Made by a program: the position numbers and the translations under genes. A model generated the notes under the pieces. It was not told where the DNA came from. It saw nothing but the letters and a program-made list of their open reading frames with translations, and did no database searches. From Bdellovibrionota bacterium FG-1 (GTDB lineage: Bacteria; Bdellovibrionota; UBA1018), in the NCBI GenBank assembly GCA_051382295.1, contig JBBCAW010000033.1, forward strand, positions 1 to 64,000: DNA of 64,000 bases, read 5' to 3'. Positions 1 through 64,000 of this stretch are shown here, piece after piece (the stretch's first letter is position 1; the number at the start of each line of letters is the position of its first letter).

Positions 1-1
1 C

Positions 2-1615
2 ACCCCAACTGGCGACCTACCTGCCGACGCCTACAGCCGTGCCGGCGAGGCACTTCCGGAAGGCTTCACTCAGTTCTCTGGATCTCAAGCTGAGTGGGAC
101 AAGCTCAAGACTGAAGGCAATCTCGTGCCGTTCACGGATACCAACAATCAAAATGCCTCCGATACCGCTCAGGCTCAGAAAGACCATGCCGAAGGCACCA
201 TCAACGCGTTCTTGCTCTTACACCCCGAGTTCAAAGATCAGATCGAGCAACTCACTGGCCCAGTGGACACCTCCACGCGTTCGGCGCAAGACGTGAACCT
301 CCGCCTTGAAGGTGGCGTTTATTTGCATGATGTCGTGCTCAAGGACGGCAAATCCCGCACCTATGCTTTGCTAGACAGCAACTACAGCCGCCAAATTCTC
401 GCGGGCGGGCTTGAAGCTTTCAGTCCGAACAAAGCCGCTCACAGCACAGCCAAAGTTTACGAACATTTTTACGATCTATTCAGCCAGGACCCACGCTTCA
501 AGGAGTTTGAAAGCCGTTTTAAGACTCCGGCGGACGTCTATAAAATGAAGGACGTAAAGTCGATTTTAGCTGAAGTCAGCCAGTTCGACGTCATCAAACA
601 ACTCAAGCCCATCTTACTGGACTTTGACCCCCGCCCGACTCCTCAAAATGAGGAGGGCTATGGCACCGGCGGCGATCGGCACACCAACTGGTGCTCGACC
701 TTGTCCACCCAAGGAGTGATGGGTTCAAGCTTCAAATTCCCGCTCAAATTTTACACCACTTCCGTGAAGGACCAAGCCGGTCGAGGGAGCTGCGTAGCTT
801 TCGGAGTGAATGCGGCCTTAGAAAGCGCCTGGGCGCGCGACACGGGCAACTACATCAACCTCTCCGAACAAGATCTTTACTACCACATGAAGGGCTTCTG
901 GTGGCCGATGGGTGACTCCTATGGGGACGGCTCCGACCAGCACGCGATTTTTGACCAAATGGTCTCGCTGGGTGGCGGCTATTACGTGCCCTTCGAAACT
1001 CAGTGGAACTATAATCCCTCGCTCAGTCGCACTCAAGATCCAGAACATTGTGGCCAACCCGGCTTCCCCGCTTGCCTGCGTAAATACACGCACTCCTGCG
1101 ATGGCTATTCAGAATTCTGTTCCGACACGAATCATCAAGGCCGCGCCGCGTGCATCCAATCCAATGGGTACAACTACTGTGGCTACGCCGGCCAGGTCGA
1201 TTCGACCGCACAGCAAGTTCGGGCCAAGGGTGACGCTGAACTTTGGGACATGGCCGACAAAGACAAATCAGTGGCATGGACGATGATCGCCCTGCTCTTG
1301 AAGTCTCCCGTAGTTGTCGGCCTCTCCGTGACGCCGAGCTTTGATGGTGTCGATGCGGATGGTTACGTTCATTACGCGGGAACCGGCGAAAAAAATCGAG
1401 GCGGCCACGCCCTCGAAGTCGTGGGCTTTATCGGTGATTCGTATCTCCCCGCGGGGGCCGCTAAAGCCGGCGCAGCTGGCGGTGGCGGTTATTTCATCAT
1501 CAAGAACAGCTGGGGCACCTGCGCCGGCGATGCGGGCTACTACTACATCCCGTACCAATGGATCAAAACCTATGCCTACTCAATGGTGGTTCTCAACGGA
1601 ATCAGCCATAAATAA
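2..1615 (+). CDS. Papain-like C1 family cysteine peptidase, 5' partial (frame is open back to the window start)
   Basis: VKDQAGRGSCVAF (oxyanion Q, catalytic C), LSEQDL, GGHALEVVG (catalytic H), FIIKNSWG (N); no stop in frame 2 from position 2 to the GTG at 125. Confidence 0.9.
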   Translation, partial: TPTGDLPADAYSRAGEALPEGFTQFSGSQAEWDKLKTEGNLVPFTDTNNQNASDTAQAQKDHAEGTINAFLLLHPEFKDQIEQLTGPVDTSTRSAQDVNLRLEGGVYLHDVVLKDGKSRTYALLDSNYSRQILAGGLEAFSPNKAAHSTAKVYEHFYDLFSQDPRFKEFESRFKTPADVYKMKDVKSILAEVSQFDVIKQLKPILLDFDPRPTPQNEEGYGTGGDRHTNWCSTLSTQGVMGSSFKFPLKFYTTSVKDQAGRGSCVAFGVNAALESAWARDTGNYINLSEQDLYYHMKGFWWPMGDSYGDGSDQHAIFDQMVSLGGGYYVPFETQWNYNPSLSRTQDPEHCGQPGFPACLRKYTHSCDGYSEFCSDTNHQGRAACIQSNGYNYCGYAGQVDSTAQQVRAKGDAELWDMADKDKSVAWTMIALLLKSPVVVGLSVTPSFDGVDADGYVHYAGTGEKNRGGHALEVVGFIGDSYLPAGAAKAGAAGGGGYFIIKNSWGTCAGDAGYYYIPYQWIKTYAYSMVVLNGISHK

Positions 1616-1642
1616 GCCAAAAGTCAGGTCCTGATACTCATG

Positions 1643-1676
1643 AAGGCCGGGGCAGTTGCTCCGGCCTTTACCCTTT
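1643..1676. terminator. Probable bidirectional intrinsic terminator between the peptidase and tRNA-Leu
   Basis: Hairpin AAGGCCGGGGC-agtt-GCTCCGGCCTT between convergent genes, followed by a T-rich tail. Confidence 0.6.
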
Positions 1677-1681
1677 TGGTG

Positions 1682-1770
1682 TGGTGCCGAGGACCGGAAT
1701 CGAACCGGTACGCCCCTTTCGAGACTCAGGATTTTAAGTCCTGTGCGTCTACCAATTTCGCCACCCCGGC
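1682..1770 (-). tRNA. tRNA-Leu(TAA)
   Basis: Reverse complement reads GCCGGGGTGGCGAAATTGGTAGACGCACAGGACTTAAAATCCTG...GGTTCGATTCCGGTCCTCGGCACCA; anticodon TAA, long variable arm, encoded CCA. Confidence 0.97.
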
Positions 1771-1794
1771 ACGGGATAACTCAAGAAGAGTCTC

Positions 1795-2745
1795 TTACTT
1801 AACTCGTTTTTGTGCTCCTGCCAACTGTTGGAGTGTGGCAGCGGCCCCAATTGTGTCAGAAATCACATAAAGGTGAATTCCGGGAGCCCCATAAGCCCTC
1901 AATTTCTGAACTTGACGGACCAAGGCATCCACTCCACGAGCAATGGCATCGGGACCATCCACTTCTGGGAGCATATCCAGCGTCGAGCGAGGGACGCTCA
2001 CTTTGAACCGCGCCGCCATCTTCATGGCCTGCTCTCGGGTCTTTAGAAGCCGAGTCCCGGGCAAAATAGGCACTTCAATCCCCTGCTTGACACAAAGGTC
2101 TCGATAGCGGGCATAAACTTCAGGATCAAAAAGCATGTCGGTCATCCCGTACTCAGCACCGGCATCGACTTTGATCTTGAAATACTCCCAGCTCGCCTGC
2201 TCATCAGCAAACTCAGGGTAGACGGCCGCGCCGATACAAAAATCAGTTTTTTCGCTTCCCTCAGGCTGGGGTCCCCCTGGACGAGGAAGGTACTTACCCT
2301 CATTTAAGTCTTTGATTTGCTTAATGAGTTCATAGGCAAAATTGTATCCACCCTCACGTGGTTTCCACTCGGGCTGCCCATTCGGGGGATCTCCCCGCAG
2401 GGCCAAAATATTTCGCACCCCAAAATAGTGATGATCCATCAACTGATTTTCGACTTCGGCTGGAGTCAAATCCCGGCAGGTAAAATGCGCAATCGCCGGA
2501 ATCTGAAACTGGTCTTTAATCACCTGCGTGATCGGAAGACTGCCGCCGCGAAGACTGCCGCCCGCCCCCTTCGTGACCGAAAGAAACTGCGCTCCCGCAT
2601 CAACCAGCGTATGAACCTGCGCTAAAACCTTCGCCTGTTCCGAACCATTTCGAGGCGGAATGATCTCGGCAGAAAGAGTAAAGCGATACCGATTCAAAAA
2701 ATCCGTCAGTTTCAAATCGGGCTTGAACGGAAAATGCACCATCAT
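1795..2745 (-). CDS. metF: Methylenetetrahydrofolate reductase-like flavoprotein (divergent)
   Basis: SAEIIPP, LSVTKGAGGS, AHFTCRD, NILALRGDPP, GAAVYPE, KVDAGA motifs. Confidence 0.85.
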   Translation of the reverse strand: MMVHFPFKPDLKLTDFLNRYRFTLSAEIIPPRNGSEQAKVLAQVHTLVDAGAQFLSVTKGAGGSLRGGSLPITQVIKDQFQIPAIAHFTCRDLTPAEVENQLMDHHYFGVRNILALRGDPPNGQPEWKPREGGYNFAYELIKQIKDLNEGKYLPRPGGPQPEGSEKTDFCIGAAVYPEFADEQASWEYFKIKVDAGAEYGMTDMLFDPEVYARYRDLCVKQGIEVPILPGTRLLKTREQAMKMAARFKVSVPRSTLDMLPEVDGPDAIARGVDALVRQVQKLRAYGAPGIHLYVISDTIGAAATLQQLAGAQKRVK

Positions 2746-4274
2746 GAATGAATTTGCTCCGGGGTCCGATCATCATAGCATTCAAATGGAATGTCCAGCT
2801 CACAAGCCAAGGCTTTGAGTTCGGCCAGATAATCGCCACAAACCGTCATCGGATGATTGGAGTTAATCTTTTGTTCAATGCGACCGCAAAGCTTGAGGTA
2901 CCAATGCGGCCAATCAGGACTACACTTTGCCGAACGCTCTAGCCATTGTTCATGAGTCGGCACATCAGTCACGCCACGGCCCGCACACAAATAGAGGCGG
3001 TTATTGCGATAAGAGAACCGAGCCCAAGTGACTACTCCGGGTTTGCGCACCACCACCGAGGAGGTTCCTCCGCCATGCGCAAAGTACATCGGCGTCTGAC
3101 GCTCCGACCAGGCGCCGGCGAACGAATCATCCCGTCCCTGCGCAAAGAAGGGAGCGAGCGAGCCTGAATTCACAAACCAATACAGCCCTTGCTTGGAATC
3201 CCAATAGCGCAAGTCATTGAAGCCCACGGGTTCGCCCTGAGCGAACATTTTGAGCACTTGCATCGTCAAAGCGGCACCGTCGTCCGCTTCGGTCGAAGCG
3301 ACAAACGTGGTTCCATCTCCCTCAGGACGCAGGCGATTATTCAAAAGACCCAAAGTCAAATCGGTCGCCGGATAATGGTCAATCCAATCCAGTTGATCCT
3401 GAACGCCGATAAAATCCAGGCCGTATTCTTTTTTAAGATCTAAGAGCGCAAAATAAACCTTCATCTGAAAAACGACCATTTCGCGCGTCAGTTCGCGAGA
3501 AGGATCTTTCCCTAAACGAATATCGAACTCATGATCGATCAAATACTGCACGGCCTTTTCAGCTCGTTTCGTCGGAATTTTGTCCGCCATTTTGGCTAAT
3601 CTCAGTCCATCAAAACCCTCGCGCGCTACGCCAAAAATTTGCAAAAAATCAGCTTCGGAAATCTTGTTCCACATTTGCATCGAACGTGGACCGATCGCTC
3701 CATAAATTTGTCCACGAAGCTGTTCACGAACACGGCGAGCAGCCGCGATGGCCTTGGCCGTCACATCGACTTCGATCGTTTCAGGACACTCTGGCTCGTA
3801 CTTCCCCGTATGCAAAAACGTGGAAATCGCGTGCTCGTAGTCTTCATGGCGGTCAAAATGTTCCACAAAAAGCCGGCTTGTTTTGATTCCTACATGGGCC
3901 GTCCCAGATGCCGCAGCCAACAGACCGACCGCCCCCGGATAATCCGAAATCGCGCTTCCCAGCATCAACTTGGGGGTCGCTTCGGGTAAGTGCCACATCG
4001 GAGTCACCGAAAAATCGGGATAAGCCCACCCGGCCATGAAATTGATAAACCGCTGCCCCTTGGCTTCCTTGATGACACGAAGCCCCTCCGCCACGCTCGA
4101 AACTGGCTTATCCGCATTGAGAGGATTAGCCTTCCAACCACATTTTTCGATGACGGCAATAAGTTGCTTGAGCTGGTTGCTCGCTACCGGCCAAACCGTT
4201 CGATTCGGTTCATCGCGGCCGTCGAGCGGCATGTAGATATCGACCACTTTTGCATTCATCGTATGGTTGTTCAT
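2742..4274 (-). CDS. L-fucose/L-arabinose isomerase-family sugar isomerase
   Basis: GWAYPD, DFIGVQDQLDW, ASTEADDGAALTMQVL, FNDLR, NSNHP-type motifs; lies directly after a ribulokinase. Confidence 0.75.
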   Translation of the reverse strand: MNNHTMNAKVVDIYMPLDGRDEPNRTVWPVASNQLKQLIAVIEKCGWKANPLNADKPVSSVAEGLRVIKEAKGQRFINFMAGWAYPDFSVTPMWHLPEATPKLMLGSAISDYPGAVGLLAAASGTAHVGIKTSRLFVEHFDRHEDYEHAISTFLHTGKYEPECPETIEVDVTAKAIAAARRVREQLRGQIYGAIGPRSMQMWNKISEADFLQIFGVAREGFDGLRLAKMADKIPTKRAEKAVQYLIDHEFDIRLGKDPSRELTREMVVFQMKVYFALLDLKKEYGLDFIGVQDQLDWIDHYPATDLTLGLLNNRLRPEGDGTTFVASTEADDGAALTMQVLKMFAQGEPVGFNDLRYWDSKQGLYWFVNSGSLAPFFAQGRDDSFAGAWSERQTPMYFAHGGGTSSVVVRKPGVVTWARFSYRNNRLYLCAGRGVTDVPTHEQWLERSAKCSPDWPHWYLKLCGRIEQKINSNHPMTVCGDYLAELKALACELDIPFECYDDRTPEQIHS

Positions 4275-4280
4275 AAGTCC

Positions 4281-5924
4281 TTATTTCCCCTTCATCGCTT
4301 TAAGACGTGCCATCAATTGAGGCTGACGTCCAAACTGTTCCATCAAATCCCGATACATCAAATAAAGCTCGTCGTAAACGGTCGAGGCTCGCGGTTCAAA
4401 AACCCTTTGATGAGGCTTCGTCATCCGAACAATCGCCTCTTCAAGGATCGCAAAACCGCCTTCAGCCGGTCCTGCCGCCAACGCGCCAAAAATAGCTGCA
4501 CCCAACGCCACCGCCTGATTTGAAGCCGCCACATGAACCGGCAAGCCCGTGACATCCGCGTAAATTTGCATCACCAGCGGATCGCAGGTTAAACCGCCAC
4601 AAACCACCAATTCGTTCACTGGAATCCCCGCACCTCGATGCGCCTCGATAATCGCGCGAGTACCAAAAGCGGTAGCCTCGATCAAAGCACGGTAGACTTC
4701 TTCGGGTTTCGTATCGAGCGTCAGGCCCATGATCATTCCGGTTAAATCAGCGTTCATCAAGGGACTGCGATTGCCATTCATCCAATCGAGTGCAAGCAAA
4801 CCCGAAGCACCGGGACGCAAGGCCGCCGCTTTTGCAGACAGCTCTTCAAAGCTATGCCCGATAAATTTCCGCGCAAACCAGCCAAAGATATCGCCCACTG
4901 CAGACTGACCGGATTCATAACCCACAAAACCAGGGATAATGCCATCACGCACAGCACCGGCGCAGCCATCAAAAAGTTTGAGTTGACGCGAAAGCGCCAT
5001 ATGACAAGTGGACGTCCCCATAATCATGGACATCGGACCTTCGCAATAAACACCCATGCCCGCTACGCCACTATGAGCATCAATGGTCGCCGCCGAAACT
5101 GGAGTTCCTTCAACGAGGCCCGTTTTCTCGGCAAAACTTCGCGAAACCCCACCCGCCCGCGAACCGGGAGCCACGATGTTTTTGAGCCATTTTTCATCAA
5201 GATCACGAAGAGCCGGCAGTGTCGGATCCAACGCTCCCAAGAAGGCTTTCGTAGGAAAACCCGACTCCGCATTCCACAGCCCTTTGTACCCTGCCGCGCA
5301 AGAGTTGCGCACAAACTGACCGGTCATCTGCTGCACGAACCAGTCCCCTGCATCGACAATATAAGTCGCGGCTTGATAAACGGCAGGAGCCTTGCGCGCT
5401 ATTTCGAGACATTTAGGCAGCATCCATTCGCTTGAAATCGTGCCGCTGTAATACTTCAAAAACGGCTCTTGCCGTTCCCGCGCCACGGCATTAATCCGGT
5501 CGGCCTCAGTTTGCGCGGCATGATGCTTCCATAGCTTGACCCAGGCATGAGGTTCAGTCTTGAACTCATCCAGCAACATCAAGGGCGTACCGTCCGCCCG
5601 GATTGGAAGGATCGTGCAAGCCGTAAAATCCACGCCAATGCCATTAATCGAGGCCGCCGGAACCGTCGTTAAAACCTGGCGAATCGCGCGCGTGGCGGCA
5701 TCGACGTAATCCCCCGCATGTTGAAGCGCAAAATCAGCCGGTAACTTTTGGCTCGTCCCTGGAAGCACATCGGTAATCACCCCATGCGGATACCGCTCGA
5801 CGGCTTCAGCCATCTCAACGCCTCGATGAGTATCAATGGCCAAAACGCGCACCGATTCCGTACCAAAATCAATTCCGAGCGCAATCTTTCTTTGCGAATT
5901 TAGGGTCAAATTCATGGGATCCAC
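4281..5924 (-). CDS. araB: Ribulokinase (FGGY carbohydrate kinase); the start may be a few codons downstream
   Basis: GIDFGTESVR, GIGVDFTACT, WVKLWKHHAAQ, ISSEW, IMGTSTCH, LDWMNGNRSPL, EATAFG. Confidence 0.92.
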   Translation of the reverse strand: MDPMNLTLNSQRKIALGIDFGTESVRVLAIDTHRGVEMAEAVERYPHGVITDVLPGTSQKLPADFALQHAGDYVDAATRAIRQVLTTVPAASINGIGVDFTACTILPIRADGTPLMLLDEFKTEPHAWVKLWKHHAAQTEADRINAVARERQEPFLKYYSGTISSEWMLPKCLEIARKAPAVYQAATYIVDAGDWFVQQMTGQFVRNSCAAGYKGLWNAESGFPTKAFLGALDPTLPALRDLDEKWLKNIVAPGSRAGGVSRSFAEKTGLVEGTPVSAATIDAHSGVAGMGVYCEGPMSMIMGTSTCHMALSRQLKLFDGCAGAVRDGIIPGFVGYESGQSAVGDIFGWFARKFIGHSFEELSAKAAALRPGASGLLALDWMNGNRSPLMNADLTGMIMGLTLDTKPEEVYRALIEATAFGTRAIIEAHRGAGIPVNELVVCGGLTCDPLVMQIYADVTGLPVHVAASNQAVALGAAIFGALAAGPAEGGFAILEEAIVRMTKPHQRVFEPRASTVYDELYLMYRDLMEQFGRQPQLMARLKAMKGK

Positions 5925-6853
5925 TCTCCACCTTTACTCAGGTTTTCGGGGGTAAAAAAATGAGATTTGAGAGTAATCTCTTGCGCCACTTTTTGGCCCT
6001 GCAAAATTTGAAGCCCAGTCTCCACCGCCTCACGACCTCCCGTAGGATATTCAAAACTTGCCTTCAATATTCCTTGCCGAACGTAGGCCTGTCCCTCTTG
6101 CGGCAATCCATCAATGCCCACAAAAAGCATGTTTTTCTCGCGTCCCGCCGCTTTAGCAGCCAAATAGGCTCCGTGCGCGCCCGGATCGTTATGAGCGTAA
6201 ACGACATCAATAGAGGACTGGACGGCTAGCGCGGACTCCATTTCTTTGCGGGCATTCGGCTCGAGCCACTTCATATCCGCATCAAAAACCACTTGCACGC
6301 CGGTTCCCTGAATGCCCTCACGAAAACCCCGATCGCGATCCTGCCCAGGCGTTGAGGTCATCAAACCCTTGAGCTCAACGACCTTGGCTTTGCCGCCCGA
6401 ATGTTTCACAATCCACTGTCCTGCGGCCCGACCAATTTTACGGTTATCCGCACCAATAAAGGTCGTAAATTCTTTGCCGAGCACCCGTCGGTCCAGCACG
6501 ACCACTGGAATCCCTTTGCGATATGCTTCCGCAATCGGAGGAGTCAGAGGGGCGGCTTCTTTTGGCGAAACAATAATCAGATTTACGCCGGCATTCACAA
6601 ATTCTTCGACTTGAGCGCGCTGCTTGAGGGTGTCGTTTTGGGCATCTTTGAAAATCACTTCGACCTCAGGATGTTTCGCCGCCGCCGCTCGAATATCAGC
6701 ATTCATTTGGACGCGCCAAGGCTCGCCCAAATTGCACTGACTCATTCCGATGACCCATTTTTTGGCCTGCGGCAAAGCGTAGGCCGAAGATGCAACACTC
6801 CCCAGAAGAACCCCACCCAAAGACAGAAAAAATGCAAAATTTTTCATTTCCAA
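5912..6853 (-). CDS. Sugar ABC transporter periplasmic substrate-binding protein (RbsB-like)
   Basis: Signal peptide; GIPVVVLDR, FIGADN, VYAHND, VGIDG motifs. Confidence 0.9.
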   Translation of the reverse strand: MEMKNFAFFLSLGGVLLGSVASSAYALPQAKKWVIGMSQCNLGEPWRVQMNADIRAAAAKHPEVEVIFKDAQNDTLKQRAQVEEFVNAGVNLIIVSPKEAAPLTPPIAEAYRKGIPVVVLDRRVLGKEFTTFIGADNRKIGRAAGQWIVKHSGGKAKVVELKGLMTSTPGQDRDRGFREGIQGTGVQVVFDADMKWLEPNARKEMESALAVQSSIDVVYAHNDPGAHGAYLAAKAAGREKNMLFVGIDGLPQEGQAYVRQGILKASFEYPTGGREAVETGLQILQGQKVAQEITLKSHFFTPENLSKGGEWIP

Positions 6854-6881
6854 TTGACCCTTTTCTTCTTAACTTTTCTGG

Positions 6882-7859
6882 TTACCTTTGTCGGCGCTGA
6901 AATAAAACCGCCGCAATAATAATCAAGCCCGTCAGCATCAGCCGCATCGGCTCACCGACGGCATTGATGCTCAATATTTTTTCAAGGTATCCGATAGTCA
7001 GAGCGCCCAGGAACGTAAAAACCACACTCCCTCGCCCCCCCGTTAAACTCGTCCCTCCGATCACCACCATTGCTATTGCCGAAAGTTCGTAACCCACTCC
7101 GGCCTCTGGATCTCCCTGTTGTTCTTGGACCGCCTGACAAATTCCAGCCACCGCACTAAAAAAACCACAAAGAGCATACGCCAGAAGCTTGATTCCGTGA
7201 ACCGGAACGCCCGAAAGGCGCGCCGCTTCTTCGTTGCCCCCTGTCGCATAGAGATAACGACCGAAACGGAGCTTGGCAAGCAGAACCCAGCACAAAATCA
7301 CGCTAAAAAAGAAAATAACCGTGACGACCGCGATGTTTTCGCCCCAGATTTTCTGATCCAAAATTTCAAAAATTCGGGGCAGATCAACATAGGTAAAGGA
7401 ACCATCCGGGGCCTGAATCGCCCGGGAAATCTTTTGCCCCCCCGAAAGCCATTTTGCCGCACCACGCGCCAAAACCATGAGCGCAAGCGTCGCAATAAAA
7501 GGCTGAATTTTTAGCCGCGAAACCAAGGTTCCCGACACTAAGCCGCTCAAAGTCCCGGCACCCAAACAAACTCCGATGGCCAGCCACGCAGGCCATCCCT
7601 GCTGCAGGGCAAGAATCGAAAACAACACCGAAACCAGCCCCAAAACACTTCCGACCGCGAGATCGATGCCGCCAGTAATGACTACCAGTGTCATACCGCA
7701 AGCCAAGATCCCGTAAACGGAGACCTGGCGCAACATGTCGCGGTGAGTGCTCCAATGATAAAACGTCCCTGAGGGATTAAAAATCAGACCGAGGAATAAC
7801 ACCAAAACCAAAGCCGCCAGTGCCCGCACCCAAGGTTTTCCAAACTTAAGCCCCTTCAT
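6882..7859 (-). CDS. Sugar ABC transporter permease (RbsC-like)
   Basis: ITGGIDLAVGS, PFIATL, GGNEEAARLSG, YELSAIAMVVIGGTSLTGG. Confidence 0.93.
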   Translation of the reverse strand: MKGLKFGKPWVRALAALVLVLFLGLIFNPSGTFYHWSTHRDMLRQVSVYGILACGMTLVVITGGIDLAVGSVLGLVSVLFSILALQQGWPAWLAIGVCLGAGTLSGLVSGTLVSRLKIQPFIATLALMVLARGAAKWLSGGQKISRAIQAPDGSFTYVDLPRIFEILDQKIWGENIAVVTVIFFFSVILCWVLLAKLRFGRYLYATGGNEEAARLSGVPVHGIKLLAYALCGFFSAVAGICQAVQEQQGDPEAGVGYELSAIAMVVIGGTSLTGGRGSVVFTFLGALTIGYLEKILSINAVGEPMRLMLTGLIIIAAVLFQRRQR

Positions 7860-9388
7860 GGAATCTCCCTCCCCATCGCAGCAGCCAGAATTTTCTCGGG
7901 TGTAGCCTCACTGCCGAGATATTCTGCCGTCACCCTTCCCCGATGCATGACTAAAACCCGATCAGAAAGGGCTAAAAGCTCGGGCATTTCTGACGAAATC
8001 AAAACGACCGCTAGCCCCTTTTCCGTCAGCCCCCGAATCAACCGATAAATTTCATGTTTGGCGCCGACATCCACCCCGCGCGTCGGCTCATCCAAAAAAA
8101 GAACCCGCGGATGAGTTTCGAGCCATTTAGCAAAGGCCACTTTTTGCTGATTTCCACCGGATAAAGTCGAAACCTCTTGTTCGATCGAAGTGGATCGAAT
8201 GCGAAGACTTTGTCCCTGGGCTAGGGCGTGGGCCCTTTCTTTTTTGGGACTTAACCAGCCACAACGCGAAAAGCACTTAAGCGACGCAAGCGTGATATTT
8301 TGTTGAATTCCGAGCGAAAGCACCAGGCCGGTGGCCTTGCGGTCATTCGTAAGAAGGGCAAGCCCCTTTTGAATTGCTTCACGCGGAGAACGAATCAAAA
8401 CCGCATTTCCGTCCAAAAACACTTGGCCTTGAGTCAGCTTTCCGTAACTTCCAAAAATCGCATTCAAAAGCTCACTATTGCCCGACCCCTGAAGTCCGGC
8501 CAGTCCCAAGACTTCACCGGCACGCACCTGAAAGGACACGTCCCTCACGCCAGGCGCTTCAACCCCTCGCACTTCAAGCTGCACGGGGGCCTGGGGTTGA
8601 TAAGGCTCAGATCGCGCCGGAAACTGCTCTTTCATTTCACGGCCGATCATCCACTGAATTAATTCGGACTCCGGGAGATCCTGGGCGTGAGCAGTTCCCA
8701 CACATGCACCATCCCGCAGAACCGTAATCCGATCGGCTAAACGTTGGATTTCTTCCATTTTGTGCGAAATATAGATGATGCCATATCCTGCCGCCTTGAG
8801 GGAGCTGATGAGCCCAAAAAGTCGCTCCACTTCAGGAGCGCTCAGCGTACTCGTGGGCTCGTCCATGATCAAAAGCTGCGCACTCGATGGATTTTGCTCT
8901 TTTTGAGCCAAGGCCTTCGCGATTTCGATCCCGCTTTGCACGGAGATGGGATAATCTTCTACCGGTTTTCGAACATCCACTTCAAGACCCAAACGTTCAC
9001 AAAGTTCCGCGGCTTTTTTATATTGCTCGGCGGGCCTGAGCCACTGCCTCAGTGTTCGGCGTGCGGTCTTTTCGTGACCCAGAAAAATATTTTCAGCCAC
9101 GCTGAGCGATCCGATCAGCGAAAGCTCCTGATGAATCACCGAGAGCCCGCACCGAACGGCATCCATGGGCGACGCGAAGCGAACCGGTTTTCCATTCAAC
9201 CAAAGACTTCCTTCGTCCGGCTGATGCACCCCTGCCAAAATTTTAATCAACGTACTTTTGCCCGCACCGTTTTCACCCGCAAGAATGTGAACCTCGCCGG
9301 CTCTCACCTCAAAGGAGACCTCGCGAAGAACACGATTTGCGGAAAACGATTTACTGAGGCCTTCAGCCCGCAGCAGGCTCGGTTGCAC
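7856..9388 (-). CDS. Sugar ABC transporter ATP-binding protein (RbsA-like, two ATPase domains)
   Basis: GENGAGKST, LIMDEPT, LSGGNQQK, LDEPTRGVDVGAK. Confidence 0.95.
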   Translation of the reverse strand: MQPSLLRAEGLSKSFSANRVLREVSFEVRAGEVHILAGENGAGKSTLIKILAGVHQPDEGSLWLNGKPVRFASPMDAVRCGLSVIHQELSLIGSLSVAENIFLGHEKTARRTLRQWLRPAEQYKKAAELCERLGLEVDVRKPVEDYPISVQSGIEIAKALAQKEQNPSSAQLLIMDEPTSTLSAPEVERLFGLISSLKAAGYGIIYISHKMEEIQRLADRITVLRDGACVGTAHAQDLPESELIQWMIGREMKEQFPARSEPYQPQAPVQLEVRGVEAPGVRDVSFQVRAGEVLGLAGLQGSGNSELLNAIFGSYGKLTQGQVFLDGNAVLIRSPREAIQKGLALLTNDRKATGLVLSLGIQQNITLASLKCFSRCGWLSPKKERAHALAQGQSLRIRSTSIEQEVSTLSGGNQQKVAFAKWLETHPRVLFLDEPTRGVDVGAKHEIYRLIRGLTEKGLAVVLISSEMPELLALSDRVLVMHRGRVTAEYLGSEATPEKILAAAMGREIP

Positions 9389-9642
9389 TGAGGTCCATCC
9401 CCCTGGGTTAATTAAGGAGGATATAACTTGAAGGAACGGTAATGGCTAGGAAATCTGGGTTCCTCTTGAGGGATGCTGCGATGCACCCAAGGGAGCGCCG
9501 GGTCCAGCGGCCCGGGCCTATACCCACCTCCGCAAGGAATGGGTGTTTGGTGGAAAAAAATGAATGAGGATTGGGCAAGAGGTCCTATAAGGAGTTGATT
9601 TTTACCCTTTATAAACCATTGCCCCAATGTTACAAACCCAGA

Positions 9643-10221
9643 ATGGCGCAAAACAAACAACCCACCCTCCCCGGTTTTAATTTCAAAACCAGCGGGGCCT
9701 CGCACGGTGGCGATCTCAATCAAGGCAAGCGCAAAACCGCGCGTCCGATAGATCCCAAGCAGGCAGTGCACCTCGTCCTGCGCTCATCCATGGCCCGGGG
9801 CCAATATTCGATGCTCAGAAAGGCCAACAGCGAAGCGATTGAGGCACTTCTGCAAAAGCTGGCCAAAAAATGGGACGTGCGGGTTTTTCGGTACGCCAAT
9901 GTGGGCAATCACCTCCACCTCCTGCTCCGTGTGCGCTCCCGCGCGGTTTGGAAGCGTTTTTTGCGGCAGTTTGCCGGCGGAATTGCGATGATCGTAACCG
10001 GCGCACGCAAAGGTCACGGCCGGGCGCCTAATTCGACCGGGCGCACGTTTTGGGACGAACTCGCGTTCACGCGCATCGTAAACTTCGGACGCGATTTCGA
10101 TCGCGTGGCGAGGTATCTGGTCAAAAACCTGTTTGAAGCCATGGGTATCCCCATGAAAGAGCTTTTAGCCGAGGGTTATCGAATTTGCGTGATCAGCAAA
10201 ACAGGCCTGGTGCCTATCTAG
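9643..10221 (+). mobile_element. HUH (Y1) tyrosine transposase, REP-associated (RAYT)/IS200-like
   Basis: VHLVLRS, YANVGNHLHLLL (HUH motif), FW...FTR, ARYLVKN (catalytic Tyr); ATG at 9643 preferred over TTG at 9571. Confidence 0.8.
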
Positions 10222-10553
10222 ATGCAAATTTTAACGCTTCTATTTTTGACCTTGATCGCAGTACTCCCTTCTTGCAAAGGCATGGGCTCAACCTTCCTGC
10301 AACGACCCCAACGTCTTTTCAATTCAGCGTCTTTATTTCCCAAACCAAGCCGGCTCACCCCAATTTAACTACCGCTTTAGATGGACCCACGGGGGGCGGG
10401 ATGCAATCAAGAGATCACGTCCAAGACGCCCTTGCCACTCTAGCCGCAGTCAGAGCAAAAAATACTATTTACTACGGAAGTTCCTGGCACCGTATTTCAA
10501 GGATTTGTCGACCAATGCAATGCGCTCAAAGTGCTTCCTATCGGGGCGGTGAT

Positions 10554-12458
10554 TTAGGTGATAGAAAACGGTGGCTCTTTCTCTCTGACCCCGCAGAGCC
10601 AGCTCATTTTATCTACGTCTGCCGGTGGCAGCCCAGTTGCCAAATAAATTTGCTTAAAGCCCATGCCAAAAATATCACGAGCCACCCATTCACCTTGAAC
10701 CTCGACGCCCTGTTTGTTCTTACCAAGGTAGGAGTCGATATAAATGGGCACCGTTCGGTCGAGGCTGTCGGCCTTGTCAAGAAATTCATCCACCGATCTA
10801 AATCCTTCGTACTTGCAGCCCGCTTTTTTGGCTGAAAATTTCCAACTGAGATGCACTATTTCGTCGTCATCAATCAGGATGGCATCCAGCCGCTCAGCTG
10901 GCACGGTCTTCTCGGTCGCGAGCACGCGGATGGGTACGAAGCCCGCCATACCCTTGGGGATGAGAGGCACTTGAAGACGCTCGCAGCGTACACGAATGGC
11001 GGGGTCCTCGAAACGACTCGTCACCAAAATGCTATTAGCGGCAATGCCCAACTCCTCGATAAGATCAAGCCCGGAATCAGCAAAACCCAGAAGCTCATAG
11101 TCAAATAAATAGCGCGATGAAGTAGTCTGCTTCGCGGCGTCCGCAATCCATCTTCTTAGCTCCGTGGGAGTAGACAAATGGACCAGCTTGATTCCCTGGT
11201 CACCCAATTGAGCCGAGTCGGCGCGACCGTCCCAAATTCGATGAATGCTCTCGTCGTCGTCCAGCACGACTAGTGTGGAATGAGGAATGAGCGTTAGCTC
11301 TGCTACAAACCAAGCGGGAGCCCTGACTTGCGGTAGGGTAATGACAATAGCCGTGCCGTGACCAACCTTTGACTGAAGTTCTAACTTACCGCCCCAGGAT
11401 TCCACTGAGGTTCGGGCATGATAGAGGCCAAGCCCGGAGCCACCCACCTTACCGTGTGTTTGACCTCGTTGTCCAAGTTTGGCTAAAATTTCAGATGGGA
11501 TACCCTTACCATTGTCCCTGACTTCAATCTGAATCTGCTTATCGCTGATTGCGCCCAGGCTGATAGTCACTTTACCCTTATCACCCAGGGCCTCGACGCT
11601 GTTGTTTACCAAGTTAGAAAGAACGCGCTTAAACTCATTGGGCTGAATACCGGCAAATAACCCATACGCTGATTCGAGGTGGGCTTCGATTTCGATGCCC
11701 ATCTTGGGGCGATACTGCATTCGTTTTTCGGTAATCAGTCCGTCCATGAGGCTGGGTATGAGCTGGGTACTCACATTTTCGACGGCGATGCCGGGTCCAT
11801 GCTGGGTTGATTGTTCAGCCTTGCCGTCCTCTCGGTTTTTATCAAGTAAGTGGTTAGCAATATCTCGAATACGGCTCACCGCACTTCGCACTAATATCCG
11901 AGTCTCTTCCGGCAAGGCACCAAACTCTTTCTCGGCCATGGTCAGTGCTGCAAGCGGAGAGCGAATGTCATGGGCTACTTGGGCCGCAAGATTGGCCATC
12001 TGAATTTTGGCGTTGAGCCTAGTCCGTTCGCTTAAACGGGTAGAAAACACCAAAGAGGCGATCAAGAATATTTGGAGGATCGCAAACGTAACAATGGCCA
12101 CATTGAGCTCGTGCGGAAGCCCCAACGTAAACTCGATGGAAATTTCGCTAGTTTTGTTTGAATCAACCGTTACGCGCTCCCTCGCCAAGCCTGCTGAGCA
12201 GGTGCCATTTCTCTTCTCAAAAAAAACATTTTCGCCTCGTTTGCCAATGATGCAAACAGACGAGACTGTATCGGTCAGTGCGTTGAGTCGGGTCGCTAGC
12301 GCATAGGTATCGCCGGTGCTTAGCTCCTGAAAATTTTCATGCTCAAAGTTGGCCGCAAACTGCACAGAATTGATCCTGAGATAATGACGAGTAAAAACCA
12401 GGCACCCAAGGATCGAAATAACCGCAAAAACAAACGGAATCAGGGTGATCTTTTTCAC
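10554..12458 (-). CDS. Membrane hybrid sensor histidine kinase with two C-terminal receiver-like domains
   Basis: Two TM segments flanking a short periplasmic domain; AAQVAHDIRSPL (H box), NLVNNS, DNGKG, GSGLGL; LVVLDDD...YLFD and ILIDDD...IYID receiver-like motifs; GTG at 12458 is the likely start (track start 12494). Confidence 0.88.
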   Translation of the reverse strand: MKKITLIPFVFAVISILGCLVFTRHYLRINSVQFAANFEHENFQELSTGDTYALATRLNALTDTVSSVCIIGKRGENVFFEKRNGTCSAGLARERVTVDSNKTSEISIEFTLGLPHELNVAIVTFAILQIFLIASLVFSTRLSERTRLNAKIQMANLAAQVAHDIRSPLAALTMAEKEFGALPEETRILVRSAVSRIRDIANHLLDKNREDGKAEQSTQHGPGIAVENVSTQLIPSLMDGLITEKRMQYRPKMGIEIEAHLESAYGLFAGIQPNEFKRVLSNLVNNSVEALGDKGKVTISLGAISDKQIQIEVRDNGKGIPSEILAKLGQRGQTHGKVGGSGLGLYHARTSVESWGGKLELQSKVGHGTAIVITLPQVRAPAWFVAELTLIPHSTLVVLDDDESIHRIWDGRADSAQLGDQGIKLVHLSTPTELRRWIADAAKQTTSSRYLFDYELLGFADSGLDLIEELGIAANSILVTSRFEDPAIRVRCERLQVPLIPKGMAGFVPIRVLATEKTVPAERLDAILIDDDEIVHLSWKFSAKKAGCKYEGFRSVDEFLDKADSLDRTVPIYIDSYLGKNKQGVEVQGEWVARDIFGMGFKQIYLATGLPPADVDKMSWLCGVREKEPPFSIT

Positions 12459-12489
12459 AGTGGCGTTTTTATAGTTCTTTAGTGTATTA

Positions 12490-12507
12490 GTCAAGAACAG
12501 TCTTGAC
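12490..12507. promoter_or_regulatory. Inverted repeat forming back-to-back -35-like TTGAC boxes between the divergent kinase and peptide genes
   Basis: GTCAAGA-acag-TCTTGAC; TTGACG on + (12503-12508) and TTGACT on - (12494-12489). Confidence 0.55.
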
Positions 12508-12538
12508 GAAGCATCCTACGCATGATAGCTAACGACCG

Positions 12539-12679
12539 ATGAAAAACGCTATTTGTTCAATTGTAGCTCTGTTTCTCATGACCCTCGGACTTCATGCATT
12601 CGCAGATCACTTTGCTAATAACGGAAGTGGCACCGAAATTAGGGTTCCTGGCGAGCGCCCGATTGGAAATATTGGTTAG
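12539..12679 (+). CDS. Small secreted peptide, 46 aa, not in the ORF track; putative signalling/RiPP precursor
   Basis: My translation: MKNAICSIVALFLMTLGLHAFA-DHFANNGSGTEIRVPGERPIGNIG*. Basic n-region, hydrophobic h-region, A-F-A signal peptidase I site; sits just downstream of a promoter-like element. Confidence 0.75.
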   Translation: MKNAICSIVALFLMTLGLHAFADHFANNGSGTEIRVPGERPIGNIG

Positions 12680-12762
12680 ATTTTGTGTCGAATTGCCCCT
12701 TAAAATGGCGGCACTCATTGTCTCCTATTCATGCCCTAGTTTGACATCGGGAGGGTTGCTTC

Positions 12763-14277
12763 TTGTTGAGACGCTCTATCGTGTGGATTTTAGCTTTGTT
12801 TGCTCCCTGGGTTTCCGCCTGTTGGAATGAAAAAATGGATAATTTATCAGGTAAAGATTCGAAGATAACCCAGGTCTGGATGCCAGGTCGCCCCACTTCC
12901 GTGGACCCGCTTGATTGCGATTCCTTTGTGCATCACATTGCTTTTCGCTCAGTGCTTGGAACTTTGGTGACTACCTATCGGCTAGGGGGCTTTACCGGGG
13001 TCATTGCCGATGGTTGGCAGGTTTCCGAAGACCAAACGCAATGGCAATTTAGTATTTCCAAGGAAGCTAAGTTTGAAACCGGCGCCCCAATCACTCCGCT
13101 GGATGTGATTAGGTCGTGGAAAAGGGTAGCATTCTTATTGAAGAAGAAAAAATCGCATTCTGATTTTCTAGATTCGATTGTGGGAATGGATAGTCTTTCT
13201 GCGATAGATAGTCCCGTAAGTGGTCTTGAAGTTTCTGGCACCAAGATATTGGTTCGGCTTCGCCATCCTTACAAAAAAATACTCGAAACACTCTCTTTTG
13301 GACTTTATTCGGTGGTCAGTCCCTCAGACTTCAACCCAGTCAGTGGCCAATGGGTAGACCTCAAGAAAGCGGTGTCCTCGAACGCCTACAAAATTAGGAA
13401 CTGGAGTGATCAGGAAATAAATCTAGAACTGCGCAATGACAGAGTTGAACCGAGATGGCATTCACGACCTATCCAGAAATTGAGGCTCGTCTGGGATGAA
13501 TCTAAGCAGCTGGAATCTCAACTGGTCATTGGTGATTCAAATGATGCGTCTTTGTCGAAGAAATTCACATTCTTTGGGGCCATGCCTTCTGGCATCGCCT
13601 TTGGGCGTTGCTTCTCATGGAAAAAACAGGGCAGCGTTTGCAATAGCCCGGAGAACCGAAGATCAATTCGAGATTTGATTTATGAGGCGTTAAGCGCAGG
13701 AGGCATTCGTCCTGTAAAATCATTTTTCCCGCTTGGCATGCAAGGGGTCCATGAAGTTGCTGATACGGACACTTCTTCCGCGATAAAGTCGTTAAAGGGA
13801 ATAAGCCAACTGAGGGTTTTTTACCGACGTAAGATCGGAAATGGAATTTTCGAGGCCATACGGTCAAATATTTCAACAACGGCTAATGCCCGCAGAATTC
13901 AAATGAACGAAATTGATTTCTCCTATGACGTCCTTCAGCAGCAATTAAGCCCAGAATTAGATCAGTTTGCTGCGGATGTTGGAATTATGCTATCAGACAT
14001 AGAAGTCAAAGACCCCAATGCTGACATTCGGTTCATGTTTTTGAGCAAAGAAGGTATCCGTCTCCCAGACGTCACTGGTGATATTCACCGTGAACTCGAA
14101 AAGCCGGATTTCTCGGCCCAACGTATTAATCAGTTACTCTGGGATCAGGCTGTCATTTTCCCCTTGGGGCACTTTTCTTTTGGGGTGTGGGCATCTGACC
14201 GCTACGATCTGAGTTTGCTCAACACGGTGGAGCCGCCAATAGAATTTCAGTGGATTGGCTGGAAGTCTGCGCAATGA
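12763..14277 (+). CDS. Family-5 (oligopeptide/OppA-like) substrate-binding lipoprotein with no adjacent permease or ATPase
   Basis: Lipobox-like VSAC; PTSVDP, IADGWQVSEDQTQWQF, AKFETGAPITPLDVIRSW N-terminal SBP5-type signature; GGAGGG RBS upstream. Confidence 0.8.
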   Translation: MLRRSIVWILALFAPWVSACWNEKMDNLSGKDSKITQVWMPGRPTSVDPLDCDSFVHHIAFRSVLGTLVTTYRLGGFTGVIADGWQVSEDQTQWQFSISKEAKFETGAPITPLDVIRSWKRVAFLLKKKKSHSDFLDSIVGMDSLSAIDSPVSGLEVSGTKILVRLRHPYKKILETLSFGLYSVVSPSDFNPVSGQWVDLKKAVSSNAYKIRNWSDQEINLELRNDRVEPRWHSRPIQKLRLVWDESKQLESQLVIGDSNDASLSKKFTFFGAMPSGIAFGRCFSWKKQGSVCNSPENRRSIRDLIYEALSAGGIRPVKSFFPLGMQGVHEVADTDTSSAIKSLKGISQLRVFYRRKIGNGIFEAIRSNISTTANARRIQMNEIDFSYDVLQQQLSPELDQFAADVGIMLSDIEVKDPNADIRFMFLSKEGIRLPDVTGDIHRELEKPDFSAQRINQLLWDQAVIFPLGHFSFGVWASDRYDLSLLNTVEPPIEFQWIGWKSAQ

Positions 14278-15206
14278 ATCTGGCTCCCTGGAAATATCGC
14301 AACATCCGAAGCGACCAGGGTGGGCCGATTGAAAAACTTTTAGTTCAACCCGTTGTGCTCTCTTCCAGAATGCCCGCTTTTGAAGCCTTGGCAAAACTAG
14401 ATGTCCGATTATTGCCAGATCGAGAGCGGGTAGGCAAAGAGCCTGTATCTATCTATGGCCATTTTGAAGGTGCGGGCACTTCAAAGTATCGAAGTATTGC
14501 TTGTTATAAAGCTATATCCGAGGCCTTGGAAAGATGGGCACTTAAGAGTTTGAGGGGCCAGGAATCTGGAAATGCCTATGGCTTTGACATTGATCCTTAT
14601 TCAAATGGAATGGCTGCCTTTCCGGGCCTGACCAGGGCAAATGCTCGGCACATTGCCTTTCGCGAGGGAATCGAGAGGTGGTCGATTATTGCATGGTGGA
14701 ATGGAGAAATCGGCGCCCGAGAGGTTCAGCTTCCGATCCCCGACGTTCAGGTCTTTCACCTTCAAACCGTTGTACCGAATGTTGAGACAGTGGTGCTGTT
14801 CGCTCATTCCCCGGCCCATCGCGCTGGCTGTTACGCTTTTGGGGGTGGGGCCACATTTAGCGCTGCCGTCGAAAAGGCTTTGGTAGAGTTGGAACGAAAT
14901 CAGCGTGCGCTAGATCACTATTACGGTAAAACAGGGCTAACGCCCGATAATGCCTGGCATGCAATAGATGAACTTTCAGATATTTTTGAACGGCGGTTAC
15001 TCTATTTTTCAAGCAAGCGTGGTATCGTGGATTTTTTTGATAAAGTGCAGCGAGATGCCAACCGAGTGAGCCCAGGCTTGCCTCGGCTCATTGTCGATTC
15101 TGAAATTCTGGGGCCTTGGTCACGGTATGCGACTATTTGGCGATGTCTTTTTCAATTTCCCTCTAGAGAGTATCTCACCAATCGAGAGGATTACTTTTTC
15201 TTCTAA
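14274..15206 (+). CDS. Stand-alone YcaO-like ATP-dependent peptide backbone-modifying enzyme
   Basis: GAGTS...KAISEALERWA, SNGMAA, REGIER, KALVELER match YcaO ATP/Mg-binding motifs; ATGA overlap with the SBP stop at 14274-14277. Confidence 0.8.
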   Translation: MNLAPWKYRNIRSDQGGPIEKLLVQPVVLSSRMPAFEALAKLDVRLLPDRERVGKEPVSIYGHFEGAGTSKYRSIACYKAISEALERWALKSLRGQESGNAYGFDIDPYSNGMAAFPGLTRANARHIAFREGIERWSIIAWWNGEIGAREVQLPIPDVQVFHLQTVVPNVETVVLFAHSPAHRAGCYAFGGGATFSAAVEKALVELERNQRALDHYYGKTGLTPDNAWHAIDELSDIFERRLLYFSSKRGIVDFFDKVQRDANRVSPGLPRLIVDSEILGPWSRYATIWRCLFQFPSREYLTNREDYFFF

Positions 15207-15209
15207 CAC

Positions 15210-17588
15210 TCACTTCGAGTGCATCTCCCAGCTTCCATCCCAGTCCTTCTCTGGAGGCGCGGCTTTAAAATCGCGGCATCGCTCAAGGTACATGGCGCAA
15301 GGCCCATCCGGAACTTCCGCAGAAACCGCAAGAAGCACATTCGCCTGCATAAATTTCTCGGTGGCGGTATCCCATTGTTGCTCAGTATAAAGCTTACGCC
15401 CCTCTTGAAAAAGAGCCAGCCCTTCATCTGAATACGGGCGATCCAAGACTTGGATCAACTCCACGGCCTTTTTCTTGCCTTTGACTTTGACATGATCCAA
15501 AACCCGATGGTCTGGAAGTTTGTCACCCGCCTTTTCGATCTCATCAAAGGTAAAGCGCGTGGTCAAAATAGTCACTGTATAGGCCTTTGTCAGACCTTCA
15601 AGTCGTGAAGACAGATTGACGTGGTCCCCAATGACGGTATAAGCAAAGTTGTCGGTCGAACCCATATTGCCAACATTCACCGGCCCGGAGTTAATCCCCA
15701 CCCCCACGTTGACGTCCACATTGAACTGCTCGAACCAGCGTTTCTTATTTTGCGCGAGCGCCTGCATCATCGCCACGGCCGCTTTGCACGAATTGAGCGC
15801 ATGCTTGGGCTGATCAAGCGGTGCGCCCCAAAAAGCCATGATCGCATCCCCAATGTATTTATCCAAAGTACCGTTGTTCGCAAAAACGATCTTGGTCATA
15901 ATTCCCAAATAGTCATTCAAAAACTGGGCAAGCACCTTGGCATCCAAACGCTCTGAAAAAGTCGTAAAACTTCGAATATCGGAGAACATGATCGTAAGAT
16001 CCCGCTTTTCGCCTCCGACCGTCAGCTTGGCGGGGTCCTTCAAAATCGAATCCACCACGGCCGGCGCGACGTACTTGGCAAAGGCCGAACGAACGAACTT
16101 CTTATTGCGCTCTTCTAAAACGTATTTGACTGCCAGGGTAAAAAGAAAAATACAAAAATACTCGAGATAGAAAAAGGAACTATTCAGCGAGATTCCATGC
16201 ACAAAGGCCTTATAGTCGGCGTAGCCCGCGCCCGAAAACACCGCCACGAATAACAACAACGCCGGAATAGCTTCGAATCTTTGAACCGCAAAGCCAAAAA
16301 GCATCGCGCCGATAACCATCAGACCTAAGATAAAAACTGATCCTTTGCTCCGATACCCCGGAGTCAACATGTCGGCGGACAGAAGATTGTCCAAAATATT
16401 GGCGTGCCCCTCGACCCCAGCCACATTCGAATCCATCGGAAAGGCTCGCATGTCATTGGTCCCCAAAGCCGTCACGCCCACTAAGACGTAAGCATCTTTG
16501 AGCACGTCTTTTTTGGAGATACCAGCGAGCTTGCGATTGGCCTGATCTTCGAGCTGTTCGGTTTGATCATTCATCATTTCCGCAGCTGAAACATACGGAA
16601 AGGTCTGCCCTCCCCCTCGAAAGTTAATCTCAATGGAGCCCATCGCGGTAATGGGCAAATCGCGTCCGGATTTAGCAAACGAGAGATGCCGCACTCTTTC
16701 TTGCGGATCCAGCTCCAGAACAATTTTTTCATCTAACCCGATACGAGCCATTTCAAGAGGCAAAGCCGGATAAATTTTTCCGTTATAAAGCATCACGACC
16801 TGCGCCCGACGAATGACCTGATCTTGATCCGGAAACGCGTTAAAATAACCCGAGTGAGTAGCCACCGAACTATATTCTTCAATGTTAGACAGAAAAGTTA
16901 AAGCCGTCCAAATCGGAGTTTTCCACCCCGAAAAGCCGTCCGGAAGAATAGCCTCGGGCAGCGCAAATTTATCAAAACCCGCCGGAAAATTGCTCGCCAC
17001 CTCAGGCCCCACCGGCGGCACGGGACAAACCTCGGGATCAAAATCCGCGACCTTGTTCACATACCCTCGAAAAGCTTGATTGGGATGGCACATGGCTTCG
17101 CTGGCAATGCCCATCACCAAATGGTCGGCGTGCTTGAAAACAACACTCGTCAAAGCATGATCTGTTTCAAACTGATCAGTCTGTTGAGCCAAGATTCCGC
17201 GAGTTTCTAGAAAATTTTTGAGATCAGCCGGCACGCGCGGATCTTGCTCCGAAAACACGATATCGAGACCCACGACTTTTGCGCCCGCCGCAAAGATATT
17301 ATCGATCAAATGCGCGATGTGATTGCGATGCCAAGGCCAGCGTCCAAACTGCTCAATGGCGGGACTATCGACTTCGACGACGACGACCTTATTTTTAGGC
17401 GCCGTTGGGCCGCGCACTCTAAATTTGGCATCCGAAAACAGCGTCGAAACCCGTTGCAAAGCAGGATAGACTTTCTGATCCAAAAAATGGTTATTCAGTT
17501 CGCCCTGCAGTCCTTGTTCAGTCACCCAATAGAAAAAGGTAAAAACCAACACAAAAGGAATCTGAAAGAGCCAAAGTTTGTTTTTCAT
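15210..17588 (-). CDS. CHASE2-domain adenylate/guanylate cyclase
   Basis: GRWPWHR, VVGLDIVFSE, GVEGHAN (CHASE2); three TMs; FSDIRSFT, DKYIGDAIMAFW, YTVIGDHVNLSSRLE (cyclase). Confidence 0.93.
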   Translation of the reverse strand: MKNKLWLFQIPFVLVFTFFYWVTEQGLQGELNNHFLDQKVYPALQRVSTLFSDAKFRVRGPTAPKNKVVVVEVDSPAIEQFGRWPWHRNHIAHLIDNIFAAGAKVVGLDIVFSEQDPRVPADLKNFLETRGILAQQTDQFETDHALTSVVFKHADHLVMGIASEAMCHPNQAFRGYVNKVADFDPEVCPVPPVGPEVASNFPAGFDKFALPEAILPDGFSGWKTPIWTALTFLSNIEEYSSVATHSGYFNAFPDQDQVIRRAQVVMLYNGKIYPALPLEMARIGLDEKIVLELDPQERVRHLSFAKSGRDLPITAMGSIEINFRGGGQTFPYVSAAEMMNDQTEQLEDQANRKLAGISKKDVLKDAYVLVGVTALGTNDMRAFPMDSNVAGVEGHANILDNLLSADMLTPGYRSKGSVFILGLMVIGAMLFGFAVQRFEAIPALLLFVAVFSGAGYADYKAFVHGISLNSSFFYLEYFCIFLFTLAVKYVLEERNKKFVRSAFAKYVAPAVVDSILKDPAKLTVGGEKRDLTIMFSDIRSFTTFSERLDAKVLAQFLNDYLGIMTKIVFANNGTLDKYIGDAIMAFWGAPLDQPKHALNSCKAAVAMMQALAQNKKRWFEQFNVDVNVGVGINSGPVNVGNMGSTDNFAYTVIGDHVNLSSRLEGLTKAYTVTILTTRFTFDEIEKAGDKLPDHRVLDHVKVKGKKKAVELIQVLDRPYSDEGLALFQEGRKLYTEQQWDTATEKFMQANVLLAVSAEVPDGPCAMYLERCRDFKAAPPEKDWDGSWEMHSK

Positions 17589-17668
17589 GGACGTTCCGCC
17601 TCAACCACTTTTCGGAAACCATTCAGAAAAACTAAACCCCAAAGGGCCACTTATGATACCCAGTCCCT

Positions 17669-18343
17669 GTGAATGACACCCAAACCCCAGTACCCGTGTT
17701 GATTCGTCGGAACCGCCCTGAGTCGCCCTGGACCTACGATTTACTCCAGGCCGAGCAACAAAAACTTGCCGCTGAAATTCGAGATCATGATGCCCCCGGA
17801 GCGCTGCTCCTCAACGAACTCGCGCCGGTGATTACCTTTGGAAAACGCGCCACCACGCAAGAGCTGAAAATGCCTGTGGAATTTTTGAATCAGGCAGGCA
17901 TTGAAGTGCTCGCCACGGATCGCGGGGGCCTTGCCACTTATCACGGACCAGGCCAATGGGTTTTGTTTGCGGTGGATCGCCTGGACCGCCTCACAGGCGA
18001 CCCACGAGGAGTCCGCAAAGCCGTGGAAGCTTTACTAAATATTGCGCTCGAGGTGGGTCGTCCTTACGCCCCGAGCGCCGAAATCCGAGAGGGTGCCGAG
18101 ATGGGCGTTTGGACCTCGCAAGGGAAGTTTGCCTCGGTGGGAGTCCATATTGAACAGGGGGTCCTCCTCCACGGACTTTCAGTGAATGGATTCAAAACAC
18201 CGACGAGTTTCATGGGGTTACGTCCTTGTGGCCTGGATGCGCCGGTGGATTTTTTGCTTCCGAATCCCAGCGATGCCGAATTCGAAAAATTGGGCCAACA
18301 GTTAGTGACCGCGGCGTTTAGGCATTTTTACCGAAGTGGTTGA
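17669..18343 (+). CDS. lipB: Octanoyltransferase (lipoate-protein ligase B)
   Basis: PVITFGK, TDRGGLATYHGPGQ, KFASVGV, LHGLSVN, RPCGL. Confidence 0.9.
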   Translation: MNDTQTPVPVLIRRNRPESPWTYDLLQAEQQKLAAEIRDHDAPGALLLNELAPVITFGKRATTQELKMPVEFLNQAGIEVLATDRGGLATYHGPGQWVLFAVDRLDRLTGDPRGVRKAVEALLNIALEVGRPYAPSAEIREGAEMGVWTSQGKFASVGVHIEQGVLLHGLSVNGFKTPTSFMGLRPCGLDAPVDFLLPNPSDAEFEKLGQQLVTAAFRHFYRSG

Positions 18344-18398
18344 CTCAACACTAGGGTTGAGGCTATACAAAAATTCACTTTCCGAAGTCACTTTTCGT

Positions 18399-18472
<74 letters not shown>

Positions 18473-18473
<1 letters not shown>

Positions 18474-18501
18474 ACCAAAAGGTGCTCCGCACCTTTTGGT
18501 T
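18473..18501. repeat. Palindrome (terminator- or REP-like), copy 1
   Basis: AACCAAAAGGTGC-tcc-GCACCTTTTGGTT; an inverted copy lies at 53103-53127. Confidence 0.75.
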
Positions 18502-18731
18502 AAGTCTTGCGTCAAATCAGCGTTTATGTGCTTCATTTCCACTCCTCAAAGGGATGCCCTCATAAAAGCGCAGGAAGTCGCCCGCAGGGATGTGGCCGCT
18601 GCTGTCTCCTGAGACGCCTAAATCGTTACTGGCGTTTATTTAAACGAGCGATATATACCTTATTTTTGAAAACATACGTAAAACCGCAAGTCCACGGCCA
18701 CAACAACCCCATGCCGAAAAGTGGAAGGTGC

Positions 18732-19259
18732 TTAATCTAAGATTGAGACCAATCGGCAGCTTTTCGTGCTTTCAGCAGAGGAGCTCCCATCCAAACCGCC
18801 ATCGGCAAATTCCGTGACCGTTGCAAGGAATCCGGGCCCGAGACACTTCGGTGGCACGGAGCGGGAATCTACCATGTAACAAGACTGATAGCTGAACGTC
18901 ATTAAGAAGTCCGTATCGTCTGCATTGTCGCCGACCATCACAAGGTTTGGAATTCTAAATTTTGAGGCTGCGCCCATCTCAAAATGATCCAAATTCTGAA
19001 CGCGCCCTTGACCTAACTTTTCGAAAGATTTCAAGATCATCCAGTTATCTTCGCCAAGATAACCACCGGTCAGGTTCTTCACCGTAGCCGATTTCTTGGA
19101 AAGATCGAATGTAAACTGAACCGAACCATAGGTAGCAGGAGCAAAATCACAAATAACGCTCATCTTTTTTCCAGAGCGCAAACCGAGATTCAAATCGTCG
19201 GCCATGGCTCCACCGGAAATCAAAGCGGTCAAACAAAGCACCAAAATATAATTGTTCAT
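18732..19259 (-). CDS. Hypothetical secreted protein
   Basis: Signal peptide MNNYILVLCLTALISGGAMA; GAGGGA RBS upstream; no recognisable domain. Confidence 0.75.
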   Translation of the reverse strand: MNNYILVLCLTALISGGAMADDLNLGLRSGKKMSVICDFAPATYGSVQFTFDLSKKSATVKNLTGGYLGEDNWMILKSFEKLGQGRVQNLDHFEMGAASKFRIPNLVMVGDNADDTDFLMTFSYQSCYMVDSRSVPPKCLGPGFLATVTEFADGGLDGSSSAESTKSCRLVSILD

Positions 19260-19340
19260 TCATCCCTCTTGCTTGAAGGACACCCTATACCTAACGACTG
19301 GATGCGTCAATAATATTATGAATCTGTGGCCTTAAACGAA

Positions 19341-19450
19341 CTAGCACTCAATCTCTTTTTCCTGATCGATCAGATGATTCTCAAAAGCCGCCACACTATT
19401 CTTGAGATCCAATCCACGCTCACCTATTTCAAGCCTGGGCAGGTCCCGCC
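19341..19450 (-). pseudogene. Possible remnant of the C-terminus of a sigma54-activator/Fis-family regulator
   Basis: LPRLEIGERGLDLKNSVAAFENHLIDQ resembles the pre-HTH helix of NtrC-family proteins, but it stops before any HTH. Confidence 0.3.
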
Positions 19451-19683
19451 CATTGAGTTGAAGGTGATGAAGACCGCGAGCGGCACTGAAACAAAATAAC
19501 CCGCGATCAAAAGAGCGTGTCAATAAACTGACAAAACTCAAGACTTTATGCGAAACCCCGAAAAGTAAGACGTGAACATTCGGTCTCACTTGATCTTTGG
19601 AATACTATGCCTTTTCTTGGATAGTGCTGCGCACGCTAGCGATCCGAACAGCAACTCAATGATTCACCAAAAAAAGGAATCTC

Positions 19684-21129
19684 ATGCACCACCGCCCGCA
19701 ACAGACCCAACGAAACGCCCGCATCATCTATGACGTGCTTTACGGCTTTATCCCCATCACCGAGTGGGAAGAAAAGATCATCAATTCGCCGTTTTTTCAG
19801 CGTTTGAGATGGGTGAAACAACTCGGATTTGCCAACTACATCTTTCCCGGGGCCGAACATAATCGTTTCGCGCACGTCATCGGCGTGATGCACTCCATGG
19901 ATCAAATGCTTCGCTCCCTGGGTCTGGCCGTTTCAGATTCCGAGCTTTTTGATCCACGCGCCAAAAATCCAGCCGCCATGCTTCATAAAAACCTCAGGGT
20001 TGCGGCGCTGCTCCATGATATTGGAACCTTCCCTTTCAGTCACGCCATCGAAAACGCCTATATTCGGCATGGCAATGACCGGCGACGGACCCCTCGAAAA
20101 GCCAAGTCCAAGGATCTCCCCAATTCTCATGAACACCTCGGTTCATTTTTAATCAAAAACACCCGTTACGAAGGTGGCCTCACGCAGATCCTCGAGCACT
20201 ATGATTTTGATGTTCAGTTAATCTCAAAAATCATTAAGGGCGACAGCCCCTATCTCATAGCCAATCAGCTCATGCACTCCGATTTAGATGCCGATCGCAT
20301 GGACTATCTCCTGCGCGATGCGCACTATACCGGCATCAAATATGGTCAATTTGACCGCGAGTACATCCTGGCCAACCTGGTTACCTTTGACGCCGGTCAA
20401 GGGCAACTAGGTTTTGGCGTGCGCGACAACGCCATCCACGCGCTCGAAGATTTTTTAATCGCGCGCTTTAGTTGGTATAGCCAGATTATCAAAAACCAAG
20501 ACTCCGCCAAGTTTGACATCATGTCCAGCCACGTCGCGAAGGCTTTACTCGAGCACGATCAGCTCCACCAATTTCATGACCTGCTCACCATGATCGAAGA
20601 ACATGACGAGCGATTTTTTTGGTGGAACGACGTCTACTTTATCTCCCGCTGCCAAGAGGTCCGGTTCACCCGCGCGATTGAGGATCCCCATATCGCCGAA
20701 CTCAACGAAATGCTCCTTTATCGAAGAGCCCCGAAAACTGTCCATCACCCCCTCTTTGAGCATCGACTCCTTCGAGCCGATAGCCATGAAAAAGAAAAAT
20801 TAATTCACCAAATAAACGATAAAATCGAAGCATTTGAGCGGGTCCTCAAAAAACACGGTTCGGGCAAAGAATGGATTCTGGCGGATATCCCCGAGAAAGA
20901 CGTGGTTTTTACCAAAGCGCTTTCCCAAATGGTAAAAAAGCGAAAAACCGATAACCTCTACCGGGAAGTAGAACCCGTCAAGGTGGTTTCACGCGACGGC
21001 AAACCCTCCCTTTTGGTCGAGCGTGATAATATTTTGATGGAGCACCTCTCGCAATTCATTAACTTTGTTCCGAGTGTCTATGCCAACGACTCGGCCGTAG
21101 CGCTCCTCAAAGCCAGAGGTTTGATTTAA
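19684..21129 (+). CDS. HD-domain phosphohydrolase (dNTP triphosphohydrolase-like, COG1078 type)
   Basis: FQRLRWVKQLG, AEHNRFAH, ALLHDIGTFPFSH, LDADRMDYLLRD. Confidence 0.9.
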   Translation: MHHRPQQTQRNARIIYDVLYGFIPITEWEEKIINSPFFQRLRWVKQLGFANYIFPGAEHNRFAHVIGVMHSMDQMLRSLGLAVSDSELFDPRAKNPAAMLHKNLRVAALLHDIGTFPFSHAIENAYIRHGNDRRRTPRKAKSKDLPNSHEHLGSFLIKNTRYEGGLTQILEHYDFDVQLISKIIKGDSPYLIANQLMHSDLDADRMDYLLRDAHYTGIKYGQFDREYILANLVTFDAGQGQLGFGVRDNAIHALEDFLIARFSWYSQIIKNQDSAKFDIMSSHVAKALLEHDQLHQFHDLLTMIEEHDERFFWWNDVYFISRCQEVRFTRAIEDPHIAELNEMLLYRRAPKTVHHPLFEHRLLRADSHEKEKLIHQINDKIEAFERVLKKHGSGKEWILADIPEKDVVFTKALSQMVKKRKTDNLYREVEPVKVVSRDGKPSLLVERDNILMEHLSQFINFVPSVYANDSAVALLKARGLI

Positions 21130-21223
21130 AGTCCGGTTTTCGGAACGAGAGTCCGACCTTCATTCATCGACCTCCAAAATACGGCGGCTTTTCCGGGCAT
21201 TGTTTGTGCACAGAGGACCTCCC

Positions 21224-22813
21224 ATGCACCCTCTCCTCCGGATCGCTGCCCCGCTCACTGGTGAAGTCGAACCTACACTGCAATGGATTGAAGTCGCGAG
21301 TTTTCTTCAAATCCCGAGCTTTCACATCATCGGCCTACCGGCCCCCGAGGTCGCCGAGGCCCGAGAGCGAATCCGTGCCGCTATTGAAGCCTCGGGACTC
21401 CCGGTTCCACGAAAAAGAGTCATCGTCAATCTCTCTCCTGCTGCCATTCGAAAACGCGGAACCGGGGCGGATTTGGCCATGGCCCTGGGGATTTTGGACG
21501 CTCATTCAAAACGAAAAAAGACTTCCTCGTTTGACGTCATTGTCGCTTGGGGAGAACTCGGTTTAAACGGTACGATCAAACCCGCCGGGCAACTCACCCG
21601 CGCGGTTTTTGCGGCGTGGAAGGCCCGTGCGAATGCCTTGATCGTCGCCCAAGACGAAGCCCCCAAGACCGCCGAGCGCGTGGCCTGGATCACTGAGGCG
21701 GGGTTGATTCCGGACGCCTTGCCGCCTCTTGTTTTTGGGGCGTCCACCCTCAGTGAAGCCTGGGAGATTCTCAAAGATCCCACACTTTTTGTGCCGGTCG
21801 CTATCCCCCCTTGTCCAAAATCGTTGGATCGTCCGAGTTCCGCCGAGCCCCCCTCCCTCCTCCCCTTATCTCCTCTCATGGAGCGCGTGATCGGCACTGG
21901 CGCTGCGGGGGAACACCACCTTTTGCTCCTCGGACCCCGAGGGGTCGGTAAGAGTCACGCCTTAGAATGGTTAATCGCGCTCCAACCCCTGGCAGACCCC
22001 AAACTCCGCATTCAGCACGCGCTTTTGCGGGAACTGAGTATAAAGACGGACCCCCTAAAACCCGCGGACTTTTATGTTCCGATCCGACGAATTGGAGCTC
22101 AAGTGAGGCCATCGGCTCTCACCGGGGGTGCGGGGGTGGGAGGAATCAGGCCCGGGGAATTTTCGCTCGCGCATGGTGGACTTTTGATCGCCGATGAATT
22201 TTTGGAATGGGCGCGCGACTCGCGTGAGGCGCTCCGAGAACCTCTTGAACGAGGAGTCTTGACCCTCACCCGTTCGATGAAATCGGCCGAGCTGCCCGCA
22301 AAATTTGTGTTGGCCGCCAATGGAAACCTGTGCCCTTGCGGCGGGTGGCCGAAGGAATTTCCACTCCCCTCCTCCACGAGCTCAGCGGTTTTGTCAGCAC
22401 CCGCGGTGTGCCGGTGTACAGCCACCGCCAAAGCCACTTATCTTTCTCGGGTCTCAGGGCCCATTCTGGATCGAATTGACTTAGTCGTATGGGTCGCTCA
22501 GGGCGAAGGCGGCGCCGCAAGCCAACTTTTGCCCCTTCGTCAACGTGTGGCGCAGGCTCGCACCTTGGCAAGGGATCATTGGGGGAAACCCGCGGGCCAA
22601 CTTTCCGCGACAGAATTAGAAACGCTGCTTGAAACGCACGCTGAATGGAAAGACTCTTTGCGCTCACTCAAACTCTCCAGTTATCGCGCGCGCCACAAAA
22701 TTCTGAGAGTGGCGCTCACTCTAGCCGCCTGGGATGGTCTTTCGAACCCTAAACACTCCCATTTTTTTGAAGCGTTTTGTTATCGAATGGAAAGGTACGG
22801 ATGGGGAAAGTAA
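21224..22813 (+). CDS. comM: YifB/ComM Mg-chelatase-related AAA+ ATPase
   Basis: IIGLP..EARERIRAA, VIVNLSPA, GELGLNG, GPRGVGKS, PGEFSLAHGG, LREPLE, NLCPCG, SGPILDRID; ATG at 21224. Confidence 0.88.
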   Translation: MHPLLRIAAPLTGEVEPTLQWIEVASFLQIPSFHIIGLPAPEVAEARERIRAAIEASGLPVPRKRVIVNLSPAAIRKRGTGADLAMALGILDAHSKRKKTSSFDVIVAWGELGLNGTIKPAGQLTRAVFAAWKARANALIVAQDEAPKTAERVAWITEAGLIPDALPPLVFGASTLSEAWEILKDPTLFVPVAIPPCPKSLDRPSSAEPPSLLPLSPLMERVIGTGAAGEHHLLLLGPRGVGKSHALEWLIALQPLADPKLRIQHALLRELSIKTDPLKPADFYVPIRRIGAQVRPSALTGGAGVGGIRPGEFSLAHGGLLIADEFLEWARDSREALREPLERGVLTLTRSMKSAELPAKFVLAANGNLCPCGGWPKEFPLPSSTSSAVLSAPAVCRCTATAKATYLSRVSGPILDRIDLVVWVAQGEGGAASQLLPLRQRVAQARTLARDHWGKPAGQLSATELETLLETHAEWKDSLRSLKLSSYRARHKILRVALTLAAWDGLSNPKHSHFFEAFCYRMERYGWGK

Positions 22814-22814
22814 A

Positions 22815-22907
22815 AGGTAGCTAGTCAGCCATCAGCTCACAGGCGTCAGCTAAGACGAATAAATACAAGAAGCTGTTAGCTGATGGCTGACGGCTGACTA
22901 GCTACCT
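22815..22907. repeat. Long hairpin built from TCAGC/GCTGA heptamer repeats between convergent genes
   Basis: Perfect 16-bp inverted repeat AGGTAGCTAGTCAGCC / GGCTGACTAGCTACCT plus internal atcagct/agctgat units. Confidence 0.8.
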
Positions 22908-23375
22908 GGCCCTTAACATTTCTTCTTTGGCGCGATTAATCGCTTCCGCAATTTTCTGGGAATCCCGCCACTGCTGCGATCCCTGGGTGCCGATTTTGTC
23001 AGGATGATATTGCTTCATCCTCTCCCGATAGGCCTGCTGAATTTGCTGGGCACTGGCGCCAGGACTCACTCCCAAAATCTCGTGCGCCGGCCCATCAATT
23101 CGGATTCCGGACAGACCTAGCGGAACCTTGCGTTCGATCCGAGCGTCGGCCAATTTGGAGGGTGGAGACTCCTGTTTTTTAGGCATTTTCTTTTTTTGGG
23201 CCAGCAGATCGGCTTCTGTGACGGCAAATCTGGATGACAAAGAAGGCTTGCGAAACAGCCAAAATAACGCAAAAAATAAGGCGCCTACCCCAATCTGAAG
23301 GAGGTAAAAGAAATGACGGCCCCCCTCGTCGCCAAAATGTTCCTGTATGAAAGTTTGAATCGTTTGTCCGAGCAC
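22902..23375 (-). CDS. Membrane-anchored DnaJ-domain protein
   Basis: One N-terminal TM; HEILGV...AYRERMKQYHPDK...INRA J-domain. Confidence 0.85.
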   Translation of the reverse strand: MLGQTIQTFIQEHFGDEGGRHFFYLLQIGVGALFFALFWLFRKPSLSSRFAVTEADLLAQKKKMPKKQESPPSKLADARIERKVPLGLSGIRIDGPAHEILGVSPGASAQQIQQAYRERMKQYHPDKIGTQGSQQWRDSQKIAEAINRAKEEMLRAR

Positions 23376-23436
23376 TCTATTCTCTTTTTACACCCTCTTT
23401 TCAATTTTGGCACGCCTCCTGCCTCAGTTTTGTGCC

Positions 23437-25581
23437 GTGAAATCTGTTTTCTTTTGGAAAGTCATCCTTACTTTGGCGTTCAGTACTCCCGCCTTTGCGG
23501 TCGGGCGGACCAGCATAAGCACCCTAGACGGGTGCGCGCAGCTCACACTCGCCCGCCGGAGCACGTCTGAGGCGTGCTGGGCCTCAAAAAAAATCGGGGA
23601 TCGCTCTTTATGCCTGAGTCGGACCGCGTGGAACTCATGGCTTGAGAACTCGAGTGCTCTTTGCGGAAGCTGGCAGGGAACTTGGAAGACCTATTCGCCC
23701 CCACTCAATTCACGCAGTCCTCATGCCGGACCTAAGAAGTGGTTTTCGATCTTTTATGTCAAGGAGCTTCCCAGAGCCCATGGCACGTCCGCTCAGGCCT
23801 CCCGCCTGGAGAATTTATTCAAAACAATCGAACGGGTACGCGAGCGCGCCCATACGTTAGTGGCCGCAGTCGACTCCACCGGAATTCTCAGTGAACTGCT
23901 CACCGGCACTCGTCGTCGGGGAGGAACGCTCGATCTTCTTTTTGAACTAGGGTTTGTCCATGTTTTGACGGCATCGGGCATCCACCTTTATGCCCTTTCG
24001 CGATTTTGGAATTTGATCCTCCAAAACCTCGCACGGGTAGCCGGAATGCCGATCGGTTTGGCCTTGGGGGGCTCGCGGGTGATCACTGCAGTAGGTTGGT
24101 TTTTGACTTGGCTGCTCGCCGGAGCGCGCCCCGGAATGACTCGCCCCTGGCTGGTGATCGTCCTCAATAAAGGAGCCATCTTGGGGGGACTCCGATGGAA
24201 AAAAGGAGCACCGTTAGTGCTCGCGCTCGGGTTAGATTTGATCGTGGGCGCTTACCGAGGAGACCTCTGGGACGGAGATCTCAGCCACTCTGGGCGTTTT
24301 GCTTATGCGTTGGCCTGCGCCGGAGGTTTGATGGGAAGCACCCATCTGTCGATGGCCGTCGGCTCTTGGGTTTTTGCGGCACTTTGGCAAGGCTGGACCT
24401 CCGGACTCATGACCGTGGCTACGCCCATCATCAGCCTGATTTCGATTCCGATTTTGGCCGGTGGAGTTTTTCCATTGGCGCAAATCGCCATTGTACTCAA
24501 CGAATGCGGATGGAATTTTTTGGCCCAACCCCTCATGGGATTCGCCGGCCACGCCTTGACGCTAACGACAGTGAGTGGCGTGAGTCTCTTACTCCCCTTT
24601 CCAATTCTTTGGGTGATCCCGAAACAGGCTCTTTTGTGGGGTATGGCGCTCGCGGCGCTCACGCTCACCCTTAAACGAAAATTTTTTTGGATCGCTACCC
24701 TCCTCATCCTTGTCGCAAGACCAGGGCTGGACTATTTACTGCGAGATTTCCAAAAAAAGGCGGAGGAAAATACCGTTTTATTTCAAACGGTGATGGTTCA
24801 GCAAGTCGAACAACTCGATGTTGGCCAAGGCGACGCGGCATTGCTTCATCTCATGCCACCCACTCCTCAGATCGGGCTCATTGACTCAGGATCCAATCAA
24901 GCGCTCACCGATATCGCATGGATCCAGCTCCTTGCCCAACGCGAAATTCGCCAAATCGACTGGATTGCCCTCACTCATTTGGACGAAGATCACTGCGGCG
25001 GGGTACTGAGATTGGCTAGCCTCATCCCCATTGGCTGCGTGGCAACCTCGTCGCAAGAATTATCCAGTGAGCGGGGTCAACGCTATCAGGCTGAACTCAA
25101 TAAAATGGGCGTAAGGATAACCGATTGGAGTGCCCATTGTGTACCTCTCCCCGTACTTCCGCCCCCCAACGTCATGCCCCCCTCGCCCCATGCAAAACAG
25201 GAGGCAAACGGGCAAATGAGCGCCATTTTTGTGCCTTTGGGTCAGGGAGGATTTTATCTTTCTGCCGGCGACGCGACCACAAAGGACGAACCTCGCATTG
25301 GCAAGTGGGCTACGGAACTGGCCAAGAATCTGGCTCCGGGCCCACGCATTCTAAAAATCTCTCATCACGGTTCAAAAACTTCGAGCAATCCCGATTTTTT
25401 GAAAATGATTCTGCCCACTGAGGCTTGGATTTCGGTGGGCGCTGGCAACCGATATGGCCATCCGTCCATTCAGACGCTGGACGAATTAGCCAACGAGCAA
25501 ATTCCGGTCCACCGAACGGATCAACAAGGCGGACTTAGAGAAGCAGACGCCCACCATCCACGACAAATACATCGCCCGTAA
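23437..25581 (+). CDS. comEC: ComEC/Rec2 DNA uptake protein with C-terminal metallo-beta-lactamase domain
   Basis: HVLTASGIH, multiple TMs, LDVGQGDA, LTHLDEDHCGG, LKISHHGS, ISVGAGNRYGHP; start taken as GTG 23437 (track start 23407). Confidence 0.85.
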   Translation: MKSVFFWKVILTLAFSTPAFAVGRTSISTLDGCAQLTLARRSTSEACWASKKIGDRSLCLSRTAWNSWLENSSALCGSWQGTWKTYSPPLNSRSPHAGPKKWFSIFYVKELPRAHGTSAQASRLENLFKTIERVRERAHTLVAAVDSTGILSELLTGTRRRGGTLDLLFELGFVHVLTASGIHLYALSRFWNLILQNLARVAGMPIGLALGGSRVITAVGWFLTWLLAGARPGMTRPWLVIVLNKGAILGGLRWKKGAPLVLALGLDLIVGAYRGDLWDGDLSHSGRFAYALACAGGLMGSTHLSMAVGSWVFAALWQGWTSGLMTVATPIISLISIPILAGGVFPLAQIAIVLNECGWNFLAQPLMGFAGHALTLTTVSGVSLLLPFPILWVIPKQALLWGMALAALTLTLKRKFFWIATLLILVARPGLDYLLRDFQKKAEENTVLFQTVMVQQVEQLDVGQGDAALLHLMPPTPQIGLIDSGSNQALTDIAWIQLLAQREIRQIDWIALTHLDEDHCGGVLRLASLIPIGCVATSSQELSSERGQRYQAELNKMGVRITDWSAHCVPLPVLPPPNVMPPSPHAKQEANGQMSAIFVPLGQGGFYLSAGDATTKDEPRIGKWATELAKNLAPGPRILKISHHGSKTSSNPDFLKMILPTEAWISVGAGNRYGHPSIQTLDELANEQIPVHRTDQQGGLREADAHHPRQIHRP

Positions 25582-26335
25582 CCCAGGCCGTATCTTCGCT
25601 GAGGAAGAAACGAATGGCCCCGGCGACATCTTTGGCTTCGCCCACGCGTCCCAAAGGAAAAGTTGCTCCGCGTTTGACATAAAATTCTTCGAGCTCAGAC
25701 TCGCTTTGATGATAGGCCTCATGCAAAGGGGTCCGCACGATCCCCGGACAAACGCAATTGATCGTAATATTATCCTTACCGAGTTCTTTGGCGAGAGTCT
25801 TGGTGAGATGCACGAGCGCTGCTTTTGAAACCGAATACGCCAACGCAAAATGATTTGGAAGCAATCCCGCGGTGGACGAGACATTGACCACTCGCCCCCC
25901 CGAACGCGCTTTAATCATTTGCGCGGCAACGGCCTTGATCAACAAAAAGGGCGCCTTAAGATTGACCGCCATGGCCTGATCCCAATCGGCTTCCGTGGTA
26001 TCAGCCACTCCACCAAAAGGATAAATCCCCGCGTTGTTCACGAGTCCGTAAATTCCCTTATATTGGTTGGCAATTCGATCCACGGCTTTTTGAATCTGCG
26101 CCGAATCGCGCAAGTCGCATTGCACTACCCCAATATGATCGTGAGAGCTGCCTAGTTTTTTAAAGGCGTCATCTAATCGAGCTCGGTCGCGGCCTAACAA
26201 AATCACCCGATATTGCCCCGTCTGAAGCAAAAGCTCCGCGGTGGCTAATCCGATTCCACTTCCGCCTCCCGTAATCAGAACCGTTTTAAGTTGAGATTTT
26301 TCCGCTGCTGCCGTCATGGCGTGATTCTTCCTCAT
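25535..26335 (-). CDS. Short-chain dehydrogenase/reductase
   Basis: TGGGSGIG, LVNNAG, YSVSK, INCVCPG, WVTGDVFVVDGG. Confidence 0.92.
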   Translation of the reverse strand: MRKNHAMTAAAEKSQLKTVLITGGGSGIGLATAELLLQTGQYRVILLGRDRARLDDAFKKLGSSHDHIGVVQCDLRDSAQIQKAVDRIANQYKGIYGLVNNAGIYPFGGVADTTEADWDQAMAVNLKAPFLLIKAVAAQMIKARSGGRVVNVSSTAGLLPNHFALAYSVSKAALVHLTKTLAKELGKDNITINCVCPGIVRTPLHEAYHQSESELEEFYVKRGATFPLGRVGEAKDVAGAIRFFLSEDTAWVTGDVFVVDGGRLLL

Positions 26336-26357
26336 TTTTCAGAGTAAAGCAATGCGC

Positions 26358-28547
26358 TTAGTGGCGAATATGAAGTCTCAATCCTCCCGCCACGTTCGCC
26401 TTCAGACCCGGCACAGCGTCAGCATCGGCCCGAAGCCGTTGAATCCACTCGGCCGGCGATAATGTGCCCGTCACCTTGGGATCTGCATCCAACAACCGCA
26501 CCATGGCCCCGGCTACCATGGCAGCGGAAAGGGCGGTCGAGGTGTCCAGAGTGTTTTCACCCCGGGGAGTGGCCACGCGAATCTGTTCGCCAGGCGCCGC
26601 AAGAGCCACCAACCGGGAGTCATAATTGGCAAAACGAGCCTGAGCCTGAACCAATTGGTCCTTCGCAGTAACGCCGGTCACGGTCAGGACATTCTCATAA
26701 CGCCCCGACAAGGCCGCCGGATAAGCAGCGACCTGCGACAACTCATCCCCCCGGTCACCCGCCGCCGCCACGACAAGTACGCCATGATCGCGGGCGTACG
26801 AAACACCTTCCTCAATGGCATGAGAGCGCAAACGCGTAGCCCAGCCGCACACAATGATTGTAGCCCCATGATCTACCGCATAATGAAAGGCGCCATAAAT
26901 AGCGGCGGAACTTGTAATACCCCAGGGATTAAAGATTTTGAGGGGCATGATTTTGGCACTCGGTGCCACGGCAGCAATTAAACTCGCCACCTCAGTGCCA
27001 TGATACCCGTCGTCAAATGGATGAGCATCGCCAGAGATAAAATCCCACCCATAATAATCCTTACGCGAAGAAGGTCCAGTGCCCTCGGTGGTGATAGGCA
27101 AGGAGTTACTCCACAGACGAGAATGAAACCAAGGATGGTTGTAATCCACGCCGCTATCGATCACGGCAACGACCGATGATCCCTCTTGCGATAAGGGTGC
27201 GCGATCCAAACCAATTTGATGTCCCCAATCGGATTGTCGCGCTTGCGAAGTCCAATAGGCTTCGGAGTTCATCACCCCAGTTTTATAGACCTGATCATAT
27301 TGATAATAACGCCAAGCTCGAAATGGAAGGGCCAAGGCACCCTCAATACTCAACAAAAACTGAGTCCAGGCACTCACCACCGGCGCAAGGCCATCTAAAT
27401 TGGACTTAGGCAAATCTTTCCAAGGAAGACTGATCGACTCGACCGCGGCAGGAACGGTGGGACTTTCAAGGGCTTCTGAGATCGAAGCCATTCCTCGATC
27501 AGCCAACTCGGGAGACGCTTCGCGGAGCAAAGCTCCCGCTTTTACACTTGTCAGATCTCCTTGTACGATATGTCCCACGGAACCACTGGAATTACTGAAA
27601 TCGACTTCAACTAAAACTCCAGGCGTCCCCAAAACTTCATAACGGGTTCCAGGAACCACGCCCGAGTTAGGCCCCGTGCCCAGCAAAAACTGACCATTAT
27701 CCAAGATATTATCCACTCTTGCGGTTAAAGGCAAATCGACCAAGGATCGATCAACGGCATCAAAACTCCCGTTGATCGCGGCCTGCAGCGCCTGATCCAT
27801 GGCATCTCGCCGGGCCAGGGCAATTCCCGCGCTATACCCCTGATAGGCTCCCGCGATATCAAAGTAATAGCCGTCCCCTTGCACCGAAACCATGCGATAT
27901 TCTTTGCGGCCAATCAGCGGTCCATCGATATCGAGTCGCAGTCTCAGCTCCGAATGATAATAAGCATACTTAACCGCCAGCCACACATAGAGCGCATCGA
28001 TGTTAAACCCATCGCCTAGGTCCAAGCCCGCATGAGAATCCAAAACCCCCGAACCTCGCGCGTCGAAAGTGCGGTCAAACCAATTGGCCTCAAACGAAAC
28101 CTTTCGAAGCGGAAATTCGTTAGGTCGATTGTCATAGCCATTGTTATACGGGGTCCGAAACCGCTCATTAAACCCGTAAAACATGCGCTCACCACGCGAC
28201 CCGGTTTGAAAACTCAAAGCATCGACCGTCACTTTGATCGTCGCAGAAGGAACCACGCTTCCCGGCCAGACATACTGCTCTGAATAGCCCGAGGAAAGCG
28301 CGGAAACTTCTGAACCAATCCCATGAGGAACATCCGAAAGAATAAAGCGCCCGGTTTCCGTCAGACGTCGCCCCAAGACTATTTCGAAATCATCGCCAAA
28401 ATTATGAAGATTTCCATCTGGCATTTCGATTTCAACATTTCGGACATGATCAAGCGCGATCACCCGCTTACCGTTGGCCGCCGCATCCGCGAGTCCAGAC
28501 CCCAACGCGAGTGAAACCAGGAGAACCGTGCCTATGAAATTTCGCAC
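26358..28547 (-). CDS. Secreted S8 subtilase-like protein with a large N-terminal domain; catalytic Ser appears substituted
   Basis: Signal peptide; VAVIDSGVD, HGTEVA, IMPLK, AAAGD, AAPG, STALSAAMVAG. Confidence 0.8.
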   Translation of the reverse strand: MRNFIGTVLLVSLALGSGLADAAANGKRVIALDHVRNVEIEMPDGNLHNFGDDFEIVLGRRLTETGRFILSDVPHGIGSEVSALSSGYSEQYVWPGSVVPSATIKVTVDALSFQTGSRGERMFYGFNERFRTPYNNGYDNRPNEFPLRKVSFEANWFDRTFDARGSGVLDSHAGLDLGDGFNIDALYVWLAVKYAYYHSELRLRLDIDGPLIGRKEYRMVSVQGDGYYFDIAGAYQGYSAGIALARRDAMDQALQAAINGSFDAVDRSLVDLPLTARVDNILDNGQFLLGTGPNSGVVPGTRYEVLGTPGVLVEVDFSNSSGSVGHIVQGDLTSVKAGALLREASPELADRGMASISEALESPTVPAAVESISLPWKDLPKSNLDGLAPVVSAWTQFLLSIEGALALPFRAWRYYQYDQVYKTGVMNSEAYWTSQARQSDWGHQIGLDRAPLSQEGSSVVAVIDSGVDYNHPWFHSRLWSNSLPITTEGTGPSSRKDYYGWDFISGDAHPFDDGYHGTEVASLIAAVAPSAKIMPLKIFNPWGITSSAAIYGAFHYAVDHGATIIVCGWATRLRSHAIEEGVSYARDHGVLVVAAAGDRGDELSQVAAYPAALSGRYENVLTVTGVTAKDQLVQAQARFANYDSRLVALAAPGEQIRVATPRGENTLDTSTALSAAMVAGAMVRLLDADPKVTGTLSPAEWIQRLRADADAVPGLKANVAGGLRLHIRH

Positions 28548-28550
28548 GAC

Positions 28551-29585
28551 CTACCTCAACTGCGATCCGCCCGTATTATTAGGCTCACCCGGTTGAGAGG
28601 GCAACTCTGGACTACCCGAGGTCATGGGACGCACCATCACCAGATCACCATCCTGAATCCCGCGAGGATCCAAAACTTGATCGATGATCGCAGTGCTCGA
28701 GATAGACTCCACTTGCGTCGTATGAACATGCGCGACCGCCCTAAAGGCCGAACAGGCTCCTTGTCCAGAAGCGGGCGCGAAAATCGCGAATGTTTGATTC
28801 GGTTTTAAATTGGAATTAGAACCGGCGTCAAAAACCAAGGTTCCTAAATCCGGTAAATATTCACGTACCCGGGCTGTCCAAGGAAGTTTATTGAGACTCA
28901 GAGAGTCTGAAAGCTTCTTCATGCCGTCATCCATGATCTTACGCAAAACATCTCCCAGCATCGTATTCAGAACCAAATCGGGGCCGGTCTTGATCACACT
29001 AAAGTCAATTTCAACTGACAGATTTCCTCCCACCGTTGCGGCAGTGGAGGTAGAAGGAAATACCAACGAACAACTTCCCGCCGTACAATTCCAAACTCCA
29101 AAATCCATGGCGATCTGCCCAATTCGTACCTTAGCCTTACCCGTAACGCTCGTCACCGCACCGCCCGACCCGGAGGTAGGCGAATACCCAAACTGAATTC
29201 CCAGTTCAAACGCATCCAACATCAAGGTACTCACCCCGGCTCGAATCTCGATGTGGCTGCCGCAATAATCATTGCCCGAATCACCCGGATCGGTCGGCGA
29301 AAACGCCTGCGTGTTTGCGACCGCGGAAGTCAGCATCAAATTCAAATCCGAAGTCAGATCGATGCGAGGCGCTCCATTAGGAAGCGAAAAGGGTTGGGTC
29401 GTTACCGGCTTGAGCACGACTTTGCGGACCGGGCGAGCGGTCACATCCACCGGAGGCGTACACCCCGGAGAACCCCGGCTCGGACTCGATACCGCCTTTG
29501 ACATCGCAAAAGCGCTGTGCCAATTCGGAGCAACCGAGATCGTCAAGAGTCCGACAAGGGCCACCCAGGTCTTTTGAGAAAGCAT
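28551..29585 (-). CDS. Secreted protein, possibly CsgG/FlgT-like architecture
   Basis: ATG at 29585 with AGGAGAG RBS; signal peptide; C-terminal WTARV...LVFDAGSNSNLKPNQTF...GDLV resembles a FlgT C-terminal beta-domain. Confidence 0.6.
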   Translation of the reverse strand: MLSQKTWVALVGLLTISVAPNWHSAFAMSKAVSSPSRGSPGCTPPVDVTARPVRKVVLKPVTTQPFSLPNGAPRIDLTSDLNLMLTSAVANTQAFSPTDPGDSGNDYCGSHIEIRAGVSTLMLDAFELGIQFGYSPTSGSGGAVTSVTGKAKVRIGQIAMDFGVWNCTAGSCSLVFPSTSTAATVGGNLSVEIDFSVIKTGPDLVLNTMLGDVLRKIMDDGMKKLSDSLSLNKLPWTARVREYLPDLGTLVFDAGSNSNLKPNQTFAIFAPASGQGACSAFRAVAHVHTTQVESISSTAIIDQVLDPRGIQDGDLVMVRPMTSGSPELPSQPGEPNNTGGSQLR

Positions 29586-29893
29586 GAGATCTCTCCTTTT
29601 ACTGAGAAGGCGACTAGGGGGTTCAAGTCCAATCGCATTAATTAACAATATTAACTATTCTAAACAATAAACCACAGAAACGCAACAGTTGCGCTTTGGG
29701 CCGCATAAGCACATGAAAACGGTCAACTATCTGATCGGCAATTTTTGCCCGACCTTGAATTTAAAAATGGAGCGCTCGCCGCTCCCTTAAACCTTTGAGC
29801 CTTTGAGCCGATAATGAACCCTTGCGGCGTGACACCATCAAACAACGAAACGTGCATCTGCCAGAGGTGCTATTCATGACTGGCTTTGCGGAT

Positions 29894-30613
29894 TTAACGA
29901 CCGGGGTGGCTTTCATTCCCCTCGGAGACAACAGGTAAGTCGGACTCAATCACAATTTCGACCCGCCGATTTTTTCCACGACCCCAATCACTTTTTTCGG
30001 ATTCCAATGGGCGAAAATGCGAAAATCCGGCCACACTCAATCGCGCCGAAGGAAGGTTAAATTTTCCGATCCAATACTTAGCCAACCACGAAGCCCTTCC
30101 AGCCGAAAGCTCCCAGCCTCCCGCGCCTAACTCCTCGCTGGCATCAGTATACCCTTCTACCCGAACCCGCCGCTGAGTCGAGGCAACTACTTTGCCAATT
30201 CGATCCAAGAGAGGCCTAAAATCTTCCTTAGCCTCACGCTCTCCAGGCGAAAACAAACCTTCCGCCGCGATTCGCACGACTAACCCTTGCTTTTCCTGCT
30301 CGATTTGCACCTTGTCCGTCACTTGTGGAATTTCGGAACTGGCCACCAACGTTTCATGAAGCAGCTCTTCCATCTGCTGGAGCTCTGACTCCGATGAAGC
30401 AAAATGCGAAGTCTGCGCGGCGACGGACGGCGCCTTTTCCAGGGGCACCCCAAAGGCTTGACGAACACTGGCTGACGCAGCCTTAGCTTTGGCCACATCC
30501 TGCAGCGAAAGGGCATACATCACGACAAAAAAAGCAAAAAGCAGAGTCATAAAACCCGCATAAGAAGAAACCCATCGGCCGGGCCCCGGAGAAATATAAA
30601 CATCACGCTTCAT
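29894..30613 (-). CDS. motB: Flagellar stator MotB-family protein (atypical)
   Basis: WVSSYAGFMTLLFAFFVVMYA TM; OmpA-like domain VEGYTD, WELSAGRA, KNRRVEIVI. Confidence 0.88.
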   Translation of the reverse strand: MKRDVYISPGPGRWVSSYAGFMTLLFAFFVVMYALSLQDVAKAKAASASVRQAFGVPLEKAPSVAAQTSHFASSESELQQMEELLHETLVASSEIPQVTDKVQIEQEKQGLVVRIAAEGLFSPGEREAKEDFRPLLDRIGKVVASTQRRVRVEGYTDASEELGAGGWELSAGRASWLAKYWIGKFNLPSARLSVAGFSHFRPLESEKSDWGRGKNRRVEIVIESDLPVVSEGNESHPGR

Positions 30614-31352
30614 GAATATACCCCTCGAGCCGCTGCTGTAAAAAATGAGGATTCAAGCCCTCCTGAATGCCGACCACCCCCGCCTTGACCACTTCCTTAC
30701 GCATGATCCTTTGTTCAGCCTTGCGTCTGAGATTGCTCCCCACCGGAAGTAGAATCAAATTAGCCAGCGCCATACCATACACTGTGGCGACAAAAGCGAC
30801 TGCGACGCCCCCGCCGATCTGGCTGGGATTATCCAAAGACCTCATCACATGAATCAAGCCGAGCACCGCTCCAATAATTCCCACGGTCGGGGCGTAACCT
30901 CCTGCCGTTTCCCAAACCAAAGCCCCCGCCCGGTCCTGCCCCAGATCGGTTTCGATCTCATGGTCCAGAATCTCGCGCACGGTCGCAGGATCAAAACCAT
31001 CGATCACATACTTAATGTTCTTTTGGAGCACGGGATCTTTGATGAGGGCTTTTTGGGCTTCGATTGCCAAAACCCCTTCTTTACGTGCCAGCGCCGCCAC
31101 TTCCACGATCTCACTGACCAGGCCACTCACATCTTGATCGACCTTCTGAAAGGCCAAGGGCAGAAGCGCCCAGGCCCGACCCAGCTCCTCACTTGGAAAC
31201 GAAAGCAGCGTCGCCGCCAAAGTCCCCCCAAACACAATCACTGCGGCGGTCCCTGCGAGCACATCGGTGGCATGAAGCCCCTCAAAGAGAACCCCACCCG
31301 CGATCACCACCAGGCCTAAAAATGCGCCGAGGACCGATACTAAGTCGATCAT
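30603..31352 (-). CDS. motA: Flagellar stator MotA-family protein
   Basis: IVFGGT, ARKEGVLAIE, AGGYAPTVGIIGAVLGLI, AFVATVYG, GLNP. Confidence 0.92.
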   Translation of the reverse strand: MIDLVSVLGAFLGLVVIAGGVLFEGLHATDVLAGTAAVIVFGGTLAATLLSFPSEELGRAWALLPLAFQKVDQDVSGLVSEIVEVAALARKEGVLAIEAQKALIKDPVLQKNIKYVIDGFDPATVREILDHEIETDLGQDRAGALVWETAGGYAPTVGIIGAVLGLIHVMRSLDNPSQIGGGVAVAFVATVYGMALANLILLPVGSNLRRKAEQRIMRKEVVKAGVVGIQEGLNPHFLQQRLEGYIHEA

Positions 31353-31408
31353 TCATACTCCTCCCATTGTCAGGGTATCGATTGTTAGTGTAACCTTGGA
31401 ACTCAAGA

Positions 31409-32803
31409 ATGCAAAGCTACGAACCCCCCGTCCCTCCGCATCTTCATGTGCGGGGAAATCAGGCCTTCGACCGACATGCCACTCCCGCGCTGAAGGCGGC
31501 GGCCACGCTCTTTGACTGCGCGGTGACGCTCACCTTGTTTTTCTGGCTGCATCGGCTCCTCAGACTCGCACCGATTCCCTCATGGACCTGGCCGGTCGCG
31601 ATCACTGGCATCTACACGGCTCAATGGACGCTTGGCAAACTCTTGACAGGTCACACCCTCGGGGACATGAGCTGGAGTTTGGGCGCCCTTCGCAGAGGAA
31701 TTGATGCGCCCCTCATGAGTTCGGCTCACCTTGGGAATGGAGTCATTGTACGCGGCATTTTTTTGACGGGACTGGCGATCGCCGCTTGTGCCTGGGCCAC
31801 GGGGGACGCCGTTTTCAGGCAACCCCTCTGGACACTGGCTCAAGAGCTCACCCTCAATTCAACCCTGCCGGACACTCGCTCAGGCGAGTGGGAAATCTTG
31901 CCCTTTTATTACACGCTCGGGGCATGGCCACGCACTTATGCCGAAAAACCGATTTTTTACACCCTTCCCTATGAAAAAGGACCCCCTTCCCGATTTCCCG
32001 GCCACTTGATCGCCATCTGGGAAGAGCCGACCACCCGCCTGACTGTTGAAGGCCCGAAAACCCCGCCCGCGTCCTCAAAAAAGGAGATACGCACCCCCCG
32101 AGCGCGCATTCGTGAATGCCTGGTGGGTTCGGAAAAATCTTGGACCTGCCTCAAAATCCGAGAGACCACCCTCCAGCGCCACTTGAACGAAATCCAAACG
32201 CGACTCATGGGCCAAGCCGGCGGCACAACCGCGCTGCAAATGAGTTGGGCTTTGAGTTGGTTTACGGTTCACAATCCCGCCCTTCCCACTTCTGAACAGG
32301 TGCAGGGCATTTATCTGAGCGCCGAAACGCGATCCCGGGGTGAAGACCGTTTTGTGGTGATCACGGAACAAGGGACCCATCAAGCGATTATCCTGGATTA
32401 CCCCGTCAACTCCTCGGCGCCGCGGGCTCGCAAAACACTTCGAACGGCCATTGCCAGCCTTCGGGTCTCTGATGATTTAGGACCGGGTCGCTCTTGGATC
32501 AATCGCCAACTTCAAGCGGTGGAACTCAGGACCCCCGACCCCGCACGAATTGCGGCTGCCCAGGCCTCGCTGATTGCTAAGATCTCAGTGGAGCCCACGA
32601 GCTTTGAAGCCTTTTACCATCTCGGGGGCACGGCGGTGCTCTTGGACCGGTACGCCCGCCAGGCAGGATCAAACGCCCTAGACATGGCCGCCGTGGCCAG
32701 ACCCCTCATTGAAAACGCCTGGCGCTACGCTCGAGATATTGCGCCCAATGATTCCCGGACCACGGAATTGGAAGGGTTTTGGCTGGAAGCTAGAAAACGA
32801 TAG
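31409..32803 (+). CDS. Hypothetical membrane protein (RDD-like N-terminus, periplasmic C-terminus)
   Basis: 464-aa ORF with N-terminal hydrophobic segments and GHTLG motif. Confidence 0.6.
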   Translation: MQSYEPPVPPHLHVRGNQAFDRHATPALKAAATLFDCAVTLTLFFWLHRLLRLAPIPSWTWPVAITGIYTAQWTLGKLLTGHTLGDMSWSLGALRRGIDAPLMSSAHLGNGVIVRGIFLTGLAIAACAWATGDAVFRQPLWTLAQELTLNSTLPDTRSGEWEILPFYYTLGAWPRTYAEKPIFYTLPYEKGPPSRFPGHLIAIWEEPTTRLTVEGPKTPPASSKKEIRTPRARIRECLVGSEKSWTCLKIRETTLQRHLNEIQTRLMGQAGGTTALQMSWALSWFTVHNPALPTSEQVQGIYLSAETRSRGEDRFVVITEQGTHQAIILDYPVNSSAPRARKTLRTAIASLRVSDDLGPGRSWINRQLQAVELRTPDPARIAAAQASLIAKISVEPTSFEAFYHLGGTAVLLDRYARQAGSNALDMAAVARPLIENAWRYARDIAPNDSRTTELEGFWLEARKR

Positions 32804-33287
32804 GTCGCACCTGAGGACCCCGACAAATTGAACAACACCGACGTCGGTGTTCATTTTTCTTTGAGCCAATGGGTTCTACTGCCGCGGACAGGCAGTTGAT
32901 GCAACTCCTCGCCGCGAATCAAAATGCCGAAGCCCCATAGCACTAGTCAAGATTTTGGCAGTGACAAAAATGGGCCCCGCCAGATCAAAAACGTGATCCT
33001 GTTAGTTTTATTGATTTTTTACATCGCTTCACAATATTTTGACGCCCGCAAGTGACGTTTTTGGGCCAAATCCGGCCTGAATCCCGCAAAATAAAGCACC
33101 AAAGAAAGCAACAGAGAAACTGTCATATTTTTACGCACAAGCGCCGATAAGTCCTGAGAGTGGAACCGAAATACTGGGTAGACACCCACCTCATGGATTA
33201 CCGAAAGACTCTGCAAGCCTCGCCGTACGAGATTTGCATGAATGACTCTTGGGGAAAAGCCACTGAAAAAAAAGGGGGGGCGTAGTT

Positions 33288-34361
33288 TTGAAACCTTTTT
33301 ATTTATTACTCGATCATCATCTGACGCGAATTTGTCTCACCACGACTTTACTCATGCTCGCGCCCGGTTGCCCTTTTCCAGGGTCAACTCCGTCAGGAGC
33401 AGGAACCGGCTCTTCTAGCGCGGATACCACTCCGGCGGCAGCAACGGCTACCGCCACCGTTGCCGCCGCCTTGCCGACGGTGATCACGGGCACCCCACGA
33501 TCCGCAAAAATTATTTTCAAACAAGCCTACCCCAACGGAAGTTTCGATTCAGCCCCCATTTCCGGCACGGTCAATTCACCCGGCCACGGTCTGCAAATTT
33601 CGCGAGTATTTAATGCGGATGGCAGCCTCCTTTCCAATGGGTTAGGCTCGGCGACCTGGCCCAAGTGGCTTTCGGGCTTTGAAATTGGCGTCAGCGGCGC
33701 CAATAACTCGGCTGCCACCAACGGAGCTTGCGCAAAATTCGCGGACGCGACCGAGGCTGCTCGCACCAATAACTGCCACTTTCACACCCAAGACACAGGC
33801 TGCGGGGCCTCCAATGGTTTTTATCGGGTGAGCGAAATCGATTGCCTGCAAAGTACCGCCGCGACACCGGGAACAGGGGGACCGACGGATGGAATTTATT
33901 TTCGCGCCTACTTCGATCGCTCGCAACTAGGCACGGCCGAAAACTTAATGGCCGTATTCGAGTATGTGGCCGCAAGCTATAATGGCGCGCCGAGCGCGCC
34001 CAAAGATTGCCTTAAGAATGGCCAATTTACTCCAGAATCCTGCTCGGATGTCACGTGGAAAGCATTTATCAAGCACAGCGCGAACGAAATGGTGCAACCT
34101 TTTTTATTGCTCGTTCCACCGAATCAGAATTTCACGGACGCCGCGGTCACGACCAGCGGAGTCAATCCGACAGCCCGACAGTTCTTTATCCCGATTGCCT
34201 CGGATCCCTCGATTACGGTTTTGCAAATCAGCCGGATCAACTCGGCATTAAACATCGGCGACCCCGCCGTGCAGCTCGCCTGTTCCAATAACTCGCTCCC
34301 GGCCAACTCTCCGCTTTGCGCGGGCATGATTTTATATTCACTGACGTTGTATCGAATGTAG
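33288..34361 (+). CDS. Cys-rich putative lipoprotein
   Basis: Hydrophobic leader ending LMLAPGC, Ser/Thr/Ala linker, many Cys; C-terminal domain shared with the next gene. Confidence 0.75.
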   Translation: MKPFYLLLDHHLTRICLTTTLLMLAPGCPFPGSTPSGAGTGSSSADTTPAAATATATVAAALPTVITGTPRSAKIIFKQAYPNGSFDSAPISGTVNSPGHGLQISRVFNADGSLLSNGLGSATWPKWLSGFEIGVSGANNSAATNGACAKFADATEAARTNNCHFHTQDTGCGASNGFYRVSEIDCLQSTAATPGTGGPTDGIYFRAYFDRSQLGTAENLMAVFEYVAASYNGAPSAPKDCLKNGQFTPESCSDVTWKAFIKHSANEMVQPFLLLVPPNQNFTDAAVTTSGVNPTARQFFIPIASDPSITVLQISRINSALNIGDPAVQLACSNNSLPANSPLCAGMILYSLTLYRM

Positions 34362-34388
34362 TTTTTAAAATAGGAGAAAGGAAAAAGC

Positions 34389-37300
34389 TTGAAACGCCCT
34401 CTACCCCAAACCCTGATCCGCCAATACGGCGAAAGCCGCGGACTCTCGCTCGCCCTTTCATTCCTATTTGGGATGGCGTTCGGCGGATGTGCGGCCCCCC
34501 TCGATTTTTCGACCACGGCCCAAACCCACATCGACCCCGTCGGCACCCAGGTTTCGCAGCAAGAAGCCCTCCAAGGGGTTAAAATCAGCTTTCACTACTC
34601 GGACTATTACACGCTGACCAATCCGAACTCATCGAACTGTGCAGGGGATGTTCGCTATTTATACGACCCGATGGCGATTATCCTACCGACCGCGCAAAGC
34701 ATACCGAGCGGGGGTTACGGCACGCTTGGCATCCCAGGCCTTCAGGTGGAGACCTCGACGACTGGCGCCCAAAGCCCAATGATGTTGCCCAAGGCCGCAA
34801 GCGGACCTGACGAAACGATTCGACCCACCTTTATTAAAAACGTCGCGGTGGACCTGACGGATGCCAACGCACACGTCCCGCAAAATCTGGCCTATTCCTG
34901 CTCGATTGGCAGTGGGGTCTCGGCCACGCCGGTTTCGAGCTGCGCGACCTTTGACTATGGCGCACTCGGCGGAGTTTCGACGTCTCTGGGCGGGAGCCTC
35001 TTTTTATTTGGCGGCATCCAAGACTATAACTATGCCGGAAGACTTCCGGCGAGTGTCACGGGATTTAACTTTCAGGGTTCTGCGGTGAGCTGCGGCCAAG
35101 TCTTGGCATCAGCGGGTGCGACAAGTTGCAGCACCGGAGTTTACACCTTAGGTGTAAATCGATTACCGCCCTCGGTTTTTGCCACGAGTCCGGATCTCGT
35201 GCCGGGACTGGCAGGAGGCACTGCTCCGACCGAAGCCATCTCCACGTGGGCCAATCTCTCCGCCGCGATGGATTACACCGGACCTAAGGCCAGTGCGGGG
35301 GCGTCGGCTTCTTATGATGCGGGCATTCAGAAAATTCTGCTTTTCGGCGGATCTGCGCCTTTGGATGGGCTGAGTTCGACAGCTCCGGGTGTCACCACTT
35401 ACGATACGTGGGCTTACGATCTCAAAGCGCAGAGCTGGAGCGAGCTCAACGCGAATATTTATGTGCTCAACAGTATTATGAATTTGTACGACACGGCGCT
35501 CGATATTCGGGCGGCGGGGGGGGCACCTGCAAACGGTGCCGACAAAGTCGCCCCTTTCCCCAATAAAATCCCTAAGTCCATCGAGCCACGCGGCCTTTTT
35601 GGTTATGTGGCCGTGCCGGGGATGGCGATGAATTTAGATGCGATGACTAAGAATGGTACGATGACAGCGGGGTTGATCGATTCGACTGATCGCCTGCTCA
35701 TTATCGGGGGCTATGGAAATGGCGTCACTTATTCCGAGACTCACCGGTTTAATCCGACTTATGGGCCGGATATTATGGATGGGTATCCAGGGGGTATTCA
35801 CATTAATTACGGGACTGCTGCGACTAATGGCCTAGATGTTCCTAGCAATCCTGCCTATCAGTGGATCGATAGTTACCATACACAAGTATTAAGTAATTCG
35901 TATGGATCACAGTTTCCGTATGACATCGGTGTTCGATACAGCAGCGGATCGAGCCTTTTCAGCCCCGATTTTCCTCCTCTCAGTTCAGGACCCAAAGGAG
36001 GAGATGGCGCCTATAATACAGCGTTTGCGCCTTTGGTTAACATAGGTGCGGCAGAGGGAATTAAAGGAACCGGCTATGTGCTGGCGGCGGGGGGATTTCA
36101 GGCAGGACTCACCAATAACGTTAAAATGCCAGCCACAACCACAGCCGCGAATGCTGGATGCACCACAGATGGGGCCGCCGTCGCGGCAAATGGGGCTAAC
36201 GCTACTCTCCACTGCGGTGGAGGACTCAGCATTTTAACACGTTATTATGACTATACTTTAGACAGAGGAACCACTGACGAGGGGCGCTCCGACCATTGGG
36301 GTGTCGTGACAAACTTGACTAATCCCCTCTCGACCCCCATTACTCCGGCTGTTTGGACTCAGCAGTTGGAAGATACTACCAGCAACAGCGACTCATCGAC
36401 GGCACAAACGGTCCCTTGGGTAGGAGGAGCTACAATGCTTCCAGGCTTTGACCTCACCACCAATGACGTCGTTTTTTTCGGTGGTATGGATTGCAGCCAA
36501 TACCTCATCTCAGACGGAGGAGCTTGCGCGTTTTCAAGCAACCCAGGCCCAGGCAACCCCGGCCGTTACTGGAGCATGGGAGCCAACCCCGGAAAAGCCA
36601 TTACAACTCATGCAGACAAGATCCAGGCCCCCACCGCTATGACCACTCCCCCTCCTGCTCTCGCCGGCATGGCCTCAGCCCGAGGACTCGACCCCAAAGG
36701 AAACATCCTAATTTTAGCTTGGGGAGGCGCAAAAGATCAGGCGACCATTGGGGGCGCCAATGCCGTTTACTATTTCGACAGCACCAAAATCTGGACAACC
36801 GCAACACCCGCGACTGCAAACGACGTCGTCAAAGCCGCCACCGGCTCCGCCATCCCCGCGGAACTCATCAATGCCTCGATGGTCTTCAGTCACGTGACAC
36901 ACAAGTTTTATGTTTTCGGCGGTTACGATGTCACCTCTTCACTTTCCAAAGGAGACACTTGGGAATTAACAGTCTCGGCAACTGCGGACTCCGATGGCGC
37001 ATGCCAAGGCGGGGCAGGCCATTACTGCACCTTCACCTGGCGCAAACTCACGGCGGATCAAAACAATACAGGAGGCGCGCTGTCTTGCTACCCAAGCTGC
37101 CCCCAAGCGCGCCGTTCGCATCGCATCGCCGAGGTCAATTACGACAATAAAAATCCGGGTGGCATGAATGCTCCAATCACGGGCGAGCAAACCTGCACTG
37201 CAACTTCACCCTGCTCTTACGGCATATTTATGGAAGGAGGCACCAACGATGGCTTCCATTTTCTTTCGGATCGCTGGATGTTTGACCCCACCGCCAACGG

Positions 37301-39125
37301 AGGCGCGGGTCATTGGCAAATGATGGGCGACCTGCCTCCGCGCACGCTAGCCTCGATGACCTCCGTGGATTACACCATTCAATCCACCGGAATCCCCGCA
37401 CACCGTGCCGTGCTCTTTGGCGGTGAAACCGGACTTCACAGCCCCGAAATGGCCGCCACCGAAGCAAGCAATAGCTCCACTCGCTATTTTGTGCCCCCCA
37501 CACTAGGTGACACCTGGATCTTTGATTACGACAATAGCAGTTGGAACCGCGTCCAGCTTTTAGGAAAAGGGTACGAGGCATTTCTCGCAATTCCCGATGC
37601 CGGCGCATCTGAAATCGAACGTCGACAGGCCTATGTCGCGACTGGACCAGATACATTCGGTGGTTCCGCCATCGGCAGCGATGGCAACGGCAAAACCATC
37701 AGCGAACTTTCTCCTCCCCCACTTTCAGGCGCAGTCATGGTCACGCGCACCATGGCTCCTCCTTCTGGACTCACGGCTACCACCCCCCTTCGAAAACTCA
37801 GTCTACCTGAAGTTTACCTCATCGGGGGTCGCACAAAAAAGGGTGCCTTTAACACCTTGGATCATGTTTACAAGTTTTGCATCGCTAGTACCGGTGAGGC
37901 CTTCACCGGCGACTCTCCATCTATCCCCAATAACAACGACTACATTTGCGACGCCTACGACACCAGCACCAACACACTGTCCCCTAATCCACAACCTGGC
38001 TACGTCGGGCGCTGGCTAAGAAAAGCTCCCGAAGGCACCGGCATGACCAGCTCCGCTGTCGGCTCCTTCATGGGCGCCGGCGCCTACGATCCCATCCGCG
38101 ATCGCATTGTGCTTTTCGGCGGCCTCACCGGAACCACGAACGTCACCGACGCCGCAAACACTTATGCTAGTGCCGCGGTTTATGAGTACACGCCGCCACA
38201 GCCTTCACTCTCCAGCGTCACCGCACATCCCCGCGATGGTCGCTGGAGCTTCGTCCCGAACTGCGGCCCCTACGATGCCCCCGAAGCGCGCTACGGTCAC
38301 TCCATGGCTTACGACACCCTCAACCAAAGTCTCATTTTGACCGGGGGCTACGACACCTTTGGCAAACCGCTCACACAGACCATCATCAGTTCGAGCGGAA
38401 AATCTTATCAAATTCCCGAAGTCTGGACCGGTACTTACTATGCTTCAAACGTCGAGGACGGAAGCCTCAACACCAAAAACCCCGGCGTTTTAGTGAGTAA
38501 TGCCCCTTGCTACTACTGGAAACCCATCACTACTTTTGGAAATTCCTTTGACGTCCCCACGCAAGCCCCCCCCGAAACCGGCCTTTCACACGCGGCGAGC
38601 GTCTTTATTCCCTCCACTGGCTACAACACCGGCTATTACACCTTGATGGATAATGCGTGCGAAAAAGAGGGCCCGATCGCCAATGGCGACCCTGCCATCA
38701 ATAAGCTTTTAGCCGGGGGGGCCTATATCGATATTGACCGGAACGCTTTGGGTGCGAACGAAAACCTCCTTCTCACCCTCACCTTCTTACCTTTGGGAAC
38801 TAAAAACCTACGCCCCGATGGGCAAGCCTTTACTCATTCAGAAAGCGCGGTATTTAAAGTTCATTTAATCAAAACCGGCCAGACTGCCGACGTGTTGCAA
38901 TCCATTCAGCAACCCCGCCATTTAGCCTACGCCGATAGCATCACCCAATATCCCGAGGTCGCGCAAAGCCTCTCCATCATTGCGCCCCCCACCGGCCAAA
39001 TTATGCAAGAACAGGTCCTCATCCCGCTGTCGATGGATCCGGGGATTGATCGTATTCGAATTGAGCGCTATTCAGGATCGGGAATTCTGCTGGACGCCTC
39101 GGTATTTAGAATGGGGTCCAAGTAA
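34389..39125 (+). CDS. Large (1578 aa) Kelch-repeat beta-propeller putative lipoprotein
   Basis: Leader ending AFGGC; twelve hydrophobic-GG Kelch motifs, several followed by DTW/W motifs. Confidence 0.8.
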   Translation: MKRPLPQTLIRQYGESRGLSLALSFLFGMAFGGCAAPLDFSTTAQTHIDPVGTQVSQQEALQGVKISFHYSDYYTLTNPNSSNCAGDVRYLYDPMAIILPTAQSIPSGGYGTLGIPGLQVETSTTGAQSPMMLPKAASGPDETIRPTFIKNVAVDLTDANAHVPQNLAYSCSIGSGVSATPVSSCATFDYGALGGVSTSLGGSLFLFGGIQDYNYAGRLPASVTGFNFQGSAVSCGQVLASAGATSCSTGVYTLGVNRLPPSVFATSPDLVPGLAGGTAPTEAISTWANLSAAMDYTGPKASAGASASYDAGIQKILLFGGSAPLDGLSSTAPGVTTYDTWAYDLKAQSWSELNANIYVLNSIMNLYDTALDIRAAGGAPANGADKVAPFPNKIPKSIEPRGLFGYVAVPGMAMNLDAMTKNGTMTAGLIDSTDRLLIIGGYGNGVTYSETHRFNPTYGPDIMDGYPGGIHINYGTAATNGLDVPSNPAYQWIDSYHTQVLSNSYGSQFPYDIGVRYSSGSSLFSPDFPPLSSGPKGGDGAYNTAFAPLVNIGAAEGIKGTGYVLAAGGFQAGLTNNVKMPATTTAANAGCTTDGAAVAANGANATLHCGGGLSILTRYYDYTLDRGTTDEGRSDHWGVVTNLTNPLSTPITPAVWTQQLEDTTSNSDSSTAQTVPWVGGATMLPGFDLTTNDVVFFGGMDCSQYLISDGGACAFSSNPGPGNPGRYWSMGANPGKAITTHADKIQAPTAMTTPPPALAGMASARGLDPKGNILILAWGGAKDQATIGGANAVYYFDSTKIWTTATPATANDVVKAATGSAIPAELINASMVFSHVTHKFYVFGGYDVTSSLSKGDTWELTVSATADSDGACQGGAGHYCTFTWRKLTADQNNTGGALSCYPSCPQARRSHRIAEVNYDNKNPGGMNAPITGEQTCTATSPCSYGIFMEGGTNDGFHFLSDRWMFDPTANGGAGHWQMMGDLPPRTLASMTSVDYTIQSTGIPAHRAVLFGGETGLHSPEMAATEASNSSTRYFVPPTLGDTWIFDYDNSSWNRVQLLGKGYEAFLAIPDAGASEIERRQAYVATGPDTFGGSAIGSDGNGKTISELSPPPLSGAVMVTRTMAPPSGLTATTPLRKLSLPEVYLIGGRTKKGAFNTLDHVYKFCIASTGEAFTGDSPSIPNNNDYICDAYDTSTNTLSPNPQPGYVGRWLRKAPEGTGMTSSAVGSFMGAGAYDPIRDRIVLFGGLTGTTNVTDAANTYASAAVYEYTPPQPSLSSVTAHPRDGRWSFVPNCGPYDAPEARYGHSMAYDTLNQSLILTGGYDTFGKPLTQTIISSSGKSYQIPEVWTGTYYASNVEDGSLNTKNPGVLVSNAPCYYWKPITTFGNSFDVPTQAPPETGLSHAASVFIPSTGYNTGYYTLMDNACEKEGPIANGDPAINKLLAGGAYIDIDRNALGANENLLLTLTFLPLGTKNLRPDGQAFTHSESAVFKVHLIKTGQTADVLQSIQQPRHLAYADSITQYPEVAQSLSIIAPPTGQIMQEQVLIPLSMDPGIDRIRIERYSGSGILLDASVFRMGSK

Positions 39126-39199
39126 GGGGGAGGTCAAGGGAGACACAGATGACGAAATCTATAAAACACGTAGAATATCAAAAAGGGGGATAAATACGG

Positions 39200-41140
39200 G
39201 TGTTTTTCAGGAAAAGCTCGGTGCATTTATGCAGTCAACTTAGCCGGCTTCGCGTCCTTGGCCGCTTTGGCCTATTGGCTCTGGCCGCGTTTTCCTTTTC
39301 GGCCTGCACCAATAACCTCACCATCAGCACCGGCACCTCGGCGACTTCCTCGGTCACCTCCGTAAATCCTAACTCCGGCACGGGCTCGGATAGCAATACC
39401 TCGGGACTCACCTTGAGTCGCGTGCAAAAAAACATTTACGACGCCGCCGGCACCCTGGACCTCTTAGGCGATGGCAGCGGGGCCATGGGGCAACTTTGTG
39501 CCGCCTCCCAAAGTGGAGGCAGCGCGACGGCCGCGGGACCGACCACCTGCACCTGCGCGTTTACCTATGTGAACGCCGCAGGATCGCAAATCGGCCCCGT
39601 CGAGGTCGATACCACTTATCACGAACAAGATCAGATTCGATGTCCCTATGCCACGATCCCTAGCGACGTCGCGTACTTCAAGGTCTACATCCATCTCACC
39701 AATTCAGACACCAAATCCAATGAGGTCACCTTTCGATTTACGGGGTCGGGGGTCTCGCTGGATTTAGCCAACTCACTGAGCTACTCCCAAGTTTCGCGGT
39801 TCCAGTGCCGAGATATCGTCACGATTCCTTATATGTGGGACAGTTCAGTTTACGATCCCCTGCTTTCCGAAGATCCTCGATTTTCTTATCCCCTTAATTT
39901 TTACACCACAAATATGGGTCGCGCCCTGGCCGTCTATTCCGGCGGAGATTCCTCCCGAGGCCTCACCGCCCCCACCGGATGGAATTGCCCGGCGATTCCA
40001 AATGATACGCGCACCGGCGTGGATCTCACTCTTTACAGCGTCGCGGCTGATTCGAGCGGCAGTAAAGCGATTTTTCCACCGGGGGGCAGTTTTGATCGCT
40101 CCACCTACTTTGTCGCCAAGGCTAAAAGTGGTGTCTTTGATGTGGCCGTGAATGCCGTGGCGCTGCCGGGGGTCATCACCAGCACGGCGGGAGATCCGCC
40201 ACCCGCAGCCCCGGGACAAAAAGCCGATCAGCCATCGGGATATCCACCCTTAGGATATGGCGCCCGCCCCATTCCACTCCAAGCGGGGGGCGAAACCTGT
40301 CCAGACGCTTCAACCACCATTCCACAGGGGTTTCATTGGGCTAAACTTTGGCTTTTCCGCAAGCAACTGCCTAAGCGCACCTACCCCTACAGCAATGCGC
40401 TCGCGCAGCTGGGCAGCATTAGCTGTAATCCGGCTCCTTGGAGCGGCAATAACGCATTCCCTACAGATACTCAATTTCCGGACTGCTCAGGCGCTTACTC
40501 GACCGCTAGTTTTGCCGGAAGTCCGAAGGGGATGATTTCGCGATTTTTTGAAGGAACCGGCATGTGCATGAAAGACGTCTATCCGGGGGGTACGACCAAT
40601 CCGCTTACGGGTATGAATTATGATGGAATTGCCGGTAATAGTGCCTCAATCCCCAATCAAGCAATCGGAATTGATTTCACCAGTGTTGCGCCTGGCACCG
40701 ATATTTACACGCCTAATAATAAAGACCCTCAATGGGGCTGCTCCGGCAGCACCAAAATCGATCCCACTCAAGTTTGCAATTCCAACAATGGCAATATGGC
40801 CTTTGATTCCAGCCCCACCCAGGGCAACATTGATACGATTCAAGCCGGCCCCCGCTTTGACTATCTTTTTGTAGTCACCCCGGTGACAGTCAACCGCTCG
40901 GATATGGACCCCACGGCCTCAAGTACGATTCATTCGATTTATACCCCCGTGCGATTCATGTCCCCCAGTGATTGTAAATCCTCTGATCCGGATCAACCCA
41001 AATTTCCGGGTGATTGCAACCCCAGTCGAATGTTACGTTATGAATTCAAAAAACACGAAGTCGGCGCCCCGGGTGATCCTGGGCAAGACGATGCCAACCG
41101 CCCTGGAGATTTTCCGGTATGCGTTTTACAACCCAATTGA
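39200..41140 (+). CDS. Cys-rich putative lipoprotein
   Basis: Lipobox FSAC, Ser/Thr linker, many Cys; G-rich RBS upstream. Confidence 0.8.
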   Translation: MFFRKSSVHLCSQLSRLRVLGRFGLLALAAFSFSACTNNLTISTGTSATSSVTSVNPNSGTGSDSNTSGLTLSRVQKNIYDAAGTLDLLGDGSGAMGQLCAASQSGGSATAAGPTTCTCAFTYVNAAGSQIGPVEVDTTYHEQDQIRCPYATIPSDVAYFKVYIHLTNSDTKSNEVTFRFTGSGVSLDLANSLSYSQVSRFQCRDIVTIPYMWDSSVYDPLLSEDPRFSYPLNFYTTNMGRALAVYSGGDSSRGLTAPTGWNCPAIPNDTRTGVDLTLYSVAADSSGSKAIFPPGGSFDRSTYFVAKAKSGVFDVAVNAVALPGVITSTAGDPPPAAPGQKADQPSGYPPLGYGARPIPLQAGGETCPDASTTIPQGFHWAKLWLFRKQLPKRTYPYSNALAQLGSISCNPAPWSGNNAFPTDTQFPDCSGAYSTASFAGSPKGMISRFFEGTGMCMKDVYPGGTTNPLTGMNYDGIAGNSASIPNQAIGIDFTSVAPGTDIYTPNNKDPQWGCSGSTKIDPTQVCNSNNGNMAFDSSPTQGNIDTIQAGPRFDYLFVVTPVTVNRSDMDPTASSTIHSIYTPVRFMSPSDCKSSDPDQPKFPGDCNPSRMLRYEFKKHEVGAPGDPGQDDANRPGDFPVCVLQPN

Positions 41141-43581
41141 TGAGGCATTCTCACTCGATTTTTTTAGCTCTGGGCGCGCCCTGGCTGGGGTTGACGCTCT
41201 TAGCATGCGTCAACACTCGAATTCCAACACTTTCTGACACGACCGCCAAAAGTACCGCGCCCGACCCCACCGCCTCAAGTGGCCCGACCGCCCAAGGAGA
41301 TAGTTTCAAAATTGCCAATGTGGCGATTGTCGGCGCCGCCGCCGCAAACGGAGGGGCAGCCGCACAATCCAGTGTATCCACCACGACGATTTATATCGAC
41401 CCCTCCAAGTCCACGGCAGTCTCCGGAGATGGCCCGCCGATGCTCTCCACTCATTGCGCGGTCGGAGGCAGTGCGAGCAGCGCGAATCCAAAATCCTGTG
41501 TCTGTCAGTTTTCCTGGAGCGAAACCAACGGGACCTCGGGCACCAGTGTCTCCACCCCTCGAAACGTGATCACGTCCGTGACCAACGCGCAGGCCTCGCT
41601 GGTCACGTGTGCCGCCCCGGACGTCTATAACACTGAGATTCAAGATGGTACGACCATCAAAGTCACCGTCACCGCCGGTCCCGGCAGTACGGAACAATTC
41701 TTTTTTACACCTTATAGCTATATCAAAAACAACAATCAGACCGTGGGTTCCTTTCGCGATGCCGAAGGGCACTCGTTTGACAACATCATGCACTATGCTT
41801 GCTATCAACAATACAAACGTGGCGCCGTGATCATGAGCAAAACCAACTTAGTGAACAACTCCAAAACGGGGGAACCGCGCGTCTATCCTTACGCTAACCA
41901 ATTTTGCGTTCAATCCAACGCCGCCGGGGGTGCGCAAGGTTGCGACCTTATGCCCCCCAGCGCGGACTACACGGCACAAGCTTATTATTACAATTTTTAT
42001 GTCCGCGGCACCGAGGCCGGCGACGTCAATCAATGGAATGACGGCTACGCCTGCCCCGTCATCAAAGAAGCCCTCAATAATCCGACCGGTAATGTAGGCG
42101 GGCAAGGCGCGGTTTGGCCCCTCGATACGAACTTCGCTCTTTCGCTCGGAAAAACTCCGGACTTTAACTATGGCGTCGATGCGTTTGTCGAACTGGCCAA
42201 CGGCGGCAGCGACCCCATCTCGGCAAGTGCCAAAAGCTGCAGCGGCAGCGCGTCGGCCGGAAACTCGTCCACCAATGGCTTTGTGCAAGCGTGTCTCGGT
42301 TTTGCTGCCAAACCCAACCCCGATGGAACTTGCCCCTACTTCAAGGACGCCTCGGGACAAATCCGGTTTACCTTTCGCCTTCGAAAATTGATCGCGATTT
42401 ATCCCCCGGTTTTTGGCATGGACGGCAAAGCACCGGCCACCTCGCAAGCTTCGGATACCATTTACGTACTGGATCGTCAGGTCAAATCACCCCTCGCCGA
42501 CCCGCTCAAACCTTACACCATGCGCGGCCCGAAACCGTGTCCCTTCGCCCTTTTTGACAAACTCGGCGTGACGGGGCAAGCCGATCCCCTGTATGGAAAA
42601 TACCAAAATGTGCTTCCGGGCTATAATGCAACTAGCAGTATCTTGTGGAACGGCACCAATGTCGATGGCACCCAATTTCCTAATACAGATTCCGCCATGT
42701 CATGCTCGATGGCGTTGCCACTTGTAAAAAGCGATCCTTTCAATTTTTCGCTCAACACCATTTCGCTCGGCACCGTCAACGCGAACAACCCGACTCTCCC
42801 CAGGCTCTATGTTCGACCCATTACGGCGTGGGCTCCTCATTATGAAGAGGATCTCGACTTTCAGGCTTGCGCCCCCCAGGCTCAGCCCCTTCGAGATCCG
42901 CCCCTTCACTTTGCCAAAGATCCCACCACCGGGAACGTCGCCTGGTGTGCCGAAAGTTATCCTAGTCAAAACGACAATGTGCCCAACTTAGATAAGGTCA
43001 CCGATCCCGCCTCGGTTTTAAGCGCAAACAACCCCTACATTGGCCACGTGCAGCCGTTTACTTCGCATGCGGTAAAAAATTCGGCCAGCGCGGCCTGTCT
43101 CGCGACGATTCCGGCGTCGATCCCCTCGAATGATAAAAATGGCAATCTTCGGTATCCAGCGGCGAGTGTCGCGCTATGCCCCGTCCCGCCGGCAATTCCA
43201 GCGCCCTCAAATGGCGTCGCCAGACATCCCACCGATTTAGTGGTGGATTCATATAAGGATGCAGCTAACGCAGAAATAAACACCTGCTCCAACAAAACTT
43301 GCGACCGCACGGCGATCCCGACCGGTGGTCAAATTTGGGCAAGTTTTCCACTTCTCGCACAGGCTTATCAAACCGAAAATGCGATCTCGTCTGATACGAC
43401 TTATGGATGTGTGGTCACCTGGGATGGAGGCGGCCCAAAAACAGGTAAAAAAACTCCTCAAGAGGGCTGCTGTGGCGCCAATGTTCAAATGAGAACAGGC
43501 CTCGACTCTGCACCTTACCCGTACAACCTGAATGCTCACCTCGAACCGGATACCGCTTGTCTAACCCCCAACCTCGATTAA
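41140..43581 (+). CDS. Cys-rich putative lipoprotein, paralog of the preceding gene
   Basis: TGATG overlap at 41138-41142; lipobox LLAC; shared Cys motif order. Confidence 0.8.
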   Translation: MRHSHSIFLALGAPWLGLTLLACVNTRIPTLSDTTAKSTAPDPTASSGPTAQGDSFKIANVAIVGAAAANGGAAAQSSVSTTTIYIDPSKSTAVSGDGPPMLSTHCAVGGSASSANPKSCVCQFSWSETNGTSGTSVSTPRNVITSVTNAQASLVTCAAPDVYNTEIQDGTTIKVTVTAGPGSTEQFFFTPYSYIKNNNQTVGSFRDAEGHSFDNIMHYACYQQYKRGAVIMSKTNLVNNSKTGEPRVYPYANQFCVQSNAAGGAQGCDLMPPSADYTAQAYYYNFYVRGTEAGDVNQWNDGYACPVIKEALNNPTGNVGGQGAVWPLDTNFALSLGKTPDFNYGVDAFVELANGGSDPISASAKSCSGSASAGNSSTNGFVQACLGFAAKPNPDGTCPYFKDASGQIRFTFRLRKLIAIYPPVFGMDGKAPATSQASDTIYVLDRQVKSPLADPLKPYTMRGPKPCPFALFDKLGVTGQADPLYGKYQNVLPGYNATSSILWNGTNVDGTQFPNTDSAMSCSMALPLVKSDPFNFSLNTISLGTVNANNPTLPRLYVRPITAWAPHYEEDLDFQACAPQAQPLRDPPLHFAKDPTTGNVAWCAESYPSQNDNVPNLDKVTDPASVLSANNPYIGHVQPFTSHAVKNSASAACLATIPASIPSNDKNGNLRYPAASVALCPVPPAIPAPSNGVARHPTDLVVDSYKDAANAEINTCSNKTCDRTAIPTGGQIWASFPLLAQAYQTENAISSDTTYGCVVTWDGGGPKTGKKTPQEGCCGANVQMRTGLDSAPYPYNLNAHLEPDTACLTPNLD

Positions 43582-44498
43582 CAAAAAACATTTTGCTTCA
43601 CGTCGAGGTCTGCAACCAACGCGCGGACCTTCTCATCCTCTCCGAACTTCGCAAAACCTTACCGGAGCTTTCGCGGACACGACTGAAAGAATTTTTTAGG
43701 GCTCAGAAAATTAGAATTCAAGGCCAGCCACTTGATCCCGCCCGCCTCATGAATGCCGGAGTCTATGAAGTCCAGATCGAGGATCTCCCACTTGAACCCG
43801 AAATAGCCAAAGCCTCCTCACAGGGAAGTTTTTTGCCGATCATTTACGAAGACGATGAAATGCTCGTCCTCAATAAGCGAACGGGCATTCCCTCGCTGCC
43901 CCATTCTCCAGACGAGACCGAAACCGCCGTCGGTGCGGCGCTCGCGCATTTTCCAGGCCTCGCTCAAATTGGGCCACGTCCTTTAGAACCCGGACTTTTG
44001 CATCGACTCGACACCGGCACCAGCGGCCTGCTCGCCTTTGCCAAGACTCCAGCAGCCTTTTTGAGACTCAAAGAGGCATGGAAAGAAGGGAAAGTTCAAA
44101 AAACCTATCGAACCCTGGTGAGACCCGAGAGCCCCCCCCTCCATCTCCCACTCACCCTTCAGCTAACTCTGGCGCATGACGTTAAAAATAAGAGAAAAAT
44201 GCGCGTTATTGAGACAAAAACCTCCCCCCACTCCTTTCGAGGCAAACCGCTTCCCACGCTCACGCATCTCATTCGAAAACACACCGCTCCAAATGAATTC
44301 CATGACTTAGAGATTGAAATTGAAACGGGCGTGATGCATCAAATTCGCTGTAGCCTCGCCCACCTAGGACTCCCCATTGTGGGAGATTCGACCTATGGCG
44401 GACCGCCCTCAGAGCGGCTTTGGCTCCATGCTTGGCGCCTCGAAATTCCCAAGACAAACGGTGCCTTGCTCAAACTAGAAGCCGAATTGCCTTGGTAG
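43557..44498 (+). CDS. RluA/RluD-family RNA pseudouridine synthase
   Basis: S4-like N-terminus; IIYED..LNK, LHRLDTGTSGLL, TGVMHQIR, PIVGDSTYG, LWLHA. Confidence 0.92.
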   Translation: MSNPQPRLTKNILLHVEVCNQRADLLILSELRKTLPELSRTRLKEFFRAQKIRIQGQPLDPARLMNAGVYEVQIEDLPLEPEIAKASSQGSFLPIIYEDDEMLVLNKRTGIPSLPHSPDETETAVGAALAHFPGLAQIGPRPLEPGLLHRLDTGTSGLLAFAKTPAAFLRLKEAWKEGKVQKTYRTLVRPESPPLHLPLTLQLTLAHDVKNKRKMRVIETKTSPHSFRGKPLPTLTHLIRKHTAPNEFHDLEIEIETGVMHQIRCSLAHLGLPIVGDSTYGGPPSERLWLHAWRLEIPKTNGALLKLEAELPW

Positions 44499-44527
44499 AC
44501 CTATTTTTTCGATGCTAGAACTACGAG

Positions 44528-45505
44528 GTGACCAAAACCCTTTGTATCGTTGGCTTTGGAAGCCAAGCTCAAGCCTGGACGCGTTGTCTCCTCGATGAGG
44601 GAGAAACCCAAGTCCAAGTTTATCTCGCCCGACAAAATGGCCCTTCCTTTCAAGCCGCTCAAGAACTCGGAATTGCCGCGCGCTCGGTCCAAAATCTTGG
44701 CCCAGACCTCCTCGCTTTACAGACGCAAAACCCCACTGAGCCTGCCCTCGTCGCACTCCTCTGTCCCGATTCTGTGATTGGATCGGTTTACCACGAGGTT
44801 CTTGCCCCGCTTTCGCTCCCCCTGACGATCGTTTTAGCTCATGGCTATGCGATCTATGCGGGCGATCTCAAACCCTCGCGCCCCGAACACCAAATAGCGC
44901 TCTTTGCACCTAAAGCCATTGGCCCGAAGATTTGGGCGCTTTTTCAACAAGCGAAAGCCGAGTCTTCCCCAACAAAAACTAGCTTTCATCGCTTGGTCGC
45001 GGGTTTTTATGCATCAGCTGAGCGCGCGCCCCAAGTGCGTGAACTTGCGCGACTCCTGCGCTTTGCACCGGAGCGTTTGGTACCGGCCAGCTTTGAAAAA
45101 GAAGCCATCGGAGACCTCCTTTCAGAACAAGGACTGCTTTGCGGCGGGGTTTTTACGCTTTTAGAATGGACCATTGAGGCCATGACCCGCGCCGAAATTC
45201 CCGCGGGCCTGATTCGCGAAGAATGCCTCACCGAACTCGAACTCATTGCAGGCCTGCTTCGAGAACGAGGACCGGCCGCCACCTTTGGAGCCATCAGCCA
45301 AGCCGCGCAATGCGGAGCAGTTGCCATGCGAGCACGTCTGGAAGCCTCGGGCGTACGAGCTCATTTTGATGCCCAACTCAGCGAAGTTTTGGACCGACGC
45401 TTTATCGAACGCTTTCGTGGAGAGACCTGGAAAGCGCAAGCCGATGCGTTTCAGCAAAAGCTTTTAGAACTTGAAAAGAACCTCTCAGGAGACCCTCTCA
45501 AATGA
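44528..45505 (+). CDS. Divergent ketol-acid reductoisomerase (IlvC)-like protein, probably acting as ketopantoate reductase
   Basis: GFGSQA, LAHGYAI, APKAIG, FEKEAIGDLLSEQGLLCGG, ECLTELELI; first gene of the pan operon. Confidence 0.75.
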   Translation: MTKTLCIVGFGSQAQAWTRCLLDEGETQVQVYLARQNGPSFQAAQELGIAARSVQNLGPDLLALQTQNPTEPALVALLCPDSVIGSVYHEVLAPLSLPLTIVLAHGYAIYAGDLKPSRPEHQIALFAPKAIGPKIWALFQQAKAESSPTKTSFHRLVAGFYASAERAPQVRELARLLRFAPERLVPASFEKEAIGDLLSEQGLLCGGVFTLLEWTIEAMTRAEIPAGLIREECLTELELIAGLLRERGPAATFGAISQAAQCGAVAMRARLEASGVRAHFDAQLSEVLDRRFIERFRGETWKAQADAFQQKLLELEKNLSGDPLK

Positions 45506-46296
45506 GCACCACTTTGGTCTGTAAACCCGTGACCGTGCCCTGGATTCGTTCACAAAAGGGCGTAGCTAAGATCACCATGCTGACCGCCTATGATTATCCC
45601 ACCGCGCTGATTTTGGACGAAGCCGGCGTGGATATCCTTCTCGTCGGCGACAGCGTGGCAACGGTGGTCTATGGCGAACCCAATACCCTGTCCGTCACGA
45701 TGGAAGATATGTTGCGACACACCCGCGCGGTTGCCAACGCCGCCAAACGCGCGATGGTCGTCGGCGATATGCCTTTTATGAGCTACCAAGTGAATCAAGA
45801 GCAGGCGATCACCAACGCGGGCCGGTTTTTAAAAGAGGCGCGAGCCCAAGCGATCAAACTCGAAGGAGGCACAGAGATGGCGGATACCATCCATGCCATC
45901 ACGCGAGCGGGAATACCCGTTATCGGGCACATAGGATTAACCCCTCAATCGATTCACGCGATGGGACCGTACCGAATGCATGGAAAAAATGAAGGCGAGC
46001 GGCGCTATCTACTCGATTCAGCCCGAGCCATCGTGCAAGCCGGGGCCTTTGCCGTCGTCTTGGAATGCGTGGAAGAAACGCTCGCTGCTGAAATCACCGC
46101 CGAATTGGACATTCCCACCATCGGAATCGGAGCCAGCCCCCGTTGCGATGGCCAAGTCCTGGTCGTCCATGATTTAGTCGGCCTCACCGGAGGGCATGTA
46201 CCTCGCTTTGTAACTCCCACCGCCTCACTTCGAGAACCCTTTCGCGAAGCGGTACGGGCCTTTATCCAGCGAACCACCGAAGCAGGCCATGCATGA
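45502..46296 (+). CDS. panB: 3-methyl-2-oxobutanoate hydroxymethyltransferase
   Basis: MLTAYD, LVGDS, GDMPFMSY, KLEGG, GHIGLTPQ, IGIGA...DGQVLV. Confidence 0.96.
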   Translation: MSTTLVCKPVTVPWIRSQKGVAKITMLTAYDYPTALILDEAGVDILLVGDSVATVVYGEPNTLSVTMEDMLRHTRAVANAAKRAMVVGDMPFMSYQVNQEQAITNAGRFLKEARAQAIKLEGGTEMADTIHAITRAGIPVIGHIGLTPQSIHAMGPYRMHGKNEGERRYLLDSARAIVQAGAFAVVLECVEETLAAEITAELDIPTIGIGASPRCDGQVLVVHDLVGLTGGHVPRFVTPTASLREPFREAVRAFIQRTTEAGHA

Positions 46297-47087
46297 TCTT
46301 GGCTGTGGACATCGGAAACAGCCAAATCGTCATGGGAATACCCCAGGCGGGGACCATCGAAAAATTTCGTATCCCCACCCACCCCATCAGCAGCCCGCTC
46401 GGGCTTCGCGCTCAAATAGGCCAGGCCCTCGCGACTCGGGGGCTGGATTTTTCGGATATTGAAAAAATGGTCGTCTCATCGGTGGTCCCCGAGGTCACGC
46501 ACCACTTGCGAGAGGCTTTTAGCCATGCCGAAGTCATCGACTGTCACTGGCCTTTTTCGATTCAACTCACGACAAAGCCCCCAGAAGAAACCGGCATTGA
46601 TCGTCTTGTGAATGCGGAGGCCGCCTGGCGTTTCTACGGAGGTCCGGCCATCATTGTGGATGCGGGAACCGCCACAACCATTGATGCCTTAAGCGCGGAT
46701 GGTACTTTTTTGGGCGGCGCGATCTTGCCCGGCATGGAAATGATGCGAGACGCGCTCGGTTCAAAAGCCGCGCAACTCTTTAGCGTAGACCTCAAGCCAC
46801 CTCACCAAGCCATCGGCGTCAATACCGAGCTCGCACTCCAAAGCGGCCTCGTCCTCGGATATGCTTCGATGATCGACGGCATGATTCGGCGCCTAAAAAA
46901 TGAAATGCAAAGCGATACGTCCAAGACCCCAGCGCCCCAGGTCATCGCCACCGGCGGCCTTTGTTCGATTCTCTTTGGACTTTGCTCTGAGCTTCCCCTC
47001 GTGGATGAACACCTCACCCTCAAAGGAATTTTTGCCCTCTATGAATCCTTTTGTGCTCGACCAGCTGAAACCCATACTTCAAAATAG
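46293..47087 (+). CDS. coaX: Type III pantothenate kinase
   Basis: VDIGNS, SSVVP, GIDR, IVDAGTATTID, GGAILPG, IATGG. Confidence 0.93.
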   Translation: MILAVDIGNSQIVMGIPQAGTIEKFRIPTHPISSPLGLRAQIGQALATRGLDFSDIEKMVVSSVVPEVTHHLREAFSHAEVIDCHWPFSIQLTTKPPEETGIDRLVNAEAAWRFYGGPAIIVDAGTATTIDALSADGTFLGGAILPGMEMMRDALGSKAAQLFSVDLKPPHQAIGVNTELALQSGLVLGYASMIDGMIRRLKNEMQSDTSKTPAPQVIATGGLCSILFGLCSELPLVDEHLTLKGIFALYESFCARPAETHTSK

Positions 47088-48291
47088 ACGGATTTTACTC
47101 GGGATTACGGGTAGCATTGCCGCCTTTAAGTCCTGCGACCTCATCCGTTTTCTTCGCCAGGCCGGTGCGCAGGTTCGCGTCGTCATGACCGAATCAGCAC
47201 AACGCTTTGTCACTCCGCTCACGCAGGAGACCTTATCAGGCACTCCCGTCAACGGCGGACCCGATCCGACCGGAACCCACCACATTGAAATGGCCAGATG
47301 GGCCGAGCTCGCCATCATCGCGCCCGCCTCTGCCAATACGCTAGCCAAACTTGCACACGGTTTGGCCGATGATTTACTCAGCACTGAACTTCTCGCTTTT
47401 CGCGGTCCCTTGATCCTAGCCCCGGCCATGAATCCCACGATGTATGAGCACCCAGCCGTTCAAGCCAATATCGAGACTCTTCGAAATCGCGGCGTGATTT
47501 TGGCGGGTCCCACTCATGGCGCAACCGCTTGTGGCGAGACAGGGCTGGGGCGCATGCTCGAACCTGAGGCCCTGCTCGAAACGATTGCGCATGCACTCAT
47601 CGATATTCAGGAGCGCCCGACGCGTGCTTCGCGCGCACCCGCAAAACGCATGCTCATCACGCTGGGCCCCACCCGCAGCGCCATCGACCCTGTTCGTTAT
47701 ATCACCAACCGCTCTAGCGGTCTGATGGGCGCGTCGCTCGCCTGGGCCGCCTGGCGTGCGGGTTACGAGCTCACCGTCATCGCAGGCCCCGTGCAGGTCC
47801 CCCTTCCGGAGAAAGCCCAGGTTTTTCGGGTTTTAACCGCGCACGAAATGCTGGAACGTGCTCAGAGCGAGTTTCCGAACTGTGAGGTCTTTGTTTCAAC
47901 GGCTGCGGTTTTAGATTGGGACGTCCGATCGCCTGCAAGCCATAAGCTCAAAAAGCACGGGCAACCTCTTTCGCTTGAGTTTGAAGAGAATCCGGACATC
48001 CTGGCCACTTTAGCGGCCGACAAACGTTCTCACCAATTTGTGCTGGGTTTTGCGGCCGAAACTCAAGACGTGGTTGCTGCGGGCACCCAAAAGCGCATCA
48101 AAAAACATTGCGACGCCCTTTTTGCCAATGATGTGTCGCTCGATCGCCAAGGATTCGAAAGCCCCCTCAATGGCGGCTGGTGGATTGACGCTGACCAGGT
48201 TTTAGAAGTTTCAGCCCGGCCCAAACCCGAACTCGCCAACTTCTTAATCCATTTGATCCAAGCCAAAGAGCAAAAAAGAGCGCTCCTATGA
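47041..48291 (+). CDS. coaBC: Bifunctional phosphopantothenoylcysteine decarboxylase/synthetase
   Basis: GITGSIAAFK, APASANTLAK, APAMN, ACGETGLGRM, IDPVRYITNRSSG, GFAAET; ATG at 47041. Confidence 0.95.
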   Translation: MNPFVLDQLKPILQNRRILLGITGSIAAFKSCDLIRFLRQAGAQVRVVMTESAQRFVTPLTQETLSGTPVNGGPDPTGTHHIEMARWAELAIIAPASANTLAKLAHGLADDLLSTELLAFRGPLILAPAMNPTMYEHPAVQANIETLRNRGVILAGPTHGATACGETGLGRMLEPEALLETIAHALIDIQERPTRASRAPAKRMLITLGPTRSAIDPVRYITNRSSGLMGASLAWAAWRAGYELTVIAGPVQVPLPEKAQVFRVLTAHEMLERAQSEFPNCEVFVSTAAVLDWDVRSPASHKLKKHGQPLSLEFEENPDILATLAADKRSHQFVLGFAAETQDVVAAGTQKRIKKHCDALFANDVSLDRQGFESPLNGGWWIDADQVLEVSARPKPELANFLIHLIQAKEQKRALL

Positions 48292-49139
48292 CCCCGACGA
48301 TCATAAAATCGCCAGTGGAGATGCGAGCCTGGCGCCGCGCACTTGCGCCTGAGCTTCGAGTCGGGATGTTCCCCACCATGGGGGCCTTACATCGCGGCCA
48401 CGCTGAACTCCTCCACAGGCTTCGCGAAAACTGTGACCGCCTCGTGCTTTCAGTTTTTGTGAACCCCACCCAGTTTGCGCCCCACGAAGACCTGGATAGA
48501 TACCCGCGGACTTTTGACCTTGATCTTCGCCTTGCGGCCGCTTGCGGGGTGGACGCCATTTTTTTTCCAGATACTCAGACGATGTACCCGCTGGGATTTT
48601 CAACTTATGTTGAAGAAACTTCACTCACCCAAGGCCTCTGCGGCCCCTTCCGTCCCGGCCATTTCCGTGGCGTGACCACCGTGGTCCTCAAACTTTTCAA
48701 CCTCGTGGAGCCGCATTTGGCTTATTTCGGGTTAAAAGACGCCCAACAATTCTTTGTGCTGCGAAAGATGGTCCTCGATCTTAATCTCCCTCTTTCGATT
48801 GAGGCTCTGCCTACCGTCCGGGAGCCCGATGGCTTAGCCCTTTCATCGCGCAATCGTTACCTTTCACCGGATGAGCGCACGCGAGCCCCCGCGCTTTACG
48901 CGACCCTGCAGACGGCAGCGGCTAGCATCATTCAAGGACAGGGGATTGAACCCACACTCACCCAAGCACGCACCACCTTGGAGCAGCAAGGATTCAAAGT
49001 CCAATACATCGAGTGCGTGAGCGTTCCAGATTTGCACCCCCTGGGGCCGCCACCACGCGCTGAAAATCAAGCAGCGATGATCGCGGTAGCGGCCTATTTA
49101 GGGTCAACACGGTTGATCGATAATATTTTAATAAGTTAG
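48288..49139 (+). CDS. panC: Pantoate--beta-alanine ligase
   Basis: PTMGALHRGH, SVFVNPTQF, RPGHFRGV, FGLKDAQQ, REPDGLALSSRN, RLIDN. Confidence 0.96.
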   Translation: MTPTIIKSPVEMRAWRRALAPELRVGMFPTMGALHRGHAELLHRLRENCDRLVLSVFVNPTQFAPHEDLDRYPRTFDLDLRLAAACGVDAIFFPDTQTMYPLGFSTYVEETSLTQGLCGPFRPGHFRGVTTVVLKLFNLVEPHLAYFGLKDAQQFFVLRKMVLDLNLPLSIEALPTVREPDGLALSSRNRYLSPDERTRAPALYATLQTAAASIIQGQGIEPTLTQARTTLEQQGFKVQYIECVSVPDLHPLGPPPRAENQAAMIAVAAYLGSTRLIDNILIS

Positions 49140-49142
49140 CCT

Positions 49143-49217
49143 TCAGCGTTCAGCTATCGGCTATCAGCAATAGGCAATCAGTTTTTGATTGGCTGACAGC
49201 TGAGTGCTGAACGCTGA
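49143..49217. repeat. Second heptamer-repeat hairpin (TCAGC/GCTGA family) between convergent panC and nrdJ
   Basis: TCAGCGTTCAGC ... GCTGAACGCTGA perfect 12-bp inverted repeat with further ctatcagc/gctgacag units. Confidence 0.75.
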
Positions 49218-49227
49218 TGAATGATCC

Positions 49228-52200
49228 TCAGCTACAACCCATCGAGTTGCCGCAGTTCATGCACTTATAGCAAGCGCCGTTGCGGACGGTCGTATGTCCA
49301 CAACTATCACACGGGGGGGCATCACCCATCATTTGGGCCAAGTGAGAGCCCGCAGGCGAGTTCTGTAAGCCTGGCATGTGCATTTCCATTTGCGGCTGCA
49401 TGCCCGCGATCGGTATCCCCGCCGCAATCAGCTTGGAGGGTTCCTTAGGAATCAACGCCGCCGCGCCTCGCTCGGCACTCAAATCGACAGGTTTGATTTG
49501 CACAAAATCGGTGCGACCTAAGTACTCCATCCCCAGTACTCGGAAAATATAATCCACGAGCGACGTCGCCATCTTCACGTTAGGATGCCCCGTGACCATT
49601 CCGCTCGGCTCAAACCGAGTGAAGGTGAATTTATCCACAAATTCAGCAAGCGGCACCCCATACTGAAGGCCTAAGCTCACCGAAATCGCAAAACAGTTCA
49701 TCATCGAACGGTAAGCGGCGCCTTCTTTATGCATATCAATGAAAAGCTCACCTAAGGCTCCATCGGCGTACTCACCGGTCCGAAGATAGACTTTATGCCC
49801 GGCCACTTCGGCCTCTTGCGTGAAGCCTAGCCGCTTGGCCGGAAGCTTGCGTCTCACCGGAGCAAACGTGAGCTGCGCACCGACGGCCGCCGCTTGTGCG
49901 GCCGCCGCTACGGCTTGGTTTTCAGGAGTCACAGAAACTTTAGTTTCTACTTTGGTCTCCGTTTTAGATTCGGTTTTCGAATCCGACTTTGACGAAAGAG
50001 GCTGCGAAAGTTTGCAACCGTCCCGATAAAGCGCCACGGCTTTGAGGCCCAATTTCCAGCCCTGATAGTAGATATCTTGAATTTCTTCAACCGTCGTTTC
50101 ATGCGGAAGATTAACGGTTTTAGAAATCGCACCCGATAAAAAGGGTTGAGTGGCCCCCATCATACGAACATGGCCCATCGGCGCGATAAAGCGCTTCCCT
50201 TTTTGCCCACATTTATTTGCGCAGTCAAACACCGAAAGGTGCTTGTCTTGCAGATGTGGGGCCCCTTCGACGGTCATCGTTCCACAAATGGCTTCGTTGG
50301 CTTCTTGAAGTTGAGTTTCAGTCAGCCCGGCCCAACGTAAAAAATTAAACGTGGGTTTTTCGAACTCTTCTTTTTTGATTCCCATTCGCTCCAACGCCGC
50401 GTCGCCCAAGGTAAACCGGCTAAAAGCGCTGGAAAGCTCAAAGGTCCCAGGAAGAGTCTTCTCAATCTTGGCAATCTCACTCTCATGGAGGCCTTTGGCC
50501 TTCAAGAACTCACGATTCACATGAGGCGTACTCACTAAATTCATCGCCCCGAGAAGGTAACGCAAGATCTCCTCGACCTGCATCTCGGTGTAACCGAGAT
50601 TTTGAAGAGCCGCAGGCACCGAGTTATTGACGATCTTAAAGTAACCGCCGCCAGCGAGCTTCTTGAATTTAACCAGCGCAAAATCAGGTTCCACGCCAGT
50701 CGTATCGCAATCCATCAATAAACCAATGGTGCCCGTCGGGGCCAACACGGTGACCTGAGCATTGCGATACCCGTACTTTTCGCCTAAGGCCAAAGCCAGA
50801 TCCCAATCCTGCTTTGCAGCCTGGACCAGGTCTTTGAGTCCGCCCTTTTCAGAGCCCTTGAGCTGGTAAGCCGCATCTCGGTGCTTACGGATCACGCGAA
50901 GCATGGAATCGCGGTTAGGACCATAACCAGGGAAAGGCCCAATGGCACCCGCCTCTTCCGCGCTGACAGCATATGCATGCCCGCACATAATCGCCGTCAG
51001 AGCGCCCGCCCAGGCACGACCTTCGTCACTGTCATAGGCGATCCCTTTGAGCATCAGCAAAGTACCCAAATTCGCGAAACCGAGGCCCAAAGGCCGATAG
51101 TCATGCGAATTTTTTGCGATCGTCTCGGTCGGATAACTCGACGAATCCACCAAGATTTCTTGCGAAATCACCAGAACGCGACAAGCCCGTCGGTAGCCTT
51201 CGATGTCGAAGCTTCCATCTTCTTTTAAAAATTTAACCAAGTTCAGCGATGACAGATTGCAAGCCGTATCATCCAAGAACATGTACTCCGAGCATGGATT
51301 CGAGGCGTTGATCCGATCTGTATTCGCACAAGTATGCCAGTCATTGATCGTCGTATCGTACTGAACTCCCGGATCAGCGCAGGCCCAAGCCGCCTCGGCG
51401 ACTTTTTTCCACATATCCTTGGCTTCGTAAGTTTGAATCACACGCCCATCGGTCCGAGCTTTGGTGTGCCACTGGCCGCCAGTCTCCACAGCCTTCATGA
51501 AATCGTCGCTCACGCGCACCGAATTATTCGAATTTTGGCCCGCCACGGTTTTGTAGGCTTCACCGTTGAAATCCGAGCTATAACCCGCAGCAATAAGCGC
51601 CGCCACTTTGCGTTCCTCGCGCTGCTTCCAAGTGATAAAATCCATGATTTCTGGATGGTCCATATCCAAGCAAACCATCTTAGCCGCGCGGCGGGTGGTC
51701 CCTCCCGATTTAGTAGCGCCGGCCCCCTTGTCGAAAACTTCAAGGAAACTCATGAGTCCAGATGAAAGCCCGCCACCAGAAAGGTTTTCTTGAGAACCGC
51801 GAATCTTGGAGAAATTTGAACCCGTGCCTGAACCATACTTAAACAAACGGGCTTCGTTTTTGACCAATTGAAAGATCGACATCAAGTCATCTTGAACCGA
51901 CTGAATAAAACAGGCGGAGCATTGCGGCTTCTGATAAGCATTTTTGGTTTCCACGATCCGCATTTGCTGCGCATCCCAGGCGTAATTGCCACCGGAACCC
52001 TCGATGCCATACTCTTGATGCAAACCGAGATTGAACCACACCGGTGAATTAAACGCTCCCATTTGATGAACCAAAAGGTAGGACAACTCATCTTCAAAGG
52101 CTCCGGCATCCTTTTCGTTAAAATAGCCCATCTGTTCGCCGGCGGAACGAATCGTGTGAGCCACGCGGTGGATCACCTGTCGAACTGAGGTTTCATGCCC

Positions 52201-52563
52201 GGTTACCGGTACTCCCGCCTTGCGAAAGTATTTCGATACGACGATGTCGACCGCCAACTGACTCCAGTGGGTCGGAATTTCGACATTTTCCAGCGCAAAA
52301 ACGGTGCGACCCTCGGTGTCTTTAATCTTGGCACTCGACTTCCGATATTCAACGACATCCATGGGACCCAGGCCCTGCCGATTCAGATTCTCAGTAAAAT
52401 AACGTTCGATAGGGACATAGGCGAGCCGGGAGTCTTCAGACGCACCCTTCCTTACTGATAAGGGGGTTGTCTTAACCACTGTTCCTCTAGCGGCTCTGAC
52501 CTTTTTAACTTTGATTGGATTCGCTTCTACCGTTTGCTCACTGCTCATCTGCTGGTCACTCAT
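49228..52563 (-). CDS. nrdJ: Vitamin B12-dependent (class II) ribonucleotide reductase
   Basis: FNSPVWFN, QCSACFI, ASNPCSEY, TACNL, APTGTIG, SKTVN, C-terminal CxxC...CxxC; ATG at 52563 chosen because the track start overlaps the NrdR box. Confidence 0.95.
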   Translation of the reverse strand: MSDQQMSSEQTVEANPIKVKKVRAARGTVVKTTPLSVRKGASEDSRLAYVPIERYFTENLNRQGLGPMDVVEYRKSSAKIKDTEGRTVFALENVEIPTHWSQLAVDIVVSKYFRKAGVPVTGHETSVRQVIHRVAHTIRSAGEQMGYFNEKDAGAFEDELSYLLVHQMGAFNSPVWFNLGLHQEYGIEGSGGNYAWDAQQMRIVETKNAYQKPQCSACFIQSVQDDLMSIFQLVKNEARLFKYGSGTGSNFSKIRGSQENLSGGGLSSGLMSFLEVFDKGAGATKSGGTTRRAAKMVCLDMDHPEIMDFITWKQREERKVAALIAAGYSSDFNGEAYKTVAGQNSNNSVRVSDDFMKAVETGGQWHTKARTDGRVIQTYEAKDMWKKVAEAAWACADPGVQYDTTINDWHTCANTDRINASNPCSEYMFLDDTACNLSSLNLVKFLKEDGSFDIEGYRRACRVLVISQEILVDSSSYPTETIAKNSHDYRPLGLGFANLGTLLMLKGIAYDSDEGRAWAGALTAIMCGHAYAVSAEEAGAIGPFPGYGPNRDSMLRVIRKHRDAAYQLKGSEKGGLKDLVQAAKQDWDLALALGEKYGYRNAQVTVLAPTGTIGLLMDCDTTGVEPDFALVKFKKLAGGGYFKIVNNSVPAALQNLGYTEMQVEEILRYLLGAMNLVSTPHVNREFLKAKGLHESEIAKIEKTLPGTFELSSAFSRFTLGDAALERMGIKKEEFEKPTFNFLRWAGLTETQLQEANEAICGTMTVEGAPHLQDKHLSVFDCANKCGQKGKRFIAPMGHVRMMGATQPFLSGAISKTVNLPHETTVEEIQDIYYQGWKLGLKAVALYRDGCKLSQPLSSKSDSKTESKTETKVETKVSVTPENQAVAAAAQAAAVGAQLTFAPVRRKLPAKRLGFTQEAEVAGHKVYLRTGEYADGALGELFIDMHKEGAAYRSMMNCFAISVSLGLQYGVPLAEFVDKFTFTRFEPSGMVTGHPNVKMATSLVDYIFRVLGMEYLGRTDFVQIKPVDLSAERGAAALIPKEPSKLIAAGIPIAGMQPQMEMHMPGLQNSPAGSHLAQMMGDAPPCDSCGHTTVRNGACYKCMNCGNSMGCS

Positions 52564-52721
52564 CTCTTTTTCTGTTCTTCCGTTGGTTCCGAGCCAATCG
52601 TTATCCATCCGATCCATGATTGATGTCTCCAAGAATGTTTGTCTTAAACTTATAACGGCCCTATCCGTCAATATCGTCCTGATGATTTTATTTTGGCCCG
52701 TATCAACCGAGAAAGTCAAAG

Positions 52722-52772
52722 GACACCACAATCTATTGTGGTGTCATTACCCGTACCCTACTAGCAATAGAC
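52722..52772. promoter_or_regulatory. Tandem NrdR boxes upstream of nrdJ
   Basis: GACACCACAATCTATTGTGGTGTC palindrome containing CAATCTATTGTG (consensus CwAtATaTwGtg); weaker CTAGCAATAG 32 bp away. Confidence 0.8.
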
Positions 52773-53102
52773 ATTTCAGGTCTGCGTTAATCCCTCAAGC
52801 CCTTTAGGTTTTTTGGAAAATTCGGCCCATTTCAGCACGCCGCAACGCAACTTTAGCACATTGCATTATCAAAACTAATGCTTGACCCCAGACGCTTTTT
52901 CGCACCAACCCATCCAGAGCGTGTTTTCTACGGTTTTTAAGTTTTTAAGGCTGGTTTTGCGGACTGCATTTCGAAACATGGGACATGTTTACCCAAAATA
53001 ACGGCGATTCACATTCAAACGTCATTCGGATTTTGGATGGACGTTCGGATATCAGTCCTTTAGCTCCCCACCGACGGTTCGTGCCGCATGACGCGCGCCT
53101 CT

Positions 53103-53127
53103 ACCAAAAGGTGCGGAGCACCTTTTG
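53103..53127. repeat. Palindrome, copy 2 (inverted copy of 18476-18500)
   Basis: ACCAAAAGGTGCGGAGCACCTTTTG is the exact reverse complement of 18476-18500. Confidence 0.75.
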
Positions 53128-53184
53128 ACATCCCGCAAGAATCATGAGAAAGGATCTGCCGCGACGAACCTCGGAGACCTAACC

Positions 53185-55500
53185 ATGATTCGCTATGCCC
53201 TACTCTTGGCCCTCTCTTCATCTGCCTTAGCCACCGCCGCCTTCGCTAACGACCCCCTGATCCGCTGGACCGCCACCGAAGACACTGATGGGTCGATCAG
53301 CCATGTATTGGATGTACTGGGCAAAAAGCTTGGCTACGGCCTTACTCGAGACAACTTCACACTCCAAGAAGAGCGAGACCTCGCCTTCAATCACTACCGC
53401 TATTTTGTGCAATTAGCCGATGGTGTACCGGTCCATGGCAAAGGGATTCGCATTTGGACCGAGCTCAACCCGGAAGGAAAAACAGAGCGCACGGTTCAAA
53501 TCGAGGCCGACCTCAATAGCCCACGCGCTATCCAGTCCCTGACCTCAAGGCTGCGAGACCAAGGCAGTACCGCAGCAGTTTTCCGCCAAGACCTCTCTAG
53601 CGAAGAAACGCTTCAATTGACACGCAAGAGCGTGCTCACCGACTTGGATGACCCGAACCTCCGGGGTATCTCTTGGAAGGACGAATGGAAAAATGGCCAA
53701 CTCGAACGCTTGGTCAAAGTCCATGGAAAACGAGGGGTTCACTGGGTCCATATCGATCTGGACTCCCAAGAAGTGACCTCCCGCGAATACCGTGAATTTC
53801 CACAGGACGACGTTGAAATTCCGGTTCAAATCTACCCAGTTTACGAAGAAAACGAAAGCGACCACCAGATGCTTTCGCGCGTTCCAGGGGTTTTACGCCA
53901 TATTTTGCCGCAAGTTCCTCAAAATCAGAGCGACCTGTACGCTCCCCTCAAAACCCAGCGGTATTACGACTACAAATATAATCCAACCCTAGGGCAAACC
54001 GAAGCCGGTCGGGCGCAGGGTTTTTGGTCCATGGCTTACGTCAAGGGCGAAGCCGCTCGCATCCGCGCAGCCCTTCCATTAGTCGATAATTCTTTTGCCA
54101 ACGGCCTCTTGCTTCAAGGTCGTTACACTTCGATCAACATCCATCCTGACGCCATCACGCAATATGGGCCGCTCGGTTTTTCACCCGTATTTTCGACTCC
54201 TTTTCTGCCGAACTGGGTTCAGGCCAGCGGCGACCCACAAGCCAACGACGAAATGATCCCGATGCAGGCTTACGCGGGAAAACCCCTCAGCTCGGCTCAG
54301 GACGCGATGGATCGCCCCGCGCGACGCCTGCCGAACCACAATCCCACCGCTTATCTCAACGACGGCTTTGACGAAATCCAGGTCTATTACGCAGTCGATA
54401 CGCTCTTTAACGAACTGCACGCTCGCGGTTGGAAGGATCCAGAACTCTCAACCCGCCCTTTTAATGCGTTTTTGTTTAATCCGGATATTTCGATGCGGGA
54501 CAATGCCTACTACACGGACGACACGATCAATTTTACGACGTACTCGCCTACCGCCATTAATTTTGCGCGCGACAACAGTACAATTTGGCACGAACTCGGT
54601 CACGGCGTGATGGATCGTTTGATGGGCGACAACATTGAACTCGCGGACACCGGCGGCCTCAGCGAAGGCATGGCTGACTTTGTCGCAGCCCTCGTGGTCC
54701 AAGCGGTCACGCAAGGAAAGCCTTTTGCAGGCTCGAATGAATTTCGCATCATCAACAAGACGGGCTTCAATCTCACGAACGAAGTCCATGATGATGGCGA
54801 GGCCTACGGTGGCGCGATGAAGGACTTTTTGGACGCGGCACTCCAGGCCAATCCGAAGACGGGTCTAGAGCAGGTTACGGATGTTGAGCTCGAAGCCATG
54901 CGCCTCACCCGCGATTATCCAGGTCTCACCGCCGCAGAATGGTTCAACCACATCCTCTTCGCCGATAGCTTAGGCCGCCCGGGCCTCCGCGCCCCGAACG
55001 CACTCAAACCGTTCCTCACCGCTGCACTCGCAGGCCGCAACTTCAAATTCGACACGAGCCCGGTGGCTACCTTCGGACTCGTGAACACGACATCCGGCAC
55101 TCCCGCCGAAGTGGTTGCAGGCTCCCCCGGCTCGCGCAACTCGCCGATTCCAGTCGTGATCGATAAAGCCAAAACGGCCAGCTTCACGCTTCAAGCAAGC
55201 GTAAAAAACTCCGACTCCTTTGCCTTCAAGTTTCCAGTGCAAGTGAAGGTCAAGTTTAATGCTGGCCCTCTTGAGGGTGCGATCCATTGGGTGGGCGAAG
55301 AAAAAGGCGATCAGGTATTCACCCTGAGCTCCGAAACCGACGTAGCCACGATTCCACTCACGGTGACGGGTACTTGCGATGAGGTCAATCGCCAAGACGG
55401 AAGCTGCGTCGACTACGCCTATGTTCAAATCTGGGGCGCCGGCGACACCACCCGGCCGACGGCGAAGAAACGTTTCTATCTTCGGGTGAAGAATCCGTAA
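53185..55500 (+). CDS. Secreted zinc metallopeptidase (thermolysin/fungalysin, M4/M36-like) with propeptide
   Basis: Signal peptide after a GGAG RBS; FTP-like propeptide; DNAYY, HELGH, GLSEGMAD, EVHDDG. Confidence 0.88.
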   Translation: MIRYALLLALSSSALATAAFANDPLIRWTATEDTDGSISHVLDVLGKKLGYGLTRDNFTLQEERDLAFNHYRYFVQLADGVPVHGKGIRIWTELNPEGKTERTVQIEADLNSPRAIQSLTSRLRDQGSTAAVFRQDLSSEETLQLTRKSVLTDLDDPNLRGISWKDEWKNGQLERLVKVHGKRGVHWVHIDLDSQEVTSREYREFPQDDVEIPVQIYPVYEENESDHQMLSRVPGVLRHILPQVPQNQSDLYAPLKTQRYYDYKYNPTLGQTEAGRAQGFWSMAYVKGEAARIRAALPLVDNSFANGLLLQGRYTSINIHPDAITQYGPLGFSPVFSTPFLPNWVQASGDPQANDEMIPMQAYAGKPLSSAQDAMDRPARRLPNHNPTAYLNDGFDEIQVYYAVDTLFNELHARGWKDPELSTRPFNAFLFNPDISMRDNAYYTDDTINFTTYSPTAINFARDNSTIWHELGHGVMDRLMGDNIELADTGGLSEGMADFVAALVVQAVTQGKPFAGSNEFRIINKTGFNLTNEVHDDGEAYGGAMKDFLDAALQANPKTGLEQVTDVELEAMRLTRDYPGLTAAEWFNHILFADSLGRPGLRAPNALKPFLTAALAGRNFKFDTSPVATFGLVNTTSGTPAEVVAGSPGSRNSPIPVVIDKAKTASFTLQASVKNSDSFAFKFPVQVKVKFNAGPLEGAIHWVGEEKGDQVFTLSSETDVATIPLTVTGTCDEVNRQDGSCVDYAYVQIWGAGDTTRPTAKKRFYLRVKNP

Positions 55501-55536
55501 TTTCTGTATTGCGCTGGCAGGCTACGACAGGAATTC

Positions 55537-56013
55537 TCACCCGCTTTTCGTGACCTCAGGTGTCTGAACTGAAATCTCGACAGGGCCCTTACTCGTAGAG
55601 ATTTTTCCTGACTCGTCCTTAGCTTCGACCCGCGCCTCATATTTCATGGTTTTACCGCTGACCGCCAGGCGCTTCAGTTGCTCGGCGTTCAGCTCCGCAA
55701 CCCAGGTGGACCCACCCACGTTTTTCATCGGAATCGAAAGCGGAACTTCCGTAAAATTGATTTTCACATCGGTGACCTTTGAACCGAAGTCCTTAACGTC
55801 GGCGACCACCTTATTGGTCTCATTCGGTTTGAGTTGTTGATTGAGACTGAAAGTTCCCGGTTCAGTATGGGCGTTCAGTACCGTGGGTCCGGAGGTGGCG
55901 ATGTCTTTGCCTGACTCCGAATTCCAGGGCATGCTCGAACAAGCGGTGACCTGCAAGAACAGAAGACCCGAAAAAAGCGTGACTATATAGGGCATTTTTG
56001 TGTGATTTTTCAT
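55537..56013 (-). CDS. Hypothetical lipoprotein (beta-rich)
   Basis: Lipobox VTAC after a hydrophobic stretch; ATG at 56013. Confidence 0.7.
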   Translation of the reverse strand: MKNHTKMPYIVTLFSGLLFLQVTACSSMPWNSESGKDIATSGPTVLNAHTEPGTFSLNQQLKPNETNKVVADVKDFGSKVTDVKINFTEVPLSIPMKNVGGSTWVAELNAEQLKRLAVSGKTMKYEARVEAKDESGKISTSKGPVEISVQTPEVTKSG

Positions 56014-56082
56014 GCTTCCGAAATAAGCAATTTTCAAGCCTCGCTGCAAAGATTCTAGTGAAAATTTATAAAACACCACAAC

Positions 56083-56098
56083 TGGCCCGGGATTTGCT
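56083..56098 (+). promoter_or_regulatory. Sigma54 (-24/-12) promoter of the OmpA-family gene
   Basis: TGGCCCG-GGAT-TTGCT, GG and GC exactly 12 nt apart; GGAGGA RBS downstream. Confidence 0.65.
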
Positions 56099-56124
56099 TC
56101 AAGTGGCACCACCTGGAGGATCAC

Positions 56125-57450
56125 ATGCACATCAATTCGCTACTTTCAAAAATCACGATTTTATCCGCTCTCTTAACGCTCTACGGCTGCGCTGGAGAAT
56201 CCATTCGAGTATCTGAGTTTCCCACCTCAGCAGATCCTTCAGTGGAGATTGCGCGCTTGGACAAAGATATGGGTGAAGCCCTCAATGCCCAAGTTGACGT
56301 CACGGCACCCGTTCATTTCCGCAGCGCCAATAGCGCTCTAAAGAAGGCACAGGACCGGAGAGCCAGTAATGATTCAAACCAAGACATTCTCAAAAAGGTC
56401 GCCGAAGGGGACGCCTACCTCGCTCGCGCAAGAGAGAAGGCCGCGATCACCGAGGCCGCCCTTGATCCGATCATCGCGACACGCGGCCACGCCCTTGCCG
56501 CAAAGGCCGACCGGACGGCTGAAAAGGACTTTGCGTCAGCCGACGAAGAACTTCTACGCACGACCATGAACATTGAGAAAGGCAACACCAGCATCGACGA
56601 GAAGACACGCGGAGAGCTCCTCGCCAAGTATAAAAAACTTGAACTGGACGGAGTCCGCGAAGCCCAGCTCGGAGACTCCTTACGGGCCCTTGAGCAAGCC
56701 AAGACCGAGGGCGCCAAAGAATGGGCACCCAAGACTCTCGTTCAGGCAGAAAACATGATGAACACCGCAGACGCCGCGATTCAAAAGGATCCAAACAACC
56801 CTGAGATTGCGGCATTATCAAAGAATGCAAAAGCCGAGACCGACCTCCTGATGCGCGTCACCCGACAGAGCAAACTGGTGAAAACTCAAAATCCAGAAGA
56901 AACCGTTTTGGCTATGGAGAAACAAAACGAAGCGCTCACCCAAATGGGGGGCGAAGCCATGGCCAAGGAGAAGACCCTGGGTGAACAAAAGGAACAATTG
57001 GCCGTACTCGGCGACGAGGCCAAAGATAACGAACGTTTCACGAAGGTCAGCGCCTATTTCACGAAGGAGGAAGCCGAAGTCCTGAAAAACGATAAGCAAA
57101 TCATCGTTCGGCTGAAGGGACTTAATTTCCCAGTAGCTAAGTCCACGATTCCTACCGAAAATTTCGCGCTGTTGAAAAAGGTGCAGAACTTCCTCGCCGA
57201 ATACTCCGAGAAGTCGGTCACCATCGAAGGACATACCGACTCCGTCGGCAGCAAGGAAACGAATCAAAAAATCTCGGAAAAACGGGCGGACGCAGTCAAG
57301 GATTACCTCGTTGCCAACAACGCGGTAACTGAAGAGAACGTCAAAGCCGAAGGCAAGGGCTTCGCTGTCCCGGTCGCCACCAATAAAACCAAGGAAGGAC
57401 GCGCCCAGAACCGTCGCGTCGACATCATCCTCACGCCGCCGACAGGTTGA
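56125..57450 (+). CDS. OmpA-family peptidoglycan-associated lipoprotein with helical (DUF4398-like) N-terminal repeats
   Basis: Lipobox LYGC; IEGHTDSVG, NQKISEKRA, GRAQNRRVDI. Confidence 0.9.
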   Translation: MHINSLLSKITILSALLTLYGCAGESIRVSEFPTSADPSVEIARLDKDMGEALNAQVDVTAPVHFRSANSALKKAQDRRASNDSNQDILKKVAEGDAYLARAREKAAITEAALDPIIATRGHALAAKADRTAEKDFASADEELLRTTMNIEKGNTSIDEKTRGELLAKYKKLELDGVREAQLGDSLRALEQAKTEGAKEWAPKTLVQAENMMNTADAAIQKDPNNPEIAALSKNAKAETDLLMRVTRQSKLVKTQNPEETVLAMEKQNEALTQMGGEAMAKEKTLGEQKEQLAVLGDEAKDNERFTKVSAYFTKEEAEVLKNDKQIIVRLKGLNFPVAKSTIPTENFALLKKVQNFLAEYSEKSVTIEGHTDSVGSKETNQKISEKRADAVKDYLVANNAVTEENVKAEGKGFAVPVATNKTKEGRAQNRRVDIILTPPTG

Positions 57451-57471
57451 TCATCCACGAATAACCAATCA

Positions 57472-57512
57472 ATGACCATTCTGGGGCGCCCCTCCAGAAT
57501 GGTCGTTTTTTT
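57472..57512 (+). terminator. Intrinsic terminator
   Basis: GACCATTCTGG-ggcgcccct-CCAGAATGGTC followed by a T run. Confidence 0.8.
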
Positions 57513-57529
57513 GGGGTGATCACCACCCC

Positions 57530-59041
57530 TTACAAAAACCGCTCCGTGAACTCACCACTCGCGTAACTAAATAGTTTTTTCTGTCCATCCACTTCGGTTT
57601 CCACGTTCACCGGGCGTTTCCAAATTTCAGAGAGCGCCTTCATGGTTTCACGGGCCCAGCGCACATCCAGATCAAGCCCCTGGTGCTTGTGAGAAAGTAA
57701 AAGCTCGCCCTTGTTTTGAAAATTACCGTCAGTGACGTAAATAAAAGGCTGCCCCATGTTCGAAATCCCGAACAGAAGCTTCTCCTTCACCTTGCGATAA
57801 TCCCGATCTACGATTTCATACTGATTGGTGCGACGATTAAACTGATAGGTATAGAGTTTAAATCGCTCGCAAAACTCTTCAGTGAGGTATTCGTCAATAA
57901 AGGTGATGTCGTTACAGACCTGGCGAACTTCAAAAATCTTTTTACGACCTAGACCCAGCTTTTTATCCCAACCGGCTTTGACGATCATATCGTCGCAATC
58001 ATCCCATTCCTTACCGAATTTACCGCGGTTCCAACGATCTTCAATATCCCGATAAAGTTCGATCCCCACTTTGTAGGGATTAATTCGCCCCGGCGACATC
58101 GCCATCACGCCGGCGTGATGGTCGCAAAAATCGATAATCTCTGAATCACGAAGCGCTTTTTCCGTGAGAATTTTAGAATGCCAGTAAGAAGCCCAGCCCT
58201 CATTCATGATTTTCGTTTGGGCTTGGGGAGCAAAATAATAGGCTTCGTCGCGAACCATATTCAAAACATCATGCTCCCATTGCTCCAGCGGCGAAAACTG
58301 GAGCAAAAAAGCCAAAATATCTTTTTGGGGTTCAGCCGGAACCTTTTTACTTTGAACCTGATCCGCCGCCATTTTCAGACGCTGCTCCTCTAAAAACTCA
58401 GGCGGATTGATATACTTATCCATGTAATTACGTTCGCTCTTGAGTCGACCTACCTCAGGCGTCACCGTCTCATCGCTGTCCAAATCACTAGCCCGCCGAG
58501 GCGCCTTTTTATCAATAAAAGGAAGGTAAGGATCAATCAGGTTTTCAATGGCGAGGCATTTATCAATAAAATTCTCGACCGTATCCTGCCCCAAACGATC
58601 CATATGACTACGAATCTTGACCGCATGATTGGCCATGGCATCGAGCATCTTACGGTTAGTCTTGGAAAACCAATAATTGTTCTTAAAAAAGTCCACATGG
58701 CCATACACATGCGCCATCACTGTCTTTTGATCGACAATATTATTGGCCTTCATCAAATACGCGTAAGAGGGGTTGGTGTTGATCACCATTTCGTAAATTT
58801 TTTGAAGCCCCCATTCATAGCCCTTGGACAGCTGATCGTAATCCATCCCGAAACGCCAATGAGGATAGCGCACCGGAAAGCCACCTAAAGCGGCCAGGGA
58901 GTTAATCTGCTCGGAGTCCACCATCTCAAAAATGACTTCGAAGGGGTCCAGTCCGTAATCGAGCGCATAGCCCAAAATTTGATCGCGAAGTTTGGAAAGC
59001 TCGGGCGTCAGCTGCGAAGAGCCATAATCATCGAACCCCAT
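57530..59041 (-). CDS. spoVR: SpoVR/YcgB-family protein
   Basis: GFPVRYPHWRFG, IYEMVINTNPSYAYL, AHVYGHVDFFKNN, TKIMNEGWASYWH, NPYKVG. Confidence 0.93.
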   Translation of the reverse strand: MGFDDYGSSQLTPELSKLRDQILGYALDYGLDPFEVIFEMVDSEQINSLAALGGFPVRYPHWRFGMDYDQLSKGYEWGLQKIYEMVINTNPSYAYLMKANNIVDQKTVMAHVYGHVDFFKNNYWFSKTNRKMLDAMANHAVKIRSHMDRLGQDTVENFIDKCLAIENLIDPYLPFIDKKAPRRASDLDSDETVTPEVGRLKSERNYMDKYINPPEFLEEQRLKMAADQVQSKKVPAEPQKDILAFLLQFSPLEQWEHDVLNMVRDEAYYFAPQAQTKIMNEGWASYWHSKILTEKALRDSEIIDFCDHHAGVMAMSPGRINPYKVGIELYRDIEDRWNRGKFGKEWDDCDDMIVKAGWDKKLGLGRKKIFEVRQVCNDITFIDEYLTEEFCERFKLYTYQFNRRTNQYEIVDRDYRKVKEKLLFGISNMGQPFIYVTDGNFQNKGELLLSHKHQGLDLDVRWARETMKALSEIWKRPVNVETEVDGQKKLFSYASGEFTERFL

Positions 59042-60151
59042 TTATTTGCCCTTCCCCAAGAAATCCTTGATCGACTGCAAAATCCCTTCTTTGTTCTCGA
59101 TTTTAGAGAGAATCACCGACTCATGATCCCCGCCAAAATGTTCCTTCAGATCCTTATAAAATTGTCCCGAACCATAGCGCGACTCCACCTGCCCATAGCA
59201 AAACACATTACACACCGAGAGCAGTGTCTGCTCCAAAATGTCCATGCACATCTTGGTATCTTCGCCCGACCAGTTGTCACCGTCGGAAAAGTGAAAAGGA
59301 TAAATATTCCACTCTGACGGCGCGTAATCCGTCTCGATGATTTTTTCGCAAAGTTTATAAGCCGAGCTGATTAAAGTGCCGCCGGATTCGCGCGTTTTGA
59401 AAAAAGTCTGTTCATCGACCTCACGAGCCGTCGCATCATGGATAATATATCGGGTTTCAATGCCCTTATATTGCGAGCGCAGCCAGGTATCGATCCAAAA
59501 AGCCTCGGTACGAACGATCTCCTTTTGCTCATCACCCATCGAACCCGAGACATCCATCATGTAGATAATGACGGCACTGTTTTCGTGACGAACCGCGCTT
59601 TTCCATGAACGAAAGCGCATATCCCGCCGAATGGGGACAATCAGCGGATCATCCGGATTATACGCCCCCGAAGCGATTTGCCGCCGCAAGGTCTCCTTAA
59701 AGGTCCTCTTAAAATGCCGTAAGGAGTTGGGCCCCTGATTGGCAATCCCCGTGTAGCGATCGGTCTTACTTTGAAGGGTCTTGTGACCACGCGGCATGAT
59801 CTTAGGAAGCTCCAGCTGCTCGCCCAAAATTTCGGCCAATTCCTGCAGCGTCAGATCCACCTCAAGCGAGTGCTCTCCCCCTTGGTTCCCAGCCTCCCCT
59901 TGGCCCGGCTGAGGATCCCCCTGCCCTATGGGATCACCCGGATTGCCCTCGCCTTGCCCGACGCCACCCTTGTCCTTATCGCCGTAACGAAACCGTGGGA
60001 TCTCGATCTGAGGCAGCGGAATCGTGACGATATCCTTACCCTTACGGCCCAGCATCTCGCCATGGGTCACGTACTTCTTAAGATCCTGCTTGATCTTGCC
60101 CTTGACGATTTGTCTAAAGCGACTGTGATCCCGCTTGATATTATAGAGCAC
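59042..60151 (-). CDS. yeaH: YeaH/YhbH (DUF444) vWA-like protein
   Basis: Gly-rich GQGEG segment, [29 protein letters not shown]. Confidence 0.9.
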
Positions 60152-60157
60152 TGGACC

Positions 60158-62254
60158 TCACTGTTTCCGTTTCACGTCACCACGAGCAAAAATGCTCGCC
60201 ACGAAATTGAGCACATCAGTCGAGCAAATCTCGCAATAACCGTGATTTTTAATCAGACGGGCCTTGACCACGTCAATCTTCTCTTGAGTCGTCCGATCCA
60301 CCACATTGCTCACCAAAGAAGTGAGCTTAATCGTGTCCTTCTGATCCTCAAAAAGCTTGAGTTCCAAGGCCTTATGAAGTCGCTCATTGGTCTTATAATC
60401 AAAGGTACGTCCCTCAATCGCGAGCGCCCCAATGTAATTCATGATTTCTCGCCTGAAATCATCTTTACGACTTTCAGGGATATCGATTTTGTCTTCGATC
60501 GAGCGCATGAGCCTTTCATCCGGCTCCTCGTCCATACCCGTGTACTTGTTTTTCACGCGTTCCCGCTGGGTATAGGCTTTGATATTGTCGATGTAGTTGG
60601 AGCACAGCTTAGAAATCGCGTCTTCATCCGCCGAAATCGCGCGCTGCACCTCATTCTTGACGATATCTTCGTACTCCTGTTTGACTATGGCCAAAAGCTC
60701 GCGGTACTCCCGCCGCCGCTCATCGCTCCCGATCAAGGCATGGTGCTTGAGGCCCCCATCCAGTTCATTAAGTACCATAAAGGGATTCACGCATCCCGCC
60801 TCACCGCTCTTATCGTTGACCAGGGCATTAGAAATCTTATCCTGCACATAACGAGGGGAGATGCCTTCAAGCCCTTCACGGACGGTTTCTTTGCGAAGCT
60901 CCTTCACATTATCCTCGGTATATCCTGTGAGGGTCTTTCCATCGTAAAGCTTGAGCTTTTGCAAAAGCGAAAGATTGGCTTTTTTGGGCTGTTCCAAACG
61001 AGTGAGAATCGCCCACATCGCCGCAACTTCTACCGTATGAGGAGCAATGTGCTTGCCCTTGATGCGGTGCGAGTTGAAGTCCTTTTCGTAGATCTTGATC
61101 TCTTCCTTGAGTTTGGTGATGTACGGAACATCGATCTTAACCGTACGATCGCGCAAAGCTTCCATAAACTCGTTGTTTTGGAGCTTCTTAAACTCGGGTT
61201 CATTGGTGTGGCCGATAATGACTTCATCGATATCGGTCTGCGCAAACTTTTTGGGTTTAATCTTATGCTCTTGGGAGGCTGTCAACAAGTCGTATAAGAA
61301 CGCGACGTCCAACTTAAGCACTTCGATAAACTCGACAATCCCCCGATTAGCCACGTTAAATTCGCCATCAAAATTAAACGCCCGCGGATCAGAGTCCGAC
61401 CCATACTCGGCGATCTTCCGATAATTGATATCGCCGGTCAGTTCCGTAGAATCTTGATTTTTTTCGTCTTTGGGCTGAAACGTGCCGATCCCGATGCGGT
61501 CTTTTTCTGAAAGCAAGAAACGATCAACACGGATATGTTCGAGCACCTTGGTCCAATCGCCCTTATAATGTCGCAAAAATTCTCGATAAATAAAGCGACT
61601 CGCGGGATCAAGGTCCCCCGTAATATTGACCTTATAAGGAGACTTATTGCCACGATTGAGCTCTTCGATCAATTTCGCGCGCAATTCATCCGGCACGAGC
61701 TTGAGCGGATCTTCGTGCATCGGGCTGACCATTTCGCGTTGGTTGCCCAAAATAGTGCCAAACTCACCCTTGGGATCGACCCATTTAAAGGTATACATGG
61801 CGCCATCTTCGGTGCGCGAATACTGCTCAATCCCTTTTTTGAGCAAACGCGCCAAAGTCGATTTGGCCGAACCCACCGGACCATGCAACAGCAATACACG
61901 TTTTTCAGTACCGTAGCCCAAGGCCGCCGACTTGAAAAAATGCACCAGCTTCATACAAGGTACATCTAAACCGAACACGGCATCCCTGCCATGATCGATG
62001 GGATCTTCAAAAAATTTGTAGCGAATAATATTTTTTTTATACTCGAGATACGAGGTCGAGCCCCAGCTGGTGATCATGTCATACATGCGCTGAAACGCAT
62101 TGCGCGCGACCCCTGGATTCTTTTTTACGATCTCGAGATAGTCGTAAAATGAGCCATTCCAATGCAGATTTCGGAACTCATCTACTGTTTTTGAATTGCC
62201 TAAAATCTTTGACCAGTCGGTCGATGCCCCGTTCTGATTGATGTTTTGGCCCAT
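60158..62254 (-). CDS. prkA: PrkA/YeaG-family AAA+ serine protein kinase
   Basis: [51 protein letters not shown]. Confidence 0.93.
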
Positions 62255-62495
62255 CTGTATCCGCCTTCCTTAGTCGTCTTATAAATCAGGTGAGTCGGGT
62301 GTTTTTTGAGCAGCATCCGGCCGCCTCCACCCTCTTGTTGAAATCATCTCATTAAAGCCCAAATAGAATCAATGACTTGCTCGATAAAATTTTAACTTTA
62401 CAGTTCTAGAGTGGTAAAGTTAGGCTCACCCTAGAATAGTGGCTCTAACATTTTGTTTTGAGTAGGTTTTTTCAATCCCCCCCAAAGGCACCCCT

Positions 62496-63842
62496 ATGAC
62501 TCTTCCAAAAAACCCTGCCCTTCAATACGCAATTCAGAGCTTAGAGCATTTAGGTCCGGATCAGTTTGAGCTTTATTTTGAACATCGACAGTCGACCAAG
62601 ATCGATGTCAAAGAGGGCCAAGTGGATTCACTTTCTCGATCCGAGGATGTGGGCTTGGCCGTTCGCCTGATCAAAAACCACCGTGTCGGCTTTAGTTTTA
62701 CGACTTCACTCGAAAAAAATGCGATCGAAAAGGCCGTAAAAACAGCCTTTGAAGTTACCGCCCATATGCCCGAAGACCCCCATGTGGGGTTCTTCTCCTT
62801 TGCCCCTCAAACGACCTATCCATCGATTGACGCCTATGACACCCGAGGCTTAGCTACCCCGGTTTCACAAAAAGTGGCGCTCGCTAAAGAGCTTGAAGCC
62901 CATTGCCGCAAAGCAGACGCCCGGATCAAGGGCATCCGAGCAGCCGCCCTGTCTGAAACCCAGCTTGAAGTTCAGATGATCGACTCTCGGCAAAATTTTC
63001 TTTCCTTTGCGAATACGCTGTATTCTGCCAGCATCACGGCCAAAGCCGAGCAAAACGGCGACAGTCAAATGGGTGGCGATTTTGGTTTCAGCCATACGCT
63101 GGACGCACTGGACATCCACGGTATTGCTCAAAGAGCGGCGGTATTTACTACCGAACTCTTAGGTTCCCAAGCCGCGCCCACGCTGCATTGTCCGGCTATT
63201 CTACGGAATAGCGTTGTCGCCGAACTCATCGAATTTGTGTCGTCCAGTTTTTCGGCCGAAGAAATCGACAAAGGTCGAAGCATGCTCGCCGGCCGAATGG
63301 GTGAACCCCTTTTCTCTGACTGCGTGACGCTCATTGACGACGGACGGCTCCCCGGGGGCTACGCCACGTCACCCTTTGACGGCGAAGGCGTGCCCTCGAC
63401 AAAAACAACCCTGATCGACAAGGGAAAACTCAGCGGCGCCCTGTATGATACTTACCATGCCCGAAAACTGGGAGTCCAACCTACCGGCAGCGCTTCGCGT
63501 GGAATTAAATCGCCGCCCTCCATTTCGTTTTCCAACCTCTATATGGAACCGGGACCCAACCTCCCTGAACACCTCATTGGAGAAATTGAACGCGGAATCC
63601 TGATTACCGACCTCATGGGTTTGCATACCGCCAATCCTGTGACGGGAGATTTTTCGTTGGGAGCCTCGGGGTTTTTAATTGAGGGCGGAAAATTGACCCG
63701 TCCCGTGCGAGGTTTTGCCGTTGCTGGCAATGTGTTGGAACTTTTTAAGAAAATGACGGATATTAGTAATGATCTCCGCTTTTTTGGAAACGTGGGCGCA
63801 CCCTCGGTGCGCATCTGCGAAATATCCGTGGGTGGAGCCTAA
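62496..63842 (+). CDS. pmbA: TldE/PmbA-family protein
   Basis: GLAVRLI..RVGFS, PFDGEG, TGSASR, NPVTGDFSLGASG; no HExxxH, so the non-catalytic PmbA type. Confidence 0.85.
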   Translation: MTLPKNPALQYAIQSLEHLGPDQFELYFEHRQSTKIDVKEGQVDSLSRSEDVGLAVRLIKNHRVGFSFTTSLEKNAIEKAVKTAFEVTAHMPEDPHVGFFSFAPQTTYPSIDAYDTRGLATPVSQKVALAKELEAHCRKADARIKGIRAAALSETQLEVQMIDSRQNFLSFANTLYSASITAKAEQNGDSQMGGDFGFSHTLDALDIHGIAQRAAVFTTELLGSQAAPTLHCPAILRNSVVAELIEFVSSSFSAEEIDKGRSMLAGRMGEPLFSDCVTLIDDGRLPGGYATSPFDGEGVPSTKTTLIDKGKLSGALYDTYHARKLGVQPTGSASRGIKSPPSISFSNLYMEPGPNLPEHLIGEIERGILITDLMGLHTANPVTGDFSLGASGFLIEGGKLTRPVRGFAVAGNVLELFKKMTDISNDLRFFGNVGAPSVRICEISVGGA

Positions 63843-63875
63843 TCATCGCCAGTGGGGCATGGGGAACTTCCTGAA

Positions 63876-64000
63876 ATGAACTTAAATGTCGGTTGCGCCA
63901 CCGACGTCGGCCGCAAACGGTCACAAAATCAAGATCACGTCGCCGCACTTCCTGACCTCGGGCTCTTTATTGTGGCTGATGGAATGGGCGGTCATCGGGG
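63876..64000 (+). CDS. PP2C-family Ser/Thr phosphatase, 3' partial
   Basis: My translation: [20 protein letters not shown]...[12 protein letters not shown]. Confidence 0.88.

Follow-up and report, generated by a model that had tools for sequence, protein, structure and literature searches.

A candidate modified-peptide signalling unit with a stand-alone YcaO enzyme, a binding protein and a sensor kinase in two Gram-negative phyla

The window analysed in this work (64,000 nucleotides from Bdellovibrionota bacterium FG-1) contains a four-gene unit which, judging from its sequence, appears to make a small, modified and exported peptide as well as a dedicated receptor and sensor kinase for it. 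We consider it probable, with moderate confidence, that the neighbouring substrate-binding protein (SBP)/kinase pair has as its ligand a peptide modified by the YcaO and exported by Sec, the four genes forming a self-contained signalling module. No published description of this peptide-signalling design was found in the literature searched, and the design, present in two Gram-negative phyla, looks like an undescribed peptide-signalling system.

Results

Organization of the locus

The layout claimed by the first-pass annotation, a kinase gene divergent from genes for a 46-aa peptide, a family-5 SBP and a translationally coupled YcaO, was borne out by the ORF calls and Pfam matches, all four ORFs being found in the window (Table 1) and the YcaO start overlapping the SBP stop (ATGA). 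The block had also been described as AT-richer than its flanks: its GC content is indeed lower than that of the genome (48.5% versus 51.3%, with 47.1% for the precursor-SBP-YcaO stretch), but this bias is only mild, 6.7% of 1970 equally sized windows having a GC content as low. The RAYT gene mentioned as a neighbour is real, but lies outside the conserved unit and is present in about ten copies or fragments in the FG-1 genome. The window cluster contains neither an outer-membrane exit gene nor a response regulator gene, and no gene for a dedicated exporter or protease.

Table 1 Features of the candidate signalling unit and of a nearby gene, with positions in the window.
Feature	Coordinates	Strand	Description or basis
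RAYT-like gene	9571-10221		about ten copies or fragments in the genome
Sensor histidine kinase, 646 aa	10554..12494	-	HATPase_c, HisKA
Precursor peptide, 46 aa	12539..12679	+	Sec-type leader, linker, C-terminal core
Predicted core, residues 41-46	12659..12676	+	P-I-G-N-I-G
Orphan family-5 (OppA/DppA-like) SBP, 504 aa	12763..14277	+	PF00496; lipobox-like Cys20
Minimal stand-alone YcaO, 310 aa	14274..15206	+	PF02624, fold, ATP-site motifs

Conservation in two phyla

Synteny among homologs, on which the initial proposal depended, proved to be conserved, gene order being kept in two phyla. The order in Bdellovibrionota is kinase/precursor/SBP/YcaO, while Verrucomicrobiota (Opitutae) have no SBP and carry a large beta-propeller hybrid kinase instead. 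When counted over loci L053-L211, with redundant loci kept, a divergent kinase is encoded at 56 of the 57 SBP-less loci with 4.3 kb of upstream sequence and at 8 of 11 loci that have an SBP and 1.8 kb of such sequence, the kinase being the most constant partner in the survey. An SBP match was obtained at only 1 of 138 SBP-less loci, and four of five sampled Opitutae kinases contain Y_Y_Y and/or Reg_prop domains; the absence of the SBP together with a kinase that has its own large periplasmic sensor fits a role of the SBP as receptor arm. Cerasicoccus arenae KCTC 12870, Thalassobacterium spp. and Horticoccus sp. are named type or cultured strains with the Opitutae form. The unit is separable, G006 and G009 each carrying kinase and YcaO on one contig and peptide and SBP on another. 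On contig C59, kinase and SBP genes are paired in the absence of both peptide and YcaO.

The precursor family

The small ORF, initially read as a secreted peptide precursor, was found to represent a family in which the leader is conserved and the core varies. Its leader bears the family motif Gly17 ... Ala22-Asp23, and signal peptidase I is predicted to cut after Ala20-x-Ala22, a position which we take from the (-3,-1) rule. Most family leaders end in small-x-Ala followed by Ala, Glu or Asp, which is a typical signal peptidase I site; the precursors of the marine Opitutae-type loci L085, L095, L153 and L132 have poor signal peptides. A small ORF with the leader motif occupies the cassette position at 117 of 143 eligible loci, and a scan of 37,063 small-ORF starts returned seven matches outside the cassette, six of which are family precursors by eye. 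As a non-circular test of the leader, a matrix trained on Opitutae-type leaders was used to score signal-like N-termini of FG-1: the window peptide outranked 744 of the 746 such N-termini, and of 15 Bdellovibrionota-type precursors, two of which are identical, 11 fell within the top 1%. The leader is common to the precursors of both phyla, and its conservation exceeds the needs of a generic signal peptide.

The cores differ between the phyla. In pairs with a YcaO identity of at least 85%, leader identity is 71% and core identity 45%, and at locus L044 two precursors, almost the same in the leader but not in the core, each precede an SBP of their own. Tandem precursors are present at 18 loci, and core repeats in the precursors of L105, L109, L163, L062 and L167. 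The family thus presents the arrangement by which RiPPs are generally recognized, that is, a modifying enzyme encoded beside a small precursor whose leader is conserved and whose core varies.

Core chemistry is heterogeneous (Cys, Gly-Asn or Asp-rich). Cys occurs in 101 of 107 Opitutae-type cores (six are without it), with C-x(2-3)-C in 50 of the 107, and in 3 of 28 Bdellovibrionota-type cores. Gly-Asn is found in 15 of the latter 28, against a shuffle mean of 9.0 with 33 of 5000 shuffles as high, a count to be read as that of a motif picked after inspection of the data. The window precursor shares P-x-G-N-I-G with that of L053, the locus of the closest named YcaO relative, and has no Cys, Ser or Thr among its last 14 residues. 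A Cys azoline is impossible in the window peptide because its only Cys sits in the signal region.

The proposed co-variation of peptide core and sensor did not hold: among 53 Opitutae-type loci a first run gave r 0.16 (p 0.001), but the signal was lost under stricter controls with synonymous-site and other fast-evolving covariates (r 0.005, p 0.48). Precursors with more similar YcaOs also have more similar leaders once controls are applied (r 0.20, p 0.001), a link which is not exclusive because leader similarity tracks the sensor too (r 0.17, p 0.016).

The YcaO enzyme

The assignment to PF02624 was upheld by profile, though marginally (29.1 bits, cut-off 25.7; one of two Opitutae homologs tested fell just under the cut-off), and by the presence of the YcaO fold. 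The predicted model (pLDDT 96.4) retrieved MkYcaO (6ci7) as its best Foldseek match (E 1.3e-8), and its comparison with McbD gave a VIA Z of 16.8 (rmsd 4.1, 265 aligned, C-terminus on C-terminus). Z values against five YcaOs were 16.8, 16.1, 15.7, 14.3 and 12.0, the next unrelated structure reaching 6.2, and the C-terminus of the model superposes on those of McbD and LynD. On the evidence of this model, the 310-aa protein is confirmed by fold as a member of the YcaO superfamily, its family comprising 420 representatives at 50% identity.

The conserved residues S82-E83-x-x-E86-R87 (retained in 128, 127, 127 and 124 of 128 homologs, respectively), E134-R135 (127 each) and E205-x-x-R208 (127 and 125) include S-E-x-x-E-R and E-x-x-E-R, which we take to be the ATP/Mg-binding motifs of the superfamily; together with the model they point to ATP-dependent backbone activation. 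The C-terminus is F-x-F and not PxP (F-x-F/W in the family, PxP in 1 of 128 homologs), PxP being given in PMC7136475 as the mark of azoline-forming YcaOs. TIGR03604 (SagD) scored 23 bits versus a cut-off of 219, and E1/RRE partner and dehydrogenase genes are absent among the annotated neighbours in the window cluster. TfuA (PF07812) was not found in the FG-1 genome (97.7% complete), whereas it was detected in M. acetivorans as positive control; thioamidation by a TfuA-independent route would be compatible with this absence. At L039, L042 and L046 a nitroreductase-family gene follows that of the YcaO.

The binding protein and the kinase

The SBP matched SBP_bac_5 as anticipated (PF00496, 47.3 bits, cut-off 32.4), and its profile retrieved from the PDB OppA3 (E 5e-25) as well as OppA, DppE, MppA and PrgZ, the C-terminal part being left uncovered. 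Its designation as a lipoprotein suits the window protein, which has a lipobox-like VSAC (Cys20), but not most of 22 aligned relatives, whose N-terminal anchor is by eye without a lipobox. Its orphan status is substantiated, as neither permease nor ATPase genes (Opp/Dpp importer operon) lie beside it in the window cluster. In the FG-1 genome, 10 of the 16 family-5 SBP genes have a kinase gene at a distance of about 4.5 kb or less. The SBP is proposed to be a co-receptor of the kinase.

The kinase (HATPase_c, E 1.6e-23; HisKA, E 0.004, under the cut-off) has two TM helices flanking a periplasmic domain of ~90 aa with a conserved Cys pair (C81/C99), followed by HisKA (His175) and HATPase_c; the assignment of the periplasmic domain as PAS-like is middling (Z 8.8 or less). 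Its description as a hybrid kinase is tentative: Pfam Response_reg matches neither C-terminal domain, but in profile-profile comparison both align, weakly, over 90-93 columns to Pfam-confirmed receivers (probability 48% and 24%; E 2e-4 and 9e-4), with the acidic pair and the phospho-acceptor Asp in register. By these alignments, the two appear to be divergent receiver-like domains.

Discussion

In the mechanism that we propose, the precursor would be synthesized in the cytoplasm with an N-terminal helix that probably acts both as Sec signal and as recognition handle for the YcaO. To judge from its fold and motifs, this enzyme would spend ATP on activating one backbone amide of the C-terminal core. 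The modification, which is the most speculative step, would most likely take place at the Gly43-Asn44 bond, where attack of the Asn side-chain nitrogen on the carbonyl before it could give a six-membered ring (-18 Da), much as a thiazoline would form at [P/S/A]-Cys in the Opitutae relatives; alternatively, a thioamide or amidine might be formed there. The modified peptide would exit via Sec, signal peptidase I presumably freeing a periplasmic peptide of ~24 residues, which the membrane-anchored SBP would capture and relay to the small periplasmic domain of the kinase, as in the LuxP-LuxQ pair. The Opitutae kinases, which have a beta-propeller sensor of their own, would substitute for the SBP and small kinase. 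Kinase output would pass to a regulator encoded elsewhere, none adjoining here, and the variable cores may provide lineage-specific signals, acting either across the outer membrane (as a cell-density or kin signal) or in the producer's own periplasm.

An effector RiPP, either a narrow-spectrum antagonist or a bufferin-like metal binder, is an unlikely product of the unit; the kinase would then sense another cue and control production, and the SBP would serve self-protection or recovery. Bufferins are, according to PMC11626156, Sec-exported Cys-modified metal chelators, and an effector would agree with the C-x(2-3)-C motif of many Opitutae-type cores, with core variability (which suits antagonists as well), with the convergent TonB-dependent receptor genes adjoining five marine Opitutae-type loci, which also fit the signalling module, and with the core-to-sensor co-variation not being upheld. 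However, Cys is rare in Bdellovibrionota-type cores, the downstream regions show no recurring gene of the exporter or immunity type, and the loci without an SBP are precisely those whose kinase has a large sensor domain, which ties the SBP to sensing and not to immunity.

Small membrane proteins such as MgrB and SafA modulate kinases, and the peptide could be an uncleaved single-pass modulator of this kind, or be clipped by a YcaO acting as a MusD-like ATP-dependent peptidase, so that no heterocyclic diffusible signal would be made. The excess conservation of the leader, the non-uniform core chemistry, the missing PxP motif and MusD as the best, though weak, PDB sequence match of the YcaO (E 0.03) speak for this, and proteolysis by a YcaO is documented in PMC13063428. 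We nevertheless regard it as improbable: core repeats and tandem precursors are RiPP traits, a cytoplasmic cut would leave the core without an export signal, and the SBP would be left without an obvious role. Most leaders, moreover, carry the signal peptidase I-type end described above.

It is quite improbable that the SBP is a PrgZ/TraC-like pheromone-binding protein feeding a chromosomal Opp/Dpp permease, the kinase being a mere neighbour. PrgZ is among its PDB matches (E 1.2e-13) and two OppC-type permease genes are present on another contig of the FG-1 genome, but OppA, DppE and MppA outscore PrgZ, no intracellular receptor recurs across the loci, the SBP is absent from Opitutae loci and the kinase is the most constant partner.

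Chance neighbours in an island, with a spurious small ORF or a YcaO that targets another protein (cf. the thioamide-forming E. coli YcaO, whose target is uL16), are very improbable: stand-alone YcaOs can modify folded proteins, as stated in PMC13063428, and the mildly AT-rich block is patchy (24 of 401 Bdellovibrionota genomes), but conservation of gene order and leader over two phyla largely refutes this explanation.

Read as a signalling module, the unit can be set beside several known systems. It resembles azoline/azole RiPPs (LAP/TOMM, cyanobactins; McbD, LynD/TruD, SagD) in the YcaO fold and ATP-site motifs, in the small precursor with a conserved leader and a variable, sometimes repeated core, and in the Cys cores of its Opitutae arm; it differs in its stand-alone F-x-F enzyme far under the TIGR03604 cut-off, in the lack of E1/RRE partner, dehydrogenase, dedicated protease or exporter in the window cluster, and in its Sec-type leader and tie to a sensor kinase, and the window peptide lacks the Cys/Ser/Thr-rich core of LAP/TOMM substrates. 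With thioamide-forming YcaOs (methanogen YcaO/TfuA on McrA) it shares a compact stand-alone enzyme, for which MkYcaO is the top Foldseek match, and a possible Gly-containing target bond; in contrast, the window YcaO adjoins a dedicated small precursor and is coupled to SBP and kinase and, unlike in TfuA-associated thioamitides, no tfuA lies beside it or was found in the genome.

LuxP-LuxQ, TorT-TorS and HptA-HptS are binding-protein-dependent kinases, to which the unit compares, here by gene linkage only, in placing an orphan periplasmic binding protein beside a membrane kinase whose small periplasmic domain is PAS-like, whereas its SBP is of the family-5 peptide type and its proposed ligand a gene-encoded peptide from its own cluster. 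Modified-peptide pheromone circuits are textbook knowledge for Gram-positive bacteria (agr AIP/AgrC, ComX/ComP, nisin/NisK); these likewise have variable cores and encode the precursor together with its modifying enzyme and a sensor kinase, but the window unit belongs to a diderm, would involve YcaO chemistry, Sec export and a separate SBP receptor, and has no cognate regulator or dedicated transporter at its locus. The 'spyrimidone' of Pei et al. 2024, a YcaO-made peptide-nucleobase hybrid, reportedly has a ring made from Asn and needs dehydrogenases and follower removal, genes for which are absent from the window cluster. A YcaO building a nucleobase-like ring has a precedent in the peptide-nucleobase hybrids covered in PMC13063428. 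Bufferins, MNIO-modified RiPPs, provide a precedent for a Sec-exported RiPP (PMC11626156), with a Sec signal peptide on the precursor, cytoplasmic modification before export and diderm hosts, but depend on another enzyme family and serve metal chelation, not signalling; their signal peptide is given there as dispensable for modification on overexpression, whereas the window family keeps a family-specific leader.

A conserved circuit in two diderm phyla would extend Gram-positive pheromone logic to them, and would bring with it an uncharacterised YcaO family whose substrates form a defined family and whose backbone chemistry at Gly-Asn is probably new, as well as candidate ligands for many orphan SBP/kinase pairs in Bdellovibrionota and beta-propeller kinases in Opitutae. 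More tentatively, and with doubt outweighing belief, these peptides may constitute a widespread family of YcaO-made autoinducers in diderms, in which the Sec signal doubles as RiPP leader and a lineage-specific core bears an Asn ring (Bdellovibrionota) or thiazoline (Opitutae), and which other cells would perceive through receptors that can replace one another (a family-5 SBP with a small kinase, or a beta-propeller kinase). If so, predatory-lineage and verrucomicrobial bacteria would possess a peptide language of kin or density, with several parallel channels in genomes like that of FG-1.

Genetic organization of the cassette

The four genes proposed by the first-pass annotation were all retrieved as ORFs at the positions assigned to them, and its attribution of the third and fourth genes to the SBP_bac_5 and YcaO families was borne out by Pfam scores above the respective cut-offs. 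The SBP and YcaO genes are joined by an ATGA overlap.

Features of the cassette and of associated loci (window coordinates unless another contig or locus is named)
Feature	Coordinates	Strand	Remarks
Sensor histidine kinase	10554-12494	-	HATPase_c E 1.6e-23 (Pfam)
Precursor peptide, 46 aa	12539-12679	+	Small ORF, 44 bp from kinase start
SBP, family 5	12763-14277	+	SBP_bac_5 47.3 bits, cut-off 32.4 (Pfam)
YcaO, 310 aa	14274-15206	+	YcaO 29.1 bits, cut-off 25.7 (Pfam)
CHASE2 adenylate/guanylate cyclase	15210-17588	-	Convergent on YcaO gene
Alpha/beta-hydrolase-like gene, stitched fragments	10271-10544		Intact copy on contig C109 of the same genome (L003, L008)
Cassette segments found as stitched fragments on C109	10531-10567, 10737-10777, 12820-12927, 15140-15209		Joined at short microhomologies
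Kinase/SBP pair L002	Contig C59 of the same genome, 11952-15879		Pair of the same subfamily, SBP 39% identical; neither peptide nor YcaO
Leader-like precursor frame interrupted in a T run	Locus L049, 10260-10450		Assembly error or inactivation

The block had been described as AT-richer than its flanks; such a bias is present but mild (48.5% versus 51.3% GC), with 6.7% of 1970 equal-size windows being equally low. The RAYT-like gene reported nearby is indeed there, but it is not a conserved neighbour of the unit and was rejected as a component; approximately ten copies or fragments of it occur in this genome (G000). The cyclase gene is likewise not a conserved neighbour in the related loci. Neither an exporter, a protease, an outer-membrane channel nor a response regulator was found within the window cluster, a promoter/terminator scan and a repeat search yielded nothing exceeding chance, and a search for sequencing runs covering window positions 12400-15300 found none.

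According to the reading that we, with some reservation, prefer, the conserved Sec-type N-terminus of the precursor (the leader) would recruit the YcaO enzyme, which would activate an amide of the variable C-terminal part (the core) with ATP; the peptide would then exit via Sec, be cleaved after Ala22, and be captured by the SBP, so as to switch the kinase. Bufferins offer a precedent for RiPP export by Sec, as described in PMC11626156. The quorum-sensing label attached by the first-pass annotation would hold only if the peptide passed across the outer membrane.

The precursor family and its cores

Related loci follow two layouts: a Bdellovibrionota type, with precursor, SBP, YcaO and a small-periplasm kinase placed divergent or downstream, and an Opitutae type (Verrucomicrobiota), with precursor, YcaO and a divergent kinase of mostly 1150-1420 aa, without SBP. 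When the best small ORFs upstream of the SBP or YcaO gene were compared, a leader common to both phyla emerged. Among 107 distinct Opitutae-type peptides, numbered from an anchor Asp/Glu picked by script, Gly occupies position -9 in 99 and Ala position -4 in 95. Scored with a matrix built from 51 non-redundant Opitutae-type leaders, the window peptide ranked above 744 of the 746 signal-like N-termini of its own genome that served as background. With the same matrix, 11 of 15 Bdellovibrionota-type precursors (two being identical) reached the top 1%, and three peptides taken from other kinds of cassette all fell outside it. When the leader motif was looked for at 37,063 small-ORF starts, 147 matches lay at the cassette position and seven elsewhere, six of which are family precursors by eye. 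A match was present in 117/143 eligible loci, a test that is circular for the Opitutae rows. Leaders of the marine Opitutae make poor signal peptides, and the region upstream of the SBP yielded no peptide in L045, L264, L268, L217 and L047. NCBIfam holds no family for the precursors, nor does any curated family cover them, and ESM Atlas matches (≤0.78) were uninformative.

Cores diverge faster than leaders, with identities of 45% and 71%, respectively, in the 36 closest pairs. Two tandem precursors occur in 18 loci; in a clade with such pairs (L092, L096, L101, L183 and 14 more) both precursors share the leader motif, one core containing Cys and the other being Cys-free and Gly-rich. Repeated cores were seen in several loci; in the Opitutae clade L062, L128, L167 and L190 they are Asp-rich in some members, with L062 lacking Cys, and L062, L128 and L190 are convergent to a signal peptidase I gene.

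The chemistry of the cores varies. Cys is present in 101/107 Opitutae-type cores (preceded by Pro, Ser or Ala in 92) and in three of 28 hand-picked Bdellovibrionota-type cores. Of the latter set, 15 cores contain Gly-Asn (9.0 on average after shuffling, 33/5000 shuffles as high) and 18 contain G-[GSAP]?-N (10.5 on average, 3/5000 as high), both motifs having been chosen post hoc; the window and L053 peptides have P-x-G-N-I-G in common, preceded by unrelated linkers. An Asn-derived ring at Gly43-Asn44 is the favoured candidate modification, by analogy with a predicted thiazoline at small-residue-Cys in the Opitutae arm. Nucleobase-like rings made by YcaO are said, after Pei et al. 2024, to derive from Asn. 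That YcaO enzymes make such rings is stated in PMC13063428. A product acting as an effector or metal-binding RiPP seems unlikely.

A minimal YcaO enzyme

Among 1.84 billion representatives searched, 420 relatives of the YcaO were retrieved at E ≤0.001 and 205 at 1e-30. The best 150 of 420 are mostly 280-340 aa long, and 128 of these were aligned. The predicted structure (pLDDT 96.4) has only YcaOs as top structural matches: Foldseek aligned it to the Methanopyrus YcaO at E 1.3e-8, and VIA to McbD (Z 16.8, rmsd 4.1, 265 residues aligned, model 11-310 versus chain 4-396, C-terminus to C-terminus), LynD (Z 16.1) and MkYcaO (Z 15.7), the next unrelated fold reaching Z 6.2. ATP-site residues are conserved in 124-128 of the 128 rows. 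The C-terminus reads F-x-F/W, with Phe at -3 in 127 rows and a final Phe or Trp in 123, while PxP, the mark of azoline-forming YcaOs (PMC7136475), appears in one; for the terminal carboxylate a catalytic role is suggested in bioRxiv 10.1101/2025.07.11.664356. These results identify the enzyme as a true minimal YcaO that forms a family apart and is probably active. By the tests for LAP/TOMM membership, neither the enzyme nor the unit belongs to that class, and a search of the genome for TfuA found none. It is improbable that the small protein is a membrane modulator or the YcaO a peptidase.

The SBP and the kinase

The best profile matches of the SBP are OppA, DppE, MppA and PrgZ. No permease adjoins its gene, and the two OppC matches of the genome sit on another contig, in agreement with the SBP having been called an orphan. 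PrgZ-like peptide import is very improbable. The periplasmic domain of the kinase, ~90 residues long, contains a conserved Cys pair, and its model shows only a middling likeness (Z ≤8.8) to PAS-like sensor domains and LapD output domains; the best VIA match (Z 8.8, a LapD-type output domain) is within the range of common arrangements, and neither a Foldseek match at E 0.001 nor a PDB sequence match was obtained. Complex prediction with SBP 32-502 and the kinase periplasmic domain (30-142) gave a score of 0.00 in two runs with 18-row alignments, uninformative either way.

Conservation of gene order and distribution

A single-sequence scan of genome_contigs returned no loci; these were recovered by an alignment-based scan, which found 239 YcaO relatives in genome_contigs (the nearest named ones, among the best 80 of 239 retained, being from Bdellovibrionota) and 291 in metagenome_contigs (79 loci). 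Since 24 of 401 sampled genomes of the window's phylum match the YcaO at E 1e-25, the unit is patchily distributed there. In a quick YcaO tree of 67 rows, 27 Opitutae-type enzymes lie on one side of a single branch (SH-aLRT 91) and sit among Bdellovibrionota-type rows.

Among loci L053-L211, not de-duplicated, a divergent kinase is present in 56 of the 57 SBP-less loci having 4.3 kb upstream (the 57th has one too, its called ORF being over-extended) and in 8/11 SBP-bearing loci having 1.8 kb upstream (any kinase, 9/11); any SBP match was seen in 1/138 SBP-less loci. The expected synteny among homologs is thus conserved, and chance juxtaposition of the genes is scarcely credible. Core-to-sensor co-variation did not hold up: in partial Mantel tests on 53 Opitutae-type loci, with kin not independent in either test, an initial correlation (r 0.16, p 0.001) became null (r 0.005, p 0.48) once synonymous-site and other fast-clock covariates were included. 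Leader-to-YcaO (r 0.20, p 0.001) and leader-to-sensor (r 0.17, p 0.016) correlations survived these covariates.

A second kinase-type gene lies immediately downstream in 69 of 100 SBP-less loci with enough sequence, and a convergent TonB-dependent receptor gene at five marine Opitutae-type loci. Parts of the unit are separable: in G006 and G009, kinase, YcaO and a nitroreductase-family gene are on one contig, peptide and SBP on another. Both belong to family f13 (L039, L041, L042, L046, L266-L268; G005-G009), in which the unit is split or eroded and the YcaO is followed by a nitroreductase-family FMN enzyme that could act as a dehydrogenase. The reciprocal decay of the window and C109 sites, both adjoined by a RAYT-like gene, may reflect two alleles, or a pair of decayed copies derived from a single longer locus, or could be an assembly effect.

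A putative receptor with possibly exchangeable partners

Of five large Opitutae-type kinases tested, four combine receiver domains with Y_Y_Y and/or Reg_prop domains. Absence of the SBP coincides exactly with the presence of a large sensor in the kinase itself, and this, as the best indirect evidence, suggests that the SBP and the small kinase form a receptor; the C59 pair is possibly a listen-only one.

Ten of the 16 family-5 SBP genes of G000 lie within ~4.5 kb of a kinase gene, three of them (C21, C54, C120) accompanying other, distantly related YcaO-type genes and others having neighbours that resemble, by eye, a radical SAM enzyme, methyltransferase or hydrolase. C54 encodes a 73-92-aa exported precursor and a YcaO-type protein with a C-terminal PHP motif; C120 a precursor of 55 aa that terminates in Gly-rich T-C-D-F, with a receiver-domain regulator downstream; and C21 no clear precursor. 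Pairs on C10, C62, C19, C8 and C119 adjoin further putative signal-making genes, labelled by eye: radical-SAM-like on C10, methyltransferase-like on C62, and on C19 a hydrolase-like gene with a 45-aa exported peptide ending in G-G-G-N-P-G-P.

A literature search at the level of article listings and abstracts, largely outside the subscription journals, found no description of the unit. By analogy, its working would resemble that of the modified-peptide pheromone circuits of Gram-positive bacteria, coupled to a receptor of the LuxPQ type, while it is a member of neither. The SBP/kinase receptor may constitute a modular platform with exchangeable synthases.
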